From the NCBI GenBank assembly GCA_025558095.1, contig JAIVFI010000017.1:186001-250000 (forward strand): 64,000 bases of DNA, written 5' to 3'. A program made the position numbers and the translations under genes. Under the pieces are notes generated by a model. The model searched no databases. It saw nothing but the letters and a program-made list of their open reading frames with translations, and was not told the DNA's origin. Positions 1 through 64,000 of the stretch are shown in pieces. This DNA comes from Hyaloraphidium curvatum SAG 235-1. Taxonomy: Eukaryota > Fungi > Monoblepharomycota. Each line of letters starts with the position of its first letter. The stretch's first letter is position 1.

Positions 1-624
1 AACTTCAAGGGCGGTTCCAACGACACGGCAACCTCGTTCGGTTCTCTGCTCTACAATCCAAAAGACAACCTGCTCTACGGGATGGGATTCACCGCCACCT
101 CCGGCAACATAGGCGGCATCTTTTCCATCCGGCCCGACGGATCCAACTACCGTTTGCGTGCGAGATTTTCGGCGACGACCAGCGGCGCGGTCCAGATGGG
201 AGGCTTTGCCCGCGCCCCGAACGGGCTGCTCTACGGCAACGGTTGGGTTGGAGGTGCCTACGGCAAGGGGGCTCTGTTCGCCTTCAACCCCGCCACCAAC
301 GTCGTCAAGCCCGTGTTCAACTACAACACCACCACGGGAACCCAGCCGTACAACTCACCAGCCATTTCAACCAGCGGGAAATGGATCTTCGTGCTCACGT
401 GGCAGGGCGGTGCACACGGGGACGGGACGATCCTCGCCGTCTCCCTCGACGGCAGGAAGTACGCAGTGCTCAAGAATTTCGAGCGGTCCGTCACGGGCGG
501 GCAGTCGTCTGCCAATCCGACCCTGACCGTACAAGGGGACAGGCTGCTTGCGGCCATGAGCAATGGAGGCAGCTTCAACACGGGGACGCTCGTCAGCATG
601 TGGCTTGCCCCGGAGTTCAGGTAG
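1..624 (+). CDS. Gloeo_Verruco (GloVer)-type repeat beta-propeller protein, 5'-truncated by window edge
   Basis: Frame 1 is open from base 1. Repeated units: NLLYGM...GGIFSI, GLLYGNGWVGGAYGKGALFAFNP, TWQGGAHGDGTILAVS, SNGGSFNTGTLVS. These match the LYG-x-T-x-GG-x4-G-x-(V/I)F repeat. No introns in the visible part. Confidence 0.7.
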   Translation, partial: NFKGGSNDTATSFGSLLYNPKDNLLYGMGFTATSGNIGGIFSIRPDGSNYRLRARFSATTSGAVQMGGFARAPNGLLYGNGWVGGAYGKGALFAFNPATNVVKPVFNYNTTTGTQPYNSPAISTSGKWIFVLTWQGGAHGDGTILAVSLDGRKYAVLKNFERSVTGGQSSANPTLTVQGDRLLAAMSNGGSFNTGTLVSMWLAPEFR

Positions 625-1020
625 AGCCTTCCAGTGACTCTGCATGTAGCACCGCATATATTATCAGTAGAGCCTACGTCCTTTCCATTTTGCCAGATTA
701 TGCAAAGAGATGCCTTCGTGATGCGCAGATGACAGATGGGATGACTGTGCCACGGTCGGCAACCAACGAGTTCAGGGGATCTCCGCAGTGTGAATGCATT
801 CTGCTTTCTGTGTCTTGCCGAAAACTGGCAACGTGGTTAAATCGAATCAGCTGCCAGAGGCAGCTTTGGATTGCGCTTTGGGGAGCACTGGAAGCGCGAC
901 TCGGCGGCCGTGGCAACGCATAGTGAGCGCGTGTCCCCCAGACATTCGCATCGTCGCGCCGCCTCCCGGAAGCGAGGGTTCCGTCCTTGTCACCATCTTT
1001 TGCCTGGTTCTCCCACCGCC

Positions 1021-2326
1021 ATGGCCGCCGCGGCGCCGCTCCGCACGGACAACATCATGGACGGCTCCGGCCGAAGCCGGTTCCGGTCGGCGAGCATCTC
1101 CGAGGCCTTCCGCGAGATCCCGCTCGTCGACTACTCGCTGCGCGACTCGGAGCCCGCCAAGTTCGACGCGCAGCTGCGCTACGCCCTCGCCGGCTGCGGC
1201 TTCATGCTGCTGGCAAACGTGCCGGGCTTCGACGAGGCGTACCAGCGCAGGGTGCTGGCCACCGGGAGGAGCTTCTTCGAGCTGCCGGACGATATGCAGC
1301 TGCACACAGACATCCGGCGGAGCAAGCACCTGCGCGGGAGCGCGCGCCAGGACCGCGTCAAGGACATCCGGCTCAACGCCAACCTGCAGGCCTTCCACTT
1401 CGGCCCCGAGCGGGCCGAAGAGACGGACCCGAACGCGCCGCTCTGGAAACGCGTGCTGAACGGGGCCAACCAGTGGCCGGATCCCGAGGTGCTTCCCGAG
1501 TTCCGGCCAACGATTCAGGAGTACCATGGACGCTGCGAGGCCCTCGGCCGCTCGCTCGGCAAGCTCATCTGCCGGATGCTGGGCGTGGAGGAGTCCTACT
1601 TCACCCGCTACTTCGACGAAGTGGACAAGACGGATCCCACCGGGACGTACTTTCTTTCCACTCTAAACTTCTACCCGCCCTACACCTCAATCCCGGAGGA
1701 GCGGCGGCAGGAGGTCGAGGAGGGCTACGTCCGCGGGACCAACGCTCACCGCGACGACCAGAGCTGGATTACGATGCTCATTCAGGATGAAGCAGGGCTC
1801 GAGGTGCTTTCGCACGACGGCGTTTGGGTCGACGTCCCGGTCGTGCCGGGGACGGTCGTCGTCAACATCGGCCTGGTGCTCGCCGATGCCACCGGCGGCG
1901 CGCTACAAGCGACCGTGCACCGCGTCAACAGCCTCAAGATCAAGAAGCCCAGGCTGACCGCTCCTTGTGGGTTGGACGCTCTGTCCACTTGGCAAGCACT
2001 CACCTGCCCGTCTCGCAGACTTCCTCACCCCCGCGCTCGACGTCCCCGTGGTCCCCATCCCGCACAACCTCCCCCGCAAGCTCGCCAGCGTCGACCCGCA
2101 GATCGTGCTCGCCAACGCCATCGCCGATCCGTCCCTGCGCTTCGTCCACCGCAGGCTGGCGACCATGTACCGGAACGCCGAAACGTTCTGGCCACAGGAA
2201 TGGGCGCTGCTCAACAGGCTGCTTGCGGCGAGCCAGCAGGTGTACCTGCTGCAGGGGAAGCTCAAGCGGGAGCTGATCCACGCCGACACGGACTCGGACG
2301 AATGGAGGGCGAGGCTCAAGTTGTGA
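1021..2326 (+). CDS. 2-oxoglutarate/Fe(II) dioxygenase, IPNS/DIOX family (intron 1967-2018)
   Basis: Motifs IPLVDY..., GFMLLAN, GANQWP, LNFYPP, HxD (AHRDD), VVNIG, TVHRV. Splicing of 1967-2018 gives RLTAPYF. Confidence 0.9.
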
Positions 2327-2392
2327 TTCCGAATTGGAAAAGTGTCATAGCGAGCAAATTGTGCGCAAAATGTGAATGTGTTCTTGTCAATT

Positions 2393-3925
2393 CTAGGTCA
2401 GTCGTCGCTCGAGCTGCGATCGAACCACGTCCAGGCACGTTTCCAGCGCCTTCCTTCTGTCCGCGCCAGCCACCTCCTTCCCTTCCTTCCCCTCCTTCCC
2501 AACGGGCCCGAATCCCCAATCCATCGCCCTGCCCCACTCTTCCGCCCCGACATCGAGCTCCACCCTCCTTCCCCTGCCCAGCGCCTCCACCGCCTCGCCC
2601 CACATGCCCTGGTCGAACCGCAGCGGGACCAGCAGTTGTGGGACGGGCAGCTCGAGCAGCGATTGCGCGGTCCCGGAGCCTCCGTGGGTGATTGGGAGCA
2701 CGTCTTTGCCCGCTGCGAGGAAGCGCGAGACGAGGGAGGGGAAGGAGAGGCCCGGGGGTAGACAGAACAGCACGACGGCCGGGCTAGCTTCACGGATCCA
2801 GGAGGTGGTTTCGCCGTCGACGCGGGACGTGGTCCAAATGATGCTCGTGCCCGGACGTTGGGAAACGGCGTGCGTGAGCTCCCGGCACAGGCGAACCACG
2901 TCGTCCCGGTTCTGCAGACGCAGCGACAGCCGTTCCATGCTCCCGAAGTAGAGAAGGACGATCCGGGATGAGCCTTCCGGATGGGATGCTACGAGACTGG
3001 AAAGCGCCATTTCGGCAAACTCGTGCTGCTCAGGAGGGAGCGGCAACTCCGGCAGCAGGCCGACGTAACGGATGTTTCCACCTTGCCGGTGTCGTGAAGG
3101 AGACTGCGAATCCAGCACTGTTGCCAGCTCCGGCCAAATGGTCGAGAGCAGCGGAGTTGACGGGGGGAGCGCATTGCGGCTTCCTTCCGCAGCACCTTCC
3201 TCAAAAGCTAAAATGCAATCTTCGAACGGTATTGATTCCAATCCGATGCGAGACCGGAAGGCCTCAGAGTCGTCCAAAAACATCCTCCATTGGAAGGTTT
3301 CAATGTCGGCCCAAGACAGCTTCCCAGAAGGGACCCCGAAGCCCTCACCGACGTACGAACGCAGAGCTGCGGCAAACTTTGGATACATCTCTCCAAATTG
3401 CTCTGCAAAGCGTGCCGGAGCAGAGCTCAGCGCCGCCGGAAACGACGTCAAAGCTATCGAGGGCGCCCCACTCGCCTCCGCGAGGTTCCAGGAGTTGTAG
3501 GCGAACAAGTTGAAAACGACGAGGTCGACGCGCCTTCCGTGTGTCCGCAGGATGTTTTCGAATGCGGCGACCATGTCTCTCTCCTCCCGGTCGCGCTGGG
3601 CCCGGTGCGGATCGCCCCCTTCTCCGTTCGGAGCTCCCGGGCCCGTCTCGAAGCTGTCCGTCGAAATTGGGTGGAACACAACCGAGCATAAACTATCCGG
3701 CACCCCACTTCCCGGCAGCAAAGGTCGGTAGAAGTGGCAGAGGTCTCGGTGGGAGACGATGTGCAGCAAGACGTCCGCTGGAGCGTTCCCACGCCCCGCG
3801 GTCGTTTCTGCTGCAATGGACCCCGGCAACCATTTGCTGCTGTAGCATAAGCCATGAGCGATTGCGATTCCGGCATGGATATCTCCTTTTGAGCCGAGAA
3901 GCACGAAGACGATGTTGAGCTTCAT
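2393..3925 (-). CDS. GT-B glycosyltransferase (GT1/GT28, sterol glucosyltransferase-like)
   Basis: N-terminal LGSKGDIH; LYFGSM; THGGSGT; VPLRFDQGMW (UDP-sugar binding motif). 510-aa ORF. Confidence 0.85.
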   Translation of the reverse strand: MKLNIVFVLLGSKGDIHAGIAIAHGLCYSSKWLPGSIAAETTAGRGNAPADVLLHIVSHRDLCHFYRPLLPGSGVPDSLCSVVFHPISTDSFETGPGAPNGEGGDPHRAQRDREERDMVAAFENILRTHGRRVDLVVFNLFAYNSWNLAEASGAPSIALTSFPAALSSAPARFAEQFGEMYPKFAAALRSYVGEGFGVPSGKLSWADIETFQWRMFLDDSEAFRSRIGLESIPFEDCILAFEEGAAEGSRNALPPSTPLLSTIWPELATVLDSQSPSRHRQGGNIRYVGLLPELPLPPEQHEFAEMALSSLVASHPEGSSRIVLLYFGSMERLSLRLQNRDDVVRLCRELTHAVSQRPGTSIIWTTSRVDGETTSWIREASPAVVLFCLPPGLSFPSLVSRFLAAGKDVLPITHGGSGTAQSLLELPVPQLLVPLRFDQGMWGEAVEALGRGRRVELDVGAEEWGRAMDWGFGPVGKEGKEGKEVAGADRRKALETCLDVVRSQLERRLT

Positions 3926-3987
3926 TCAGCTAGCTGATCGGGCGACCGCGACGCTACCGCAAACAACGCTCTCTGCGCGACTTCACG

Positions 3988-4839
3988 ATGTCCAGAACCT
4001 CGACCGGCAAAAAGAAATCCGGTCCTCCAGCACATCAGAACTCGGTGGCATGGAAACCGGACCCCCGGTCGGGCCTGGCGAAGCGCATCGCGGCCCTCCC
4101 GACCGGCGGCTTCTGCCGGCGCTGCAACGACATCGTGGAGTTCAAAAAGCGCGTGGGGCAGTACAAGCCGCTCAAGGACAAGAAGAAATGGTGGGAGCGG
4201 CAACCTGTACTCGCTGGACCCCGGAGCTCACGAGCTGGCGCCTTCTGCTCTGCCTTCATTGTTCCCAGCATCGTCTGCGGCGAAAAGCAGGTCGCGCAGG
4301 CCTACCACGTCATCTGTCCCGCTTGTGCGACCCCAGAAAACTCGGAGCCGCTGTGCGGCAAGTGCCGCGAACCCCTCGTGGACCCTCCCGCTCCCTCCTC
4401 GGGCCGGAGCCGACCAACGCCGAAGGAGGCGGAAGCGGAGCGCCAGGGCCGCGCGGAGCTCGACGCTGCTTTGAAGCTGGTCAGCGAACGGAAGCGAAGG
4501 ACGATTTTGCGGCGCTTGGAGAGGGGCGACCTGGATCTGGCAGGGGCAAAGGAGTTGGCGGAGAAGCACCGCAAAAAGGACGGACTCGAGGATTTTTTCG
4601 ACGATCTCGATTTCGGCGACGACTTTTCGGACGACGAGGAAAGCGCCTCCGAGGACGAGAAGAAGCCAAAGAAGGGTGGCAAAGTGGAACCGACGAAGGT
4701 ACCCGCCAACGGCGCTCGGACCTCGAAGGGACCTATGAAATCGGCTGCTGCGAAGCAGTCAGCCGAATCTGAGGAAGATTCGGAAGAGGAGGAGGACGAT
4801 TTCGACTCTGAGGAGAGTGGGAGTGAAGAGTCTGAATGA
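3988..4839 (+). CDS. C9orf85/DUF2039-like zinc-binding protein with acidic tail (in-frame intron 4191-4268)
   Basis: HQN...CRRC..I.(F)KK..G.YKPL...KC..C....V..AYH.IC..CA......C.KC; D/E-rich C-terminus. Confidence 0.85.
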   Translation: MSRTSTGKKKSGPPAHQNSVAWKPDPRSGLAKRIAALPTGGFCRRCNDIVEFKKRVGQYKPLKDKKKWWERQPVLAGPRSSRAGAFCSAFIVPSIVCGEKQVAQAYHVICPACATPENSEPLCGKCREPLVDPPAPSSGRSRPTPKEAEAERQGRAELDAALKLVSERKRRTILRRLERGDLDLAGAKELAEKHRKKDGLEDFFDDLDFGDDFSDDEESASEDEKKPKKGGKVEPTKVPANGARTSKGPMKSAAAKQSAESEEDSEEEEDDFDSEESGSEESE

Positions 4840-5219
4840 GGTTCTATTGTCGTGGTCGCGGCGGGCATGCTTCCGGGCAATGCCTCTTGCCGCTGGCCCC
4901 TTGTACCAGCAACGCGTTGGCTGCTGTCTTCTGAAGATGCTTGCACGGATCTCGTGTTGGGAAGGTGCAGCGCGAGTCCCGTCCCCATCCCCCAGGACGG
5001 CTGCCGCACTGCTCAGCCTCGCAAACGCCGCTACGGCTGCTTGCGGGCGGGGCTGGATTTGCCACTGCGCCACAAGAAGGGCCCGGGATCGGGGGCTGCC
5101 TCGGGACCCATCTTGCGTCCGCTCAGCGCGGGCGGGGTCGGCCGTGGCTGTGGCGATCGAGTCCGGAGGTCCTCAAAAAGAGATGCCGTCGACGCTCAAC
5201 CACCACCGCCGGCAACATC

Positions 5220-7012
5220 ATGGCATCGGTACGCCTGCTGCTCGTCGCGGTGCTCGCGCTCGCAGTCGCCCGAGGAGTCGAATCGCATTCCTGGGTCGCG
5301 TGCACGGACTATGCGGAGAGGGTGAGGGCACATCGCGGCGTGAACTTGTCCAATCTTGACCTTCTGCCACCAGAACGGATACTACTGGAACGCCACCAAG
5401 TGCCGCGGGTATCCGCGTGGAGCTGCCGGCAATGTCTTCAACGTGGCGTTTGGCCAGAACGTCGGCTTCGAGAGCAGGAGTGGGTCTTCCGGCTGTGGGC
5501 GGTGCTGTCCGGAAAGTGCCTGACCTCCCTCCATTTCCCGTTCGGTGGCCTTAATCTCGCTCAATTGTGTCTTTCAATGGTGTCTGTCTCCTCAGGCGCC
5601 GCCTGCCGCGCCGCCGACGCGAACCCGAGCTACCCCATCGCCTCGTACCGCCCCGGCCAACAAGTCTGCCTGACATGGAGCGCCCAGAACCACGTCAACT
5701 GCGCCGGCCTCTCCGGCTGCAACATCTGGCTCCCGGACGGGGGGATCATCGTCGAAGTCGGGCCGACCCCCACGGGACCTTGGACGCTCGTTGGTGACCT
5801 CGGCAGGAGCACCTTCGGCAACAACTTCAACCCCGCATTCCCGAGGCCCGGCTTCCAAAACTGCCCCAACTTTGACCCGAGTGGCACCGGTGAGCATGAT
5901 CGTCGTGGAGCGAGCTGCTCAAGGCTAACCCATTGGCTTTCCAGGACGAATCTTCCCAATCGGCGACCAATCCGTCCGAGCCTTCTGCAGCAACTGCTTC
6001 CGCCTCCCGAGCGACTTTGCGCCGGGCAGCTACGTCTTCAGGTGGCGTTGGGAGTTCAACAGCGGCGAGAACTACTGGACCTGCTGGGACGCGACCGTCT
6101 CCGCCGGATCCCCGCCGCCGGACCCGCCTGAGTTCGTCGTACCTGGAACCCCTCGTGAGCCGCTTCCTGCCTGTGCCGTAACGGCCTGCTCATTCGGTTT
6201 CATTCCAGCGCCGCCCCCTCCTCCGCCTTCCCCCCCGCCGCCGCCCCCGCCGGCAACGACCCCCCGGCCGATCGTCCCCACCACCTCGAGGCCGATCGTC
6301 CCCACAACTTCCCGGCCCGCCGTCCCGACCACAACAAGGAGACCGGCTGCGACCACGAGCCGCGTCGCCGTGCCGACGACTGCGGGACCCAAGGCGACGA
6401 CCACGAGGCGCATCGCCACCACGTCTCCCGCCTCGCCGCCTCCGCCTCCTCCGCCATCCGGATCCACGGTGCGCCTCTACTGGACGCAGTACAGCGGCGA
6501 TGCCTACGGCATCAACGGCGAGGTCTCGCTCGAGAACCTGGGCGCAAACAACATCGACGGCTACTCCATCTCCTACGTCATCAAGCCCGGCTACACCGTA
6601 AGCTTCCCCCAGCTCATCCGCGGCGCATCCTCACTCCCACCCTTTCCGTCGCAGTACCAACCCGGCTGGGCGTGGAATTGCGGCTCGGTCGAACCCCCCA
6701 CGGAGGCCAACGGCCGCAGGCTGACGTGCACGGTCAACGCCGGCGCATGGAACGGCAGGATCGCTGCGGGTAGCAGGGGTAGGACGTTCGGGACATACGT
6801 GTTCAACCCCGCCGGGCAAGGAACGGGTCGGCTGGCCGATGGTGAGACGGTTTCCGTCGTACGCGGGTGGGATCGGTGGCTGACGGCTTTGCTCCTTCCT
6901 TCTTCTTTTTCTTTCCGTCCTGCCGCTGTGCTTCTTGTCGCCCTTAGCTACCGAGGGATGGAGGGTGGTCGTTGGAGGCGTCGTGACCAATGTCGGCCTG
7001 CCCGTGATCTAG
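5220..7012 (+). CDS. Secreted LPMO-like (N-terminal His) protein + Pro/Thr linker + CBM2-like domain, ~6 introns
   Basis: A 22-aa signal peptide is followed by HSWVACTDY. Spliced core: CRGYPR...YRPGQQVCLTWSAQNH...FQNCP...CFRLP...GSYVFRWRWEFN..ENYWTCWD. Then PT/TTR repeats, then GEVSLENLG...IDGYSI...WNC...WNGRIAAG...FG. Introns approx 5322-5373, 5480-5595, 5890-5944, 6155-6208, 6598-6654, 6842-6947. Confidence 0.7.
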
Positions 7013-7363
7013 TGGCGCGGAGCGTTGGATCAATACAACCTGTGTCGAAGACTTGGCATGCAAGTCCGTGGATATCCGACCTGGATCGGCGGCGGTTTTT
7101 GAGTCGTGGAAACCCGGAGAGAGAGCGCGGGCCGACTTCCACCCTCTGAGAGTCCCCCATTCGCAGGCTGCCAATCGCGCCTGTACCGCGTCTGGGCCGG
7201 TGCGCGCCTATTCGCCCCCGCCGCGAAGGACAGACCTCCCCCGGCGCCCGGATCCGGGCCCGCAACGTTCCGTTTCGGGGCCCATCGGAGCCCCGGCCTC
7301 CCGGGAGACATCCAACGAATTATCCCCCCTCACCCCTACTCCCTCCCACCACAAGGCCCCGCG

Positions 7364-8267
7364 ATGTCCTTCACCACCACCGCGCACTGCCCCTTCTGCG
7401 CCGCCGCGCGGCCCCTCTCCTTCTCCGAGACGCCGGGTTACACGTGCGGGTACTGCGAGGGGATCAGGTCGGGGGAGCGGCATGCCGTCTGCGCGAAGTG
7501 CGATTTCGATTTCTGCCCCGTGGGTCTCTTCCTCGCAGGAAGGGGACGGCGGGCTAAGTCGGGGTGCAGATCTGCGTGCAGGTACCCACGACGGACGCGT
7601 GCGGCGACGCGCATCCGTTCCAAGGCGCGGACGAGAGGACCCAGCTGCTGTGCTTCGGGTGCGGGAAGGAGTGCCACGGGAAGGAGACGGCGCACGCGCG
7701 GTGCGGGGTGTGCGGGGTGCGGTGCTGCCTGGTGGGTGGTCCGGGGGCGTCGGGGGTTGGAATGGAAGGCTGACGGGGTGCTTTGGCGGGGGTGGACAGA
7801 AATGCGGGCCCATCGAGGCACCGAAACCCGTGGAAACGGCGTCGCACGCGCCTGCGGCGGCCCCTACGGCACCTGCGGCAAACGGCGCCGGTTCGGCAGC
7901 GGTTACGTCGCCGACGACGGCCTCGCCGGCCGCCTCCTCCGCCGCCTCGGCCGCAACCCCCGGCCAAACCCCGTCGGCACCGCCACTTACCCTCCCGCGG
8001 ATCACCTTCGTCGCCGGCAAATCGGGCAAGAAGCTGGAGGTGCTCACCGCGCCCGGCTCCAGCCTGCTGGACGCGCTCGAGGCCGCGGGGGCGGTGCGGC
8101 CGTCGCAGATCCGCGCGTGGCGGACCGCGGAGGGAGAGGGCGGGGTGGTGTTCTCCCTGGGCGACGGGGTGCGGGTGGCGCCTCTGGCGCCGGTGGAGGC
8201 GCTCGCGGGGGCGACGGTGCGGTTCGAGGCGGCGGGGGGTTACCTCGTCCAGGGGACCGATTACTGA
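7364..8267 (+). CDS. Small protein with two Cys/His-rich (C1/DC1-like) zinc modules, Ala/Pro linker and beta-grasp-like C-terminus (2 introns)
   Basis: CPFC...CGYC...CAKCDFDFCP and HPF...CFGC...CGVCGVRCCL.C. C-terminal RITFVAGKSGKKLEVLTAPGSSLLDALEAAG. Confidence 0.6.
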
Positions 8268-8429
8268 TTCCGGTTGACAGTGTCCATTACAGCTGGATGA
8301 TCAGGCTCCGAAAGTTTGGCATGCCGTAGCATCCCTGATCAGGATTCGGCGGGTCGCGCCGTGGTCGCGCCCAAGTCACGTGTTGGCCTTCCCCCAACAA
8401 CACGTCGTCGAATTGAAGTCGTCCCCGCC

Positions 8430-10404
8430 ATGGCCTCCGCCGACCGGCGCCGTGCGCCTGCGTCCCCGTTGTCTCCGACGTCGCCCGGGGGCGCCGAGCT
8501 GCGGCACGCGCTGCACAAGCTGGCGCTGGCGCCGCCGCCGCTGTCGCCCGCGGCGTCGTCCGCCACGCTGTGCACCGACCTCGACGCCGAGTTCGGCCAC
8601 ATCACCACGCCGCGGCGGCAGCGCTCTCAGCAGCCCGCGCCGCTGTCGGGCCCGAAGCCGCGCGTGCCGCGGCTCGTGCTGCCGGGCCTGCCGATGCTCC
8701 CGCGGGCTGCCCCCGCCCCCGCCCAGCACGGAAACCCCTTCGTGGTCACCGCCGCCCCGCCTCCGCGCCACCGGATCTTAGAAGGCGGCCCGACGATCAA
8801 CGTGCGGCCGGCAGGCAACCGCGAGATCCTCGAGGCCGAGGAGCTGTCGGGCTCGGAGGACGACGAGCTCGGCCCGGCCCAGGGCAGGCGCGTCGTGTCA
8901 AACTCGTCCATGCAGTCGGCCGCTTCTGGCGCAACCGTGGACGATGACGACGAGCAAGAGGCCGTGCGCAGGGCCTACGAGCGGCCGGACGACGGTGAGC
9001 CTCATGATCCCACCCGTCAATGATCAATCCTCATTCGAGTTGGACCAGCCTCCGACTACTACCCCTCGGACCCCGAGGACTTCACCACCTTCGAGAACCT
9101 CACCCGCCAGGCCTCGCCCGCGCGGCACTCGGCGCGCCTGAACCCGTCCGTGCTCGCCGTGGCCTGGGCCGACAGCCAGCCGGTCGCGCACTACGAGATC
9201 CCCAGCTTCGTGCCCGAGAGCCTGCTGGGGCTACCGCGGACGAACAAGCGCGTGGTGGCGAGGGGGTGGGATACGCTGTTCCGCGTGCGGAGGAGGGCCG
9301 TCGAGGTGTCGGGCAGGGAGCTCGACGTCGGCTACTAGTGGGTCGTCTAAACGGCGCGGCCAACCGAGTGGTCGTTGACGTGCTGCACTGCAGCCTCGCT
9401 CGGGCGTACCGCTTCAACCGCTCAAAGGGCAAGTGGTCCGACAAGGGCCCGACGGGCATCTTCCTCGTCGGTGGCCTCGGCGGCGCCGGGTGCTGCGCCG
9501 GCATCAGCCTCTACGGTACGAGGAACGAGGTCTTTTGCTTCCCCGGTGAGTCGTATACTCCCGCACACCGCCTCGGATTCTGACCTCCCGCCGCTTGTAG
9601 TCTGGGAGGACTTCCCCCGCCTCCTCCGCGCGGCGCACCAACCGGCCACGGCCGGCAAGGGCCCGCGCTACCTCCTCACCTTCCACACCGCCGCCCAATC
9701 CTCCGTCTCTGCCCCCCGCATGCACATCTTCCCCCAAACCCTGGGCCAGCTGCACCCGCACAACATCCGCGGCGACTCGGAGTGGGCCCGCGTCGAGGTC
9801 GCGGTGGTGCAGGTCGAGGGCTCCGTCGCCGCCGAGCGGGACGACGAGCACCGCCGCGGGGGGACCATGTGGTGCCTCTCCCTCCCCGACGGCTCGCAGG
9901 CGGAGCAGCTGTACAACGGGCTCGCGGCGCTGGCGCGGCAGGCGGGCGAGGCGGCGGTCGCGGAGCGGGCGGCGACGTTTCTGGCGCCGCGGCAGCCCGT
10001 GCCGGCGGGGCTGGACGCGGAGGGGAGGTGGAGATTCGGGAACGAGGCGCCGGACGAGGCGAGGAGGAGGGCGGCGGGGATGGGCGGGGTGCAGTGGCCG
10101 CTGAGCACCGACGGGGCGCTGCTCGAATACGTGGGTTGCCTGCTGCGGCGCATCAGGATGCCGGAAGCTGACCGGACGGCGGATGCAACAGCTCGCCCGC
10201 CAACGTCTGTCCTCCCTCCCCCTCGTCTCGGCCGCCGGCGAGGTCGTCGCCGACGCCGTGCGCTGCGGGCTCTGCGGCTGGGTGTGCTACGCCTTCGCGG
10301 AAAAGGACGGCGCGGACATCGCCGCGCTGCACCGCGGGAGCAGGGAGAGCGCGGAGTTTGCGGCGAGGTGGGGCGGGAGTGGGTGCTGGGGGTGCGAGGC
10401 GTAG
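8430..10404 (+). CDS. Hypothetical protein: Ser/Pro-rich N-terminus, PH/EVH1-like middle, BIR/zf-C3HC-like C-terminus (~4 introns)
   Basis: Exons are joinable at GT-AG sites near 8995, 9338, 9546 and 10131. Motifs ARAYRFNRSKGKWSDKG and WPL...LA...DAVRCGLC...ALH...GC. Confidence 0.5.
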
Positions 10405-10654
10405 CGTGATGCGGGGCAGGATCGAAGGCGGGCGAGAGGGAGGAAGCTGAGTCGGTTTTGGAGCGCTGTACCCATGTGATCCATTCCTGCAAATTCAAAC
10501 CGATTCCAACACATGAAGACGACCAAAGACACCAATGTCCACCCAAAGAGTCGTTAAGACCCGCCCAAGATTCCACCATGTCTCCATGACTCTGTGGGAC
10601 CAGTCCAAATCGAAGGTCGGCCCCCAACGGCGCCGACCGCCCCACGGACCCACC

Positions 10655-13600
10655 TCAGATCCACCACAGCCCGCTGACGGCCAGCTGCGGCGCCGTCTTG
10701 TGGAGCACCGGCTCCCCCCCCGTCCCCGCGCTGCCGCTGAGCATCGACCCCGTGTCGCTGTCGGATTCCTTGAGGTACGAGCGGGCGCGCTCGGCGACGA
10801 GGTGCTGCGGGCACGGATCAGCGCAAGGGAGGCGGGAGGCGGAGGGAGGCTGAGGGAGGGGGAACGTACGGCGTAGTAGACGGGCGGGGGAAGGCTGACT
10901 GCGCGGCGAAATGCATGCGGGTCAGCGAGGCGTGGCGAAAGGAAGCAAAAAACGCACCGGCGCGGTTCGAGCGCGCGTAGAGGTAGCACAGCGAGTTGGT
11001 GATCCTCTGCAGCTGGTTCGATCCGAGCTCGTTCTCGTCGTAGAGGACCTGATACTTGGTCGGGCTGGCGGCGAAGGGTGAGCGATCGCGGATGCGGGAT
11101 CGAAGCGACGCACCGCGAAGTGCCCTGCAGCCCGGGGTGCGTCGTGATGTAGAACTCCCACGAGCCCGAGTTCACGACGTTGGTGTCGATCACCATTCCC
11201 GGCAGCGCGTTGCCCTTCATGTCCGCTCCGCCCTGCTTGTAGAAGAACCGGGTGTGGTGGCGCTGATTGATGCTGCGAGTCAGGCACAGGCGCGGTTTCC
11301 CGACGGCGAATCCACCTTTTGGGTGACGATGAACGTAACCTTGGGCTCGTAAGGGGTGAAGCCTTCCTTGGTGCGCATGATGCTGATCCTGCGGCACGCC
11401 AGCTTGATCCTCGAAACCTGACGCGAAGCGATCAGACCCTGCTCGGCTTCCGAGGGAGGAGGCGGCGCACCTCGTCGTCGACGACCTTCTGGAACTGCCC
11501 CTCGGACACGCCGTCGCGGTAGACGATGATCTTCCTGGGCAGGGCGTTGTTGTTGGCGAGCTGGAAGAGCCGCAGGTGCTCGTGCAGGATCTCGTCCAGG
11601 GCGGGCATGGTGTCGGAGCGGGGAGGGATGAGGGCGACGTCGGCACGGTAGATGGTGAAGGTGCGGTTCATGGAGGCTTGTTGGCGAAGGCAGCGTCAGG
11701 ACTCCGCGCAAGATCGGAACCGCGATCTACCAACCGACGACAGATGCGATCGAGTGCGCGCTCGATCCCGGCGGCGGGTGAGTCGCGTCGACGCCGACGA
11801 CCATGCACGGCTCTTCGTCCAGAACCGGCAGCGGCTCGCTAAGGAACACGTTGATTCCGCCTTGCAGAACGGCACGAAGGAAGTCAGGGTTAGCCCAGCG
11901 GGACAAGCAACGAGACGAGACCCACCGAGCTTCACGTTGACCTTGAGGCAGACCTGCGTGAACAGCGAGCGGTCCGTCTTCTTGGGCCCGAACCCTCCTC
12001 TGCCGCCCCCGCGGCCCCCGCCGCGACCGCCGCCCCTGCCTCCGCCGGCCTGCACCTGCGCGCTCATGCCCTTGATCCACTTGGGCTTGATGCACTGCGA
12101 GGCGACGCCGAGGACCGTGTCGGTGACGCGCTTGATCTCGGTGTAGACGGGGTTCTTGGCGTTGTCGGTGGGGAGCACGATCAGCATCAGGTTGGGCCTG
12201 GTCTTGTCGTAGATCCGGTTCAGGTCGCTCGCGATGTGGGCCTGCGAGGAGCCGAACGAGAAATATCAACCACTTCTTCGCGCCGAACGACAAGATCAAG
12301 CGCACATCAGCCCGAAGCCGCTCGGCCTGCGGAACCTTGACCTCTTTCGGCATCTGCAGCCCGTAATCGTCCGCCAGCCCCAGCAGGCCCTTGACGAAGC
12401 TGTGCAGGTTTTCCTCGGATTCCGCGGGGTCGCCCGACATCGACATGGCCCTGTCGTCCGCAAAGGTCACGAGCGAGATGCCGGTGAGCGTTCCGGGGTA
12501 GGCAAAGGTCGCGCTCGGAGGCAGGTTCCAGAATCTGGAAGCCGGTCAGATTTGCTGGGAATGCGGAACGCAGCAGATGCCCACCCTTTCTCGCCCGGGT
12601 TGACGGGGATCAGTTGGTTGTTCCTCCCCAGATACACGAGCTGGGGCGGCGGGAGTCGCCTCGCCTTGACGTCCATCAGGCCCGTCTCCACGTCGGCCCC
12701 GAAAGCGCGGAGGTAATCGTTGCTCTTTGCGCTCAGGTTCATCAGGCCGTGGATCTTCTCGATGTCGCGCTCCTTGGAATCGGGCGGGGTGCTGGCGAAC
12801 TGGACCAGGGCCGTCGTCTCGTCCTCGTTGACCTTGCCTTGGAAGCGCTGGTTCTCCAGGATGCTCGCGACTTCGAGGGGGAAGTACGAAACCCGCGGCC
12901 CCTTGCCGGCCGAGTTGGCGCTACGGACTTCGATGGGAGGCAGGCGAGGATACTTCAGGACGTAGTTCTGGCAGACATAGCAGGTCAGGCGAGATGCATC
13001 GCTGCAGGTGCGGACGAGATGCTCACGTGGTAGGTCGCAAAGTAGTCGGCCACGCTGATCGTGGCGCCCGAAGCATCTTGGAAGACGGTCGAGTGGGCGT
13101 CGCCTTTTGCCAGGTTCGACAGCCGGTAGCGGCCCTTCACGTCGCCCCTGTGCGTCACGGAGAACAGGACGTTGCGGAACTTCTGCAACGGCGGTCAGCG
13201 CTGCGATCGGAACGTGCGTGCCGACACAGACCTGAAGGAATGCATGGCGCAAGCCTTCCGACAGAGTCTGCGGGGTGCTCTCCAGGTTGAGGAAGCGCTC
13301 GAGCGAACCAATGTGCCGCGTGTCCCGGTTGGTTGTGGAAAGGATCGGACCTGCCGGAAGGGAAGACTCGAATCAGACCCCGATCAGGCCGACGCGCTCG
13401 TCCGAACCTGCCTTTGGGGTAGAAAAGACCGTGGGCGACGTCGACGTTGACGGCGACCCCGCCCGCATCCTCGATGTACCGCACGGACCCGAAGAAGCCG
13501 CGCTGCATCCCGATCACGCTCCTCTGCACCTCCCGCATCGAAGACGGATCGAAGAAGGAGCGACCGACAGAGACGACCTTCGACTTGGACTGCGATGCGT

Positions 13601-15153
13601 ACTGCCGCACGAGGAACTCGAGCATCGCGAGCGACTCGGCGGCGGGCGTCGAGACCTGCCCGCTGCGCCTCTGCGCCGGGGTGGCGTTGAAGAACTCGAG
13701 GAGGCGGTCGAAGTACACGGTGCCGGTCCTCTTGAGGCAGAACAGGAACGGCGTGCTGCGGGCGAGGCGGTTAGGAGGGAGCCGTGCAACCGAGGGTGAT
13801 CGGCACGCACGGTTTCTCGTCGCCCTTTTCGTCCCCGCCGGCGACGACGAAGTCTCTGTTTTCACGGCCCTGCCCAAAATCCATGTCCCTCGAGCAGTAG
13901 AGGATTTTCATGCCTGCGATTGACGGTCAGACCCGACTGCCACGAGATGTCCTGCCGGCTCACCGTCGAACAGGCACCAGGCCCGGTGGTTGCCCGCGAG
14001 CACGCCGTCCCTGCCCTGCTGCTGCTGTTGCCACTTCTCGAACACGAGACGGTTCAGCTCCCTCTGGGTGCACGGCTTCTTGGACGGGCGGCCCGAGCTG
14101 TCGCACGACCACACCGTCACGTCGCTGGTTGCATACTTGCATGAGGTCGGCCACCAAAACCACCGAGAAACACTCACTACTGGATCACCTCAGACAGCTT
14201 GATGTTCATGCGCAGGAAGTTGGCCCTGATGCGAAAATGTGAGCGATCACCCTTGCTTCGGGATGCAGGACGACGGAAAGCCACCTCGCCGTGAACGAGA
14301 TCCCCTCCGTCCCGCCGTTGTCCGGCTTCTTGGCCAGATTGAGCCGCACCGACGCCTCCTCGGCCCTCGGCTTGTCCTTGGGCAGCGGCTCGATGACGGG
14401 ATCGTTGGGCGACACGTGCTGGTACCAGAACGGGACCTCGGGCCGTTCCTGCATCTCCGGGTTGCGGCGGTGATAGGTGCTGGTCTGCCCGCCCCGGCCG
14501 GCGCTTCCGTAGCCCTGGGACACTTGCTGGCCGCCGTAACCGCCGCCGCCTCCGCCGTACCGGTCCCCGCCTCCTCCGTTGTAAGCGCCTCCGCCGTTGC
14601 TCGCATGACCGTAGCTCCCTCCGGACCCGCGGCTGCCGTATCCCCCATTGCCGTATCCTCCGTTGTCGTAGCTCTGCCCCCGTCCGGCGTACCCATCCGA
14701 AGGCCTGCGGTCGTACGAGGAGGACCTGTCGCGGCTGCTGGCCCGGTCCCTGCTGCCCGCCGGCTCGCTGCGCTGCGCCCGCCCGCTCCCGTACCCGTCC
14801 GCATCGTACGACGCCGGCCGCCTGCTGTCGCGCTCGCTCCGCTGCTCGGCGTACCTGCCGCGGTCGCCCGCATCGCCCTCGGACTCGCGCCTGCCGGAGG
14901 AACGCCTGTCGGGCGGCGAGCCGCCGTAGCGGTCGGGGTACGCGTCGGCCTCGCGGCGGTCGTGCTCGTCGTAGCTGCCGCGGCTGCTCCGCTGCGGGTA
15001 TGGCTCGTAGCGGTCGCGCGGGGCCTCGTTGCGGTCGCGGGAGCTGTTGCGCCTCCGCGGGTCGCTGCCGCCGTTGCGCTCCTGGCCGTACCCGCGCGAA
15101 TCCTGGCCGTAGCCCCCTCCGTCGTCGTATCCGTCGCGGTAGCGGCCCGACAT
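10655..15153 (-). CDS. Argonaute (paralog A), multi-exon; long R/D/G/Y-rich N-terminus
   Basis: VGRSFFD, GFFGSVR, NVDV; PAZ (ISVADYF, LKYPRLP, YFPLEV); MID Y..IK...QC...LKVNVKLGG; [41 protein letters not shown]; ends LWWI*. Confidence 0.95.
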
Positions 15154-15487
15154 CGTGCGATGCGACCTGGATGGGGGGTGTTGGGGTGATGACTCGTCGT
15201 GCGCCTCCTTAGCCAAAACTGACCACCGCCAGGTCATCGCGAAGCCACACACAAAACTCGTCCTGCGCCCCGAAACCCAAGAAATCGTAGTCAGAGAATC
15301 AGGGTGAAGCAGAAGATGGCCGCTTTGCGGGCATTTGGAGGTGATTCGCCGAAGAATTGAGTTAATTGGCCTACAAGAGCTCCGAAGCAATCTATCGAGG
15401 ATATCAAGAAAGCTCTTGCATCACGGAGAATTCCTCACGTGTCAAGACAGCTTTTCTTCCTTCATCTGACGAAGCGGCAGAGACCCA

Positions 15488-16854
15488 TCACCGGCTCCGG
15501 CTCCGCCTCCGATCCCTGCCCGGCGATCGCTCCCGAGAACGGTTCCTCTTGCCGTGACCTGCAAACCAAAACAGGCAGAAAAGTAAGCACAGACACAAAA
15601 GACACGGATCGAACAAAACGACCCACGGTCATCGTACCGATCCCTCGAATAACCGCCGTGTCCGTAACCCCTGTCGTCCGGCCTCCCGCCCCCCCGCGAA
15701 TCCTCGTACCTCCGCGGCGGCGACGCACCCCTCCGGTCGTCGTACCGCCCGCGCTCGTCGCCCCGGCGGTCATCATATCGCCTGTCGTCGTATCTTCCCC
15801 TGTCGTCCCCGCGGCGGTCGTCGCGCCGGTCGTCGTACCGCCCGCCGCGATCGTCCCTTCCGCGATCCCGATCCCTGCTCCTCTCCCTCCTCGCCTCCCT
15901 ATCCGCCCTGTCCCCCGCCCCCATCCCGCTCCCCGCGGCCTTGGTCCCCGGCGGAAACCTCGTATCCGGCCTCCCCCCCGGCCCGCTAGCCCGGGGCCCG
16001 TCCATCTCGGGCACGTCCGAGTAGGTGTTCTTGTACCTGCGCAGCTTGGTCTCGAGGTCCTTGGCGACGGGCACGGGGATGCGGGGGAGCATGGAGCCGA
16101 GCCATTTCTGCGAGGTGAGGAGGGTGTAGGCGATGTGCCCGATCGTCCTGCGGGAACGGCGCGCGTCAGACGAAGTTCTCCGGCCGAGGTGCGCGACGGA
16201 TCCCACATGCTTCGCGGCGGCGGGCCCCTCTCGACCTTGACCTCCTCCGCGTCCTCCAGGTACCCCTCGAACCATTCGAACAGCATCGCCGGCGGGAGGG
16301 TGTACCGCAAATACAGCAGCCCCAGCGCGCGTATGTGTCCGTTGTCGGCCTTGTCCAGCATCCCCTGGATCTGCTTGACCGTCAGGCGGAGGGTCCAGAG
16401 CTTGTACAGTAGGCAGAAGGCGGTGCTGGCCACGGTGCCCTTCATGAAGGGTTCTGCGGACCGCCGAGCGCCGCAAAGCGATGGGAAGCGTCAGTCTGCG
16501 GCCGAGGGCGGAAGCTCGAGGCCCCTTACGCGTGGACCGGTCAACGCACCCAGCGAGTCAACTGCGCAGGCCGGGGCGGGGCGGGGATGAGGGCCGGAAA
16601 AGAAGCGGGCGGCGCGGGAACGCACCTTTCTTTGTTATCTCGGCGAGCACCTCGTGGTACGTCTTCTTGTCGCTGTGGGTGGCACATCCGAGGAAGCGTG
16701 CGGGCCGTGAGCTTCCCGTGCCGCGCGCCCGGGCGACGAGCACCCACTAGAGCCCGCGAAAATACGGCGACGACATGATGTTGGAGTGTACGAGCGCGTT
16801 GAGGTTCATCGTGGACTCGTTGCCCCACGTCGGGAGGGCGTTGGGGTTGGCCAT
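15488..16854 (-). CDS. PRP38: Pre-mRNA splicing factor PRP38 (PRP38B-like) with RD/RS-rich tail
   Basis: WGNESTMNLN...NIMSSPYF; STAFCLLYKL.TL.LT.KQ; IRALGLLYLRY; W...LPRIPVP; YDDRR repeats and an RSRS end. Confidence 0.92.
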
Positions 16855-17451
16855 GGTGCGGGCCGCGCGTCGGTGGGCGGCGGGGCCGGGATCCGGGCGG
16901 GGAGGGCGGGGCGGTGGAGTGACGCGATTCCGCTGCTCGGGTTGCGGAGAAGAGGGGAGACCGGGAAAAAACGAGACGGGGGGAAGGTTGCGCTGAGCAG
17001 TGACCGCGTCGGACTCGTCAGAGTTGCCCTCGGCGACAACGCATAAAGCGACAGAATCTGGCGACCGGCTAGCTTCGTTCGGGGCTCAGATTTGGCATGG
17101 ATTTATATCTGTATCCGGCCGAGACCGTGAACCAGCCGATCACTTGAACGGTGCCCTGGATAGGTCTCGGATGCAGGGCGCCTCCACTCCTCCCACGGCC
17201 CCACCGCTGACCACCAGTGCAGGTAACCTTTAGGTTTGGCATTTGAGTGAGCTCGACTCACCTGATGACACGGCGGGACAGTGCTCGGTGATTGTGAAGC
17301 GGGACGCTGAGCGAGGGCGCATCCACAGCTATAGTAACTTTAGCAGCAGCGGGCGCGCGCCCGCTGCGTAACAACGCAGTGGAAGCTGCTGCATTTTCTC
17401 ATGATGTCCGCCGAGAAGAAAGGGAGGGGGGGGGGAGAGGGGAAAGGAAGG

Positions 17452-18034
17452 GCGGGGATGGCATACGTACCTGCACTCGTTCAACGTGCTGCACGGGGAC
17501 CTGAAGAGCGCGAACGTCATGATCGGTCCGTTTCGCATTCCGCTCAAGCCGGAGGCCGTCCGTGTGCCTGATTGTTGATCCCGCCAGACCACGGCATCGC
17601 CAAGATCGCCGACTTCGGCCTCTCCCGCATGCGCACGCACCTCACCACCAGCGTGACCATGGAAGGCGGCGGCTCCCTCCAGACGGGCGGCACCCCCATG
17701 TTCATGGCCCCCGAGCTGTGGAAGGGTGGGCGTCTGCGGCCGCCCGTGGACGTGTACGCGTTCGCCATGGTGTGCTACGAGGTCACGAGCGAGGGGGAGT
17801 ACCCGTTCATGGGGCTCAACCAGGGGATGGTGCGTCCCCGGGCTCGTTCCCGCGTGCGGATGGAGCTGACGGGATCGATTGCAGCTCATCGACGTGGTGC
17901 TGCGGGGGATGCGGCCCGAGAGGCCCGACGCGGCGAGCGACAGGATGTGGGCGCTGATGGAGAAGGCGTGGGCGCAGGACGCGAAAGAGAGGCCGACGTT
18001 TGTGCAGATCGGGACGGAGATGGATTCGTGGTGA
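17452..18034 (+). pseudogene. 5'-truncated TKL-type protein kinase (C-lobe only)
   Basis: HGDLKSAN, IADFGLS, GTPMFMAPE, DVYAFA, RP.F are present with two introns retained. A 4-nt insertion breaks GMAY/LH at ~17464-17470. No N-lobe exons recognisable upstream. Confidence 0.7.
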
Positions 18035-18357
18035 TCGGGATGGTAGGAGATGCCGCCGCAATCATCAATAGGCAGTTGGACCGAAGGTGTAACAGGCCCA
18101 GCCAGAGGCAGGTCTATCATTATGCGTTTTGGATCGAGGCTAGGTTCGTTGCGAGGAGAGACCGCCTCTATTGGTGGCAGGGAGAGGAAATGGGAGGGTA
18201 TCTGACCACGGTAGTCCTTAAAGGGACAGACAAAGCCACGAAACAGCATCCTGGATATCAGATAAGGTAGAGCAACGACCCATACCACGTCCAAGTTGCG
18301 CCCGGCGCCCAGGTTAAGGCAGGAAGAGGATCCAATCGGCCCAGCACTCGATGGCCC

Positions 18358-19049
18358 TCAACCGGGCGCGAAGGCCCCGCAGGCCGCGCACAGCGCCCCG
18401 TGCTGGTACCCCGGAGTCCGGCAGTTTGGGCACGACGACGCCTCGAGGCCGGCCTCGAACGCCTCGTCCATCGGAAACTCCGCATCCGCCGGCCCCTGCT
18501 GCGGCGCCGCCCCCGCCCACTGCCTCTCGTACTCCTCGATGCGCGTCTGGAACTCCTCGTCCTCGACGGTCAGGTAGCGCTCCGCCTCGTCGGTGTCCCA
18601 GCCCGGCGGGTGCCCGGCCCGCTCGGCGTCGAGCGCGATGCGCAGGGACATCTCCCAGTCCGCGGCCTCGTCGGGCGACATCTCTCCCTCGCGCATCATC
18701 CGCGCGGCCTCCTCGTCCATGATCCGCTTCATAAGCTGTGCGCCCCACCGAGGACAGCGAAGTGAGACCGGTGTCCCCGTGGTCGGGAGGGTCCACGCAC
18801 CTCCCACTCCTCCTCCTCCTCCCTCTGCCCGGCGTCCGCGGCGCCCCTCCGCGCGGCCACGGCGTCCCCGCGCGCCTCCCGCATGCGCGCGCGGCACCTG
18901 TCGTGGAACCGCTGCCGCGCGTCGCCGCCGCCCGGCGTGCGCTTGACCGGCGTCCGCGGCGCGCCGGCCCGCGGCGTCATCGGCGACGACGAGGGGAACG
19001 TGCCCGACGACGCGCCGAAGGGCGACGACGGCGCGAGGGCGGGCAGCAT
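18358..19049 (-). CDS. RPA-interacting protein (RPAIN/RIP-like)
   Basis: RQRFHDRCRARMREAR N-terminal motif, acidic middle, C-terminal CPNC...CAAC; one intron. Confidence 0.65.
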
Positions 19050-19316
19050 GGGGCGGTCTTCGCTCCGGCGTGACCGCGCGGGCCGCGCAACAACACCGCA
19101 GAACCGGACCGCACATGGGGCTGCTATTGGGTTCGCTGCGGCCGTTGGTCCTCGATTTACGGACAGCAATGACACGATCGTCGGGAGTTTGGGCCTAGAG
19201 CGGCCCTTCCGTTCGAAGGAGACGCGTTCCGACGGCGTGCCGGGAGCCACGTTCCAAACTCCTGTGCGCCTCATCGGGGCCCGAAACGGACCCTCATTCC
19301 CCCCATTTTGGACGCC

Positions 19317-20778
19317 ATGGATCTCCCGTGCCCCGTCTGTGGGGCCCCTCTGCCCTCCCTCGCCGCCCTGAACGCGCACCTGGACCAGGAGCACTTTGCC
19401 CCGCCTTCCTCGGGCTCCGTGGTCGCATCCTGGCTCAAGCGGGCCAAGGAGAACGTGCAAGGCAGCCTGCGGGATCTGAAGATGCCCGTGTCGTCTGCCA
19501 CCATGCCCCCGGCGCCCCCGGCGCAGCCGACTGCTCTGCCGCCCGCGGTCAACGGCCGAACAACTTCCCGGACGAGCAGCACCGTCAACCCCCCTCAAAT
19601 CTCCCCCCAGTCCTCCTCCTCCTCCCTCCCTCCCCCCGTGGCGCGCTCCAGCACCCTCCCCGCCCTCCCCACCGCCCCTTCCCCCTCTTCCTCGGCCCTT
19701 CCCGCGACGTCCCCGCGCCCTCCTCCCCCACCAGCCCGCCCGCGGTCCCCCGTCTCCCACACCGACGTCTTCCTCGCCCTCCGCGCGTCCCACCCGAAGC
19801 GCACCCGCGCGGACCGCGACGCCCTGGAGGCCAACAAGCTCGAAGGGCGGTACGCCCGCCTCGTCCGGATCCACGAGGAAGGCCGGCGGGTGAAGGAGCG
19901 GGAGAGGGAGGTGGCGCCGTGGCAGGAGGACAAGAAGGCGATCCGGTGCGCCGTCTGCGGCGCGCTGTTCACGCTGACAAACAGGAAGCACCACTGCCGG
20001 CTTTCGGGGGAGTGCATCTGCGCGCTGCCGACGTGCTCCGTCGAGCTGCCGCTCGTGCGGGACTGGATCCGGGGTCGGTGGCGCGCTGCCGGTCCTTCCC
20101 GCCCGTTCCTCGTCGCTCACCGCCCGCATCGCCGCAGACGACCTCGAAAGGGACAGCATCGGCACCACCCGCTCCTGCACGCGGTGCCTCTCCCTCCTCT
20201 CCACCCTGCGCCCCTCGTCCCGCCCCGCGTCCTCGGACGAGCTCGCCCGGCTGTACGCCGAGATGCTCGCCGCGCGCAAGGAGGGCGAAGCCCTCCTCGC
20301 GGACTTCAACACCGTCATGGTCCGCCTCAGCTCGAAGCCGATCGACGAGGCGGACCCGGACTACCTCCGCGCGCAGGCGCTGCGCAAGGGCACCACGGCG
20401 GCCTTTTCGCGCTTCGACGGGCTGAGCAAGCGGATCGCGGGCCTGCCGGCGCCCACCCCCGCGCACCGCAGGCTGCATGCGGCGATCAGGGCCGCCGCCG
20501 CCTCCTTCCTCCAGTCGAACCTGTTCACCCTGCGGCTGCTCCCGTCGCCCTCCGCCCCCGAGGCCGCCCCGCCGCCGACGCAGTCCCCCGCGACCCTGGC
20601 CAAGCTCGACCGGCTCAACTCGGAGTTCCTGGCGCTGCAGATGCAGAAGGAGCAGCTGGAGGCGCAGATCAACGCCGCGGGGGGGAGGGAGGAGCGGGGC
20701 GCGCTGCTGGAGGCGTGGGGGGAGGTGGAGAGGGAGCTGGCGAGGGTGGGGAGGGAGGTGGGGGGGTTGGTCAAGTAG
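19317..20778 (+). CDS. PEP7: Pep7/Vac1/rabenosyn-5-like C2H2 + FYVE protein
   Basis: CPVC...LNAHLDQEH; HTD.F...R; EANKLE.R..RL; W.ED....C..C...F....RKHHCR; coiled-coil C-terminus; one intron ~20055-20137. Confidence 0.85.
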
Positions 20779-20854
20779 GATCGGACGGAAAACTGCCGTG
20801 CATGGGCCGGATGGATGATCTATATGGCAGCCTGCTCTACCGGAGGTATGCTTT

Positions 20855-21781
20855 TCAGGCCGCGGTGGCCGGATCGGGTTTGTCCCCGGCCCGTTCCCCC
20901 TTGCTTCCGTCGTCCACCGCCTCGTCCCGCGGCACCACCCCGCTCCCGCCGCAACGCATGCGGCGGTAGACCCCGTTGTATATCACGAACGTGTACGCCT
21001 GCACCGCGGTCAGCGCGGCGCCCAGGATGGTCGCGAGCACGTACGGCGCCGTCGGCCGCAGCGCGGGATCGCACGCGGCGAGCATGTACGCCAGGAGAAA
21101 TGTCTGCAGCACCCGCGTGGCTGCGTACCAGAGCATCCCGGCGGCGAGGAGGTGCCGCGTCGCCCGGCGGTTCCCGATGCGGTGGCCGACGAGGGCGGCA
21201 AAGAGGGGGAACTCGTGCGCGGCGCCGAGGTCCAGGACCAGGGTGATCTTGAGCAGGAACATGTCCGCCAGCCAGCATCCCAGTGCGAGCAGCAGGAAGA
21301 AGATGGCATGGTGCAGCAGGATGATCGGGTTCGGTTTGACGAGGATCCGCAGGCCGGCTTCCATGGCGTAGAGGAACGCGCGGCCATAGACGAACAGTCC
21401 GACCATGATCTGGATATCGGTGGTGCTGAAATCCACGGCGCTCGCAGAGAACTGGTCGGTGAAGGAGAGGAACATGAACCGTACGAACATCCAGGTGTAG
21501 GGAACCACCTGGAGCCCGAAAACGACCGCGAACGTGGCATGCTGCAGCGTCACGAGCTGCTGTCCCGGCTCCATCCCCGCAAACGCCGCGCCTGCCGACC
21601 GCCGGCAGACAGCCAGCGCCGTGCAGGCAAGCACCAGCACGGCGACCGCCGCGATGGGGATCCACGCGAGCATGCCCAACGCGAGCTTGGCAAGCTCCGC
21701 CTGGCTGAGCCCCGCTGCAGCGCCGGCGGTGCCCTGGAAGACGTTCTGGAGGGACCATGGCGGGGTGTCGGGGGTCGCCAT
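20855..21781 (-). CDS. TLC-domain-like multi-pass membrane protein
   Basis: Multiple hydrophobic helices, LLHH motif, E.P motif (HEFPLF) and W...R pattern; intronless. Confidence 0.6.
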   Translation of the reverse strand: MATPDTPPWSLQNVFQGTAGAAAGLSQAELAKLALGMLAWIPIAAVAVLVLACTALAVCRRSAGAAFAGMEPGQQLVTLQHATFAVVFGLQVVPYTWMFVRFMFLSFTDQFSASAVDFSTTDIQIMVGLFVYGRAFLYAMEAGLRILVKPNPIILLHHAIFFLLLALGCWLADMFLLKITLVLDLGAAHEFPLFAALVGHRIGNRRATRHLLAAGMLWYAATRVLQTFLLAYMLAACDPALRPTAPYVLATILGAALTAVQAYTFVIYNGVYRRMRCGGSGVVPRDEAVDDGSKGERAGDKPDPATAA

Positions 21782-22344
21782 TGGTTGATGCAGATACAAG
21801 ATCAAGGCTGTGGTGGAAGATACCGCCGGACCGGACGACTAGTTTATGTTGGGACTTCTCGCACGCGGCCTGGGGTTGTTGCGGGAAGTAGGGCGCTCAT
21901 GTCCGGGACTTATATCTCTGTAGTGGGGCGGTGTGGTGCGCAACATTCGCGGGAAAACCGAATCGGTTTTGGCGATGGACTTTTGGCGACATGGAAACGT
22001 CGCGGCTCCGCCCATCCTCCGTGCAATTACGCGACGAATCTGACGATGCCGGAGCGCGTTCAGTCGGTTCGGCATTCCCATTACCCGATCTTCAAATGCC
22101 ATGCCGATGCTTCGACTCGCATTGTTTTGACCTGCTTTTGTCCGGTCCGCGCATGGCCTGCTCTACAGGTCCTTTGCCCGCTCTCGATCCACGCATCATG
22201 GAGCATTCTCCACTCTTCTTGATTTCATGTCCTCCGACCTAGCATCCCGCAGGGTTTTGACCTGGAGCGAACTGCCGTACGTTGCGCCTACTGAATCGGC
22301 GCATCTCAGAGCCGCGACGCGAGACCGGCTCACTCCGCGACGCG

Positions 22345-25300
22345 ATGGACAACCAGCAGAACCGCGGAGGAGCCCGCGGACGCCGCGGCAGCCCGTGGCG
22401 CGGAGCCCAGAACGCGCCCGCCAACCGCGGACGCGGCCGCGGTGGAGGCAACGGGGCGCCCGGGGGTCCGCCACCGCCCGCGCAGCCCCCGTCCCCCATC
22501 AACACGGCCCCGCCGAGCACCATCGAGCAGGTCACCTCCGGCATCGCATCCATCACGACATCCGATGCGCCGCCCCAGGGCCCGCCGACGCCCCCCACCC
22601 CGCCCAGCGCCGGCGCCTCGCCCATGACGCTCGCGGCCGGCAGCCCCCGCGAGACGCCGTTCGCCGCCCCCGCGCCGCACGAGGCGGTGCTGCAGATCAT
22701 CCCGAGGCCGGACGCGGGGGGGAAGCAGGGCGTGCGCGTGCGGGGGAGGTGGGCGCCCCCCGGGGAACGGTGACCTGGCGGTCGCTGACGTGGTCCAGGG
22801 CAAACTTCCTCCCGATGACGCTGCAGAACGTCTCGGACTTCCACCAGTAGTGGGTCCCGCTGATCTGCCAACTCGCACTCGCATGCTAACCCGCGACGCC
22901 CGCAGCGACGTCGTGATCAAGTCCGCGCCCGTGCTGGCCGGGAAGCCCGCGGGCAAGCCGTCGGCAAACAGGAACCTGAACCGCGCCGTGTTTGCCGCCT
23001 GGCAGGTCGCGGAGCAGAACGCGAAGGGCGTGCTGGTCGGGAACAAGGGGGTCAAGCTCTGGTGCACATACGACGGCATGCGAGTGGGTTGCACGTCAGC
23101 AGCTCGGAACATTGCCACTGAGGTCTGACACTCCACCCACAGATAATGTTCGCATCCGCCGACATCGGACCGGGCCAGGAGTACCGCGTCGTGGGCGTCA
23201 AGGAGCCCGACTCGGAGGAGCGCCGGGACTTCTTCTTCACCATCCAAAAGACCGGCGTCGTCCCCGTTGCCCCGCTCCTCAGCTACCACGCCAACCCCAA
23301 GAACGTCCTCCCCCCTAGCCAGGACCTGCTCACGGCGCTGGACCACCTCCTGCGGCAGCACGCGAGCATGTCGGACCTCGCTTCTGTGGGGAGGTCGTTC
23401 TTCGACCCGAGGACGAGGCAGAACGTGGAGAGGTCGGCGATGCTGATGCTCAAGGGGGTGTACACGAGCGCGAGGTGGACGCAGAACGGCGCAGCGGTGA
23501 ACGTCGACGTGGCCAACGGCGTGTTCTACCCGGACGGTGCGTAGCCTGCATCACCTCGCGAGGGAACCCACATCTCACACGTCATCCGTCGCAGGACCAA
23601 TGCTCGACGCGATCGTCAACCACCTGCAGCTCCGCTCCATGCCGCAGGTGCTCGCCGACTACCAGCGCAACGGCTTCCTGCTCAAGTTCCGCAACGTGCT
23701 CTTCAAGGTCACCCACCGCGGGCAGAAGGGCGGGCGGTACCGGCTCCGCACGCTGTCCAAGGGCGACTCGGACACGACGACGTTCGAGGGGCCGGACGGC
23801 AAGAAGGTGTCGATCCGCAAGTACTTCGAGGCCAACTACGTGCGTCCCTCGTGCGCCGCCTTGCACATGTTGCTCATCGTCGTTGCCTTCCAGAACTACA
23901 CGATCAAGTTCCCCAAGCTCCCGCTCGCCGAAGTGCACACCGCCGGCCCCTCCGGCTCCCGCGTGACCTACTTCCACCTCGAGTGCTGCGTCATCAGCCC
24001 GAACCAGCGCTTCCTCGGCCGCCTGAGCGAGGACGACACCTCGTCCCTGGTCAAGTTCGCCACCTCGCCCCCCAGCGTGCGCGAGCGCGACGTCAACGGG
24101 ATCCGTGCGACCATGGGGCTGGACGAGCGGAACCAGTACCTGAAGGCGTACGGCGTCGGCGTGCAGCCCAAGCTGGTCGAGATCGAGGCGAGGAGGATAC
24201 CGGGGCCCAAGCTCAAGTACGCGGACCTGCAGAACCCGCAGAAGCAGGTGCTCGTGGACCCGGGCACGCAGGGGTGCGTCGTCCTGCTGCTGGAGTTGCT
24301 TTTCCATGCGCTGACCGACCGTGCCAATCAGCTTCTGGCCCATCCCTCGGGGCGGCGGCTTCATCGGCCCCGGCGAGATCAGGAGCTTCGCCATCATGTG
24401 CTTCGCCGACCCTCGCGCAACCTCGCTCTCGGGCAGCCCGAAGGACCGCGACACCAACGTCAGGGCGTTTGCGCGCATGTTCGTCAAGGTCTGCCGCGAG
24501 TCGGGCATGCGGGTCGCGCCGGCGGTGCTGAACGGGGATCCGCAAATCGTCTACATGAACCGCGGGGTGAGCGGGAGGCCTCCTTCTTCGCATAGCCTCG
24601 CTGATCGGACTGCGGCCCAGGACAACATCGCCACGACCCTCACCAACATCAAGTCCCGCATGCCGCCCGGCGCCGTCGGCAACCTGATTCTCGTCGTCAT
24701 GCCCGCCGACGCCGGCAACGTGCCCGAGTACCAGGAGGTCAAGAGGGTTTCGGAGACGGTGCTGGGCGTGACGACGCAGTGCATGAAGCCCAAGTGGGTG
24801 CGAAACATGGACCAGCGGTCGCCCAAGCCCACCGGACGGGCGCTCTATTCGAACCTGGTGCTCAAGGTCAACGTCAAGCTCGGTCCGTTGTTCCATCCTC
24901 GGGGCTGTTTTCGCTGCTCATTTCCGATCCTCGACAGGCGGCCTCAACACCCACACGGCGACCGGGCTGCCCATCGTCGACGAGCAGCCGACCATGCTCG
25001 TTGGTATCGACGTTACTCACCCGCCCCCGGGCTCGAACGCAGTCTCGATCGCCGCCGTCGTCGGTAGGCATCGGCATCGTCGTTCGCACTGATTTTCTCC
25101 CTGACGATCGACATCCCGTCCCAGCCTCGATGAACCGCGAGTGCTCTCTGTACCGGAGCTCGATCGTCCTCCAGGAAGCGCGGCAGGAAGTGCTCGGCGC
25201 CCTCGACGAGGTCATGATCGACCAGCTCCGCCTATTCGCCCTGCGCAACGGCAGGCTGCCCACGCGCATCATCGTTTACCGTGACGGCGTGTCGGAGGGG

Positions 25301-26070
25301 CAGTTCCAGACCGTGCTGGACGAGGAGGCGGCCCGGATCAAGAGCGCCGTCGCGCAGCTAAACGAGAGGCGCAAGAGGGAAGGGCAGGCCGAGTACGCTC
25401 CCAAGCTCACGTTCATCGTCGTGCAGAAGGTGGGCAAGCTGCCTGCATTTGGGCCGGCTCGTGATTGACTCGGGTTTGCGCAGCGTCACCACACGCGATT
25501 CTTCTTCGAACGGGACAACACCGACAACAAGGGCAATGCACTGCCAGGGACTGTCGTGGACACCGGAATCGTCTCACCCGAAAGCTTCGAGTTCTACATC
25601 GTCTCCCACCCTGGACTGCAAGGAACGAGCAGGTGAGCAAGCGGCGCCGACGTCCTTGAAGCACCGTGCTCATCTTTGCTTCCGGTCAGGCCCACGAAGT
25701 ACCAGGTCCTGTACGACGAGAGCAACCTCGGCTCGGACGCCCTCCAGACGCTGACACATCATTTGTGTTTCTTGTTCGCTCGTTCGCAACGCGCTGGTGA
25801 GTTTCGACCCGGCTCAATTCTCCAGGCGCGCTCACTGAGCACGTCTTCTTTCCCCTCCCTCCTTACGGCCTTCTGCAACATCGCTATGCAGTCTCGATCC
25901 CGCCTCCGGCCTACTACGCTCATCTTGTCGCCGATCGGGCCCGCTGCCACGTGCGGGGCGAAGGCCTGAGCGACACTCTGAGCGCCGCGAGCGGGCAGAC
26001 GGGCAGGTCCGACGTCTCGCTCGACGTCGTCAAGGAGGAGCTGCGCACGGCCGGGATGTGGTTTGTCTGA
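22345..26070 (+). CDS. Argonaute (paralog B), multi-exon; RGG/Pro-rich N-terminus
   Basis: VGRSFFD, GVYTSAR, NVDV; PAZ (VSIRKYF, IKFPKLP); MID YQEVK...QC...[11 protein letters not shown]; [39 protein letters not shown]; ends MWFV*. Confidence 0.95.
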
Positions 26071-26266
26071 AGCGCTGCTACTTGGCAAGATTGGACTGCT
26101 GGCAAGGTTTCGAGCACGGACGAGGCTGCTTCTTTGATCTTCTTCATCACTTTCGATTCATCTTCCATTGGAATACCCAATGTAAACAAAAATGCATGCC
26201 AGAACTACAGACAACGCGATCCAGCGCGAACATCGTCCGTCACAGAGTGGGAATCAGTGGGATCAA

Positions 26267-26988
26267 TCACTCGGTCTTCTTGGGCGGCTCAGGGGCGGTG
26301 GTGACGGCCGGCGCCTTGGCGGGCGCCAGCTGAGGAATGATGTAGCCGGCCACGACCTTGTCGTAGACGAGTTTGGCACCCTGTTGGGCGAGATCAGCTC
26401 CGAACGTGTTCCAAGGCAACAGATAACGTTACCTGGGTCTGGGGAAGGTAGAGGTAGGCAAGGAAGGCCGTCTTCACGAGCGGGTAGAGCGGAATCCAGT
26501 AGTACTGCGGGTTTCCGGTCAGATTTCGGCAGGGGAGCGTAGTGATCCTAAAGAGGCCCACCAGGAAGCTGCCGAGGCATTCGAGGACTGGGCGGTCATG
26601 TCAGCGACGTTATCCGGCAAACAAACGGCGGGATCCCCACCTGCAAAGGTACCGAACACGAGCCAGTACGATAGCCAGGTCTGGCTGCCCTCCTTGGTAG
26701 CGTCTCCCGCGAGATGGTTCAGGGTCGCGTAGGCGGGGTAGGCCACGCCTGGAACGGCGGACGCGGGTCAGAAACCCGCCGAAAACCCTCATCTCAAAGG
26801 CAATTCCAACCGGAAATGGTGGCGAGCTTCCCGGCGCCGAGGTCGAAGAAGAAAACGGCCGCCAGCAGTGCGACGGCCGCGCCGGCTAGCGCGGTCTTGG
26901 GGACCTTTGTGCGCTTCTCGAACTCCACGAGCGCCGGGAAGCGCGACATGAGAGTGTCGAGGCGGGCGAGCTGGGCTTGGACGTCCAT
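26267..26988 (-). CDS. YOP1: Yop1/REEP (TB2/DP1/HVA22) ER-shaping protein
   Basis: FEKRTKVPK, YPAY, WL.YW.VF, WIP.Y...K..F..YL.LPQT.GA..VY; 3 introns. Confidence 0.9.
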
Positions 26989-27144
26989 TGTCGTTGGAGA
27001 TTGGGTGCGTTTGGAGGTTGAAGGCGGAGCGGGGGCGGAGATCGGCGCGGTTGCGCGGCTTTGAACCGTCACATGTCAATTGCAGCGCGTTCGAGAAGTT
27101 GCGAGCAAGCTCAAATTCGACTCTGGCAACAAGCAGGACATGAA

Positions 27145-28026
27145 CTATGAGCACATCTTTACCGACCACTCCACCAGCTGCTTCCCATACTCCTGGTCCA
27201 GCGAGATCGGGTTAGGCTCAACGGGCTTCCGGTCAGCCCAGTATTTCCCGCTCTCGAAGCCGTCCGCTACCTCACACAGGTAGATCGCGGTGTCTGCGCC
27301 CTGCGCCGGCGTCTTGAGGAACCCACTAGCGTAGCCGAGCCACGCAAACGGGGCCATGACCCACTGATACCACGCCCCGTGATCGCGGTAAAAGAGGTTC
27401 GTGTTAACCACACCGGGGTGGATCACCGCGACGCGGACTCCCGAGTTTTCGGACAAGCGGGCGAGCGTCAGCGTGGTGGCCTGCTGTGCCAGCTTGCTCT
27501 CCCTGTACGACGTCATCGCGTTGTAATCCGCCTCCCCGACCCGGGCCACGGCCTCGAGATCGGCGATGGCGTGCACCGTGCCCTTCTCGGCAGAGGCCGA
27601 ACACACGTGGATCAGGCGCGGATCATCGGATTCGCGAAGGAGCGGGAGCAGTTCGAGGGAGAGGAGGAAGTGGCCCAAGAATTTGGTCTGAAACTGGCTT
27701 TCGAATCCGTCCTTCGTCAGCCTGTACGGCGTGTTCATGATGCCGGCGTTGCAGACCAGCGTGTCGAGGCGGCCGACGTCGGCCTTGAAGCGTTGAGCGA
27801 AGGTCCGACATGAAGCCAAGTTCGAGAGATCAAGGTCCATGAATGTCGCCGTCCCGCCCGAATCCTTGACTTCGGGCAGCTCATTCACGCCGTCGACGAT
27901 GCTGCGGCTCTCGGGCTTGTCCCGGCAGGCCGCAACGACGTGGTGGCCCTTCGCGGCCAGGGCCTTCAGGGTCTCCAGGCCCATTCCGCTATTCGCGCCC
28001 GTAATGACGATGGTTCGGGGAGCCAT
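27145..28026 (-). CDS. Short-chain dehydrogenase/reductase (retinol dehydrogenase/WWOX-like)
   Basis: TGANSGMG, LDLS, NAGIM, GHFLL, YxxSK (YRESK), HPGVVNT. Confidence 0.92.
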   Translation of the reverse strand: MAPRTIVITGANSGMGLETLKALAAKGHHVVAACRDKPESRSIVDGVNELPEVKDSGGTATFMDLDLSNLASCRTFAQRFKADVGRLDTLVCNAGIMNTPYRLTKDGFESQFQTKFLGHFLLSLELLPLLRESDDPRLIHVCSASAEKGTVHAIADLEAVARVGEADYNAMTSYRESKLAQQATTLTLARLSENSGVRVAVIHPGVVNTNLFYRDHGAWYQWVMAPFAWLGYASGFLKTPAQGADTAIYLCEVADGFESGKYWADRKPVEPNPISLDQEYGKQLVEWSVKMCS

Positions 28027-28170
28027 GTCAAGATAACGCGTATTGGGCGCTGAGGCGAGGCCCTGGCTGCTCCTGGCCGCGATGTAGGGTTGGGTCAATT
28101 AGGTGCGTCCGATCGCGCACGGCACGATCGACGCGGCCGAATCTCGGCCCGCTCTCCGACACCCACAGCG

Positions 28171-29088
28171 ATGGCAGGCGTCGAATCGGAGCTCGCTCCC
28201 GGCGTCACCGCTCTTCTGAGGACCGGCGATGGCGCCGGCACCGGCCCCGTGTGCCTCATCCTAGGATGGACCGGAGGATCCATGAAGCTGATCCTGAAGG
28301 CCTACGGCGCGCGCTACGTCTCCGCCGGCTTCGACGTCGTCGTCGTCGGAGCTCCTCTCCCTCCGCTGTCGCCGCAGCAGGCCGAAGAGAGGTTCACCTC
28401 GGTCGTCTCGGGGCCGGTGTGGGCGCGGCTCTTCCGGGGACGCCCGTGCGTCGTCCACAGCTTCAGCAACGGCGGGCTGATCAACTTCACGCACCTCCTG
28501 AGGCTGACAAAAGGCTCGCCCGCGCCGCTGGCAGAGGCACTGACCGTGCTCGTCGTCGATTCGGCGCCCTCGGTGAACACATTTTACAACAACGCCGAAT
28601 TCATTCTCGGGACGACACTTCCCCGCGGCGGGACCAACCCGGCGGACCGCACCTGGGGCAAACTGGCCTCGGCTTGGACCTGGTCGCTCACGCGGACCGT
28701 GTACAACGAGATCGCCGTCGGCGGGTACCATCTCGCTTCCGCAGCCGGGTTGGCGTCGGAGACGGACGCCCCGTTCTGGGTCCCGCTGCGGGCGCTCTTC
28801 TCCAGCCCCGATTTCCCCAACCTGCGCTCGGTCAAGTTCCTCTACTCCAACCAGGACCGGATCTCGAGCGCCGCCGGCGTGCGCCAGGCCCAGGACCAGA
28901 TCGCGGCGGCGCTTAAGGGCAAAGGCCAGGACACGCGGGTTTCGGGACGCCTGTTTGAATCTTCGGAGCACGTGGCGCACGCCCAGGTGTACCCCAAAGA
29001 GTACTGGAACGAGGTCGCGGGGGCCCTCGCGGAGGCCGGACTACCCGAGGCGCCTCTGGTGGAAAATGCGCCGGCGGCACGTCTGTAG
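28171..29088 (+). CDS. DUF829/TMEM53-like alpha/beta hydrolase-fold protein, C-terminal -ARL
   Basis: LGW.G, HSFSNGG, DSAP, FLYS..D, F..S.HV.H..YP.EYW. Confidence 0.85.
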   Translation: MAGVESELAPGVTALLRTGDGAGTGPVCLILGWTGGSMKLILKAYGARYVSAGFDVVVVGAPLPPLSPQQAEERFTSVVSGPVWARLFRGRPCVVHSFSNGGLINFTHLLRLTKGSPAPLAEALTVLVVDSAPSVNTFYNNAEFILGTTLPRGGTNPADRTWGKLASAWTWSLTRTVYNEIAVGGYHLASAAGLASETDAPFWVPLRALFSSPDFPNLRSVKFLYSNQDRISSAAGVRQAQDQIAAALKGKGQDTRVSGRLFESSEHVAHAQVYPKEYWNEVAGALAEAGLPEAPLVENAPAARL

Positions 29089-29177
29089 AACGCCCAATGA
29101 CGAGCCGCACCGCGTTTGATGCCATCAATTGCTTTATTTTTCAACCAACGCCCCAACCATCTTGCTCCCTGCGACGT

Positions 29178-30886
29178 TCACAGCCTCGCCATCGTCCTCT
29201 CGATCACCTTGCCCGCCAGCCCGTAGACGCTGCCAAACTCCCTGTCCCAGCCGTCCTTGCCTGCCCCGGCGATCTTGGCGCACAGCGCGTCCTCGTCGTC
29301 AGCGGAGGGGGGGCGGGGGAGGGTTTTCGAGGCGTTCTGGAACGTGCGGTAGCGGTCCCGAGCGAGTTTCTGCGACGGAGCGGATCAGCACGGGCCACGG
29401 GATCGCCGGAAGCATCGGACGACGGACCTGCATGAGGATCCTGCTGTCCCCCTCGGCAAACTGCATGGCAAGCGGACGGACTGTCAGCCCCAAGCCCGCC
29501 TCGCAGGACCCGCAACGCCCCACCTTGCAGCACTGCAGGAAATCCGCGTGCTCGAACCCCGTTCCCGCCATGAGCGCGTAGCTCCCCACCTCCTGCTTGA
29601 GCCGCCAGCACAGGTCGATGGCGGCCTCGACAGCCGCGACCTTGCCCACGGCGATCGCTTCCACGACGTCGGGCGGGGGCACCGTGTTCTGCCGCAGGTT
29701 GACCGAGAGCTTGGCCTCCACCCGGGCGAGGTAGTTGTCCAGCCGCGCGAGCGTGGCGTCGGCCTCGGCGTACAGCGCTCGGAGCTGCGGGAGCGAGGAC
29801 AGGGGCACCTTGCCCGTGGGGCTCCAGCACATCTTGGCGTCCGAGTATCCCCGCGTCATCTCGAACAGCCTGCGGGCAAAGGCCAGCGCGGCCTGCGCGA
29901 CGGCGACGCGGCCGGAAAGGAGGCGCTGCCCGATGATCTCGATCCGCATCCGCTCCTTGCCCTTCTGGACGTACTTGTCTCCGTCGACGTCGGCGTAGCG
30001 GTTGAGCAGCGCGGATTTGGGCAGCTCGGCGCCGTCGAACCGGATCCAGGCTTCCGGGGGAGGGGGACGTCAGCATCCATCGCCAGCTCCGCCTGCAACA
30101 GGCAACGCACCGTTGTCGAGGTCGTTCCCCGTCGTCTTCCTCCCCATGTCGCCCAGGGTCACCCCGGGGACGAGCTTCCCGTTCTCGCGGAAGGTCATGA
30201 GGAACCCGTGCGGGCCGTAGCTCTTGCCCGCGATGCGCAGGTCGGCGACCACGGCGGCCTTTTCGGCCACGACGCCCTGGCTGATCCTGCGACGGCGGTG
30301 AGCTGCAATTGCGGGGGAGCCAAGCGGCGGACGAACCAGTTCTTCTGCGCCCCCTCGTCGGCCGACTCGAGCACAAACACCCCGCGCCCGGGAACCCAGG
30401 TCGCCGTCGTGTTCACGACCAGCCCCGAGTTGACCCCCGCGAACTTTTCCGTCAGCGCAAAGCAGCCCAGCTCCCCCTTCTCCTCCATCTCCCTCAGCAC
30501 GGCGACGTGCGCCTCGGTGCCGAGGCCGAACACGGTGCCCGCAAAGAGGTTGTAGTGCACCGTCAGGCGGATCCACGAGCCGGGGCCGCGGGTGCGGGGG
30601 TCGACGAAGAGGCGGTGCGCGGCGAAGAACTTGGCCGGGTCGGTCTGGACGTCTGCCAACGGGGGGTTCACGTACCCGGAACGGAGCGCGGGAACAGGGG
30701 GTCAGGCTCCGCGTTCCGGGCGATCGAAACGGGGAACGAACCCGAGAAGGAGAGCAGCCCCGAGCGCACGAGTGCGCGCATGCGCTCCGCCGAGGCCTCG
30801 ATGGGCACGTCGGAGCGGATGTCCGCGACGTGCTCCTTCCAGGCGGCGGCCCACGCGGGGTCGACGGGGGACGGGACGAGCGCCAT
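29178..30886 (-). CDS. Acyl-CoA oxidase/dehydrogenase family flavoprotein, C-terminal -ARL
   Basis: TVHYNLFAG, GCFALTE..AG..SG, KNWISQG, G.DLDN, RL..GR, K..AVE, FAEGD; ~4 introns. Confidence 0.88.
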
Positions 30887-31380
30887 TTTTGCGTGCGCGG
30901 GCGTCTGGAGGGCGGGAGGAGGGCGGGAGGGCGCGTCCGAAGTGGGCGGCGTGGTGGAGAGCGCGTGGAGGCCTGAAAATGGAAGCGCAGTGGGTGACAT
31001 GTGACGTCGCCTTTGGACCCTTGGGCCCAACTTGGCCAGCGTATGCGCGCTGGAGCGGGCCTGGAGGTATCAGATCGGCATGGGACGACGACGGACGAGT
31101 TGCATGCGGCGGAAACGGGCCGGATGGTCCGCAGGATGCGGGGCCGTGGACGGTTTTCCCATTCCAGAGGCACCTCAAGCGCACACCTGGCCCCTCGGAC
31201 GCCAGTAGGGGCCGCACTTCGCACATTAAAGCAAATGTATCTCACGGATGCCGGGATGCGTTGCAAATGCCGCGATATGTGATCAGGCTGGCTGCTGTTG
31301 CCCAAGGCGAGTGGGCACTTGGCGAGTTGTCGGAAACGTCGGAACCGCAACTCCGCTCCCCACCTTCGGACGCGTCTCCC

Positions 31381-32032
31381 ATGTTCAAGCTCTTCGGCGG
31401 CTCCCCCTCCCGCTCCCCCAGCCGGGGCTCCCCGTCCCCCGCGCCGTCGCCCTCGCTCCCCGTCGCCCCCGCTACCAGCGCGTCGATGGACGGCCCCGAG
31501 TACAAATGGGTCGCCGCGGTCCCGCTGGACCGCTTCGCGTCGCACGGGTACCGCAGCATCGCCACGGTGCAGAGCGACAACGAGCCGCGCGAGTACGGCG
31601 TGTGGATCGTGTGGCCGCGCGGGGGGGAGGGCGCGGTGTTCGCGGTGCAGCAGAGCTGCCCGCACGCGGGGATTCCGATGGACTACGGGGACGTGGAGGA
31701 GGTCGCGGGGGACTGGCGTGGGTGGTCTGCCGTTGCCGCCGGTCCCGACGGGGGCGCTGACGCGTCCGTCGCGCGTCCCGTCGCGGTCGGCAGAGGTCCG
31801 GTGCTCGGGCCACAACTACGACTTCAGCCTGCAGACCGGGCGCTGCAAAAAGCACCCCCAGTACTGCGCGCGGACGTGGAAGGTGCGGATCACCACCGCC
31901 GAGGAGGAGCGGGAGATGGCCGGGGGCGAGGGGGCGGACGGGGAGGCGCCGCCGGGGGAGTACAAGCCGATGGTGCGGCTGTGGATCCACGGGAGCGCGC
32001 GGGTGCTCAAGGTCGTGAGGGCGGGGTGGTAG
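31381..32032 (+). CDS. Stand-alone Rieske [2Fe-2S] ferredoxin-like protein
   Basis: CPHAG.P...G and, after an intron (~31700-31792), VRCSGHNYDFSLQTG.C, i.e. CxH...CxxH. Confidence 0.85.
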
Positions 32033-33223
32033 GCCGTCCGGCGCTACCCGGACGCCGTCTGGGCCGGAAGGCCGTTGGTTGCAGGAAGCGGCAGGCACCT
32101 ACAACCCGTGATACTCGATACCCCGGAAGTGCGACCGATGTACCGGCACAACAGCCAGCTGGTGGAACCGCTCCCGTGCCAAGGCCCATCCGCCCTCCCT
32201 TTCTCGCGGATCATATCTGCCCGGCCCCGGGCCTCGCTGGCTGAGTAACCGAGTGCCGCCTATCCTGCGGGCAGCACGGAAGCCAATCCTTCCTCCCGTC
32301 TTCCGGGCTCGCCCGCCGGGACGGGCGGTGCCGTGCGGGAGCGGGAGCGGAATCCGGCCGCCCCCGTTGCGATCCCCGAATTGCGGCCCGGGCCGAATGA
32401 GCAACCGAGCTCCGGCCCGGCCGTCCCCTGGGCTCCCAAGCGGACCTGTCTGAGTAGGGGGGCGTGGGTGTTCCGTTCGGCCCGCTTCGTCTCGTTCCAT
32501 CCGCCCGGTCGGCGCCGTTCGATGGGAGGAGCGGAGGTCCGCCACCGCCTCCACCCGGAAGTTCGGCATGAGTTGAGGCGGGATCCTCACTTTCGATCGG
32601 GTGCGGCCGGCTGCGGCCAGTTGGCGTGGCGCGGGGACTTCCGGTCCGTTCCGAACCCCCGGTTTCGCGGCGACCGGGGCGGCCCTGGGTCCGGGGGCTA
32701 CTGGAGGTGGCAGGGAATGTGGAATGCAAGGAGCGTGTGGAGAACGGGCCCGGGAAACGAGGAGGGGAGGGGTGCGGGGGGGCAAGTTGGCCGGACCGGG
32801 CGGCTCTCCAGCCACGTTGGCGGCGGCATCGGCCCTCGGTCTCAAAGTGACCTGACCTCATGGCCGCCGAAGCCAAACGCAACGGGGAGTAGATAGTGGC
32901 CTGCCCGAGTCTTCTCGCTGCTTGCTGGAGCGTAACAGCTCGAGGAAGGTCGAGAAGGCTGAACAATAACGGCTGCGGGTTGCAAAGTCGGAGGTTCCGG
33001 CTCAAATTCGACCCGGTCACATGCTCAAGGCCGTCTTCACAAGCTCGCCTCGTTTCCAACTCCCAGGCAGTTCCCCGGCCGCCACTCCCTGCCGGCGACT
33101 CCGCCCGCACTCTGAACGCTAAAAGGGCCTCTCGCAAAGCCCGCTTGTTTCCCGCGGCCCTTGAAGCGGGAATCGGTTCGGGTTCGCCACCGTCACCTCC
33201 CTGCCCCTCCGCCGCCTCCCGCG

Positions 33224-33799
33224 ATGCCGCGCGCGCCCGCCCGCTCGCCGCTGTCGGCCGTCACTCCGCCGCCGCCCTCCGCGCCGCTCGCCGCGCCCGT
33301 GGCGCTCGCCGCCGGCCAACGCTGGGAGTGCTGCTCCCCGGCCGCCTTCTCGTGCTCCCCGGCGTCGCTCTCCTCGGCGATGACCGAGTCGGCGATGACC
33401 GAGCCGCCGTCGCCGCGCCCCGCCGCGCCCGCCGGGGCCGGCGCCCCGTTCGCCAAGCAGCCGCTCGCCTCCCCGCCTCCCCGGCCCCCCTCGGCGCTCT
33501 CGCGGCTGCTCACCTCGTCGCCGCACCCCGACCCGCGCCGGCGGCACATGGCGCGCTTCCTCTCCGCGCCGGACCTCTCCTCGCGCATGGACCTCGAGAC
33601 GTACGAGCGCGCAGTCGCCCCCGCTCGCGAGCGCCGCGAGTCGGAGACCCGCGAGCGCCGCGACAGCGGCGCCAGCGTCGGCCCCGCCTCCCCCGTGGAC
33701 TCCAAGCCCGCCTGCGACCTGCCGCCCGCCGCGCCGCGGTACAGGGACTCGGTGCTGGACCCGGCAATCCGATTCGCCGCCCACGCGCGGGCCGGGTAA
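33224..33799 (+). CDS. Possible low-complexity Ser/Pro-rich hypothetical protein
   Basis: ATG-initiated ORF with GC3-rich codons similar to neighbouring genes; no recognisable domain. Confidence 0.35.
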   Translation: MPRAPARSPLSAVTPPPPSAPLAAPVALAAGQRWECCSPAAFSCSPASLSSAMTESAMTEPPSPRPAAPAGAGAPFAKQPLASPPPRPPSALSRLLTSSPHPDPRRRHMARFLSAPDLSSRMDLETYERAVAPARERRESETRERRDSGASVGPASPVDSKPACDLPPAAPRYRDSVLDPAIRFAAHARAG

Positions 33800-35152
33800 T
33801 CGTCCGGCTGGCGCCGCCGGCGCCGGAAACGGGGCCGGACCGGGCCGATGGACATTGGACATGCGCTATTACCGCCGGACACGGGATCCGGAGCGCCCCC
33901 TGTGCAGCAGGGGGCCGTCAGAGGCGTTGGATGGTTGCGGCCATGCGGCCGCAGCCGGGGTGCGGGAGAAGATCGGCGCGGATGTAGCCGCGCAATGTAT
34001 TCGGAAACGTCCGGGAGGGAATGTACATGCTGTTTCTGCCATCTGCGCGCGGGCGATCCGGCGCCTGAAGCACGTGAACGGAACCAGAGCCCGAAAGGCC
34101 CGATCGGGCCCGGCGGTGCCGGGTCCGCTTCGTGCGCCGCAAACGGGGCGGCATCCGTCCGGCGGACCTCTCCAAACCTATCCCGAGCTTCGCGCCCTTC
34201 CGTGCACCCAACCGGCGCCTCCAGGAGGGAGTGAGCGAACGTCTCCCGCTTTGGAGGCGGAAGGTCTCCGGGCCGTCCCACGCATCTGACCCCGCCGGCC
34301 ACGCCCGGCCGCGCGCAAAGCCACACATCACCCGCGCCCCCCCCCCTGCCCATGGAGTCGGGTGCCGGAGAAGGGCGCGATCCGCCCCGGCCGGCCTCCG
34401 GCGGGCTCCCGTGGAGCGCGGTCGGGAACGGACGACGCGGATCGGGCACAGCCACACTGGCGTTGCTGCGCCCCGCCGACCGTGCAGCTTGGCCACCGGT
34501 CGGGCTTACTCGGCAGCAGGGAGAAGGGACTGATGCGGGAGCGCTGGCTTGGGACGACGGGAGGAGCAGGCCAAAGCAGGCGGGGCTCTGTGGCCGTCGT
34601 GGGAGGCCCGTCGCTGCACGCAGCTGCGCCCGATCCGCGCGCACCGGCTCCCGCGCACGCTCGCTTCCCTTCGGAGCATCGCGGGGCCGGGGTGTCGGTG
34701 GGACGGGCGGGGCGGCAGGTTGCCCCGGGTCAACGCCGGGTGGGATGGTCGGGGCGGACGGACTTTGGGGAGGGAAGAGGGAAGGAGACGGCGGGCCGCG
34801 GCCATGGATCGGGAGCACGGGTTGCTGCTGTTGCTGTGGGAGGGGCCGGTGATTGTGCACACGATGTGGGCTCGGTCTCGCGATGAGATGGTCAACACGG
34901 GGCGGTTTCCACTCGGCGGGCGTTCTGCATTCGGACAACAAGTATGGCGGGAAACGGCATGCTCGTTTGGCCTCAGTAGGCTGCCCTCGGGACCGCATTG
35001 TCATCCGACTAATCCGGGTGTCCAACCGGCCGAGTGGGGATCCGCCACGGCGCCGGCCGCTCGCCACCCTCCGCGCCACACCCGCTCCGAATCAGAATCC
35101 CGTCCCGTGCGACGCGACCTTCCGCCCCGCAACAACCTTGCCACGCGTCCCA

Positions 35153-35863
35153 ATGGCCGTCGACGAGCTCTCGGTGCTCATCAACCGGTTCTGTGCGCGG
35201 GAGACGCGCCCCCCCTTTGTCTCCCCCTCATTTCCCTCCCGTCCCCGGGCGCCAGACGACGCCATCGACGAGAACCGTTTCGACGACATGGCGGCGATGC
35301 TCACGCCGGGCGCCAAGATGATCTACGGTCCGCACGCGGGCGCCTTGCTTCCCGGGGACACAGGACCGGGGTGAACGCGTCCCCGCCCCCCGCGCGCGCA
35401 GCGAACCTGCCCCCCATACTCGGCCGCGACGCCATCAGGAACCTCTTCCTCTCCGTCGCCGCGACCCGCAAATCGGCCAAGCACAGGGACTACACGTTCT
35501 ACCCGCACCCCGGCAACCCCGACGGTCCGCCCGCGCTCCCGCCACCCGGGCAACGGACGGTCGGCTGACGCCCCGCCCGCCCGCCCGGCAGAGTTCATGG
35601 TCACCTGCATGTACGACCAGGTGATCCCCACCCCGCTGGGCGACAAGACCGTCTCGCTCCCCGCCGCCGTGCGGTTCGCGACGGAGGGCGGGCTGCTCTC
35701 ACTCTACGGTGGGTCCCCCTCGGCGGGCGGGCAGAAAGGGGGCTGATGCGGCGTGGTGCGGGCAGAGATATTCATGGATCCGACGCCGGGGACGATCGCG
35801 CAGGGCAAGGCGGTGGTGCCGGACGAGAAGCTGGATCCCAAGGTGGTGGACCACAAGGTGTAG
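35153..35863 (+). CDS. NTF2/SnoaL-like fold protein (4 introns)
   Basis: Spliced product: F.DAID..RFD....ML...A...Y.N.PPI.GRDAI...F...H......YEIFMDPTP. Confidence 0.7.
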
Positions 35864-36066
35864 TCCATCCCGTCGGGTCCCATTCCCAATCAGATCCTGG
35901 ATCCGATCAACATCGTGTCCGGGCGTGCCCGTTCCATTCGGCGGCCCAAGGGGTTCGGGTCCTGAGGAGTTTGGTGACTGGCTGGCGCGAGTGCCCTGCC
36001 TGGGGATAGTCAGAGACACCGACCTCGCCGAACCAATCCGAGGGAGGTATCGCGTTCTCGGGGCCA

Positions 36067-37601
36067 TGGACGAAGAGCAGCCCCCGTCGTCGGGGGAGGA
36101 CGCGGCCGCCGCGCCCTTCTTTGGCCCGGACGAGCTCGCCGCGCTGTTCCCCGCCGCCCTGCCTCCAGTCCGCTCGTTCGGACGCCGCCCGCCGCCGCCG
36201 GCCGCCCACAGGACGCTGCCGCTGTCGGAGTTCCGGCGCGTGCTCGGGAGGCAGCCGGCGCTGGCCGCCCTCGTGGACCTGAACCTCGCCCTTTCGTGGT
36301 TCGCCGCCCAGAGCCCGTTCCGCAATCTCCTCTGCGAGATTGGAGCCGTACTTCTCGTGGCAGCTGTGTGGCAAGCGAACGTTGCGTACCCGCGTTTCCC
36401 GCTCCGCGAGCAGATCCTGGCGACCTTCTGCTACGTGCTTTGCATCTCCGCCATCCTGATCTTCCCCCCTCTCTTTACGCGCTGGAAGCTCCGGTTCGCG
36501 AGCTATTCCGCCAAGCAGTCTGGGGAGCCGGACATGTCGGGCCACAGTCTCGCCGGGGTCGTGCAGTGGTGCCGACTCGCCGAGGCGCGTTCGGCCGAGG
36601 CGGGCAAGGCATCTCGCCTTCTTGAGCACGAGCCGGACGATCCTCTGTGTCCCTGCCCGCGGCCGTCGTGCGCCGGGGGCACGCTCCTCAGCACGACCGT
36701 GTACGCGTACGCCGACGACCTCGCGCGCGTGGCGGCGATGGCGGGCCATTCGTTTCTGGCCGCATGGACGCTTCAGTTTACTTTTCCGGATGCGGCGCGT
36801 ACCTGGTGGGGCATCGGAACCCTCGTCGTATTCTACGGTGGGTCTGTCCGCCGCTTTAGCGTCCCATGTTCCCCTCAAGCGCTGTTCCCAGCACTTTACC
36901 TGGTCGTCAACGGCTGGGTGACGATTCTGGGTGCCAGATTCCGTGCCAACCTCGCCACGCTCGACCTGTCGCGAAAGCTGCACCATCGCGCGGTCTGGCT
37001 CTGCCTTTCGTCGCTCGTTGACGGCTTCCAGGCCGAGATCGACAGCGGAGGATGTACGCTCCCGGGTGACGCGCCGGCCCATGAACCGTACCAATCCTTG
37101 CACTTCGAGCTCACGACCGTATGGCAGCAACGTTTCGCGTACTTGGCATTTAACAGCATATATCTCGGATTTTACGCGACCTTCACCCTCGTCCCGGCTC
37201 TGATCATGATCGCGTTTGGAGGCTGTCTGCCTGCTCTGTACCTTGCTTTTCTGGTCTACATCGGGATTGCGGTGTTTGCGGACGGCGCCAACGTCGCTGC
37301 CGCAAACAGCCACATCGAAACGGTCATGGACGCCTACCGGGCTGCCCGCCTTGCGCTGCGCCAGCTCGCGGCCCTCCCAAACGTCACCCCGGAAGCGGCA
37401 GCCCGGATTTCGAGGCACGACCAGGTGATCGGCTCCTTCCTGGATGCGGACAGGTGGAAGGCCCGCATGTTGGGCTTCGCGGTGACCCCGGGCAGCGTGC
37501 GGCGGATGGTGGTGACGCTCATCACTGTCTGTGTCGCGCTCTGGGGGGTGCTGCGTAGTTCGGGTGTGGTCTTTACGCTCGACATGGCTTGTTCAGGATG
37601 A
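36067..37601 (+). CDS. 7-TM family member 1 (GRL/7TMIC-like candidate), apparently intact; in-frame intron 36838-36891
   Basis: Seven hydrophobic segments. Family motifs H..DD.LCPC...C.G, LHHRAV, PY..LH..L...W..R, LGF.V..G.VR..VVT..T..V.LW..LR..G are shared with two other loci in the window. Confidence 0.75.
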
Positions 37602-37752
37602 TGTGCTGCTCAGTAAGCGACTGCGGCAGGTCGTGGATAGGCCAGCATCTCGTGCGGTGCCAATCTATCAGCTCTGGTATTCCCAATACACCATCCGATC
37701 CACCGTGCCGGAGCGGCCCCATCTCCTTCCCTCCCTCCCGCCGTCCACCCGC

Positions 37753-39758
37753 CTACCACCAGGGGAAGAACACCAGAGTAACGAGGAAGAAGACGGGGCA
37801 GGCGATGCCGATCGAGTAGGCCATGTACCCGAAGAAGCTCGGCATGCGCACGCCATTGTCCGTGCAGATGTTGCGCACGAGGAAGTTGGGTGCGTTGCCG
37901 ATGTAGGTGCTGCACGACGGCGGGGCGGGTCAGCAGCGAGCCGGGCTGCATCCGGGAGGGAACCCACTTTGCGCCCATGAATACGGCGCCGGCCGTAATG
38001 GCCTTGAGGTACGCCGCCTTGGGCCCCATGAGCTCCTCGGGGTCGCCGCCGGCCATGTTGAAGAACAAGAGGTAGGTCGGGGAGTTGTCGAGGAACGAGG
38101 ATAGGGCGCCGGTTGCCCAGAAGTACTCGGTCGGAGTGTCGATGGCGTTGATGAGGAAGCCCAGCGGGCCCGAGGCGCCCGACTCGAACATGATGAGGAT
38201 GGGGATGAGGCAGATGAAGATGCCGGTGAAGAGCACGGCGACCTCGTTGAAGGCGGCGAAGGAGAAGTTGTTGTCGCGGTGGATCCGCCTGGCGGTGAAG
38301 AAGAAGGACAGGACGCCGATGATTGTAAGCAGCACGTCCCGGCCGATGTTGAAGTACGACCAGAAGATGCCGTGGCTCGGGTCCGCAGGATCGTTCATGA
38401 CCGTGAAACCGGCATACGGGAATGCCTTGTTCAGGTACCCGGATGCGATCACCAGGCCGACGATGATGAGCACGGCGACGCAATTGTACCACCCGCGCAC
38501 GTCGAATTTCTCGCCGTGCGAGAGGCCTGGACGCAGCGCCATCCCGAAGCGCACGTACAGCTGCAGCGTGTGCCAGCCCCTGCTGTGCTCGGGCGGCGGT
38601 ATGACGACGGCGTCCGACTTTGCCCCGTCCACCATGGTGTCCACCTTTGCCTTGTCAACCGCGGCGTCCACGGCGGCGGGTAGGGGCGTGCCACGCACTG
38701 CCTTTCGCACCGAGGCCCACTTAGAAGGGCGGGCCGCGGGGGCGGGCAAAGTGGGCTCCGACAATGAGGGCGACGACGGCTCAGTGGGTGCCGAGAAAGC
38801 AGCGTTGTCCATCGCCGCATCGGGGAGCACGGGGAGGTCCGCGACGTTCGCCTCCGTGTCCAATTCGCCCGGCACGGTTGCGGGGGTCGAGGCCAGCGTC
38901 GCCTGCTCCGACTGCAAGGGCGTGGCGTCCACCGCGGTCCCGAGGATCTTCTTTGTCTCAATGACCTCCTCCAGCTCATGCTCCGGCACTTCCGGCAACG
39001 TAGCCTCTGTATCCCTTACCAGCAAAGTCCGCGAGTGCCCCACCATCTCGCGGTTGTAGAGGAACATGTCGAGCGGGAGGTAGATGACGAGCAGGATGCC
39101 CGCGGTGAAGGCCCAGTGCGGCAACATGTTTATCAGGGTCCAGAAAAAGTCCACGCCCTTGAGAAACCCGAGAAAGACCGGTGGGTCGCCGATGGGGGTC
39201 AGCACGCCGCCAATGTTGGAGACGAGAAAGATGAAGAAGACGAAGGTGTGGACCTTGTGCTTGCGCCCGTGCAGGGACCGCAGCACCGGTCGGATGAGCA
39301 GCATCGAGGCACCCGTGGTCCCCACGACCGAGGCAAGGACGGTGCCGATGAGAAGGGTGAGGAACGATGTCATCGGCTTCCCGTCGCCCGCTCCCTCGAT
39401 GACCACGCCGCCGGCCGTCACGTAGAGCGAGAAGATGAGCGAAATGAAGGAGATGTACTCCAGGAGCAGGGTATGCACGAGCTCATAGACGAGCTGCAGG
39501 CCTCCGAACTGCACGCCGAACCTGCGCGGCACCAGCGGGTCAGCCGCACCGCGCCCCGCGAAGTCGGCCCGGAACTCACGGAATTATGAAGGCGAGAGAA
39601 AAAACGGCGACCACGAGGCCCTGCCACCTTAATTGCTCCCAGAAGTGGGGGAAGGCGAGCGGGAAGATGGCGATGGACAGGAGGAGCCCAAAGAACGGGA
39701 CCATGTACGGCAGCGGCACCGAGAGGCCGCCTCCCGCGGCCTCCTCCGACGGCGCCAT
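37753..39758 (-). CDS. IT-superfamily transporter (bacterial-type Na+/H+ antiporter / CitMHS-like), 2 introns
   Basis: LLSIA.FP, GTTGASMLLIRP, FFIFLVSNIGG.LTP.GDPP.FLGFL.GV.FFW, EVA.LF.GIF, LSSFLDN.PTYL.F, GAVFMGA.TYIGN.PNF, MPSFFGY. Confidence 0.88.
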
Positions 39759-40449
39759 CGGGCCGGCGGTGCCGGAGCGGGTTTTGAAGCCCCGATGGGG
39801 CGGAATAGAGGTCGAGCTCTTTTGAGTTTTCACACGGCCGCCTGCCGCCACCCGCAATTGCATCAGCCCGCACCTGCGGAGCACGTGGCCAATCCTCCCA
39901 CCGGGATCCGCTCCAAGCTCACGATCGAGCTTCAAGAGACACATACTGCAGGCCTGAGGGGCGGAGAGAATACTCCGAGGCTGGATCACGAAGCTGCGTT
40001 GAGAATTCCGCCCGCGGCGCAAAGGCGTCGGCGGAATCTCCGCGAATGCCGAGCCCTGTCATCCTGATCAAAGACTAGTAGTCCTCCGAGACCGGTGAAG
40101 AATAATGAGCTGGATTGAGTTTGACCGGCCCGGGTCCGGCAGGCAGTCCTGGCAGGCCTGGCAGGCGTCGTCGTTTCAATCGCGCAACGCACGCGCCCCG
40201 AGACAAGAGTGGGTCAGCGGAGGGGCACTCTGAGCCCTCAAAGCCCCGCACCTGTTCAGAGTCACTCTGATCGGAGATGGCTTCGGGGATCATGAGGCAA
40301 TCGGAGAGATGTTGGCAGCGAACCCCACGCTCCAGGAACTCGATCCCGAACACATCCTCAGCGTTGTGAGCTTCTTTTCTTCGCCTCAGCCGGTACGAAG
40401 CTTTCGTTGATGTGCTGTTTTCCAAATCCAAAGTGAAGCTCTCGACAGG

Positions 40450-40911
40450 GCAATCGCGGCCAACGGACGAGAGCTTCGTTTTCTGAAGTTGGCGGATCTG
40501 AGAAGCATTAAAGCGATCTGCTCGAGCCTGGCGGATCTCGAGCATCTGGGATGGGGTATCGAGTGGATTGAAGACGGAGTGTGCCCTCCTCTGGCGAAGC
40601 TGCGGAACCTGCGGAGCCTCACGTTTACCGAGATGTTTTACGACGGCCTGGAGGACCGCGAGGCCGAGATGGAGCTGAGCGAGGCAGCTGCCCAGCTTCC
40701 CGGGCTGAACTACATCAGGGACCTCTACTACGACGTGACCGATCGTGTGCTCGATTACCGGTTCTCTTCCGAGTGCGGCGAGGACGACGAGGATTGGGAC
40801 CACGAGAGAGAAGGCGGCGCGGTGGAAGACGCGGGCACGGAGGACGCACAAGCATGCGAGACGGCAACAGATGAGAGCATCACCTTCGAAGGCCCGAATG
40901 GATCCTTTTGA
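40450..40911 (+). pseudogene. LRR-like C-terminal gene fragment
   Basis: LRFLKL...LEHLGW...LRNLRSLTF leucine-rich pattern plus acidic tail; no convincing 5' exons or start. Confidence 0.35.
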
Positions 40912-41074
40912 TCGAAATGAAACGACCGACTCGCTGTGCATGTGGTCGTGCATGGGCCTGGGTCGCGGGAGACCCTCCGCCCAACCAGCCGCCGCCGAGG
41001 GAAGCTGTTCGGGCCCCTCGCCCACCCGTGCCGCGCCGCGCCGGGCGTGCGAGCCTCGCAAACCAGTGCCTGCG

Positions 41075-43855
41075 ATGGCGGCACCGCGCCGCGGCGGGGG
41101 AACGGCGCGGGGGCGGCTCCCCCGCGCCGCCGTCCATGTGATGACGCTCGCCGCCGCTGTGTTCGTCGCCCTCGCCGGCGCCGCCCGCGCCGCGAACCTC
41201 GCCATCGAGCTGGAGCCGCTGATCGACGTCAACGACAAGCGCCTGGAGATCCAAGGCTACCTCGACAACTCGCAGGAGTTCAACGAGAACGTGCAGGGCT
41301 GCCTGAAGCGCGGCTACTCGATCGAGCGCTGCCTGCAGACCGCCACCTTCTGCCTCGGCGCCTCGATCGTGCTCGAGCAGATGCCGTGGAGCTTCGTGCC
41401 GTCCGAGTATTTCGGTGCCTTCAAGCTGGACTGCGGCAAGGGCGAGTGCTTCCAGTGCTGCCAGACCGGGCCCGGGTCGTGCCACACCTCCTTCATCGGC
41501 TTCCCCGTCATCAACTGCGACGCCAAGTATGGCGCTGGCACCAAGCCCGCCGGCCTCACCCGGCTCGACCCCGACGTCGACTCTCTGGGCCAAGCCTGCC
41601 TCTTCATCCCCCAGGGGTGCGACCACCTTTCGGGCTGCAACTCCGCCTCCGTCGGCGTCTCGCGCCGGCGGCTCGCGAAGCGGGTGCAGGCCGCCGAGAT
41701 CCCCGGGTTCCAGGACGAGGCGTCGGACCGCTCGCGCGCTCTGTCGTTCGGGATGCAGGTCCAGTGGTCCTTTTCCAAGTACCTCGAGGACTTTGCGACC
41801 CAGACGTCGCAGGGCACCTTTGAAAACGCGTCGTCGTTTGAGACGGCGGAGTATTCGCCCCACATCCTGACGGTGCAGGACTGGTTGACCAATCGCGGCC
41901 GCAAGGGGTGGCGCACCGACATCCTCACCAAGCCCCTGTTCCCCTCGGCTGCCGACGTGCCACCGCACCTCCAGGTGCGCAACGAATCCGGCCACCTGCA
42001 GGACCAGCCCAGCAAGCTCGGCCTCCTCGTCGCATGGGGCGTGCAGAACGCCCTGCGGAGCTTCCCCAACCTGTACGAGCGCTTCCGCTACACGGAGCAG
42101 CGGATCTGGTCCACCGCCGCCAAGCAGACCAGCTTCGCCGCGGCGCTGGGGACCGCGGACCCCTCCGCCGCGGCGTGGAACTCGTCGACGGGGCCGTCGT
42201 ACGCCGTCATGGAGGGCGTGTGGATGCTGCAGGACTGGAGGCTGCTGTCGATCCCCGCACCGGGCGAGCCGACGGTGCCCGCGGGGCAGTTCCAGAACGT
42301 GGAGATGGGAAAGGCGGCAAGGATCGTGCGGATCGTGCTGCGGAGGACGCGGAGCCCGGGGAGCGTGGAGGTGCGCCTCGTGCTCGAGATCGAGGACCCC
42401 GAGGCGGGCGTGTCGGCCAACGCGCGGCCGATGGCGGTGGACTGGGGCGACCATTCTCCCGCCGATCCCCACCAGGTCCCCTCGAGCGAGGCGACCTTCG
42501 CGGTCGCGCACACCTACACCCGCGCACAGGCGGCCAAGACCTTCCTCGTGCGCATCTGGCTCGAAAACGAGACGGGCCTGCGCAGCACTGTCGCGCTGGC
42601 CGTTCGGATCGCCGGCACCGGCGTTGCACCGCCCCCCGTGCGGCGTGCGCTCTCGTCGACGCAGCCCCTCCTGGTCGAGATTGCGCTCCCGGGCTTCCAG
42701 CTAAAGAACTTTGACCCGAACCTCGTCGGCATGCGGTTTCGTCTGCACCTCCGCCGCGCGGACCAGGCCGCGCCGGGCACGCTGTCTGGCATCACGCCGT
42801 ACCTCCCCAGCGACGGCGCGGACGATTTTAACCCACAGGTGCGGGAACTCCTGGCAACCAACGTCAACAGTGAGCCGGCCCTGGACAGGCTGGCGATCGA
42901 GCCGGACCATGCGGGCATCTGGTGCCGTTACGGGAACAAGTTCCGGTTCTCGCGCACCCTGCGCGGGCGCACGATCGACCCCGCCACGGGGCGCCACGTC
43001 GACTTTTCGATCCCCCTGCAGCGCTCGGACCTCAAGATCTTCGTCTCCACGGAGCTCCCCGACGGCGCGTGGTCCAATGCGACCGAAGCCGAGCCGTCGC
43101 TCGCGGACTCGTACATCACGGTGAACGCCACCGCAGGGACCTTCGACGTGGAGCTGTGCGTCATCCCCGGGCTCGAGTGGATCGTGCTCTCCCGGCTCGA
43201 GGTTGACCTCTCCTCGCGCGCCGAGGAGCTCTACGCGGCTGCCTGGTCTGCCCTCTCGGCATCGCTCGAGAACGGCGCGGCGTACGACGATCTGGAGGCC
43301 GCGGGTTGGGCCGAGACCCGGCCCGGGCCGGGGGTCAGGTTCGCGGATCCGGCGGGGGAGGCGGCGCGGACGGCGAGGGCGAGGTGGCAGGGGTTCGGGG
43401 TGGCGGTGTGGGACGAGGCGTGGACGACCACGCAGACGACGAGCACGTCGGCGACTCTAACGACAAGCACGACGAGCCAAACGAGCAGCACGACGACCTA
43501 CACGACCTCGACGACGACCTACACGACCTCTACGACGACCCATACGAGCAGCACGACTACCTTTACGAGCAGCACCACGACCCGGACGCCCGATCCGGTG
43601 CGGACCACCTCCCCGCCCGCTCGCACCACCACCCGCCAGCCCGACGCGGTTCCGATCACCACCGCGATCGCGAGGCCGACGTCGAAAAAGGTCGTTCCGA
43701 CCACCGCGGGAGCCAAGGGCGGCAAGCGGACGACGTCGCGGCGGCGGACGACGTCGAAGCGCAGGACGTCGGCCAAGAAGAGGACGTCGACCAAGCGGAA
43801 GACGTCGACGAGGAGGAGGATCACCACGAAAAAGAAGACGGTGAAGAGGATGTGA
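41075..43855 (+). CDS. Large intronless secreted protein: Cys-rich domain, PKD-like Ig domain, Thr-rich stalk, polybasic tail
   Basis: Hydrophobic signal (TLAAAVFVALAGAARA); PKD-like VDWGD...AHTY...V.I..EN..GL; TTS/TTY repeats; KRTTSRRRTTSKRR tail. Confidence 0.75.
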   Translation: MAAPRRGGGTARGRLPRAAVHVMTLAAAVFVALAGAARAANLAIELEPLIDVNDKRLEIQGYLDNSQEFNENVQGCLKRGYSIERCLQTATFCLGASIVLEQMPWSFVPSEYFGAFKLDCGKGECFQCCQTGPGSCHTSFIGFPVINCDAKYGAGTKPAGLTRLDPDVDSLGQACLFIPQGCDHLSGCNSASVGVSRRRLAKRVQAAEIPGFQDEASDRSRALSFGMQVQWSFSKYLEDFATQTSQGTFENASSFETAEYSPHILTVQDWLTNRGRKGWRTDILTKPLFPSAADVPPHLQVRNESGHLQDQPSKLGLLVAWGVQNALRSFPNLYERFRYTEQRIWSTAAKQTSFAAALGTADPSAAAWNSSTGPSYAVMEGVWMLQDWRLLSIPAPGEPTVPAGQFQNVEMGKAARIVRIVLRRTRSPGSVEVRLVLEIEDPEAGVSANARPMAVDWGDHSPADPHQVPSSEATFAVAHTYTRAQAAKTFLVRIWLENETGLRSTVALAVRIAGTGVAPPPVRRALSSTQPLLVEIALPGFQLKNFDPNLVGMRFRLHLRRADQAAPGTLSGITPYLPSDGADDFNPQVRELLATNVNSEPALDRLAIEPDHAGIWCRYGNKFRFSRTLRGRTIDPATGRHVDFSIPLQRSDLKIFVSTELPDGAWSNATEAEPSLADSYITVNATAGTFDVELCVIPGLEWIVLSRLEVDLSSRAEELYAAAWSALSASLENGAAYDDLEAAGWAETRPGPGVRFADPAGEAARTARARWQGFGVAVWDEAWTTTQTTSTSATLTTSTTSQTSSTTTYTTSTTTYTTSTTTHTSSTTTFTSSTTTRTPDPVRTTSPPARTTTRQPDAVPITTAIARPTSKKVVPTTAGAKGGKRTTSRRRTTSKRRTSAKKRTSTKRKTSTRRRITTKKKTVKRM

Positions 43856-44283
43856 TCGGCATCTGGGAAGGGTGACGACGAGGGGCTGAAGTCAAAAGCG
43901 GCCGGCGGACCGCACGGGAACTGGTTGCTGAATCATTTATCTGAGTCCTGCTGATGTGAAGCCTGTATTGGAGCTGCTCAGTACTCCGATTGCATGTCCG
44001 GTCAGACGCCTTCCGATCGGTGTCCTGGCGTTGGCCTTGCGAAGGCACAGCAGGGGGTGCCTGGACGCGGATCGGGGCCAGCGGTGCCGGAACCACATAC
44101 AGGAGCACATATCAAGGCATTCGAAAGCTTTTCGGCATCTCCGGATCACCCGACTGCGGTGTCCGAACCGCGTGGCGGAGTCGCTCGGTTCTCTGAAGAC
44201 CCTTTGTCAGTCGGGGCTGGACGGGAGCACTTCACCCGGAAGGACACACCACCCGAGCGCCCCCCCATCGGCCCGGCCCCGCG

Positions 44284-45881
44284 ATGCGGCCGGCCGAGGA
44301 TATTGGACAGCGAGCGGCAGCGGCGGCGGCGGGGCGGCGGGGCGGGCGGGGATCGCGCGGGCCGCGCGGCGTGCTGCGCGGCGCCCTCCTCCTCGCCGCC
44401 CTGGCCGCCCTCGCCGCGCCCGCCCTTTCCCTCGACCTGACGAACTCGCTCGTCGTCGACATCATCCGCGCCGACGCCGGGCAGACCACGCTGCTGCGCG
44501 AGTACATCGTGCTCAACTCGTCCATCAACCCGCTGCCCGGCTCGCCGTCGCCGCCCCCGGAGGGCACCCGCGGCCAGATGGTCAACTTCGACGCATGCAA
44601 CCCGACGCCCCTGCGGCCCACGGTGTTCTCGGACCTGGGCTACGTCGCCCTGATCGCGAACCTGTCGGCGCCCTGCCCGCTCGAGCAGAAGCTGGCCGCA
44701 GTCACCGCCGACCCGCTCGTGAAGGCAGCCGTCTTCTACGACTACTCGTTCCCCAACGTCTCGGAGACGGACTGGATCCCGCAGTCGTTCCAGAACTTCA
44801 GCATCCCGTTCTACTGGATGGAAGGCTCCCTCGGCAGCGACTACTCGGACCTGCTCGACCGCGTGTACCGCAGCTACCCGCCGGGCACCTACGTCGGGGT
44901 GCGTTGCCCTCCCGTTCTTCTGCCATGGTACCCGATCTGATGTCCCGCCCCGCAGTCGACGACCGTGCTCATCATCGGCACGCTGTTCGGCCGCACCGTC
45001 GTGCTGCCCAGCGTTAGCATGTACAAGCAGACCCTCTTCATCGCCGGCATCGTCGTCGTCGGCGTCATGCTCCTGGGCTTCGGCTACTTCATGTGGCGCA
45101 GCCGCAAGAGGGTGAGTTGCGGCGGTGCGGCGTGCACGGACTCCTCTTGACTGACTGCACACTCCAGGGCTGGTGGGCGCCCACCTCATCCCCCGGCATC
45201 GACCTCGAGCTCCTGCAGCGCACCCTGGCCAACGCCCAGGCGGCCGCCGCCAACGCACCCAAGCTGGCCGTGCTCACGCAGCGCCAGCTGGACATGCTCC
45301 CCCTGAAGACGTTCGACGACGAACCGCGCAAGAGCACCGACACGCGGCGGTCGTTCGCGTCGCGGAAGAGCGTGGATGCGAGGAAGAGCCTCGAGGCGGC
45401 GTCGGCGCTGGCCGCCGCGTCGGCCGCCGCCGCATCCTCCTCCGCGCCCGCACTGCCGGCCGCACCCGCGGCGACCCCCGTCCCTTCCCCCTCCGCCGCC
45501 TCCCTCTCCCCGCCCGACGCCGGCGTCGACGCCCCCGCCGGCCCTACGCTGACGGCCCCGGGCTCGTGCCCCATCTGCCTCGACCCCCCCGCGGACCTCC
45601 CGATCCGCTTCCTCCCGTGTTCCCACGCCTTCCACGCCGCGTGCGTGGACGTCTGGCTGCTCGAGAAGAGCGCCATGTGCCCCCTGTGCAGGGCGGACTG
45701 CCGCCCCGAGGACGAGAGGGAGGAGGCGCAGCAACCGGAGGCGCCGGTGCAGCAGCCCGCGGACGGGACGGCGCAGCCGGTGCCGGTACAGGCACCGGTT
45801 CAGGCCCAGGAGGAGGAGGGCGGAAACGTGTTCCGCAGAATGTATAGGCGGACGTTGGCGGCGGTGGATTCGGTGATCTAG
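44284..45881 (+). CDS. PA-domain / TM / RING-H2 E3 ligase (RNF13/GRAIL/RMR-like)
   Basis: Signal-like segment, PA-like (YVALI....C..E.K......AAVFY), TM helix, CPICLD...LPCSHAFH..C.D.WL.....CPLCR; 2 introns. Confidence 0.85.
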
Positions 45882-46160
45882 AGCGGGAATGCATGGGTGA
45901 TCTCTCGTGATTGTGCGGACGGGCGGGCCGCGTCTTTCTCGCGATCGGGCGCGCGGGCGGGCCCTTCCGTCCGGATCGGACGCCTCGTCGGTTTCATCCG
46001 CTGGATCCGGTCCGCGCTCGGTCACCAAGGGATGGATTGGGAGACAGCGGGGAGTTAGCGCGGATCGGCAACCACCGCGGGCGGCGATCCTCCAGTCGGT
46101 CCGCTCCGTTTCCCGCCACACCTACCGACCGCATCGCCCTCCCTCCGGGAAACCGCAGCC

Positions 46161-46995
46161 ATGCCTGACAAGCCGACCACGATGGCCGTCGTCGTGGGTG
46201 CCCCCCGCGTGTGCCTTCGCGGCGTGGCCGACCGACCGACGCAACGCGCAGCTGTACGACGGTTTCGAGATGCTCGACACCTTCGGCCCCCTGGAGCTGT
46301 TCAACTACGTCCCAAACCTGCGATTCTTCGTCGTCACCGAGGACGGAAAGCCGGCGCGGATCTACGCCGGCCCGCAGAAGGAGGGCGTCAAGCCCGTGCT
46401 CGGCACCTCGGTCGAGGCGGAATACAGCTACGAAAACGCGCCCAAGGCAGACATCGTGTTTTTGCCCGGCGGCTACGGGAGCTTCCCGCAGGAGGCCAAC
46501 GCAAAGACGCTGGAGTACCTCGAAAAGGCGGGCAAGGACGCCAAGTTCGTCCTCACTGGTCCGTCCCCCCGCCGCTTCCCCTCCCCGCTCCGTATTGACC
46601 CTCGGATCGCGCAGTCTGCACCGGCTCCCTCATCCTCGCCAAGACCAGCCTCCTCCGCTCCCGCCGCGCGACGAGCAACAAGGCCGTGATGGCCATGCCC
46701 GGCCGCGTCGGGCCGCAGACGTACCCGGGGGTGGACTGGGTGCCCAAGGCGCGGTGGGTGAGGAGCGAGGGGGCGCCGGAGATCTGGACGAGCTCGGGCG
46801 TCGCGGCCGGTACGTCTTTCCCGAGCGGGTTAAAGGGCGGGCGCTGACACCAACGGGCCAGGGATCGACATGGCGCACGCCTTCATCGCGCAGGTGTGGG
46901 GGCAGGAGCTGGCGGACGGGATCGCGACGGGGACCGAGTACGAGCCGCACAGGGACGCGGCGTGGGATCCGTTCGCGCAGGAGTACAAGATTTGA
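46161..46995 (+). CDS. DJ-1/PfpI family protein
   Basis: LYDGFE.LD.FGP.E, DI..LPGG.G, VCTGS..LA, RWV, WTSSGV.AG.DMA; 3 introns. Confidence 0.9.
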
Positions 46996-47187
46996 GTCGA
47001 CGGCGGGAAGCATGAGGCGCGGTTTCCGGACGTCGACGGCGGGAAGCAGGGCAACGTACGCTTTGATTCGGCTGTTGCAGTACACATTCGGATGTCGCAA
47101 TTCCGCGCTCGTTCGTCCTTCTGCTCCCAATCCAGCTCAAACAGCCGGAGCACCACCTGTACCCATCCTGCAGTATCAATGTTCCAC

Positions 47188-49902
47188 TCAGTAGCTCATA
47201 TAGGTCTGAATGTCCCCATCACGAGTCTCATCCGCCTCTGGGATGCCCGCAAGCCGGATCACGACGCGGTCGGCAATCCTCCCCAGGGCCTGGGAAATCT
47301 CGTCGCTGACCCAACCGGGGCCCAGCTCCAAATCCGTTGCAAGCACATGTAGCACGTCCAAGCGGAGATTGGCAAAACCGCGGAAGGGACGCGTGAGGAA
47401 CGCCTGCTTCACGTTGGCTGCGTGCTGCTCCTCAACGTCCACGGCTTCCAACCCAAGATCGCGGATACGCACCACGCGTCCAATACTGGCCATGACAGCC
47501 GTTTTGTCCGCATCTTTCTGTGTCCTTTCAGCGTGGAAGTAGGCGCCGTCAAACTCCAGCATGACTCGATCTCCATCCCCATCAATGAAGTGAGCATCGA
47601 CGCGCAAATCATTTCCTGTCCTAGGGTGAGGTAGGACGTCCATCATGGCTTCGCAGCACGCTTGCACGGCCGCATCGGCATCTTTGATCCAGTCGTCTCC
47701 AAATGTTGCAAATAGGTATCACACGATCGCGTGAACCTCCGAGACAGAGCGACCGTGCAGCTTCTTGGCCAGCGCAGTGCAAAGACTTTTGCCATGCCTC
47801 CCGTAGCGTTGTTCTCGATCAGGGCACCTAGACATGACTGAGGTTTTGTGTGGGCACGTCCGGTGCGTCTCCTGGTGATGTTTCAAACTGCCTGGGTAGG
47901 CAAAGGCACGACTACAGCTTTCCAGTGTGCAGACATACGGACGCTCTCCCGTGTGAATCCGTTTGTGCATGACAAGGCTGGTGGAGTTGCTGAATGACTT
48001 ATTGCAGCTGTCGGAACTGCATTTGTAAGGGCGCTCGCCAGTGTGGCTCCGCAAGTGAACAGTAAGGTGAGCTGACTGGGAAAACATGCCACCACAGCCT
48101 TCAAAGCTACATGAATAGGGACGTTCTCCAGTGTGGGTGCGCAAATGGTACGCAAGATGACCATTCTGAATGAATGCTTCGCTGCAGCCTTCGAAACGGC
48201 AGATATAGGGCCGCTCACCCGTATGGACCCGCATGTGAGTGTCCCGGCTGCTTGACGTGACAAATGTCTTGCTGCAGTCTCCAAATAGGCAGGCAAAGGG
48301 CCGCTCTCCCGTATGTGTCCGCATATGAACCACAAGATCATTGGAACCCACAAATGCCTTGTCGCAGTGCTCAACATCACAGATATAGGGACGTTCCCTA
48401 GTATGTATCCGCTTGTGCTTGACAAGGGCACACAAGGTGGCGAAGGCCTTGCCACATTCTTCAAAAGGGCACATGTAGGGGCGCTCTCCAGTGTGAGTCC
48501 GCATGTGCACTGTGAGTTCAAAAGACGTTGTAAAAGCCTTTCCACAGCCATCAGAATCGCAATTGTACGGGCGTTCTCCCAGATGGAACCGTTTGTGCGT
48601 GGCAAGAGTGCCTGCCAGAGCAAATTCCTTGCTGCAACCTTCAAAATCGCACGCATAGGGACCCTCCCCGGTGTGGGTGCGCATGTGACCTGCAAGATAG
48701 TCCGGCCTCGAAAAGGCCTTACCACAGCCCTCGAATTGGCAGGCATGTGGACGCTCCCCAGTGTGAATTCGCATGTGCTTTGCCAGCTTAGCAGACTCCG
48801 TGAATGCCCAATCACAGCCTCCGAAATTGCACCTGTAAGGACGATCTCCAGTATGAATTCGCCTGTGTACTGCAAGGCTGCCGGAAGTACTGAATGACTT
48901 GCCACACCCTTCGAAATCGCATGCGTACGGGCGCTCTCCGGTGTGACTTCTCTTGTGTACGCGACGGGCACCTGCTTCAGTGAACGCCTTGCCGCATCCT
49001 TCGAAGTCACATTGATATGGCCGCTCTCCTGTGTGAATGCGAGCATGCTTGGTCAGATGACCTGAGCTGGAGAACGCCTTGCCGCAGTCCTCAAAACCGC
49101 ACGAGTACGGGCGCTCCCCCGTGTGCGTCCGCATGTGCTGAACGAGCTTTCCGGATTCACTAAAGGTCCGACTGCACCCCTCAAAACAACACGCATAAGG
49201 GCGCTCCCCGTTGTGGATGCGCTCATGTGTGCGAAGGTGAGCTTGCTGGGTGAATGCTTTGCTGCAGCCCTCATGATTGCACACGAAGGGGCGATCCCCA
49301 CTGTGGATGCGTTGATGCACGGCAAGGGCGTTGGGGCGGGGGAACGTCTGAACACAGTTTCTGCATTGGTACGGACGAGCGCTGTCGTGCGCTTCTTTGC
49401 AATGACTCGTTCGCTTCCGTTTGGATCCAAAGATGAGACTGCAGTTCGGCCACCGGCAGGGGAACCTGCCTGGGAGGTCCTCCACCATCAAAACTACCCC
49501 GCCGGCGAAATCCGAAGGCACGGATTCTTCTACCACGCACTCCGCATGGTCTGACGCATAGAAGCTCTCCGAGTCCGAGTCCGTTGCTGGAGCTGGTTCC
49601 GACTTGTCCCACAGAGCAGGAGACCAATCCGCGATGCTGTCGCGCCGGGCGCGCTTCGCCGGCCGGGCAACGGGGCCGTTCGCAACACTCGCATCTTCTT
49701 CGCTGTCGCTGGTCACGATCGCGTCCTCGGAAGCAGTTCGTTTGACAGTCCGTTGAGCCGCGCCGTCGGCGATATGTCCGGCGGAGTCGGGGCAGCCCTC
49801 GGCCGCCGGCGCCGCCCTCTTCTGCGGCGCCGTGCCACCGCCACCGCCCGATGCGCTCCCGCGCTTGGCGGCGGGGCCGAAATAGGCGCGGATGTCGGCC
49901 AT
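47188..49902 (-). CDS. 18x C2H2 zinc-finger array fused in-frame (across one TGA at 47719-47721) to a Vsr/DUF559/EDxHD-like endonuclease domain
   Basis: 18 fingers with TGERP-type linkers. The same frame continues after the TGA: [15 protein letters not shown]...LRVDAHF...[11 protein letters not shown]...KDADK...GRVVRIR. Intronless. Confidence 0.8.
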
Positions 49903-49945
49903 TTTGAGCCGTGGGATTGAGGTGGAGCGGGTGGCTGGCCGGTTG

Positions 49946-50165
49946 AGAGCGTCAGCCCGATGCCGCTGCGCTGCGACAAGTTCGCTCCGCACATCGCTTC
50001 CAAGCTTTCCTGACGATCCATCGACTTCTTAGCAGTTGATGGACTGGTCCGCATTTTGAGATCACCAAAAGGCGCCTCCTCAAGCCGCTTCGCACCGGAC
50101 GCCTCGCCAAGCTGCTAGATGAGGCACAACGATCGCCCAACTCCAAGAAAACCACAAAATCACGC
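49946..50165. repeat. Degenerate ~220-bp direct repeat, copy 1 (upstream of ZF-nuclease gene)
   Basis: Shares ACAAGTTCGCTCCG, ATCCATCGACT-N7-AGTTGATGGA, GAGATCACC, TTCGCACC, GCCAAGCTG and CCAAGAAA in the same order with 52834-53062. Confidence 0.8.
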
Positions 50166-50342
50166 CGGGTGCGCAGTCCATCCACCTCGGCAACTGATTG
50201 CTGCCCATCGTTCCCATGTTGGATTGACCGCAATGGAGGTCTTGTGACGTTGAGCGCGTCAGAGAGAGCACGATGAATAAACGCAGCAGCTTTTCCATTT
50301 CCATACACATAAGCAGACAGCAGATCACGCACACCCGCAGCC

Positions 50343-52355
50343 TCACGGGAACCCCGCCAGCTGCCTCGTCTTCGCCCCCCCCGTCCGCGCCAGCACCACG
50401 TCCACCTCGTACTCCGCCACCGGCCACCCGCTGGCCGGATCCCCCAGGTCGTCCCACTGGAGCAGGCTCCCGAGCACGTACCCGCTCCCCCACGCCAGCT
50501 TCTTGCCCTGCGTGCCCGCGGCGGGGAGCTCCCAGTTGATGCTCTGGTACGCCCACGACCATGCGCAGGGGAGGATCCAGCCGTCGCCGGGGCAGGAGCT
50601 CGTGAGGGAGGATTGCCCGCGCTGGTCCGAATAGGACGAGCCGAGCAGGGAGGAGGTCTTGGGGACGGTCTGCACGAGGCCCATTTCGTATCCGGAGCCC
50701 GTGGCAAGGAGGTTGTACCGCTTCGCGGGTGCCGGGGTCGCGGCGTTCCAGGTCCACGGCGACGAGGGCTTCACGGGGCTCGCGGAGCTGCGGAACCGGT
50801 ACTGGTCCGCCCACTCGACGAGCGTGATGGATTCACCGCGGCGGCCGTCGAATTCCAGGACGCCGTAGGGGGCGCGCGTGTCCGCTGTCGTGGTGCCCCG
50901 CGGGGCGGACGAGTAGTCCCACCGGATCTTTATCCGCGGCTCGTCGCGGCCCGAAGCGAAGCTCCAGGTCGTCGTGACGGGAATATGGTACCGCCTGTGC
51001 TTGGAGGTGTCGCGCGGGGTGATGGACCACGGGTAGGGCAGCGGGGTTAGGGTGCCCCAGCGCGGGTACAGGAGCGAGAAGGCGTGGCTCGCGGTGCCCG
51101 CCGCCGTGTTGACGGCAACCTGCGCGCCTGTGGCGTTGTTGAGCACGTACGCGCCCAGCGGCGAGTCGTCTTCGCCGTGCAGCGAGGCGATGGTGTCCGA
51201 AGCGCCGACGTCAAAGGTGCGGTAGTACTCGTGCCCGACGGGGTACCCGAACCCGGCGTCGGACCGTCCGGCGGACATCGATGCGACGACGAGCTCCGGT
51301 GGTGTCTTTGTGGTGTCGAAATAGGTCATTTGCGCCGCGAAGCCGCCACGGCCGTTTGCGAAGCGCGCGAGCGAGACGGAGCGCGCGAGGCCCGATGCGT
51401 CGCTCCAGGTGTAGCGGTCGCAGGGAATCCCGTCGACGAGGCCGGAGTCCACGCGCAGGAGTTCGCAGGCGGCGAGGGAGGGGGTCGGGAGGGCGACGGC
51501 GGTGTTGGAGATGGGCGCCGCGGTCTGGCATCCCGAGGGAGGCGGCGGCGGTGGTGGTTGTGGAGGAGGAGTCGTCGAGGCCCGCAAAGTGGTGGACAGC
51601 GTCGACGGTGTTCGAGTCAATGCTGTCGACGTGGTCGGCGGAGGTAAGGCAAGGGTCACGGTGGCGTCAACGGTGGTGGACGGGGCCGCCGTTGGCAAGG
51701 GCGCACCTGGCGGGACCGCCGGGGGCGCTGTGGTCGGCGGCACCACGGTGTTGATTGGCGGTGCATTTGTTGTGATTCTCCTCGTCGTTGTCCTTGCCGT
51801 CGACGTGGTCGGCGGCGGTGCGCTCGGCCTCGACGGCAGGCTTATCGAGTCGAGGACCACGGTGGCTGCCGCGTCCGAGGAAAAGACGACCGTGTCAAAG
51901 ACGGCGTCCCTCCACGACGCGGCAAACACGCCGGCCCTGCCAAAGGAGGCGAAGCAGCGGCGCAGCCGCGGTAGCCCGTTGGCGGCGGTGCCCAGGAGCA
52001 CGGCCGGCCGCGACGCAACCAGAGACAGCGGCACGCGCAGCGATCGCGCGCCCGTTCTCCTGCTCGCGAGGCCGACTCTGACGGCGGACAGGTTGTTCGC
52101 GGCGCCGAAGAATGCGAGGCCCGAGAAGGCGCCGGCCGACAGCGGCGCGCACCTCAGCCGGAGCTCGCCGCTCCGCTGGAAGCGCACACGGATGGCAAAC
52201 CTCCCGATCTTCGGCTGGGCCGCCGACCGGGCGTCAACCACAGCCCGCGTCGCCGACAGTGCCACGCCCGGACCCGCGCCATCCTCGAAGAGCACCGCGC
52301 CGGCCGCCGCGCCGACGCAGACAAGCGCAAGGAGGAGAAGGAGGACGCGGCGCAT
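50343..52355 (-). CDS. Intronless secreted two-domain protein (possible carbohydrate-binding N-domain, Pro/Thr linker, bacterial-like C-domain)
   Basis: Signal peptide MRRVLLLLLALVCVGAAAG; PT-rich linker; aromatic/Gly-rich globular C-domain (DRYTWSD...GFGY.V.HE.YR...GEDDSPLG...YQS.NW...KLAWG). Confidence 0.75.
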   Translation of the reverse strand: MRRVLLLLLALVCVGAAAGAVLFEDGAGPGVALSATRAVVDARSAAQPKIGRFAIRVRFQRSGELRLRCAPLSAGAFSGLAFFGAANNLSAVRVGLASRRTGARSLRVPLSLVASRPAVLLGTAANGLPRLRRCFASFGRAGVFAASWRDAVFDTVVFSSDAAATVVLDSISLPSRPSAPPPTTSTARTTTRRITTNAPPINTVVPPTTAPPAVPPGAPLPTAAPSTTVDATVTLALPPPTTSTALTRTPSTLSTTLRASTTPPPQPPPPPPPSGCQTAAPISNTAVALPTPSLAACELLRVDSGLVDGIPCDRYTWSDASGLARSVSLARFANGRGGFAAQMTYFDTTKTPPELVVASMSAGRSDAGFGYPVGHEYYRTFDVGASDTIASLHGEDDSPLGAYVLNNATGAQVAVNTAAGTASHAFSLLYPRWGTLTPLPYPWSITPRDTSKHRRYHIPVTTTWSFASGRDEPRIKIRWDYSSAPRGTTTADTRAPYGVLEFDGRRGESITLVEWADQYRFRSSASPVKPSSPWTWNAATPAPAKRYNLLATGSGYEMGLVQTVPKTSSLLGSSYSDQRGQSSLTSSCPGDGWILPCAWSWAYQSINWELPAAGTQGKKLAWGSGYVLGSLLQWDDLGDPASGWPVAEYEVDVVLARTGGAKTRQLAGFP

Positions 52356-52833
52356 CGCGGCGTCTCTCCTCCTCCACCTGTCGGCGAATCGATGCGGCGC
52401 GCCGCAGCACAGCTCTCCGAGGCGCGCGGTCGATCCTGGGCACAGCCCTCGCCACTTTTCCGAACTGCAGGTGACGTCCCTATGAAGGGAATCCGATGGA
52501 AGAGATCTCCGGCCGCCCTACTTTTGTGAGCACCATTGGTCGGGGGCGCTTCACAGGTACGCTGCCACTCGGCGCGTCACCAAGTGCGACTTGACAGGCG
52601 CCGGAATGCATGCTCCAGTCCGAATGAACAAGAAGCGTGGAAGCATGCTGTTCCGCGAGATGGAGCTTCCCGGCGCCTGTCAAGGGCGTGCGGGTTGGAA
52701 CGGGGTTCCTTTAGAGGCCCCTTTCCGTCCCCAATCGTCGCAATAGCATGGCCTAACCATCTGATTCCCGACCTCCTCTGTTCGTTCGAGAATCTGGCCC
52801 TATTCACCGCCTTGCGCGTCCCTGTAGAGCTTT

Positions 52834-53062
52834 AGAGCGCGCGATGCAGCTGCGCTTCAACAAGTTCGCTCCGTCCCCACCTCTTCTTCTCATTCTCTTC
52901 TTCTCCTTAAGAATCCATCGACTACATAGCAGTTGATGGAATGTTGCTTATTTGGAGATCACCTGAGGCGCCTTCCCCAGCCGATTCGCACCTGATTGCC
53001 CGGCCAAGCTGGCTACAGACCATCACCGCCCATCCAAATCCAAGAAAGACACAACATCGCGG
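52834..53062. repeat. Degenerate ~230-bp direct repeat, copy 2
   Basis: Colinear similarity to 49946-50165, including the hairpin at 52914-52940. Confidence 0.8.
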
Positions 53063-53174
53063 TTGCCATCTCTGTTCGATGATCGAATAAAGGCAAATGG
53101 TTAAAGCCTTAATTCTGCCTCTGCCTCGATCTACGCGGCGCGCCCCCCAACGGCTACTCCAAACAACCAAAACC

Positions 53175-54458
53175 ATGTCGGGCTCGACGTGCATCGCCTG
53201 CCAGGCGACCTTCTCCACTGCCGACGAGCAGCGCGGGCACTACCGCACCGACTGGCACCGCTACAATCTCAAGCGGCGGGTGGCCGGCGCCGCGCCGGTC
53301 GGCGAGGAGGAGTTCCGCGACCGCGTGGACGGTGCGTCCTCCGCTCACCTGTGCGACCCGGGGCTGACGGATCTCGCTGGCACGCAGCGCAGCAGCAGCG
53401 GACGAGGGCGGAGGCGGGCAAGGCGGCGTTCCAGAAGGAGTGCGCGGCGTGCGGGTGGGGTTCCCCGCAGCGGTGGTCCTGCGCCTTCTGACAGCACGCG
53501 AGCAGGAAGACCTACTTCTCCGAGAATGCGTACAACAGCCACCTGCTCTCCAAGCGCCACCGCGACCTCGAGGCGGCTGCCGGGACGGCGGAGGCGGCGC
53601 AGGCCGACGGGGAAGAGGAGGACGCCGCAATGGCCGAGGATTCTGGCACTCCCCAGGAGCCGCGGCAGACCAACTGGCGCTCCGCGCTCGCCTCGGCGGC
53701 GGACGAGGACGAGGTCGACGCCATCCTTGCCGAGAAGCGACGGACGGCCCCCCGGCTAGCCCCCGAAGCCTGCCTCTTCTGCCCGCTCTCGTCGACGACC
53801 CCCGAGGCCAACGTGGAGCACATGTCCCGCGAGCACTCCTTCTTCATCCCCTCGCTGACGAACCTCGCGGATCTACCGGGCCTGCTGCGGACGCTCGCGG
53901 ACGCGGTGACGGTGGACAACCTGTGCCTGTACTGCGGCTTTTCGGGCAGGAAGATGCACTCGGTCGAGGCAGTGAGGAAGCACATGCTGGACAAGGGGCA
54001 TGCGAGGCTGGGCGAGGATCTGGAGGAGATGTGCGAGGAGTTCTACGAGTTCGAGGACGACGCGGGAGAGGGCATGGAGGTGGACTTCTTCAACGGCCGG
54101 ACCGACAAGTGCGTTTGCCCTTTCCTCCAAGCAGTTTCACCCGCTGACCGTGCGCACCTTTTCCCGCAGACCCTACGTCGGCGACGACCAGCACCTCCAC
54201 CTCCCCAGCGGCGCCGTCGCTGCCCCCCGCTCCCTCGCGCGCTATTACAAGCAGAACCTCGTGCCCTCCGGCAACTCGGCCATGCACCGCATCCTGCACG
54301 GGTACAAGGCGCTCGGGTACGCGGAGGAGCCCGAAGAAGTCGTCAGGAAGCGCCGCGCTCAGCGGGCAGAGGCCAGGGGGAGGGCGCGATGGGAGTCGGC
54401 GATGGGGGAGAGGGGAAACGGGCTGCAGAAGCACTTCAGGGTGCAGATTCCGTTCTAG
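53175..54458 (+). CDS. REI1: Rei1/ZNF622 pre-60S ribosome biogenesis factor
   Basis: C..C...F.....QR.HY.TDWHRYNLKRR, HL.SKRH, CLFC...HM...HSFFIP, CLYC, AV..HM.DKGH, LPSG, Y.Q, HFR.Q; 3 introns. Confidence 0.92.
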
Positions 54459-54495
54459 GCCCTCGGAGGCGCAGCGCGCGGGTTTCGCTTTGCCG

Positions 54496-54969
54496 TCATG
54501 GTGGATGAATGTCGACCTGGATCCCAGCCTTGCGGAGCCGTTCGAGTCCTCCCTGATCCCCGCCGTCCTGGCCTCCCACGATGACAACCCTCGCGGCCCC
54601 CTGGTCCACAATCCAGTCTGTACACGACGTTCCATCGCCAGCCTCCTTGCACGTCGGTCCGACCAGGTAGATGGTTCCTCCGGTCGCGGACGACAGGTTC
54701 GACAGGCGCATGAAGCACGCCGCCACCGCGTGCTCCGGTCCGAGCAGCCCATCCACCTCGTAAGCTGCCTGCGACAGCAGCCCGCGCGTTTTCGACACCA
54801 GAACGGCCGCGGCGGAGCAGGAATCCGGTGCAGCGGTTCGAGCGGCTTCGAGCGCGAGGGAAGCAAAGCACGCGTCGGCCTCGGCCTGCGTCGCCGATGG
54901 CGGTACGGGGACGGGAGAGGGCTGCATTTTGCCGGGGCCAGACGCGGAAAAAGAGCCGGAGGCTGCCAT
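54496..54969 (-). CDS. Cytidine/RibD-type deaminase-fold protein, degenerate active site
   Basis: LALEAA...AAVLV...G.TIY...C...C...I...G..RVV.......G...L..AGI.V fold pattern; the HAE and PC motifs are altered. Confidence 0.65.
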   Translation of the reverse strand: MAASGSFSASGPGKMQPSPVPVPPSATQAEADACFASLALEAARTAAPDSCSAAAVLVSKTRGLLSQAAYEVDGLLGPEHAVAACFMRLSNLSSATGGTIYLVGPTCKEAGDGTSCTDWIVDQGAARVVIVGGQDGGDQGGLERLRKAGIQVDIHPP

Positions 54970-55061
54970 TCAGGCCTGCCTCGGTTGGCGACTCTTCACA
55001 TACCTCTGAGAGTGACGCGCGGCGCTTCGACCGCGTTTACCACTTTGCCGGGCAAAGCGAG

Positions 55062-56318
55062 ATGTCGAGCGACGCCTCATCTTGTTGCTCGGCGCCGGAT
55101 GGAGGCGGACCGGACGGCGCCCCACGGCTGCCGCCCGAGCTCCTCCTCGAAATCGCGTCCTACCTCCGCCCCCGTGACCTCCTCGAGGCCTCCCTCGCAA
55201 GCCGGACAGTCCACCAACTGCTCCTCTCCGAGCTGGTCGGCAGCTTGTCCGACCGCTGGTTCTCCACCCGCGGCAGGGTGGAAGCCTTCGCGCGGGATGC
55301 GGTCGGCGCGGGCAAGTTCGGTGCTATGAAGAGGTGGCGGCTCTCGGTGCGCGAGCGGACCGACTGGATACTCGAGGCCGGCATCCTGCCGCGCTGCCGC
55401 AACCTGGTTTCGCTGGCGCTAAACGTCACGCTGCCGGGGCAGCTGGAAATGGTCGCCTCGGCCGGGCTGTTGGCGCTGAAGGAGCTCGAGCTCAACGTGC
55501 TGCAGGCGTTCGATCTTCCCGAAGGATTTGCGCTCCGCCTGCCTGCGTTGGAGGAGCTCGAGTACAGCTGCATCCTCATTCCGGGGCTGCTGGACGCCAT
55601 CGTCGCCGGATGCCCGGCATTGACGGAAGCGAAAATGGAGGTCTACCCCATCTCGCAGGCCGCCGTGCCATCCCCGCTGCTGCCGAGGACCCTCCTCGGC
55701 AGGGTCAAAAGTTGGCACATGACCAACTTCGACTGGTTCTCGCTCCTCCTGCAGGAGCCCGACTTCGACCCGGAAACGGTCACGCAATGGGCCGCGCTCC
55801 GGATGTGGGACAGCGCGGATGCCTTTTCGCTGCTTCGGGGCAAGAAGCGGCTCCGCAGGCTCGAGGTGGCGGGGATCGGCACCCACGAGCTGGTCGGCGG
55901 GCTCCCCGAGGGGCTGGAGAGCTTCTCGGCCGAGGAGGTGCGTCTTTCCCGTCTCTCGCGTGAGGATCTGGCCAAGCTCGAGGCCGCGCTTGCCGATTCG
56001 GGGGCAGACATCTCGATCCAGCTGCGATGGACGGGCGGCGAAGCGCTGGCCATGGAGCCGGACGAGTTCAGGGACGTCGTGGCGCAGCTGGGCATGTGGA
56101 AGTGGTTCGGGACGGGCCGGTGGCTCGGGACGCGGCGGGTGCAGCTGGACACGGATTCGTTCGGGGGCGGGCTGGCCGAGTTTGCCGCCGCCTACGCGGA
56201 TTCGCTGGCGGACGCGGGGGATGAGAAGATCGAGGCGTTTTTGCACCTTTTGAAGGCTGCAACCGGCGGCGCCACGGACGACGATGCGTCGGAGGAGGAG
56301 GAGGACGGTGAGGGATGA
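55062..56318 (+). CDS. F-box + LRR-like protein
   Basis: RLPPELLLEIASYL.PRDLL..SL.SR F-box, followed by L..L.L repeats. Confidence 0.85.
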   Translation: MSSDASSCCSAPDGGGPDGAPRLPPELLLEIASYLRPRDLLEASLASRTVHQLLLSELVGSLSDRWFSTRGRVEAFARDAVGAGKFGAMKRWRLSVRERTDWILEAGILPRCRNLVSLALNVTLPGQLEMVASAGLLALKELELNVLQAFDLPEGFALRLPALEELEYSCILIPGLLDAIVAGCPALTEAKMEVYPISQAAVPSPLLPRTLLGRVKSWHMTNFDWFSLLLQEPDFDPETVTQWAALRMWDSADAFSLLRGKKRLRRLEVAGIGTHELVGGLPEGLESFSAEEVRLSRLSREDLAKLEAALADSGADISIQLRWTGGEALAMEPDEFRDVVAQLGMWKWFGTGRWLGTRRVQLDTDSFGGGLAEFAAAYADSLADAGDEKIEAFLHLLKAATGGATDDDASEEEEDGEG

Positions 56319-56353
56319 TGTGGAGTCTTGATGTGGAAACTGAACCGACGATT

Positions 56354-57866
56354 CTACCCCGGGCAAACCTGGTCCATGACCACGCTGATCCCCACGCCCC
56401 GCAACAGTGTCCACATGCCGACAGCTACGGTGAACACGGTCACCACGAAAGCGCGCACGCTGCCCGCATCCAGGACGAACCCAGCCACCGGCCGCGGTAC
56501 CGCGTCAGGTCCACGAACGTCTCGAGCACCCTCGCGTGGTCGAGCATCGCCTCCCGAACGTCGGGGGAGGCGGTGAGCAGCAGCTGGCGCCGCGCGGAAT
56601 GGTGCAGGTCGGAGATGCTGCCGACCTGTGCGTTGGAGGCCGCGACGAGGGACATGTCGCGGACGACGTAGGCGAGCCCTTCGCCAGTAAAGATGAGGAA
56701 CCAGGCGGGGATGCACGCCGCGACGGTCTAGCCGAGGATCAGGTTCCGCGGGTGCAGGGCCTCCGACAGTACTCACGGCGTTGAGCACTGCCCCTACGAC
56801 AATGGAAAGAAGCATCCACGCAAAGAGTGTCCTGCCGAGCGACAGGTGCTCCGTCCGTAGCTGCCAATCCGAAACGAGGTTGTCCTGTAGTCGGACGTAG
56901 GTTTCCTATGGGGACGGGCGTTCTAGCGTTCCATCCGCCGCGCGTGTGACAAGGTCATTGAGCGCGAGCTTGACAGCACGCGCGTGGAGACGTTGGGATA
57001 GGCGAAGAGCTGGGATGTTGGTAGTAACATGAGCAATGTTGGTAGGGATCGTGTAGAGGCAAAGGGTCGAGGCAACTGGAGGAATGTGGTGTTGGCCAGA
57101 CCTTTCATTAGGCTTCATTGAACTCACAGCAAATGACCGCAAGAACGGCACTCCACGGGGTCGTCCACGTGAGGCGAGCGAAAGTGACGCAGACCGTCCA
57201 CATCGTTGCGAGTAAAGCCATCGCCTCCCAAACCGTGTGAATGGTAAGCTCCAGCGCGCGCCACGTGCCTGCGCTTTCCGCTATAGCACCCCCGCAGCTG
57301 TCCCTGCTGCAGGGGCACAGTCTGTCCCCAGGCACGTGGTCGAGGAGTGCAGTGGTCGTTTCTCCTATTTCCACTTTCCCGGAAACTGTAGAACTACCGC
57401 ACGCAAGCTGGTGGTAGAGTGCGAGCTGCGCAAATGGGTGGCCGTTCAGACTCGGAACCGCGACGGCCGCTGTTTCCGGCTTCGCGGAGCCATCCAGAAA
57501 CGCCCGAAATCCCCTTGCCGCGCGGTCCGTGGCCCAGTATCCGGTGACAGTCACTGAGCAATACAGCACATACGACGCGGTCGAAGCGGACATGGCACGA
57601 ATACTGAAAGGGGAGCCCAGCGCACTGTTGAACACCCAAAGAGCCGCGAGCAGCGTCATCGAGAGCACCACGGCGACGGTGAGACGCGTGGCGGTGAAGC
57701 GCATGAGCGGGAGGACCGCAAACTGCCCGCCGGTGAGCGCGCGGAGCGTTCGAGGCAGGTTGGCGAGCAGCGCGTCCGGATTCAGGGGGAACTCGGCGTC
57801 GGCCGCCGTGGGGAACAGCGTGCGCCATTCGTCGGCGATAAAGGCAAAGGCCCGCGTCGGCTCCAT
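56354..57866 (-). pseudogene. 7-TM family member 2, disrupted (in-frame TAG 56906-56908; 1-nt deletion at ~56480-56482)
   Basis: HVPGDRLCPC...CGG, LHARAV, ETYVRL...W..R directly after the TAG; RWLG and FVLDAGSVRAFVVTVFTVAVGMW lie in different frames. Confidence 0.75.
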
Positions 57867-58221
57867 GCCGCCGTCTCGCGCGGTGGGGTTTGTGCTCAGG
57901 CTTCGCAGAACATTCGAACGTCGCGATCGACTGCAACGCGGTTTGATCGTGCCATCGTCCACCACTGTCGCTATCGAAGGGTCGAAGGGGCGTTCATTGC
58001 CTTCATCGTCGCATCAATACTCCTACTTGCCCGTGCTTCGCTGCCTTGTTCGAGCAGTCCAGGAACCGGCTGCGGGCCAGTTCCGGGAGCCCAGATCGAC
58101 AAACAGACAGCTAGATCAATTGAGCCCGACCGTGGGTATCTTTTCTCGCTTGCCGGGCCACATCCCTCACTTCCGTCCCGTCCACACCGTGCGCCAGAAA
58201 TCGAGTGCCCAGGGTATACCC

Positions 58222-59162
58222 TCAGCCCCTCCCGCCGCCCCGTCCCCGCCTCGGCCTGGGCTCCGCCTCCTCCCTCGCGTCAGCATCCACCCCCGGCACC
58301 CCGCCGCTGATGCCGGGGATGCGCAGGCCCCACAGCCGGTCCATGGGTACGCCGAGGTCCCTGGGTTCGATGTTGCGGCCGCCGCGGTGCCGCGCGAGGC
58401 GGGACGCGAGGGCCGTGGTGGAGGCGACAAAGTCGTCCGCGATCTCGTACAGGATCTAATCCATGGGCGCGGGAAAAACCCGAGTGAGGGTCAAAAAATG
58501 ACGAGGGAGCAGTGGGAGGAAGGCCTCACCTCGTAGACCTCCGGGTCCAGCTTCTCAGTCGGGTCCACCTCGCGCACCATGGCCTCGAGCCGCTCCCGCG
58601 TGACCAACGGCTTGCGCTTCCCGTCCTCCTCCTTCACCTGCGGCTCCTGCTTCACGGGCGCCCTCTGTGTGGGCTGTGGTGCCGCGCCCCTCGGACTTTG
58701 GCCCGCCGGCGCCAACATGGTCTGGGCGGCCTGCTGCGCGTTGCCCTGCTGCCTGGGCACGGCCTGCGGACGCGGGCGAGCCGCAAGAGCCTGCAGCTGC
58801 GCGGCGGCGGTGATTTGCGCCGCTCGCGCGGGCCGCTGCGGGCGGAAGTCCGTCTCCTCGCTGAACAGCGAAACCTCCTCGGCCGAGAGCAGGCCCTTCG
58901 CCGCGTACGCCTGCATGCTCTGCGCCTGCAGCTGCTGCTGCTGCGCGAGTAGCACCGCCGACTGTAGCGGCTGCGGCGGCCCCGCCGCCCACTGCGGCCG
59001 CGGCCCCGCCGGCCCGGTGCGCCGGATCGCGTCCGCTTGCTGGTGCATCGCCGCCAGGTGCAGCGCCACCACGTCCGGGGCCATGGCAGGAGGGGACGGG
59101 CCGTTGCTGGCGCCTCGTCCGCGGCCACCACGGCCCCCGCCGCGGCCTCGGGGAGTGTCCAT
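58222..59162 (-). CDS. TAF12: TFIID subunit TAF12 (histone-fold) with Q/P-rich N-terminus
   Basis: L..MVREVDP.E.LDPEV.E.L..IADDFV......A.RLARHR....E..D.....R.W...IPG; one intron. Confidence 0.9.
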
Positions 59163-59383
59163 TTTTGAAGACGCTACGCGTCGCGAGTGGCAAGGAATCG
59201 ATCGACGACGAAGCTAGCCGACGGAGGCAGCTTCGAGCGGTCGGACCACGGAGAAGACAAAAAGGAGATCTATAGGAGGCTCGCTATTGCATTTGGATGG
59301 GCGATCGCGGTTTCTTGTTGCCCTCGGCTCGACTTGGGACAGAGACGGGTCGCGATCGCACAAGCGATCTCACAACTCTTCCT

Positions 59384-61071
59384 TCATTCCCAGGCTTGTG
59401 TCTCTACGACACAATAGGACAGAAGCTCTCCATCGTAAAAAAAGACCCCCAGGGACCGGAAGACGCTCCAGAGGGCCACCGTGAGCGTGACCAGCGTCAC
59501 AAGCATCGTCCGCACGCCCCCGTACGTGACGATGAACCCCAGGATCTTGGCGCTGTACCTCGACACCTCGAGAAACGAGCCGATGACCCGGTCGTGCTGC
59601 TCCAGTGCGGCGGCGAGCGGGGTCGGGCCGAGTTTGAGGCACGCGGTGCGGAGGTCGCGGCGGGCATCGTGGTACGCCGATGCGACGACGGAGATGAGGT
59701 TGTTGCGCGAGGCGAGGTTGACCGCGTTGACGAGCATGTACACGACGAGGAGGCAAGCGAAAAAGAGGAGCCACGCAGGGATACACGAGCCGACACCCTG
59801 ATGGAGGGCCGCAGCGTCAGCATCCTAGATGCTTGATTCTCTGTCCCGGGGCTCACTCACGACATTGACTATTTTTAGGATAATGGTCAGAGGGAAGATA
59901 ATGACAAAAACAGAGTTACTGAGCAGGGTCTGGTCCTGAATCTCGCGCATCTGGCACCAAGCTGAAAAGCTATGGTGCAGCCGAACGTACAGCCACGGTG
60001 CCGGGTCAGTTGAACTGCCACTGAGCACAGTCTTTAGCATGGATCTCATGGAGAGGACAACCGCTCGATGATGCAGCCTTGCTTCAAGTTTGGAGTACGC
60101 AATGTTGGTGACACCGAGGAACCGTGTGCAGTTGTTCATGAAGTAAGCCAGGGCGACACAAACTGAAAGCGGAATGCGAATTGGTAAGCAAAGATGTGTT
60201 TAGCAATGTAATGCAAAAGCCGCCGACTGTAGATTGCCCCGAGAAGGCAGCCCCACCACGTGGACCACAGTTTGTAACCAAATGTGACCGAAGCGGTCCA
60301 TCCTGCCGTCCACAGGGCGAGAAATGCAAGCACAAAATTGGGCACGGTATCCAAAAAGGTCATCCAAGCCGCAAGCTGCTGCACTTTGCCGACGCAGCTA
60401 GGGCACGGACAGAACCGGTCGCCCTCTTCGTGTGCGACGAGACCGCGGGCTCGCTCGAGCGGCGTGCCGGGCTTTTGCTTTACTGGGTCCGTTTCTCTCG
60501 TCAGTTCCAGATATCTGCAGAGCACCGCCGGGGCCGCGAAATCCAGCATCTTCGGCACCCTGGGCGTGGCGACCGCAAAGAGCACGAACGTGCCGACGTT
60601 GGGCAAGGCTAGTGCCACCACGGAAGCCACCCCCGCGGCCATCTGCTTCGTTCCGAAGCGGCCGTCGTTCCACGACCACGCCAGCGCTTGGAAGACGAGC
60701 CACATGCTGTAGGTAAGTCCAACCTGCGCCGCATTCCTCCATCCTACGAAGCTCGCGCTCCGTGACGCGCCGAGATACGCGAAGAAGCGGAGCATCGGGT
60801 CGTCGAACTCTTCCAGCATGGTTCCGAGCGTCACGGGGTGCGCGGCGCGGAACTCTTCTGCGGGGTCGCGCCCCGAATCCCCGGATTCCTCGTCGAGCAG
60901 GAGCAGCCGGAACGGCGGCGTCGCGGCGGGAAACAGGCACGCCCATTCTTCGGGGGAAAAGTCGGCGTCCGGTGCGCGGGCGACGTCCCGGGAGGCAGAC
61001 GAGTTTGAGGGTCCCGGCGCCGCGGCATCGGTTCCGGCGGCGGCGGCGGGGTTGGTCTCGGTTTCGCTCAT
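59384..61071 (-). CDS. 7-TM family member 3; 1-nt excess in T7 run (59437-59443) alters the last ~10 residues
   Basis: HEEGDRFCPCPSCVG, WWG, LHHRAV, Y..LH....W, CIPAW, HD.VIGSFL, ILGFIVTYGGVRTMLVTLVTLTVALWSVFRSLG; 2 introns. Confidence 0.75.
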
Positions 61072-61816
61072 TGTGGGAAACCAGAGAAACGCGTCCTATC
61101 CGAGTCAAGTGCGCGATTGAGCAAGCGGGAAATCCTTGGGGGACCAGCAGCGCGAGGGGCGAGCGCCTTCGCACGAAGAGAGCCCCAGCGAGCGCATAAC
61201 CTACATGTGTAGCGCACGGACAGGCTGCTAGAATCCACGGGCAGATTCCTCGCTAGATTACTTCTACCGATGCGATTTCTGGTGTGCAGTGCCGGCTCTC
61301 CCTCGCTCGTCCCGCCCGCGCCAGCGATCAGCTCCAAATCGTCCCTATATCGCTTCTACGGTTCCAATTTTCAGCTCGAAGTGAAGATATCCACTGGCGC
61401 TCAATCACAGGACAGCCTTGTACCTTGTTGATCTGAGGCAGTTGCGAATCCTTGAGAGCACTTGCGGTCGGGCGACACCCAGTGGACTCCGCGGCACAAA
61501 GCGAGCACTGAATTTTAGCAGATGCTACATTGAAGACGCTGCGGGTGCAGGTCTCTGAAAGGAACGCCTTAGGGACTCTCGCCGGTGCGGCTTCGGGATC
61601 AGTTCTGCCGACTGGCTGGCCGCTGATTGCGCGGGCGAATCCACAACGCCCGGCCGTAGCAAGGACGCCGCAAATATGTCGGGCCGAACGGCGGCGGGCG
61701 GTCCGCGGCACGCATATAAGCTCCGAAACAGCGCCGAGGGCGGCGCGGCCCCCGATTCCGCGGGCACGGACGGCGACGAAACCGAGGACGCGCGCGCGCC
61801 GCTCCGCCCTCCCGAC

Positions 61817-63021
61817 ATGTCCGACGCACCCGACGCCGACGCCGCGTCCAAGGAAACCCTAGTCGCCGGCGAGGGCCAGCCTTGGGATGCGGGCGCGTCC
61901 CCGCTGCGGCGCACGTTGGTCGTCGCGTGGCTCAGGATGACGTTCTTCTTCGCGGTCATGGTACCCGCCGCCGCGATGGTGCTCGGACGGGGCGTGCTCG
62001 GGATCTATCCGAGGGCCGTCCAGTGAGTTCGACGCGGGAGAGGATGGGCAACGGGCTTTGACCGGGATGGGCAGCCTTTCGTACCAGAACATGTTCCTCT
62101 CTTGCGTCATGGCTTTTGCAGTATGCTGCTGGCGAGCATCGTTCGTCACCGACGTGCAGTACATGCTTCCGTTGCTGGAGTTTGGTGCCTACTTTTACAT
62201 CGCACTGGGTAGGTCCCGCATGCCGCCCGATCTCGAAGCCACGACGCTCACTCCGTTGCCGCGCACGCCGCTCAGTCGTCACCCTGTGGCTCTACACCTT
62301 TGGTTTCGCGAAGACCCTCCCGCCTCCCGACCAGAGCATCTCCCTGGCCCCGTACGACGGCCTCGGCATGGTGTTCTCCTCCCTCTACGTCACCGTCCTC
62401 GCCCTCCTTACGACCTTGCTCCGCTTCCCCAACCCCCCTCTCTCCCTCGTCCGCTCCCTCCCCTCGCTCCCCTCCTTCTTCGCAACCTACCCGCGCCGCC
62501 TGCTGTCCGGACGCCCCCTCTTCCCGCGGCTCTTCGGCCTCGGCGTCGTGCTGCTCATCTTCGTCCCCGTCGTGGGGTACCTCCTGGGGCCCGCGGCACC
62601 GGGCTACCGCTGGTTCCCGTACGGCCACCCGGAGGAGTCGGTGATGGCCGCCTTCTTCGCGAGCTTCTCGGTCGTGGCCGCCAAGGCCGTGCCGGACCTG
62701 TACGGCGGGTACGTGCTCTTTGCCGAGTTCTGGGCCGCCATGGTGGGTTCCCCGGCGAAGCCACGCGCCCGATCGTGACCGTCCGCGGCGCCAAGGGGTT
62801 CTTGCACGGGTTCGCGATGTCGCTGGACTCGATCAACGCGACGCAGGGCAACTCGGGATGGGAACACGTCATGGTCGGCGACGTCCTGCTCATGTGGGTC
62901 GCGCGCCGTACGGTGGACGCCTGCGCGAGAAATAGCATGCTCATCCGCTTCCTGCAGGTGGTGCATAGGGCTGGTTCTCTCGGCATACCATCCCGCGATA
63001 GGGAACCTAGCGACGTCGTAA
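61817..63021 (+). CDS. Multi-pass membrane protein; C-terminal part reminiscent of bacterial DUF6632-type proteins
   Basis: Many hydrophobic helices across ~5 exons; W...H..AM......H...GDV..L motif near the C-terminus. Confidence 0.55.
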
Positions 63022-63377
63022 GATGCGGAAGACGATGGGGGTGGGCCCTGGCCAGCGCTTTGGTCTTTGATGCGTATCCCGTTGCTGTATCATCGTTATA
63101 TCCTGGGCTCTGTCTTCTTGAAGAGTTTATTCTCTGCCTTGTTAACTTCCGACCGTTATCACGGCCCGCGCGCGCGGATCCCGGGAGGCAACGCGGCGAC
63201 AGCGGGTCGCCGACATCAGAACGTACTTCAGCAGCCGAATTTGAGCCCCGTTTCGTTCCTTTGCCCTTCGCGAACCCACGAGTCTTCCGGAGCGAGCTGG
63301 ACGGGTCGCGGCAACCAGCGCGCCGGACAAAATCGCGTGCCAAAACCCACTTGTCCGCCGTCCCCCTCCCCGCCGCG

Positions 63378-64000
63378 ATGCGGTTCATCGACGACGAGGG
63401 CCCGCCCGCGGAGCTCCTTGGGCCGCGGCGCCGCCCCGCCGCGCGCCGGGCGCCGCCGCCGCTGCCGAAGCGCGCGCGGGAAAACGAGCGCGAAGGGGAG
63501 GAAGACGCGGCGCGGGGGGAGAAAAGGGACAATGGCGCGGGCGGTGCGAAGAGGGCGAGGAGGGAGGGCGGCGGCGGGGTGGCGGACGCGCCGCCGGACG
63601 TCGGGGGGATGTCGGACGCGGGGGACGGCGGGCGCGGGTCGGAGCCCTCGTCGGACGCGGCGGACGGCACCGAGGACAGCAGGCCGCCCGACGGCCCCGA
63701 CGGCAACGCCTCGGACGGCTCCGATGCCGGCGGCGGCCGCGTGCGCTGCCAGTGGCCCGGCTGCGTGCAGACGTTCGCGTCGACCAACAAGCGCTCGCGG
63801 CACGCAAAGACCGCGCACGACGCCGAGAGGCCGCACAGGTGCCGCCGCTGCGGCAAGACCTTCGCGCGGACCGGCGCGCTGGCGACCCACGCGGCGGTGC
63901 ACAGGGGCGGCGGCGGCGACCCGCTGGGGTGCCCCGAGGAGGGGTGCGGGAGGCTTTTCCCGGACGCCAACGCGCTGGCGGCGCACGTGCGCGCGCACCG
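63378..64000 (+). CDS. C2H2 zinc-finger protein, paralog of the 49902 gene; runs off window end
   Basis: Open frame to the window end. GRVRCQWPGCVQTFASTNKRSRHAKTAHDAERPHRCRRC matches [39 protein letters not shown]. Confidence 0.85.
   Translation, partial: MRFIDDEGPPAELLGPRRRPAARRAPPPLPKRARENEREGEEDAARGEKRDNGAGGAKRARREGGGGVADAPPDVGGMSDAGDGGRGSEPSSDAADGTEDSRPPDGPDGNASDGSDAGGGRVRCQWPGCVQTFASTNKRSRHAKTAHDAERPHRCRRCGKTFARTGALATHAAVHRGGGGDPLGCPEEGCGRLFPDANALAAHVRAH

Follow-up and report, generated by a model that had tools for sequence, protein, structure and literature searches.

The 64,000 nt stretch of Hyaloraphidium curvatum DNA analyzed here (the window) carries one member of a small gene family in which an array of C2H2 zinc fingers is joined to a nuclease domain of the Vsr/DUF559/EDxHD branch. 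The explanation that best accounts for the observations, to which we would give a probability of about 60%, is that the intact members of this family are natural zinc-finger nucleases, as they are predicted to be, and that the copy in the window is a newly broken one.

The window gene runs along the minus strand from a probable start at ATG 49902 to a terminal stop at 47188-47190 (47188..49902), in a single reading frame with one in-frame TGA (47719..47721, minus strand). A check of frame and translation bore out the preliminary description on this point: the minus-strand ORFs 47719..49992 and 47188..47667 are in the same frame, the TGA is the only stop between them, and the end coordinate given there agrees with the probable start. 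Five regions follow one another, all on the minus strand: an N-terminal region of 148 aa, low in complexity and both acidic and basic (49459..49902); the finger array (47863..49458); a conserved linker with a Cys/His motif, C-x-H-x7-C, followed by the helical segment GRSVSEVHA (47722..47862); the nuclease core (47386..47718), defined by profiles, AF2 models, and fold matches; and a C-terminal helical extension (47191..47385) that ends in a conserved motif, D-I-x-x-Y/F. At the same terminal place, the C7, C8, and C28 copies have Q-x-x-[IM]-x-x-Y-[FL], which is PIP-box-like, and the MADIRAYF with which the window protein opens may be a motif of the same kind. As assembled, the locus would yield a 727-aa finger-only protein and an orphaned, N-terminally truncated nuclease ORF.

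The array consists of 18 C2H2 fingers, 16 of them with a 30-aa period, composed of C-X4-C-X12-H-X3-H plus a TGERPY-type linker; the exceptions are finger 1, which has H-X4-H, and finger 2, which has C-X2-C. C2H2 membership is clear from Pfam (zf-C2H2, E 4.9e-72; zf-H2C2_2, E 1e-98). Across 48 fingers of the family, entropy per position peaks within the helix, at -1, +2, +3, +5, and +6 (2.3-3.2 bits). Three positions that make no contact are likewise high (2.7-3.4 bits): those following the first Cys and the first His, and the one at the linker's end. Zinc ligands and conserved hydrophobic positions are at 0-0.7 bits. The unit count, Pfam matches, and entropies are all in keeping with the earlier account of 18 mostly 30-aa units with a constant scaffold and variable helices. 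Ser, Thr, and Gly abound in many of the recognition helices, a composition that may make for weak base-specific contacts, and simple finger-recognition codes are unreliable both for such helices and for C-X4-C fingers.

The C-terminal translation contains all of the motifs quoted in the preliminary description, including KDxxK and GxVVRIR. Conserved positions of the core, numbered on the piece window:47191-47715:-, are D40, E54, D56, G57, H61, D68, K71, G79, R83, and R85; D56, G57, H61, D68, K71, G79, V81, R83, R85, and the upstream Asp are invariant across copies that are otherwise only 28-38% identical. Of eight members compared with Pfam, five match MTES_1575 (best E 2.5e-4), two DUF559, and one Vsr. 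These matches fall within a single group (Vsr/DUF559/MTES_1575/EDxHD), and every one of them is below the gathering cut-off, the best being 21.8 bits for MTES_1575 (cut-off 38.2) and 19.3 bits for DUF559 (cut-off 20.6). A six-frame scan of the 32-Mb genome with the same models returned family members only. By language-model features, DUF559 clusters stand at 0.93.

The best profile match among PDB entries is 3R3P, the homing endonuclease I-Bth0305I (E 0.01). Combining this alignment with the published analysis of the enzyme (PMC3239194) pairs E54 with E206, D56 with N208 (Vsr H64), H61 with H213 (Vsr H69), and D68 with D222 (Vsr D97). The place of Vsr H64 is thus held by Asp in the family and by Asn in I-Bth0305I. 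D40 falls outside the aligned stretch, and its probable equivalence to D196 (Vsr D51) is therefore drawn from its position on the preceding strand. The four catalytic positions of Vsr (D51, H64, H69, D97) accordingly have counterparts in the family, that of D51 by position only. No equivalent of Vsr E25 or I-Bth0305I E170 was identified, and the helix preceding the Asp strand has no invariant Glu.

AF2 models of the region have an alpha-beta-beta-beta-alpha-beta core, with core pLDDT values of 80-90 in the second model, and the model of an intact paralog includes the conserved linker in the nuclease module. The lists of structural matches are dominated by PD-(D/E)XK nucleases, among them Vsr (1cw0, Z 5.4) and 3r3p (Z 5.0, with 93 of 98 residues aligned). 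Since Z is at most 7.0, in the middling range of the tool, the predicted membership in the PD-(D/E)XK (restriction-endonuclease-like) superfamily has moderate support. The modeled core, the fold matches, and the conserved Vsr/EDxHD catalytic positions together uphold the restriction-endonuclease-like fold that had been proposed for the C-terminal region. The narrower proposal, a nuclease of Vsr/EDxHD type, stands as to fold and catalytic positions, but not as to profile scores, which remain below the Pfam cut-offs, or the glutamate corresponding to E170.

It is very improbable, but conceivable, that the C-terminal domain is an RNA-binding or RNA-cleaving module like those of RAP and FASTK proteins, with fingers that bind RNA (as those of TFIIIA can) and with transcripts, for example organellar ones, as its targets in place of DNA. 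The RAP module of FASTKD4 (Z 6.2) and a Toxoplasma mitoribosomal protein (Z 6.6) are among the structural matches, and RAP is listed as a PD-(D/E)XK family found in eukaryotes (PMC3424549). However, the Pfam RAP model (PF08373) matched no member at E up to 1, while MTES_1575, DUF559, and Vsr did, and the closest solved structure by sequence, I-Bth0305I, is that of an enzyme acting on DNA. Poly-finger arrays with TGERPY linkers are likewise typical DNA binders.

It is also distinctly unlikely that the members of the family are regulators that bind DNA, as transcription factors or chromatin proteins, and that their Vsr-like domain is catalytically dead and serves for dimerization, DNA binding, or regulation. 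Inactive PD-(D/E)XK domains are known in ERCC1 and FAAP24, and both of these, with FANCM, are among the fold matches. A GC-rich poly-zinc-finger paralog 14 kb from the window gene (62775..64000, plus strand, running past the end of the window to C17:250751) has the same first two fingers and no nuclease module, so a finger array alone is evidently a viable protein. Dead domains usually lose their catalytic positions, though, and here those of Vsr and I-Bth0305I (Asp, Glu-x-Asp-Gly, His, and Asp-x-x-Lys) are invariant or nearly so in spite of the low overall identity.

Matches to the post-stop piece are found at six copies on six contigs of the H. curvatum genome, and a profile search returns the same six. 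The preliminary description had proposed using the nuclease domain to look for intact finger-plus-nuclease genes in this genome; there are two, C15 and C7, in which fingers and domain form a single ORF. Intact ORFs were recorded at L002:64..2037 (11 fingers plus the domain) and at L005:1324..3114 (596 aa from its ATG, 10 fingers plus the domain), and NCBI annotates each intact copy as one protein (KAI9022648.1; DFJ74DRAFT_659948). A metagenome protein (P0004) has the same layout and shares 38% identity with the C7 copy over fingers, linker, and domain. The fusion is therefore not peculiar to the window, since homologs that link fingers and domain in one ORF exist in C15, C7, and this protein.

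The remaining copies are more varied. C10 and C8 have frame breaks, so that with the window TGA three of the six copies carry lesions; C8 also has finger duplications inside its array; and in C28, Cys-rich knuckle repeats take the place of C2H2 fingers. The arrays differ from copy to copy, with a range of 7-18 fingers for the family. GC3 is atypically low in the four copies that have no frame break, at 0.62-0.75 vs. 0.87 in the neighboring ORF. Beyond H. curvatum, the family is known from a single environmental cluster, an extremely narrow taxonomic range: phmmer against 1.84 billion proteins matched a paralog, an environmental cluster, and, apart from the window piece, nothing else; three word-indexed searches matched proteins of H. 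curvatum alone; taken together, the protein searches found only P0003 and its cluster (P0004) outside H. curvatum; two metagenome DNA scans found no relatives; and phage tblastn, PHROGs, and NCBIfam searches gave no significant match.

In the AF2 model of an intact paralog module, the place of the window TGA falls inside a confidently predicted helix. The aligned codon of C10 is TGC (Cys), that of C15 is AGC (Ser), and that of C7 is GCG (Ala). Because of this position, and because neither an intron nor a SECIS element offers a credible rescue, the window copy is most likely a recent nonsense mutant, the simplest route being TGC (Cys) to TGA. The earlier picture of the window copy as one continuous protein therefore does not hold for the sequence as assembled. 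That the lesion is recent is suggested by the number of lineage-specific changes after the stop, which in the window copy (17) is comparable to those of its sisters (15 and 22).

Removal of the stop by splicing was considered and rejected. A single GT..AG candidate, of 57 nt, is in frame; it has none of the signals GTRNGT, CTGAC, and CAG, and its excision would remove 19 conserved codons. The H. curvatum PCNA gene is split by introns, and these carry all three signals.

It is unlikely, in our view, that the window copy is really intact and gives rise to a full-length 18-finger nuclease, the TGA being an assembly or base-call error, a strain polymorphism, or a site of readthrough or recoding. 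UGA is the leakiest stop codon, and selenocysteine is used by some early-diverging fungi; TGA opposite the TGC (Cys) of C10 is the classic Cys/Sec pattern; and over the 175 codons after the stop the frame stays open and unshifted, every invariant residue is in place, and lineage-specific changes are not in excess. GC-rich DNA does, however, give long open frames by chance, and in the NCBI annotation the part after the stop is a protein of its own, of 152 aa. Selenocysteine in particular is improbable: positions 46000-50500 contain no SECIS or any other Rfam match at E up to 1, and a helical site with Ser or Ala in other copies is not a redox motif, so that the locus does not qualify as a selenoprotein gene. 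The nonsense mutation remains the preferred reading.

What the analysis shows is the layout of the family, its conservation, and its class of fold, whereas catalysis, the length of the target, and the biological role are inferred. How an intact copy might work can be outlined from its parts. The finger array of C15 or C7, joined through the conserved Cys/His knuckle and helical segment to the C-terminal PD-(D/E)XK domain, would bring the protein to a long DNA site; the Vsr-like domain tethered to it, with Asp-bound Mg2+ and a His as general base, would then nick or cut nearby DNA, making the whole functionally a natural zinc-finger nuclease. In the window copy, the recent nonsense mutation would fall in the helices with which the nuclease module opens.

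As to what such a protein is for, lesions in half of the copies, differing and duplicating arrays, low GC3, and narrow taxonomic range are the reasons why a dispensable, fast-evolving gene, whether selfish (homing-like) or engaged in an arms race, fits better than a housekeeping factor. A fuller proposal, to which we give somewhat less than even odds, is that C15 and C7 are active, naturally evolved eukaryotic nuclear zinc-finger nucleases whose long, rapidly diversifying arrays aim a Vsr-type nuclease at specific long sites, and that they are either homing-like selfish genes or part of a programmable system for genome defense or rearrangement; attachment to PCNA may be a function of the conserved terminal Q-x-x-[IM]-x-x-Y-F.

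The genomic setting gives no sign of a larger mobile unit. Homology among the copies is confined to coding sequence, with no shared flanks or terminal inverted repeats, and the genes are free-standing on their six nuclear contigs, with no intron or intein setting and no visible target duplication. A passenger of a transposon or Crypton is rejected for now, for want of shared flanks, inverted repeats, and a consistent recombinase neighbor; a tyrosine-recombinase-like ORF adjoins the C8 copy only, and has five relatives elsewhere. A restriction-modification-like pairing was also considered and set aside, as the two N6_N4_Mtase genes of H. curvatum adjoin no copy. A weak N6_N4_Mtase fragment lies downstream of the environmental relative.

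No description of a natural C2H2-array nuclease was found in the literature searched, nor any that brings together Vsr-like, C2H2, and endonuclease. If the intact paralogs do cut DNA, evolution would independently have reached the modular solution of engineered zinc-finger nucleases, and a compact Vsr-type cleavage domain pre-adapted to C2H2 arrays would become available; it could then be asked which part nucleases with long sites play in the nucleus of a fungus, with homing, defense, and programmed breaks as candidates. Intact and freshly broken copies together form a natural series for the birth and death of such genes.

Among known systems, I-Bth0305I and the EDxHD enzymes (3R3P; PMC3239194) are like the family in tethering a C-terminal Vsr-like nuclease to N-terminal repeated DNA-binding modules, and the positions of E206, N208, H213, and D222 are conserved, that of D196 by position only. 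EDxHD enzymes are found in phage and bacteria, in group I introns or inteins, with NUMOD/HTH modules, whereas the H. curvatum family consists of free-standing fungal nuclear genes whose products have C2H2 arrays and, in addition, a Cys/His knuckle and a helical extension at the C-terminus. With this difference in setting, C2H2 fingers in place of NUMOD/HTH repeats, and no E170, the family does not belong with the EDxHD homing endonucleases as such. Vsr, DUF559, and MTES_1575 proteins share with it the Asp strand, x-D-G-x3-H, D-x-x-K/R, and G-x-V-x-R; Vsr itself, however, is a free-standing nickase of T:G mismatches that has a zinc site of its own. The Vsr/DUF559 clade was listed as prokaryotic in a 2012 survey of PD-(D/E)XK families (PMC3424549).

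The nearest predicted shapes to the linker and nuclease module in the ESM Atlas are bacterial and phage proteins with zinc-ribbon repeats (DUF4379), some with DUF559 (160-170 residues aligned, TM 0.51-0.56). These also have repeated zinc modules followed by a C-terminal DUF559-like or Vsr-like nuclease, but their modules are treble-clef/zinc-ribbon and not C2H2, the proteins are uncharacterised, and protein, phage tblastn, and PHROGs searches found no sequence-level link to the family.

Yeast HO and the R2-type retrotransposon proteins are site-specific nucleases of eukaryotic nuclei that likewise pair zinc fingers with a nuclease domain. In R2, the nuclease is PD-(D/E)XK-like and follows a Cys/His knuckle, but it has the canonical PD..D/ExK motif, and a reverse transcriptase lies between fingers and nuclease, while HO is LAGLIDADG/intein-derived; a Pfam scan found neither reverse transcriptase nor LAGLIDADG in the H. 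curvatum family. In an engineered zinc-finger nuclease, a C2H2 array is joined to the FokI cleavage domain, so the likeness lies in a modular array followed by a C-terminal nuclease of PD-(D/E)XK fold; the engineered proteins use FokI with three to six fingers, and the H. curvatum family a Vsr/DUF559-like domain with 7-18.

The two minus-strand ORFs of the window copy (47719..49992 and 47188..47667), noted in the preliminary description as parts of one gene, do share a frame and are separated only by a single TGA (47719-47721); the probable start codon is an ATG at 49902. Upstream of the TGA are exactly 18 C2H2 fingers, as had been counted (Pfam zf-C2H2, E 4.9e-72), 16 of them with the expected 30-aa period, C-X4-C-X12-H-X3-H spacing, and a TGERPY-type linker. 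Finger 1 has H-X4-H and finger 2 C-X2-C. The supposed variability of the recognition helices is borne out across 48 fingers from the whole family: entropy is highest at helix positions -1, +2, +3, +5 and +6, plus three non-contact positions, and drops almost to zero for zinc ligands and conserved hydrophobic positions. Every motif that had been quoted from downstream of the TGA is present.

Searches of the H. curvatum genome (a monoblepharid fungus; 31.9 Mb in 55 contigs) gave six copies on six contigs, whether the query was the post-stop piece (window 47191-47715, minus strand) or a family profile. Two are intact and annotated as single proteins: the C15 copy (KAI9022648.1, 621 aa), with 11 fingers and the C-terminal domain, and the C7 copy (DFJ74DRAFT_659948), a 596-aa ORF from ATG with 10 C-X9-C-type fingers and the domain. 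The C10 copy has seven fingers and the domain, with a further five fingers upstream in a different frame; the C8 copy has 11 fingers and a one-base frame change within the nuclease domain; and the window copy, on contig C17, of which the window spans 186001-250000, is interrupted by the TGA. In the C28 copy (L006:1012..2049, minus strand; 345 aa), the C2H2 fingers ahead of the domain are replaced by three tandem Cys-His knuckle repeats (C-E-H-G-x6-C-x2-C-G-G), which match phrog_37414, of unknown function, at E 1.5e-4. Every copy has one such conserved knuckle, placed after the final finger and ahead of the nuclease. Fingers, linker and domain of the C7 copy align at 38% identity with P0004, a protein from a metagenome. 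Fingers and domain are thus joined in single ORFs of homologs (C15, C7 and P0004), and the proposed fusion is therefore real. The P0004 contig (2135 bp, JGI metagenome sample 3300059473) has as its next called gene downstream a 57-aa fragment with a weak N6_N4_Mtase match; no such linkage to finger-nuclease genes is present in H. curvatum.

Despite 28-38% identity, the C-terminal module has several features that are invariant in family alignments A1, A2 and A4: a C-x-H...C knuckle; G-x-S-x-x-E-x-H-A; an Asp on the strand ahead of the core; D-G-x3-H, preceded by Glu in most copies; D-x-x-K; and G-x-V-x-R-x-R-D. The top profile match among all PDB sequences is 3R3P (E 0.01), the catalytic domain of the EDxHD homing endonuclease I-Bth0305I. 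Catalytic residues were mapped by this profile alignment, with roles from PMC3239194 and numbering on the post-stop piece: E54 corresponds to I-Bth0305I E206 (F62 in Vsr), D56 to N208 (Vsr H64), H61 to H213 (Vsr H69), and D68 to D222 (Vsr D97), while D40, outside the aligned stretch, was matched by position to D196 (Vsr D51). No counterpart of I-Bth0305I E170 (Vsr E25) was identified in the family. Pfam MTES_1575 is matched by five of eight members (best E 2.5e-4), DUF559 by two and Vsr by one, all below cut-off; family members are all that PF18741 and PF04480 pick up when the entire genome is scanned in six frames; and language-model features of the domain lead to DUF559 clusters. Each of these matches is weak, but together they converge in suggesting a place near Vsr/DUF559. 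The Vsr/DUF559-type signature of the preliminary description thus holds for its conserved catalytic-type residues, but not as formal membership of Vsr, DUF559 or MTES_1575.

AlphaFold2 models of the window post-stop piece (pLDDT 71.5) and of the C15 linker and domain (72.4 overall, 80-90 across residues 45-220) both have an alpha-beta-beta-beta-alpha-beta core, then a helical extension. Foldseek with these models gave no significant match. VIA lists mostly PD-(D/E)XK nucleases (PaqCI, Can2, Card1, Bax1, McrC, AspBHI, SfsA, NucS), and also Vsr (1cw0, Z 5.4) and 3r3p (Z 5.0, 93/98 residues), with a highest Z of only 7.0. The closest ESM Atlas clusters by shape are bacterial and phage DUF4379 zinc-ribbon-repeat proteins, some with DUF559 (TM 0.51-0.56). 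The predicted core and the VIA lists support, with moderate confidence, the restriction-endonuclease-like fold that had been proposed, in its Vsr/DUF559 branch.

At the stop, the window copy reads GTG TGA TAC and the C10 copy GTC TGC TAC (Cys); the codon aligned with the TGA is AGC (Ser) in C15 and GCG (Ala) in C7. The aligned residue in the C15 model, 58, is within helix 50-64 (pLDDT about 90), so the break falls inside the folded module. Genuine introns of H. curvatum, as in the PCNA gene, are 49-58 nt with GTRNGT, CTGAC and CAG signals; the sole in-frame GT..AG candidate around the TGA has none of these and would remove 19 conserved codons, and was rejected. No SECIS element was found for the TGA. 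Past the stop, every invariant residue is intact, and lineage-specific substitutions total 17 in the window copy vs. 15 and 22 in the two sister copies nearest to it. The simplest reading is a very recent nonsense mutation; the TGA may instead be an assembly error or a polymorphism.

Homology between copies (about 65% nucleotide identity) ends at the CDS ends, and no inverted repeats were found flanking them. The window gene lies in a GC trough (47100-49500; 0.53-0.58 vs. 0.68-0.72 in the flanks); its GC3 is 0.62, that of the four copies without frame breaks 0.62-0.75, and that of the neighboring ORF 50343..52355 0.87. A second trough (0.56-0.60) is at 52500-53400. Neighbors within the window are a 670-aa ORF and a DJ-1/PfpI-like gene, whose coding segment just downstream (45907-46689, plus strand; E 0.0015) is apparently split across frames and therefore probably spliced. 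Also in the window, 14 kb from the family copy, is a GC-rich poly-C2H2 paralog (62775-64000, plus strand, continuing to C17:250751; L026:276..2252). It shares the unusual first pair of fingers with the nuclease family (finger 1 C-X4-C with H-X4-H, finger 2 C-X2-C). The paralog closes with an acidic tail and lacks the nuclease module; it could be an ancestral finger gene of the host, or else a copy whose nuclease has been lost.

At other loci, the frameshifted C8 copy is tail-to-tail, 6 nt apart, with a 483-aa ORF (L004:1897..3348, minus strand; C8:527683-529131) weakly matching Phage_integrase (E 0.0018); five more matches to this ORF, on C35, C26, C30 and C10, adjoin no other family members, and it may be a Crypton-like element. 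A probable short dispersed repeat, 127 nt at 80% identity, is common to the C15 and C28 loci (L017:3434-3560 / L020:4147-4270); it lies upstream of the C15 gene and about 280 nt past the 3' end of the C28 family ORF.

At their very C-terminal ends, the copies on C7, C8 and C28 share the conserved motif Q-x-x-[IM]-x-x-Y-[FL] (QTSMRKYF, QSDICSYF and QNPITLYL, in L005, L004 and L006), which becomes D-I-x-x-Y/F in the others, with DIQTYM in the window copy (47191-47214, minus strand), which also begins MADIRAYF (49879-49902, minus strand). These termini appear PIP-box-like, which suggests PCNA tethering. Beyond the modular architecture, conserved catalytic-type residues and fold class shown here, the finger array would dock on a long DNA site, nominally 3 bp per finger, although many recognition helices are Ser-, Thr- and Gly-rich. 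The Vsr-like domain would then nick or cut nearby, acting either alone as a nickase, as Vsr does, or as a dimer that breaks both strands, as I-Bth0305I does. Lesions in three of six copies, finger arrays that vary among copies with internal duplications, atypical codon usage, and a range of this genome plus one environmental cluster (among billions of proteins searched, and metagenome scans) fit a dispensable, fast-turnover gene, which may be homing-like and selfish or an arms-race gene.

To our knowledge, fusions of C2H2 arrays to nucleases are known solely as engineered reagents, and no description of a natural C2H2-Vsr fusion was found in the literature searched. The Vsr/DUF559 clade is listed as prokaryotic in a survey of PD-(D/E)XK proteins (PMC3424549). 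Repeated DNA-binding modules joined to a Vsr-like nuclease are already known from phages and bacteria, in the EDxHD enzymes and DUF4379-DUF559 proteins.
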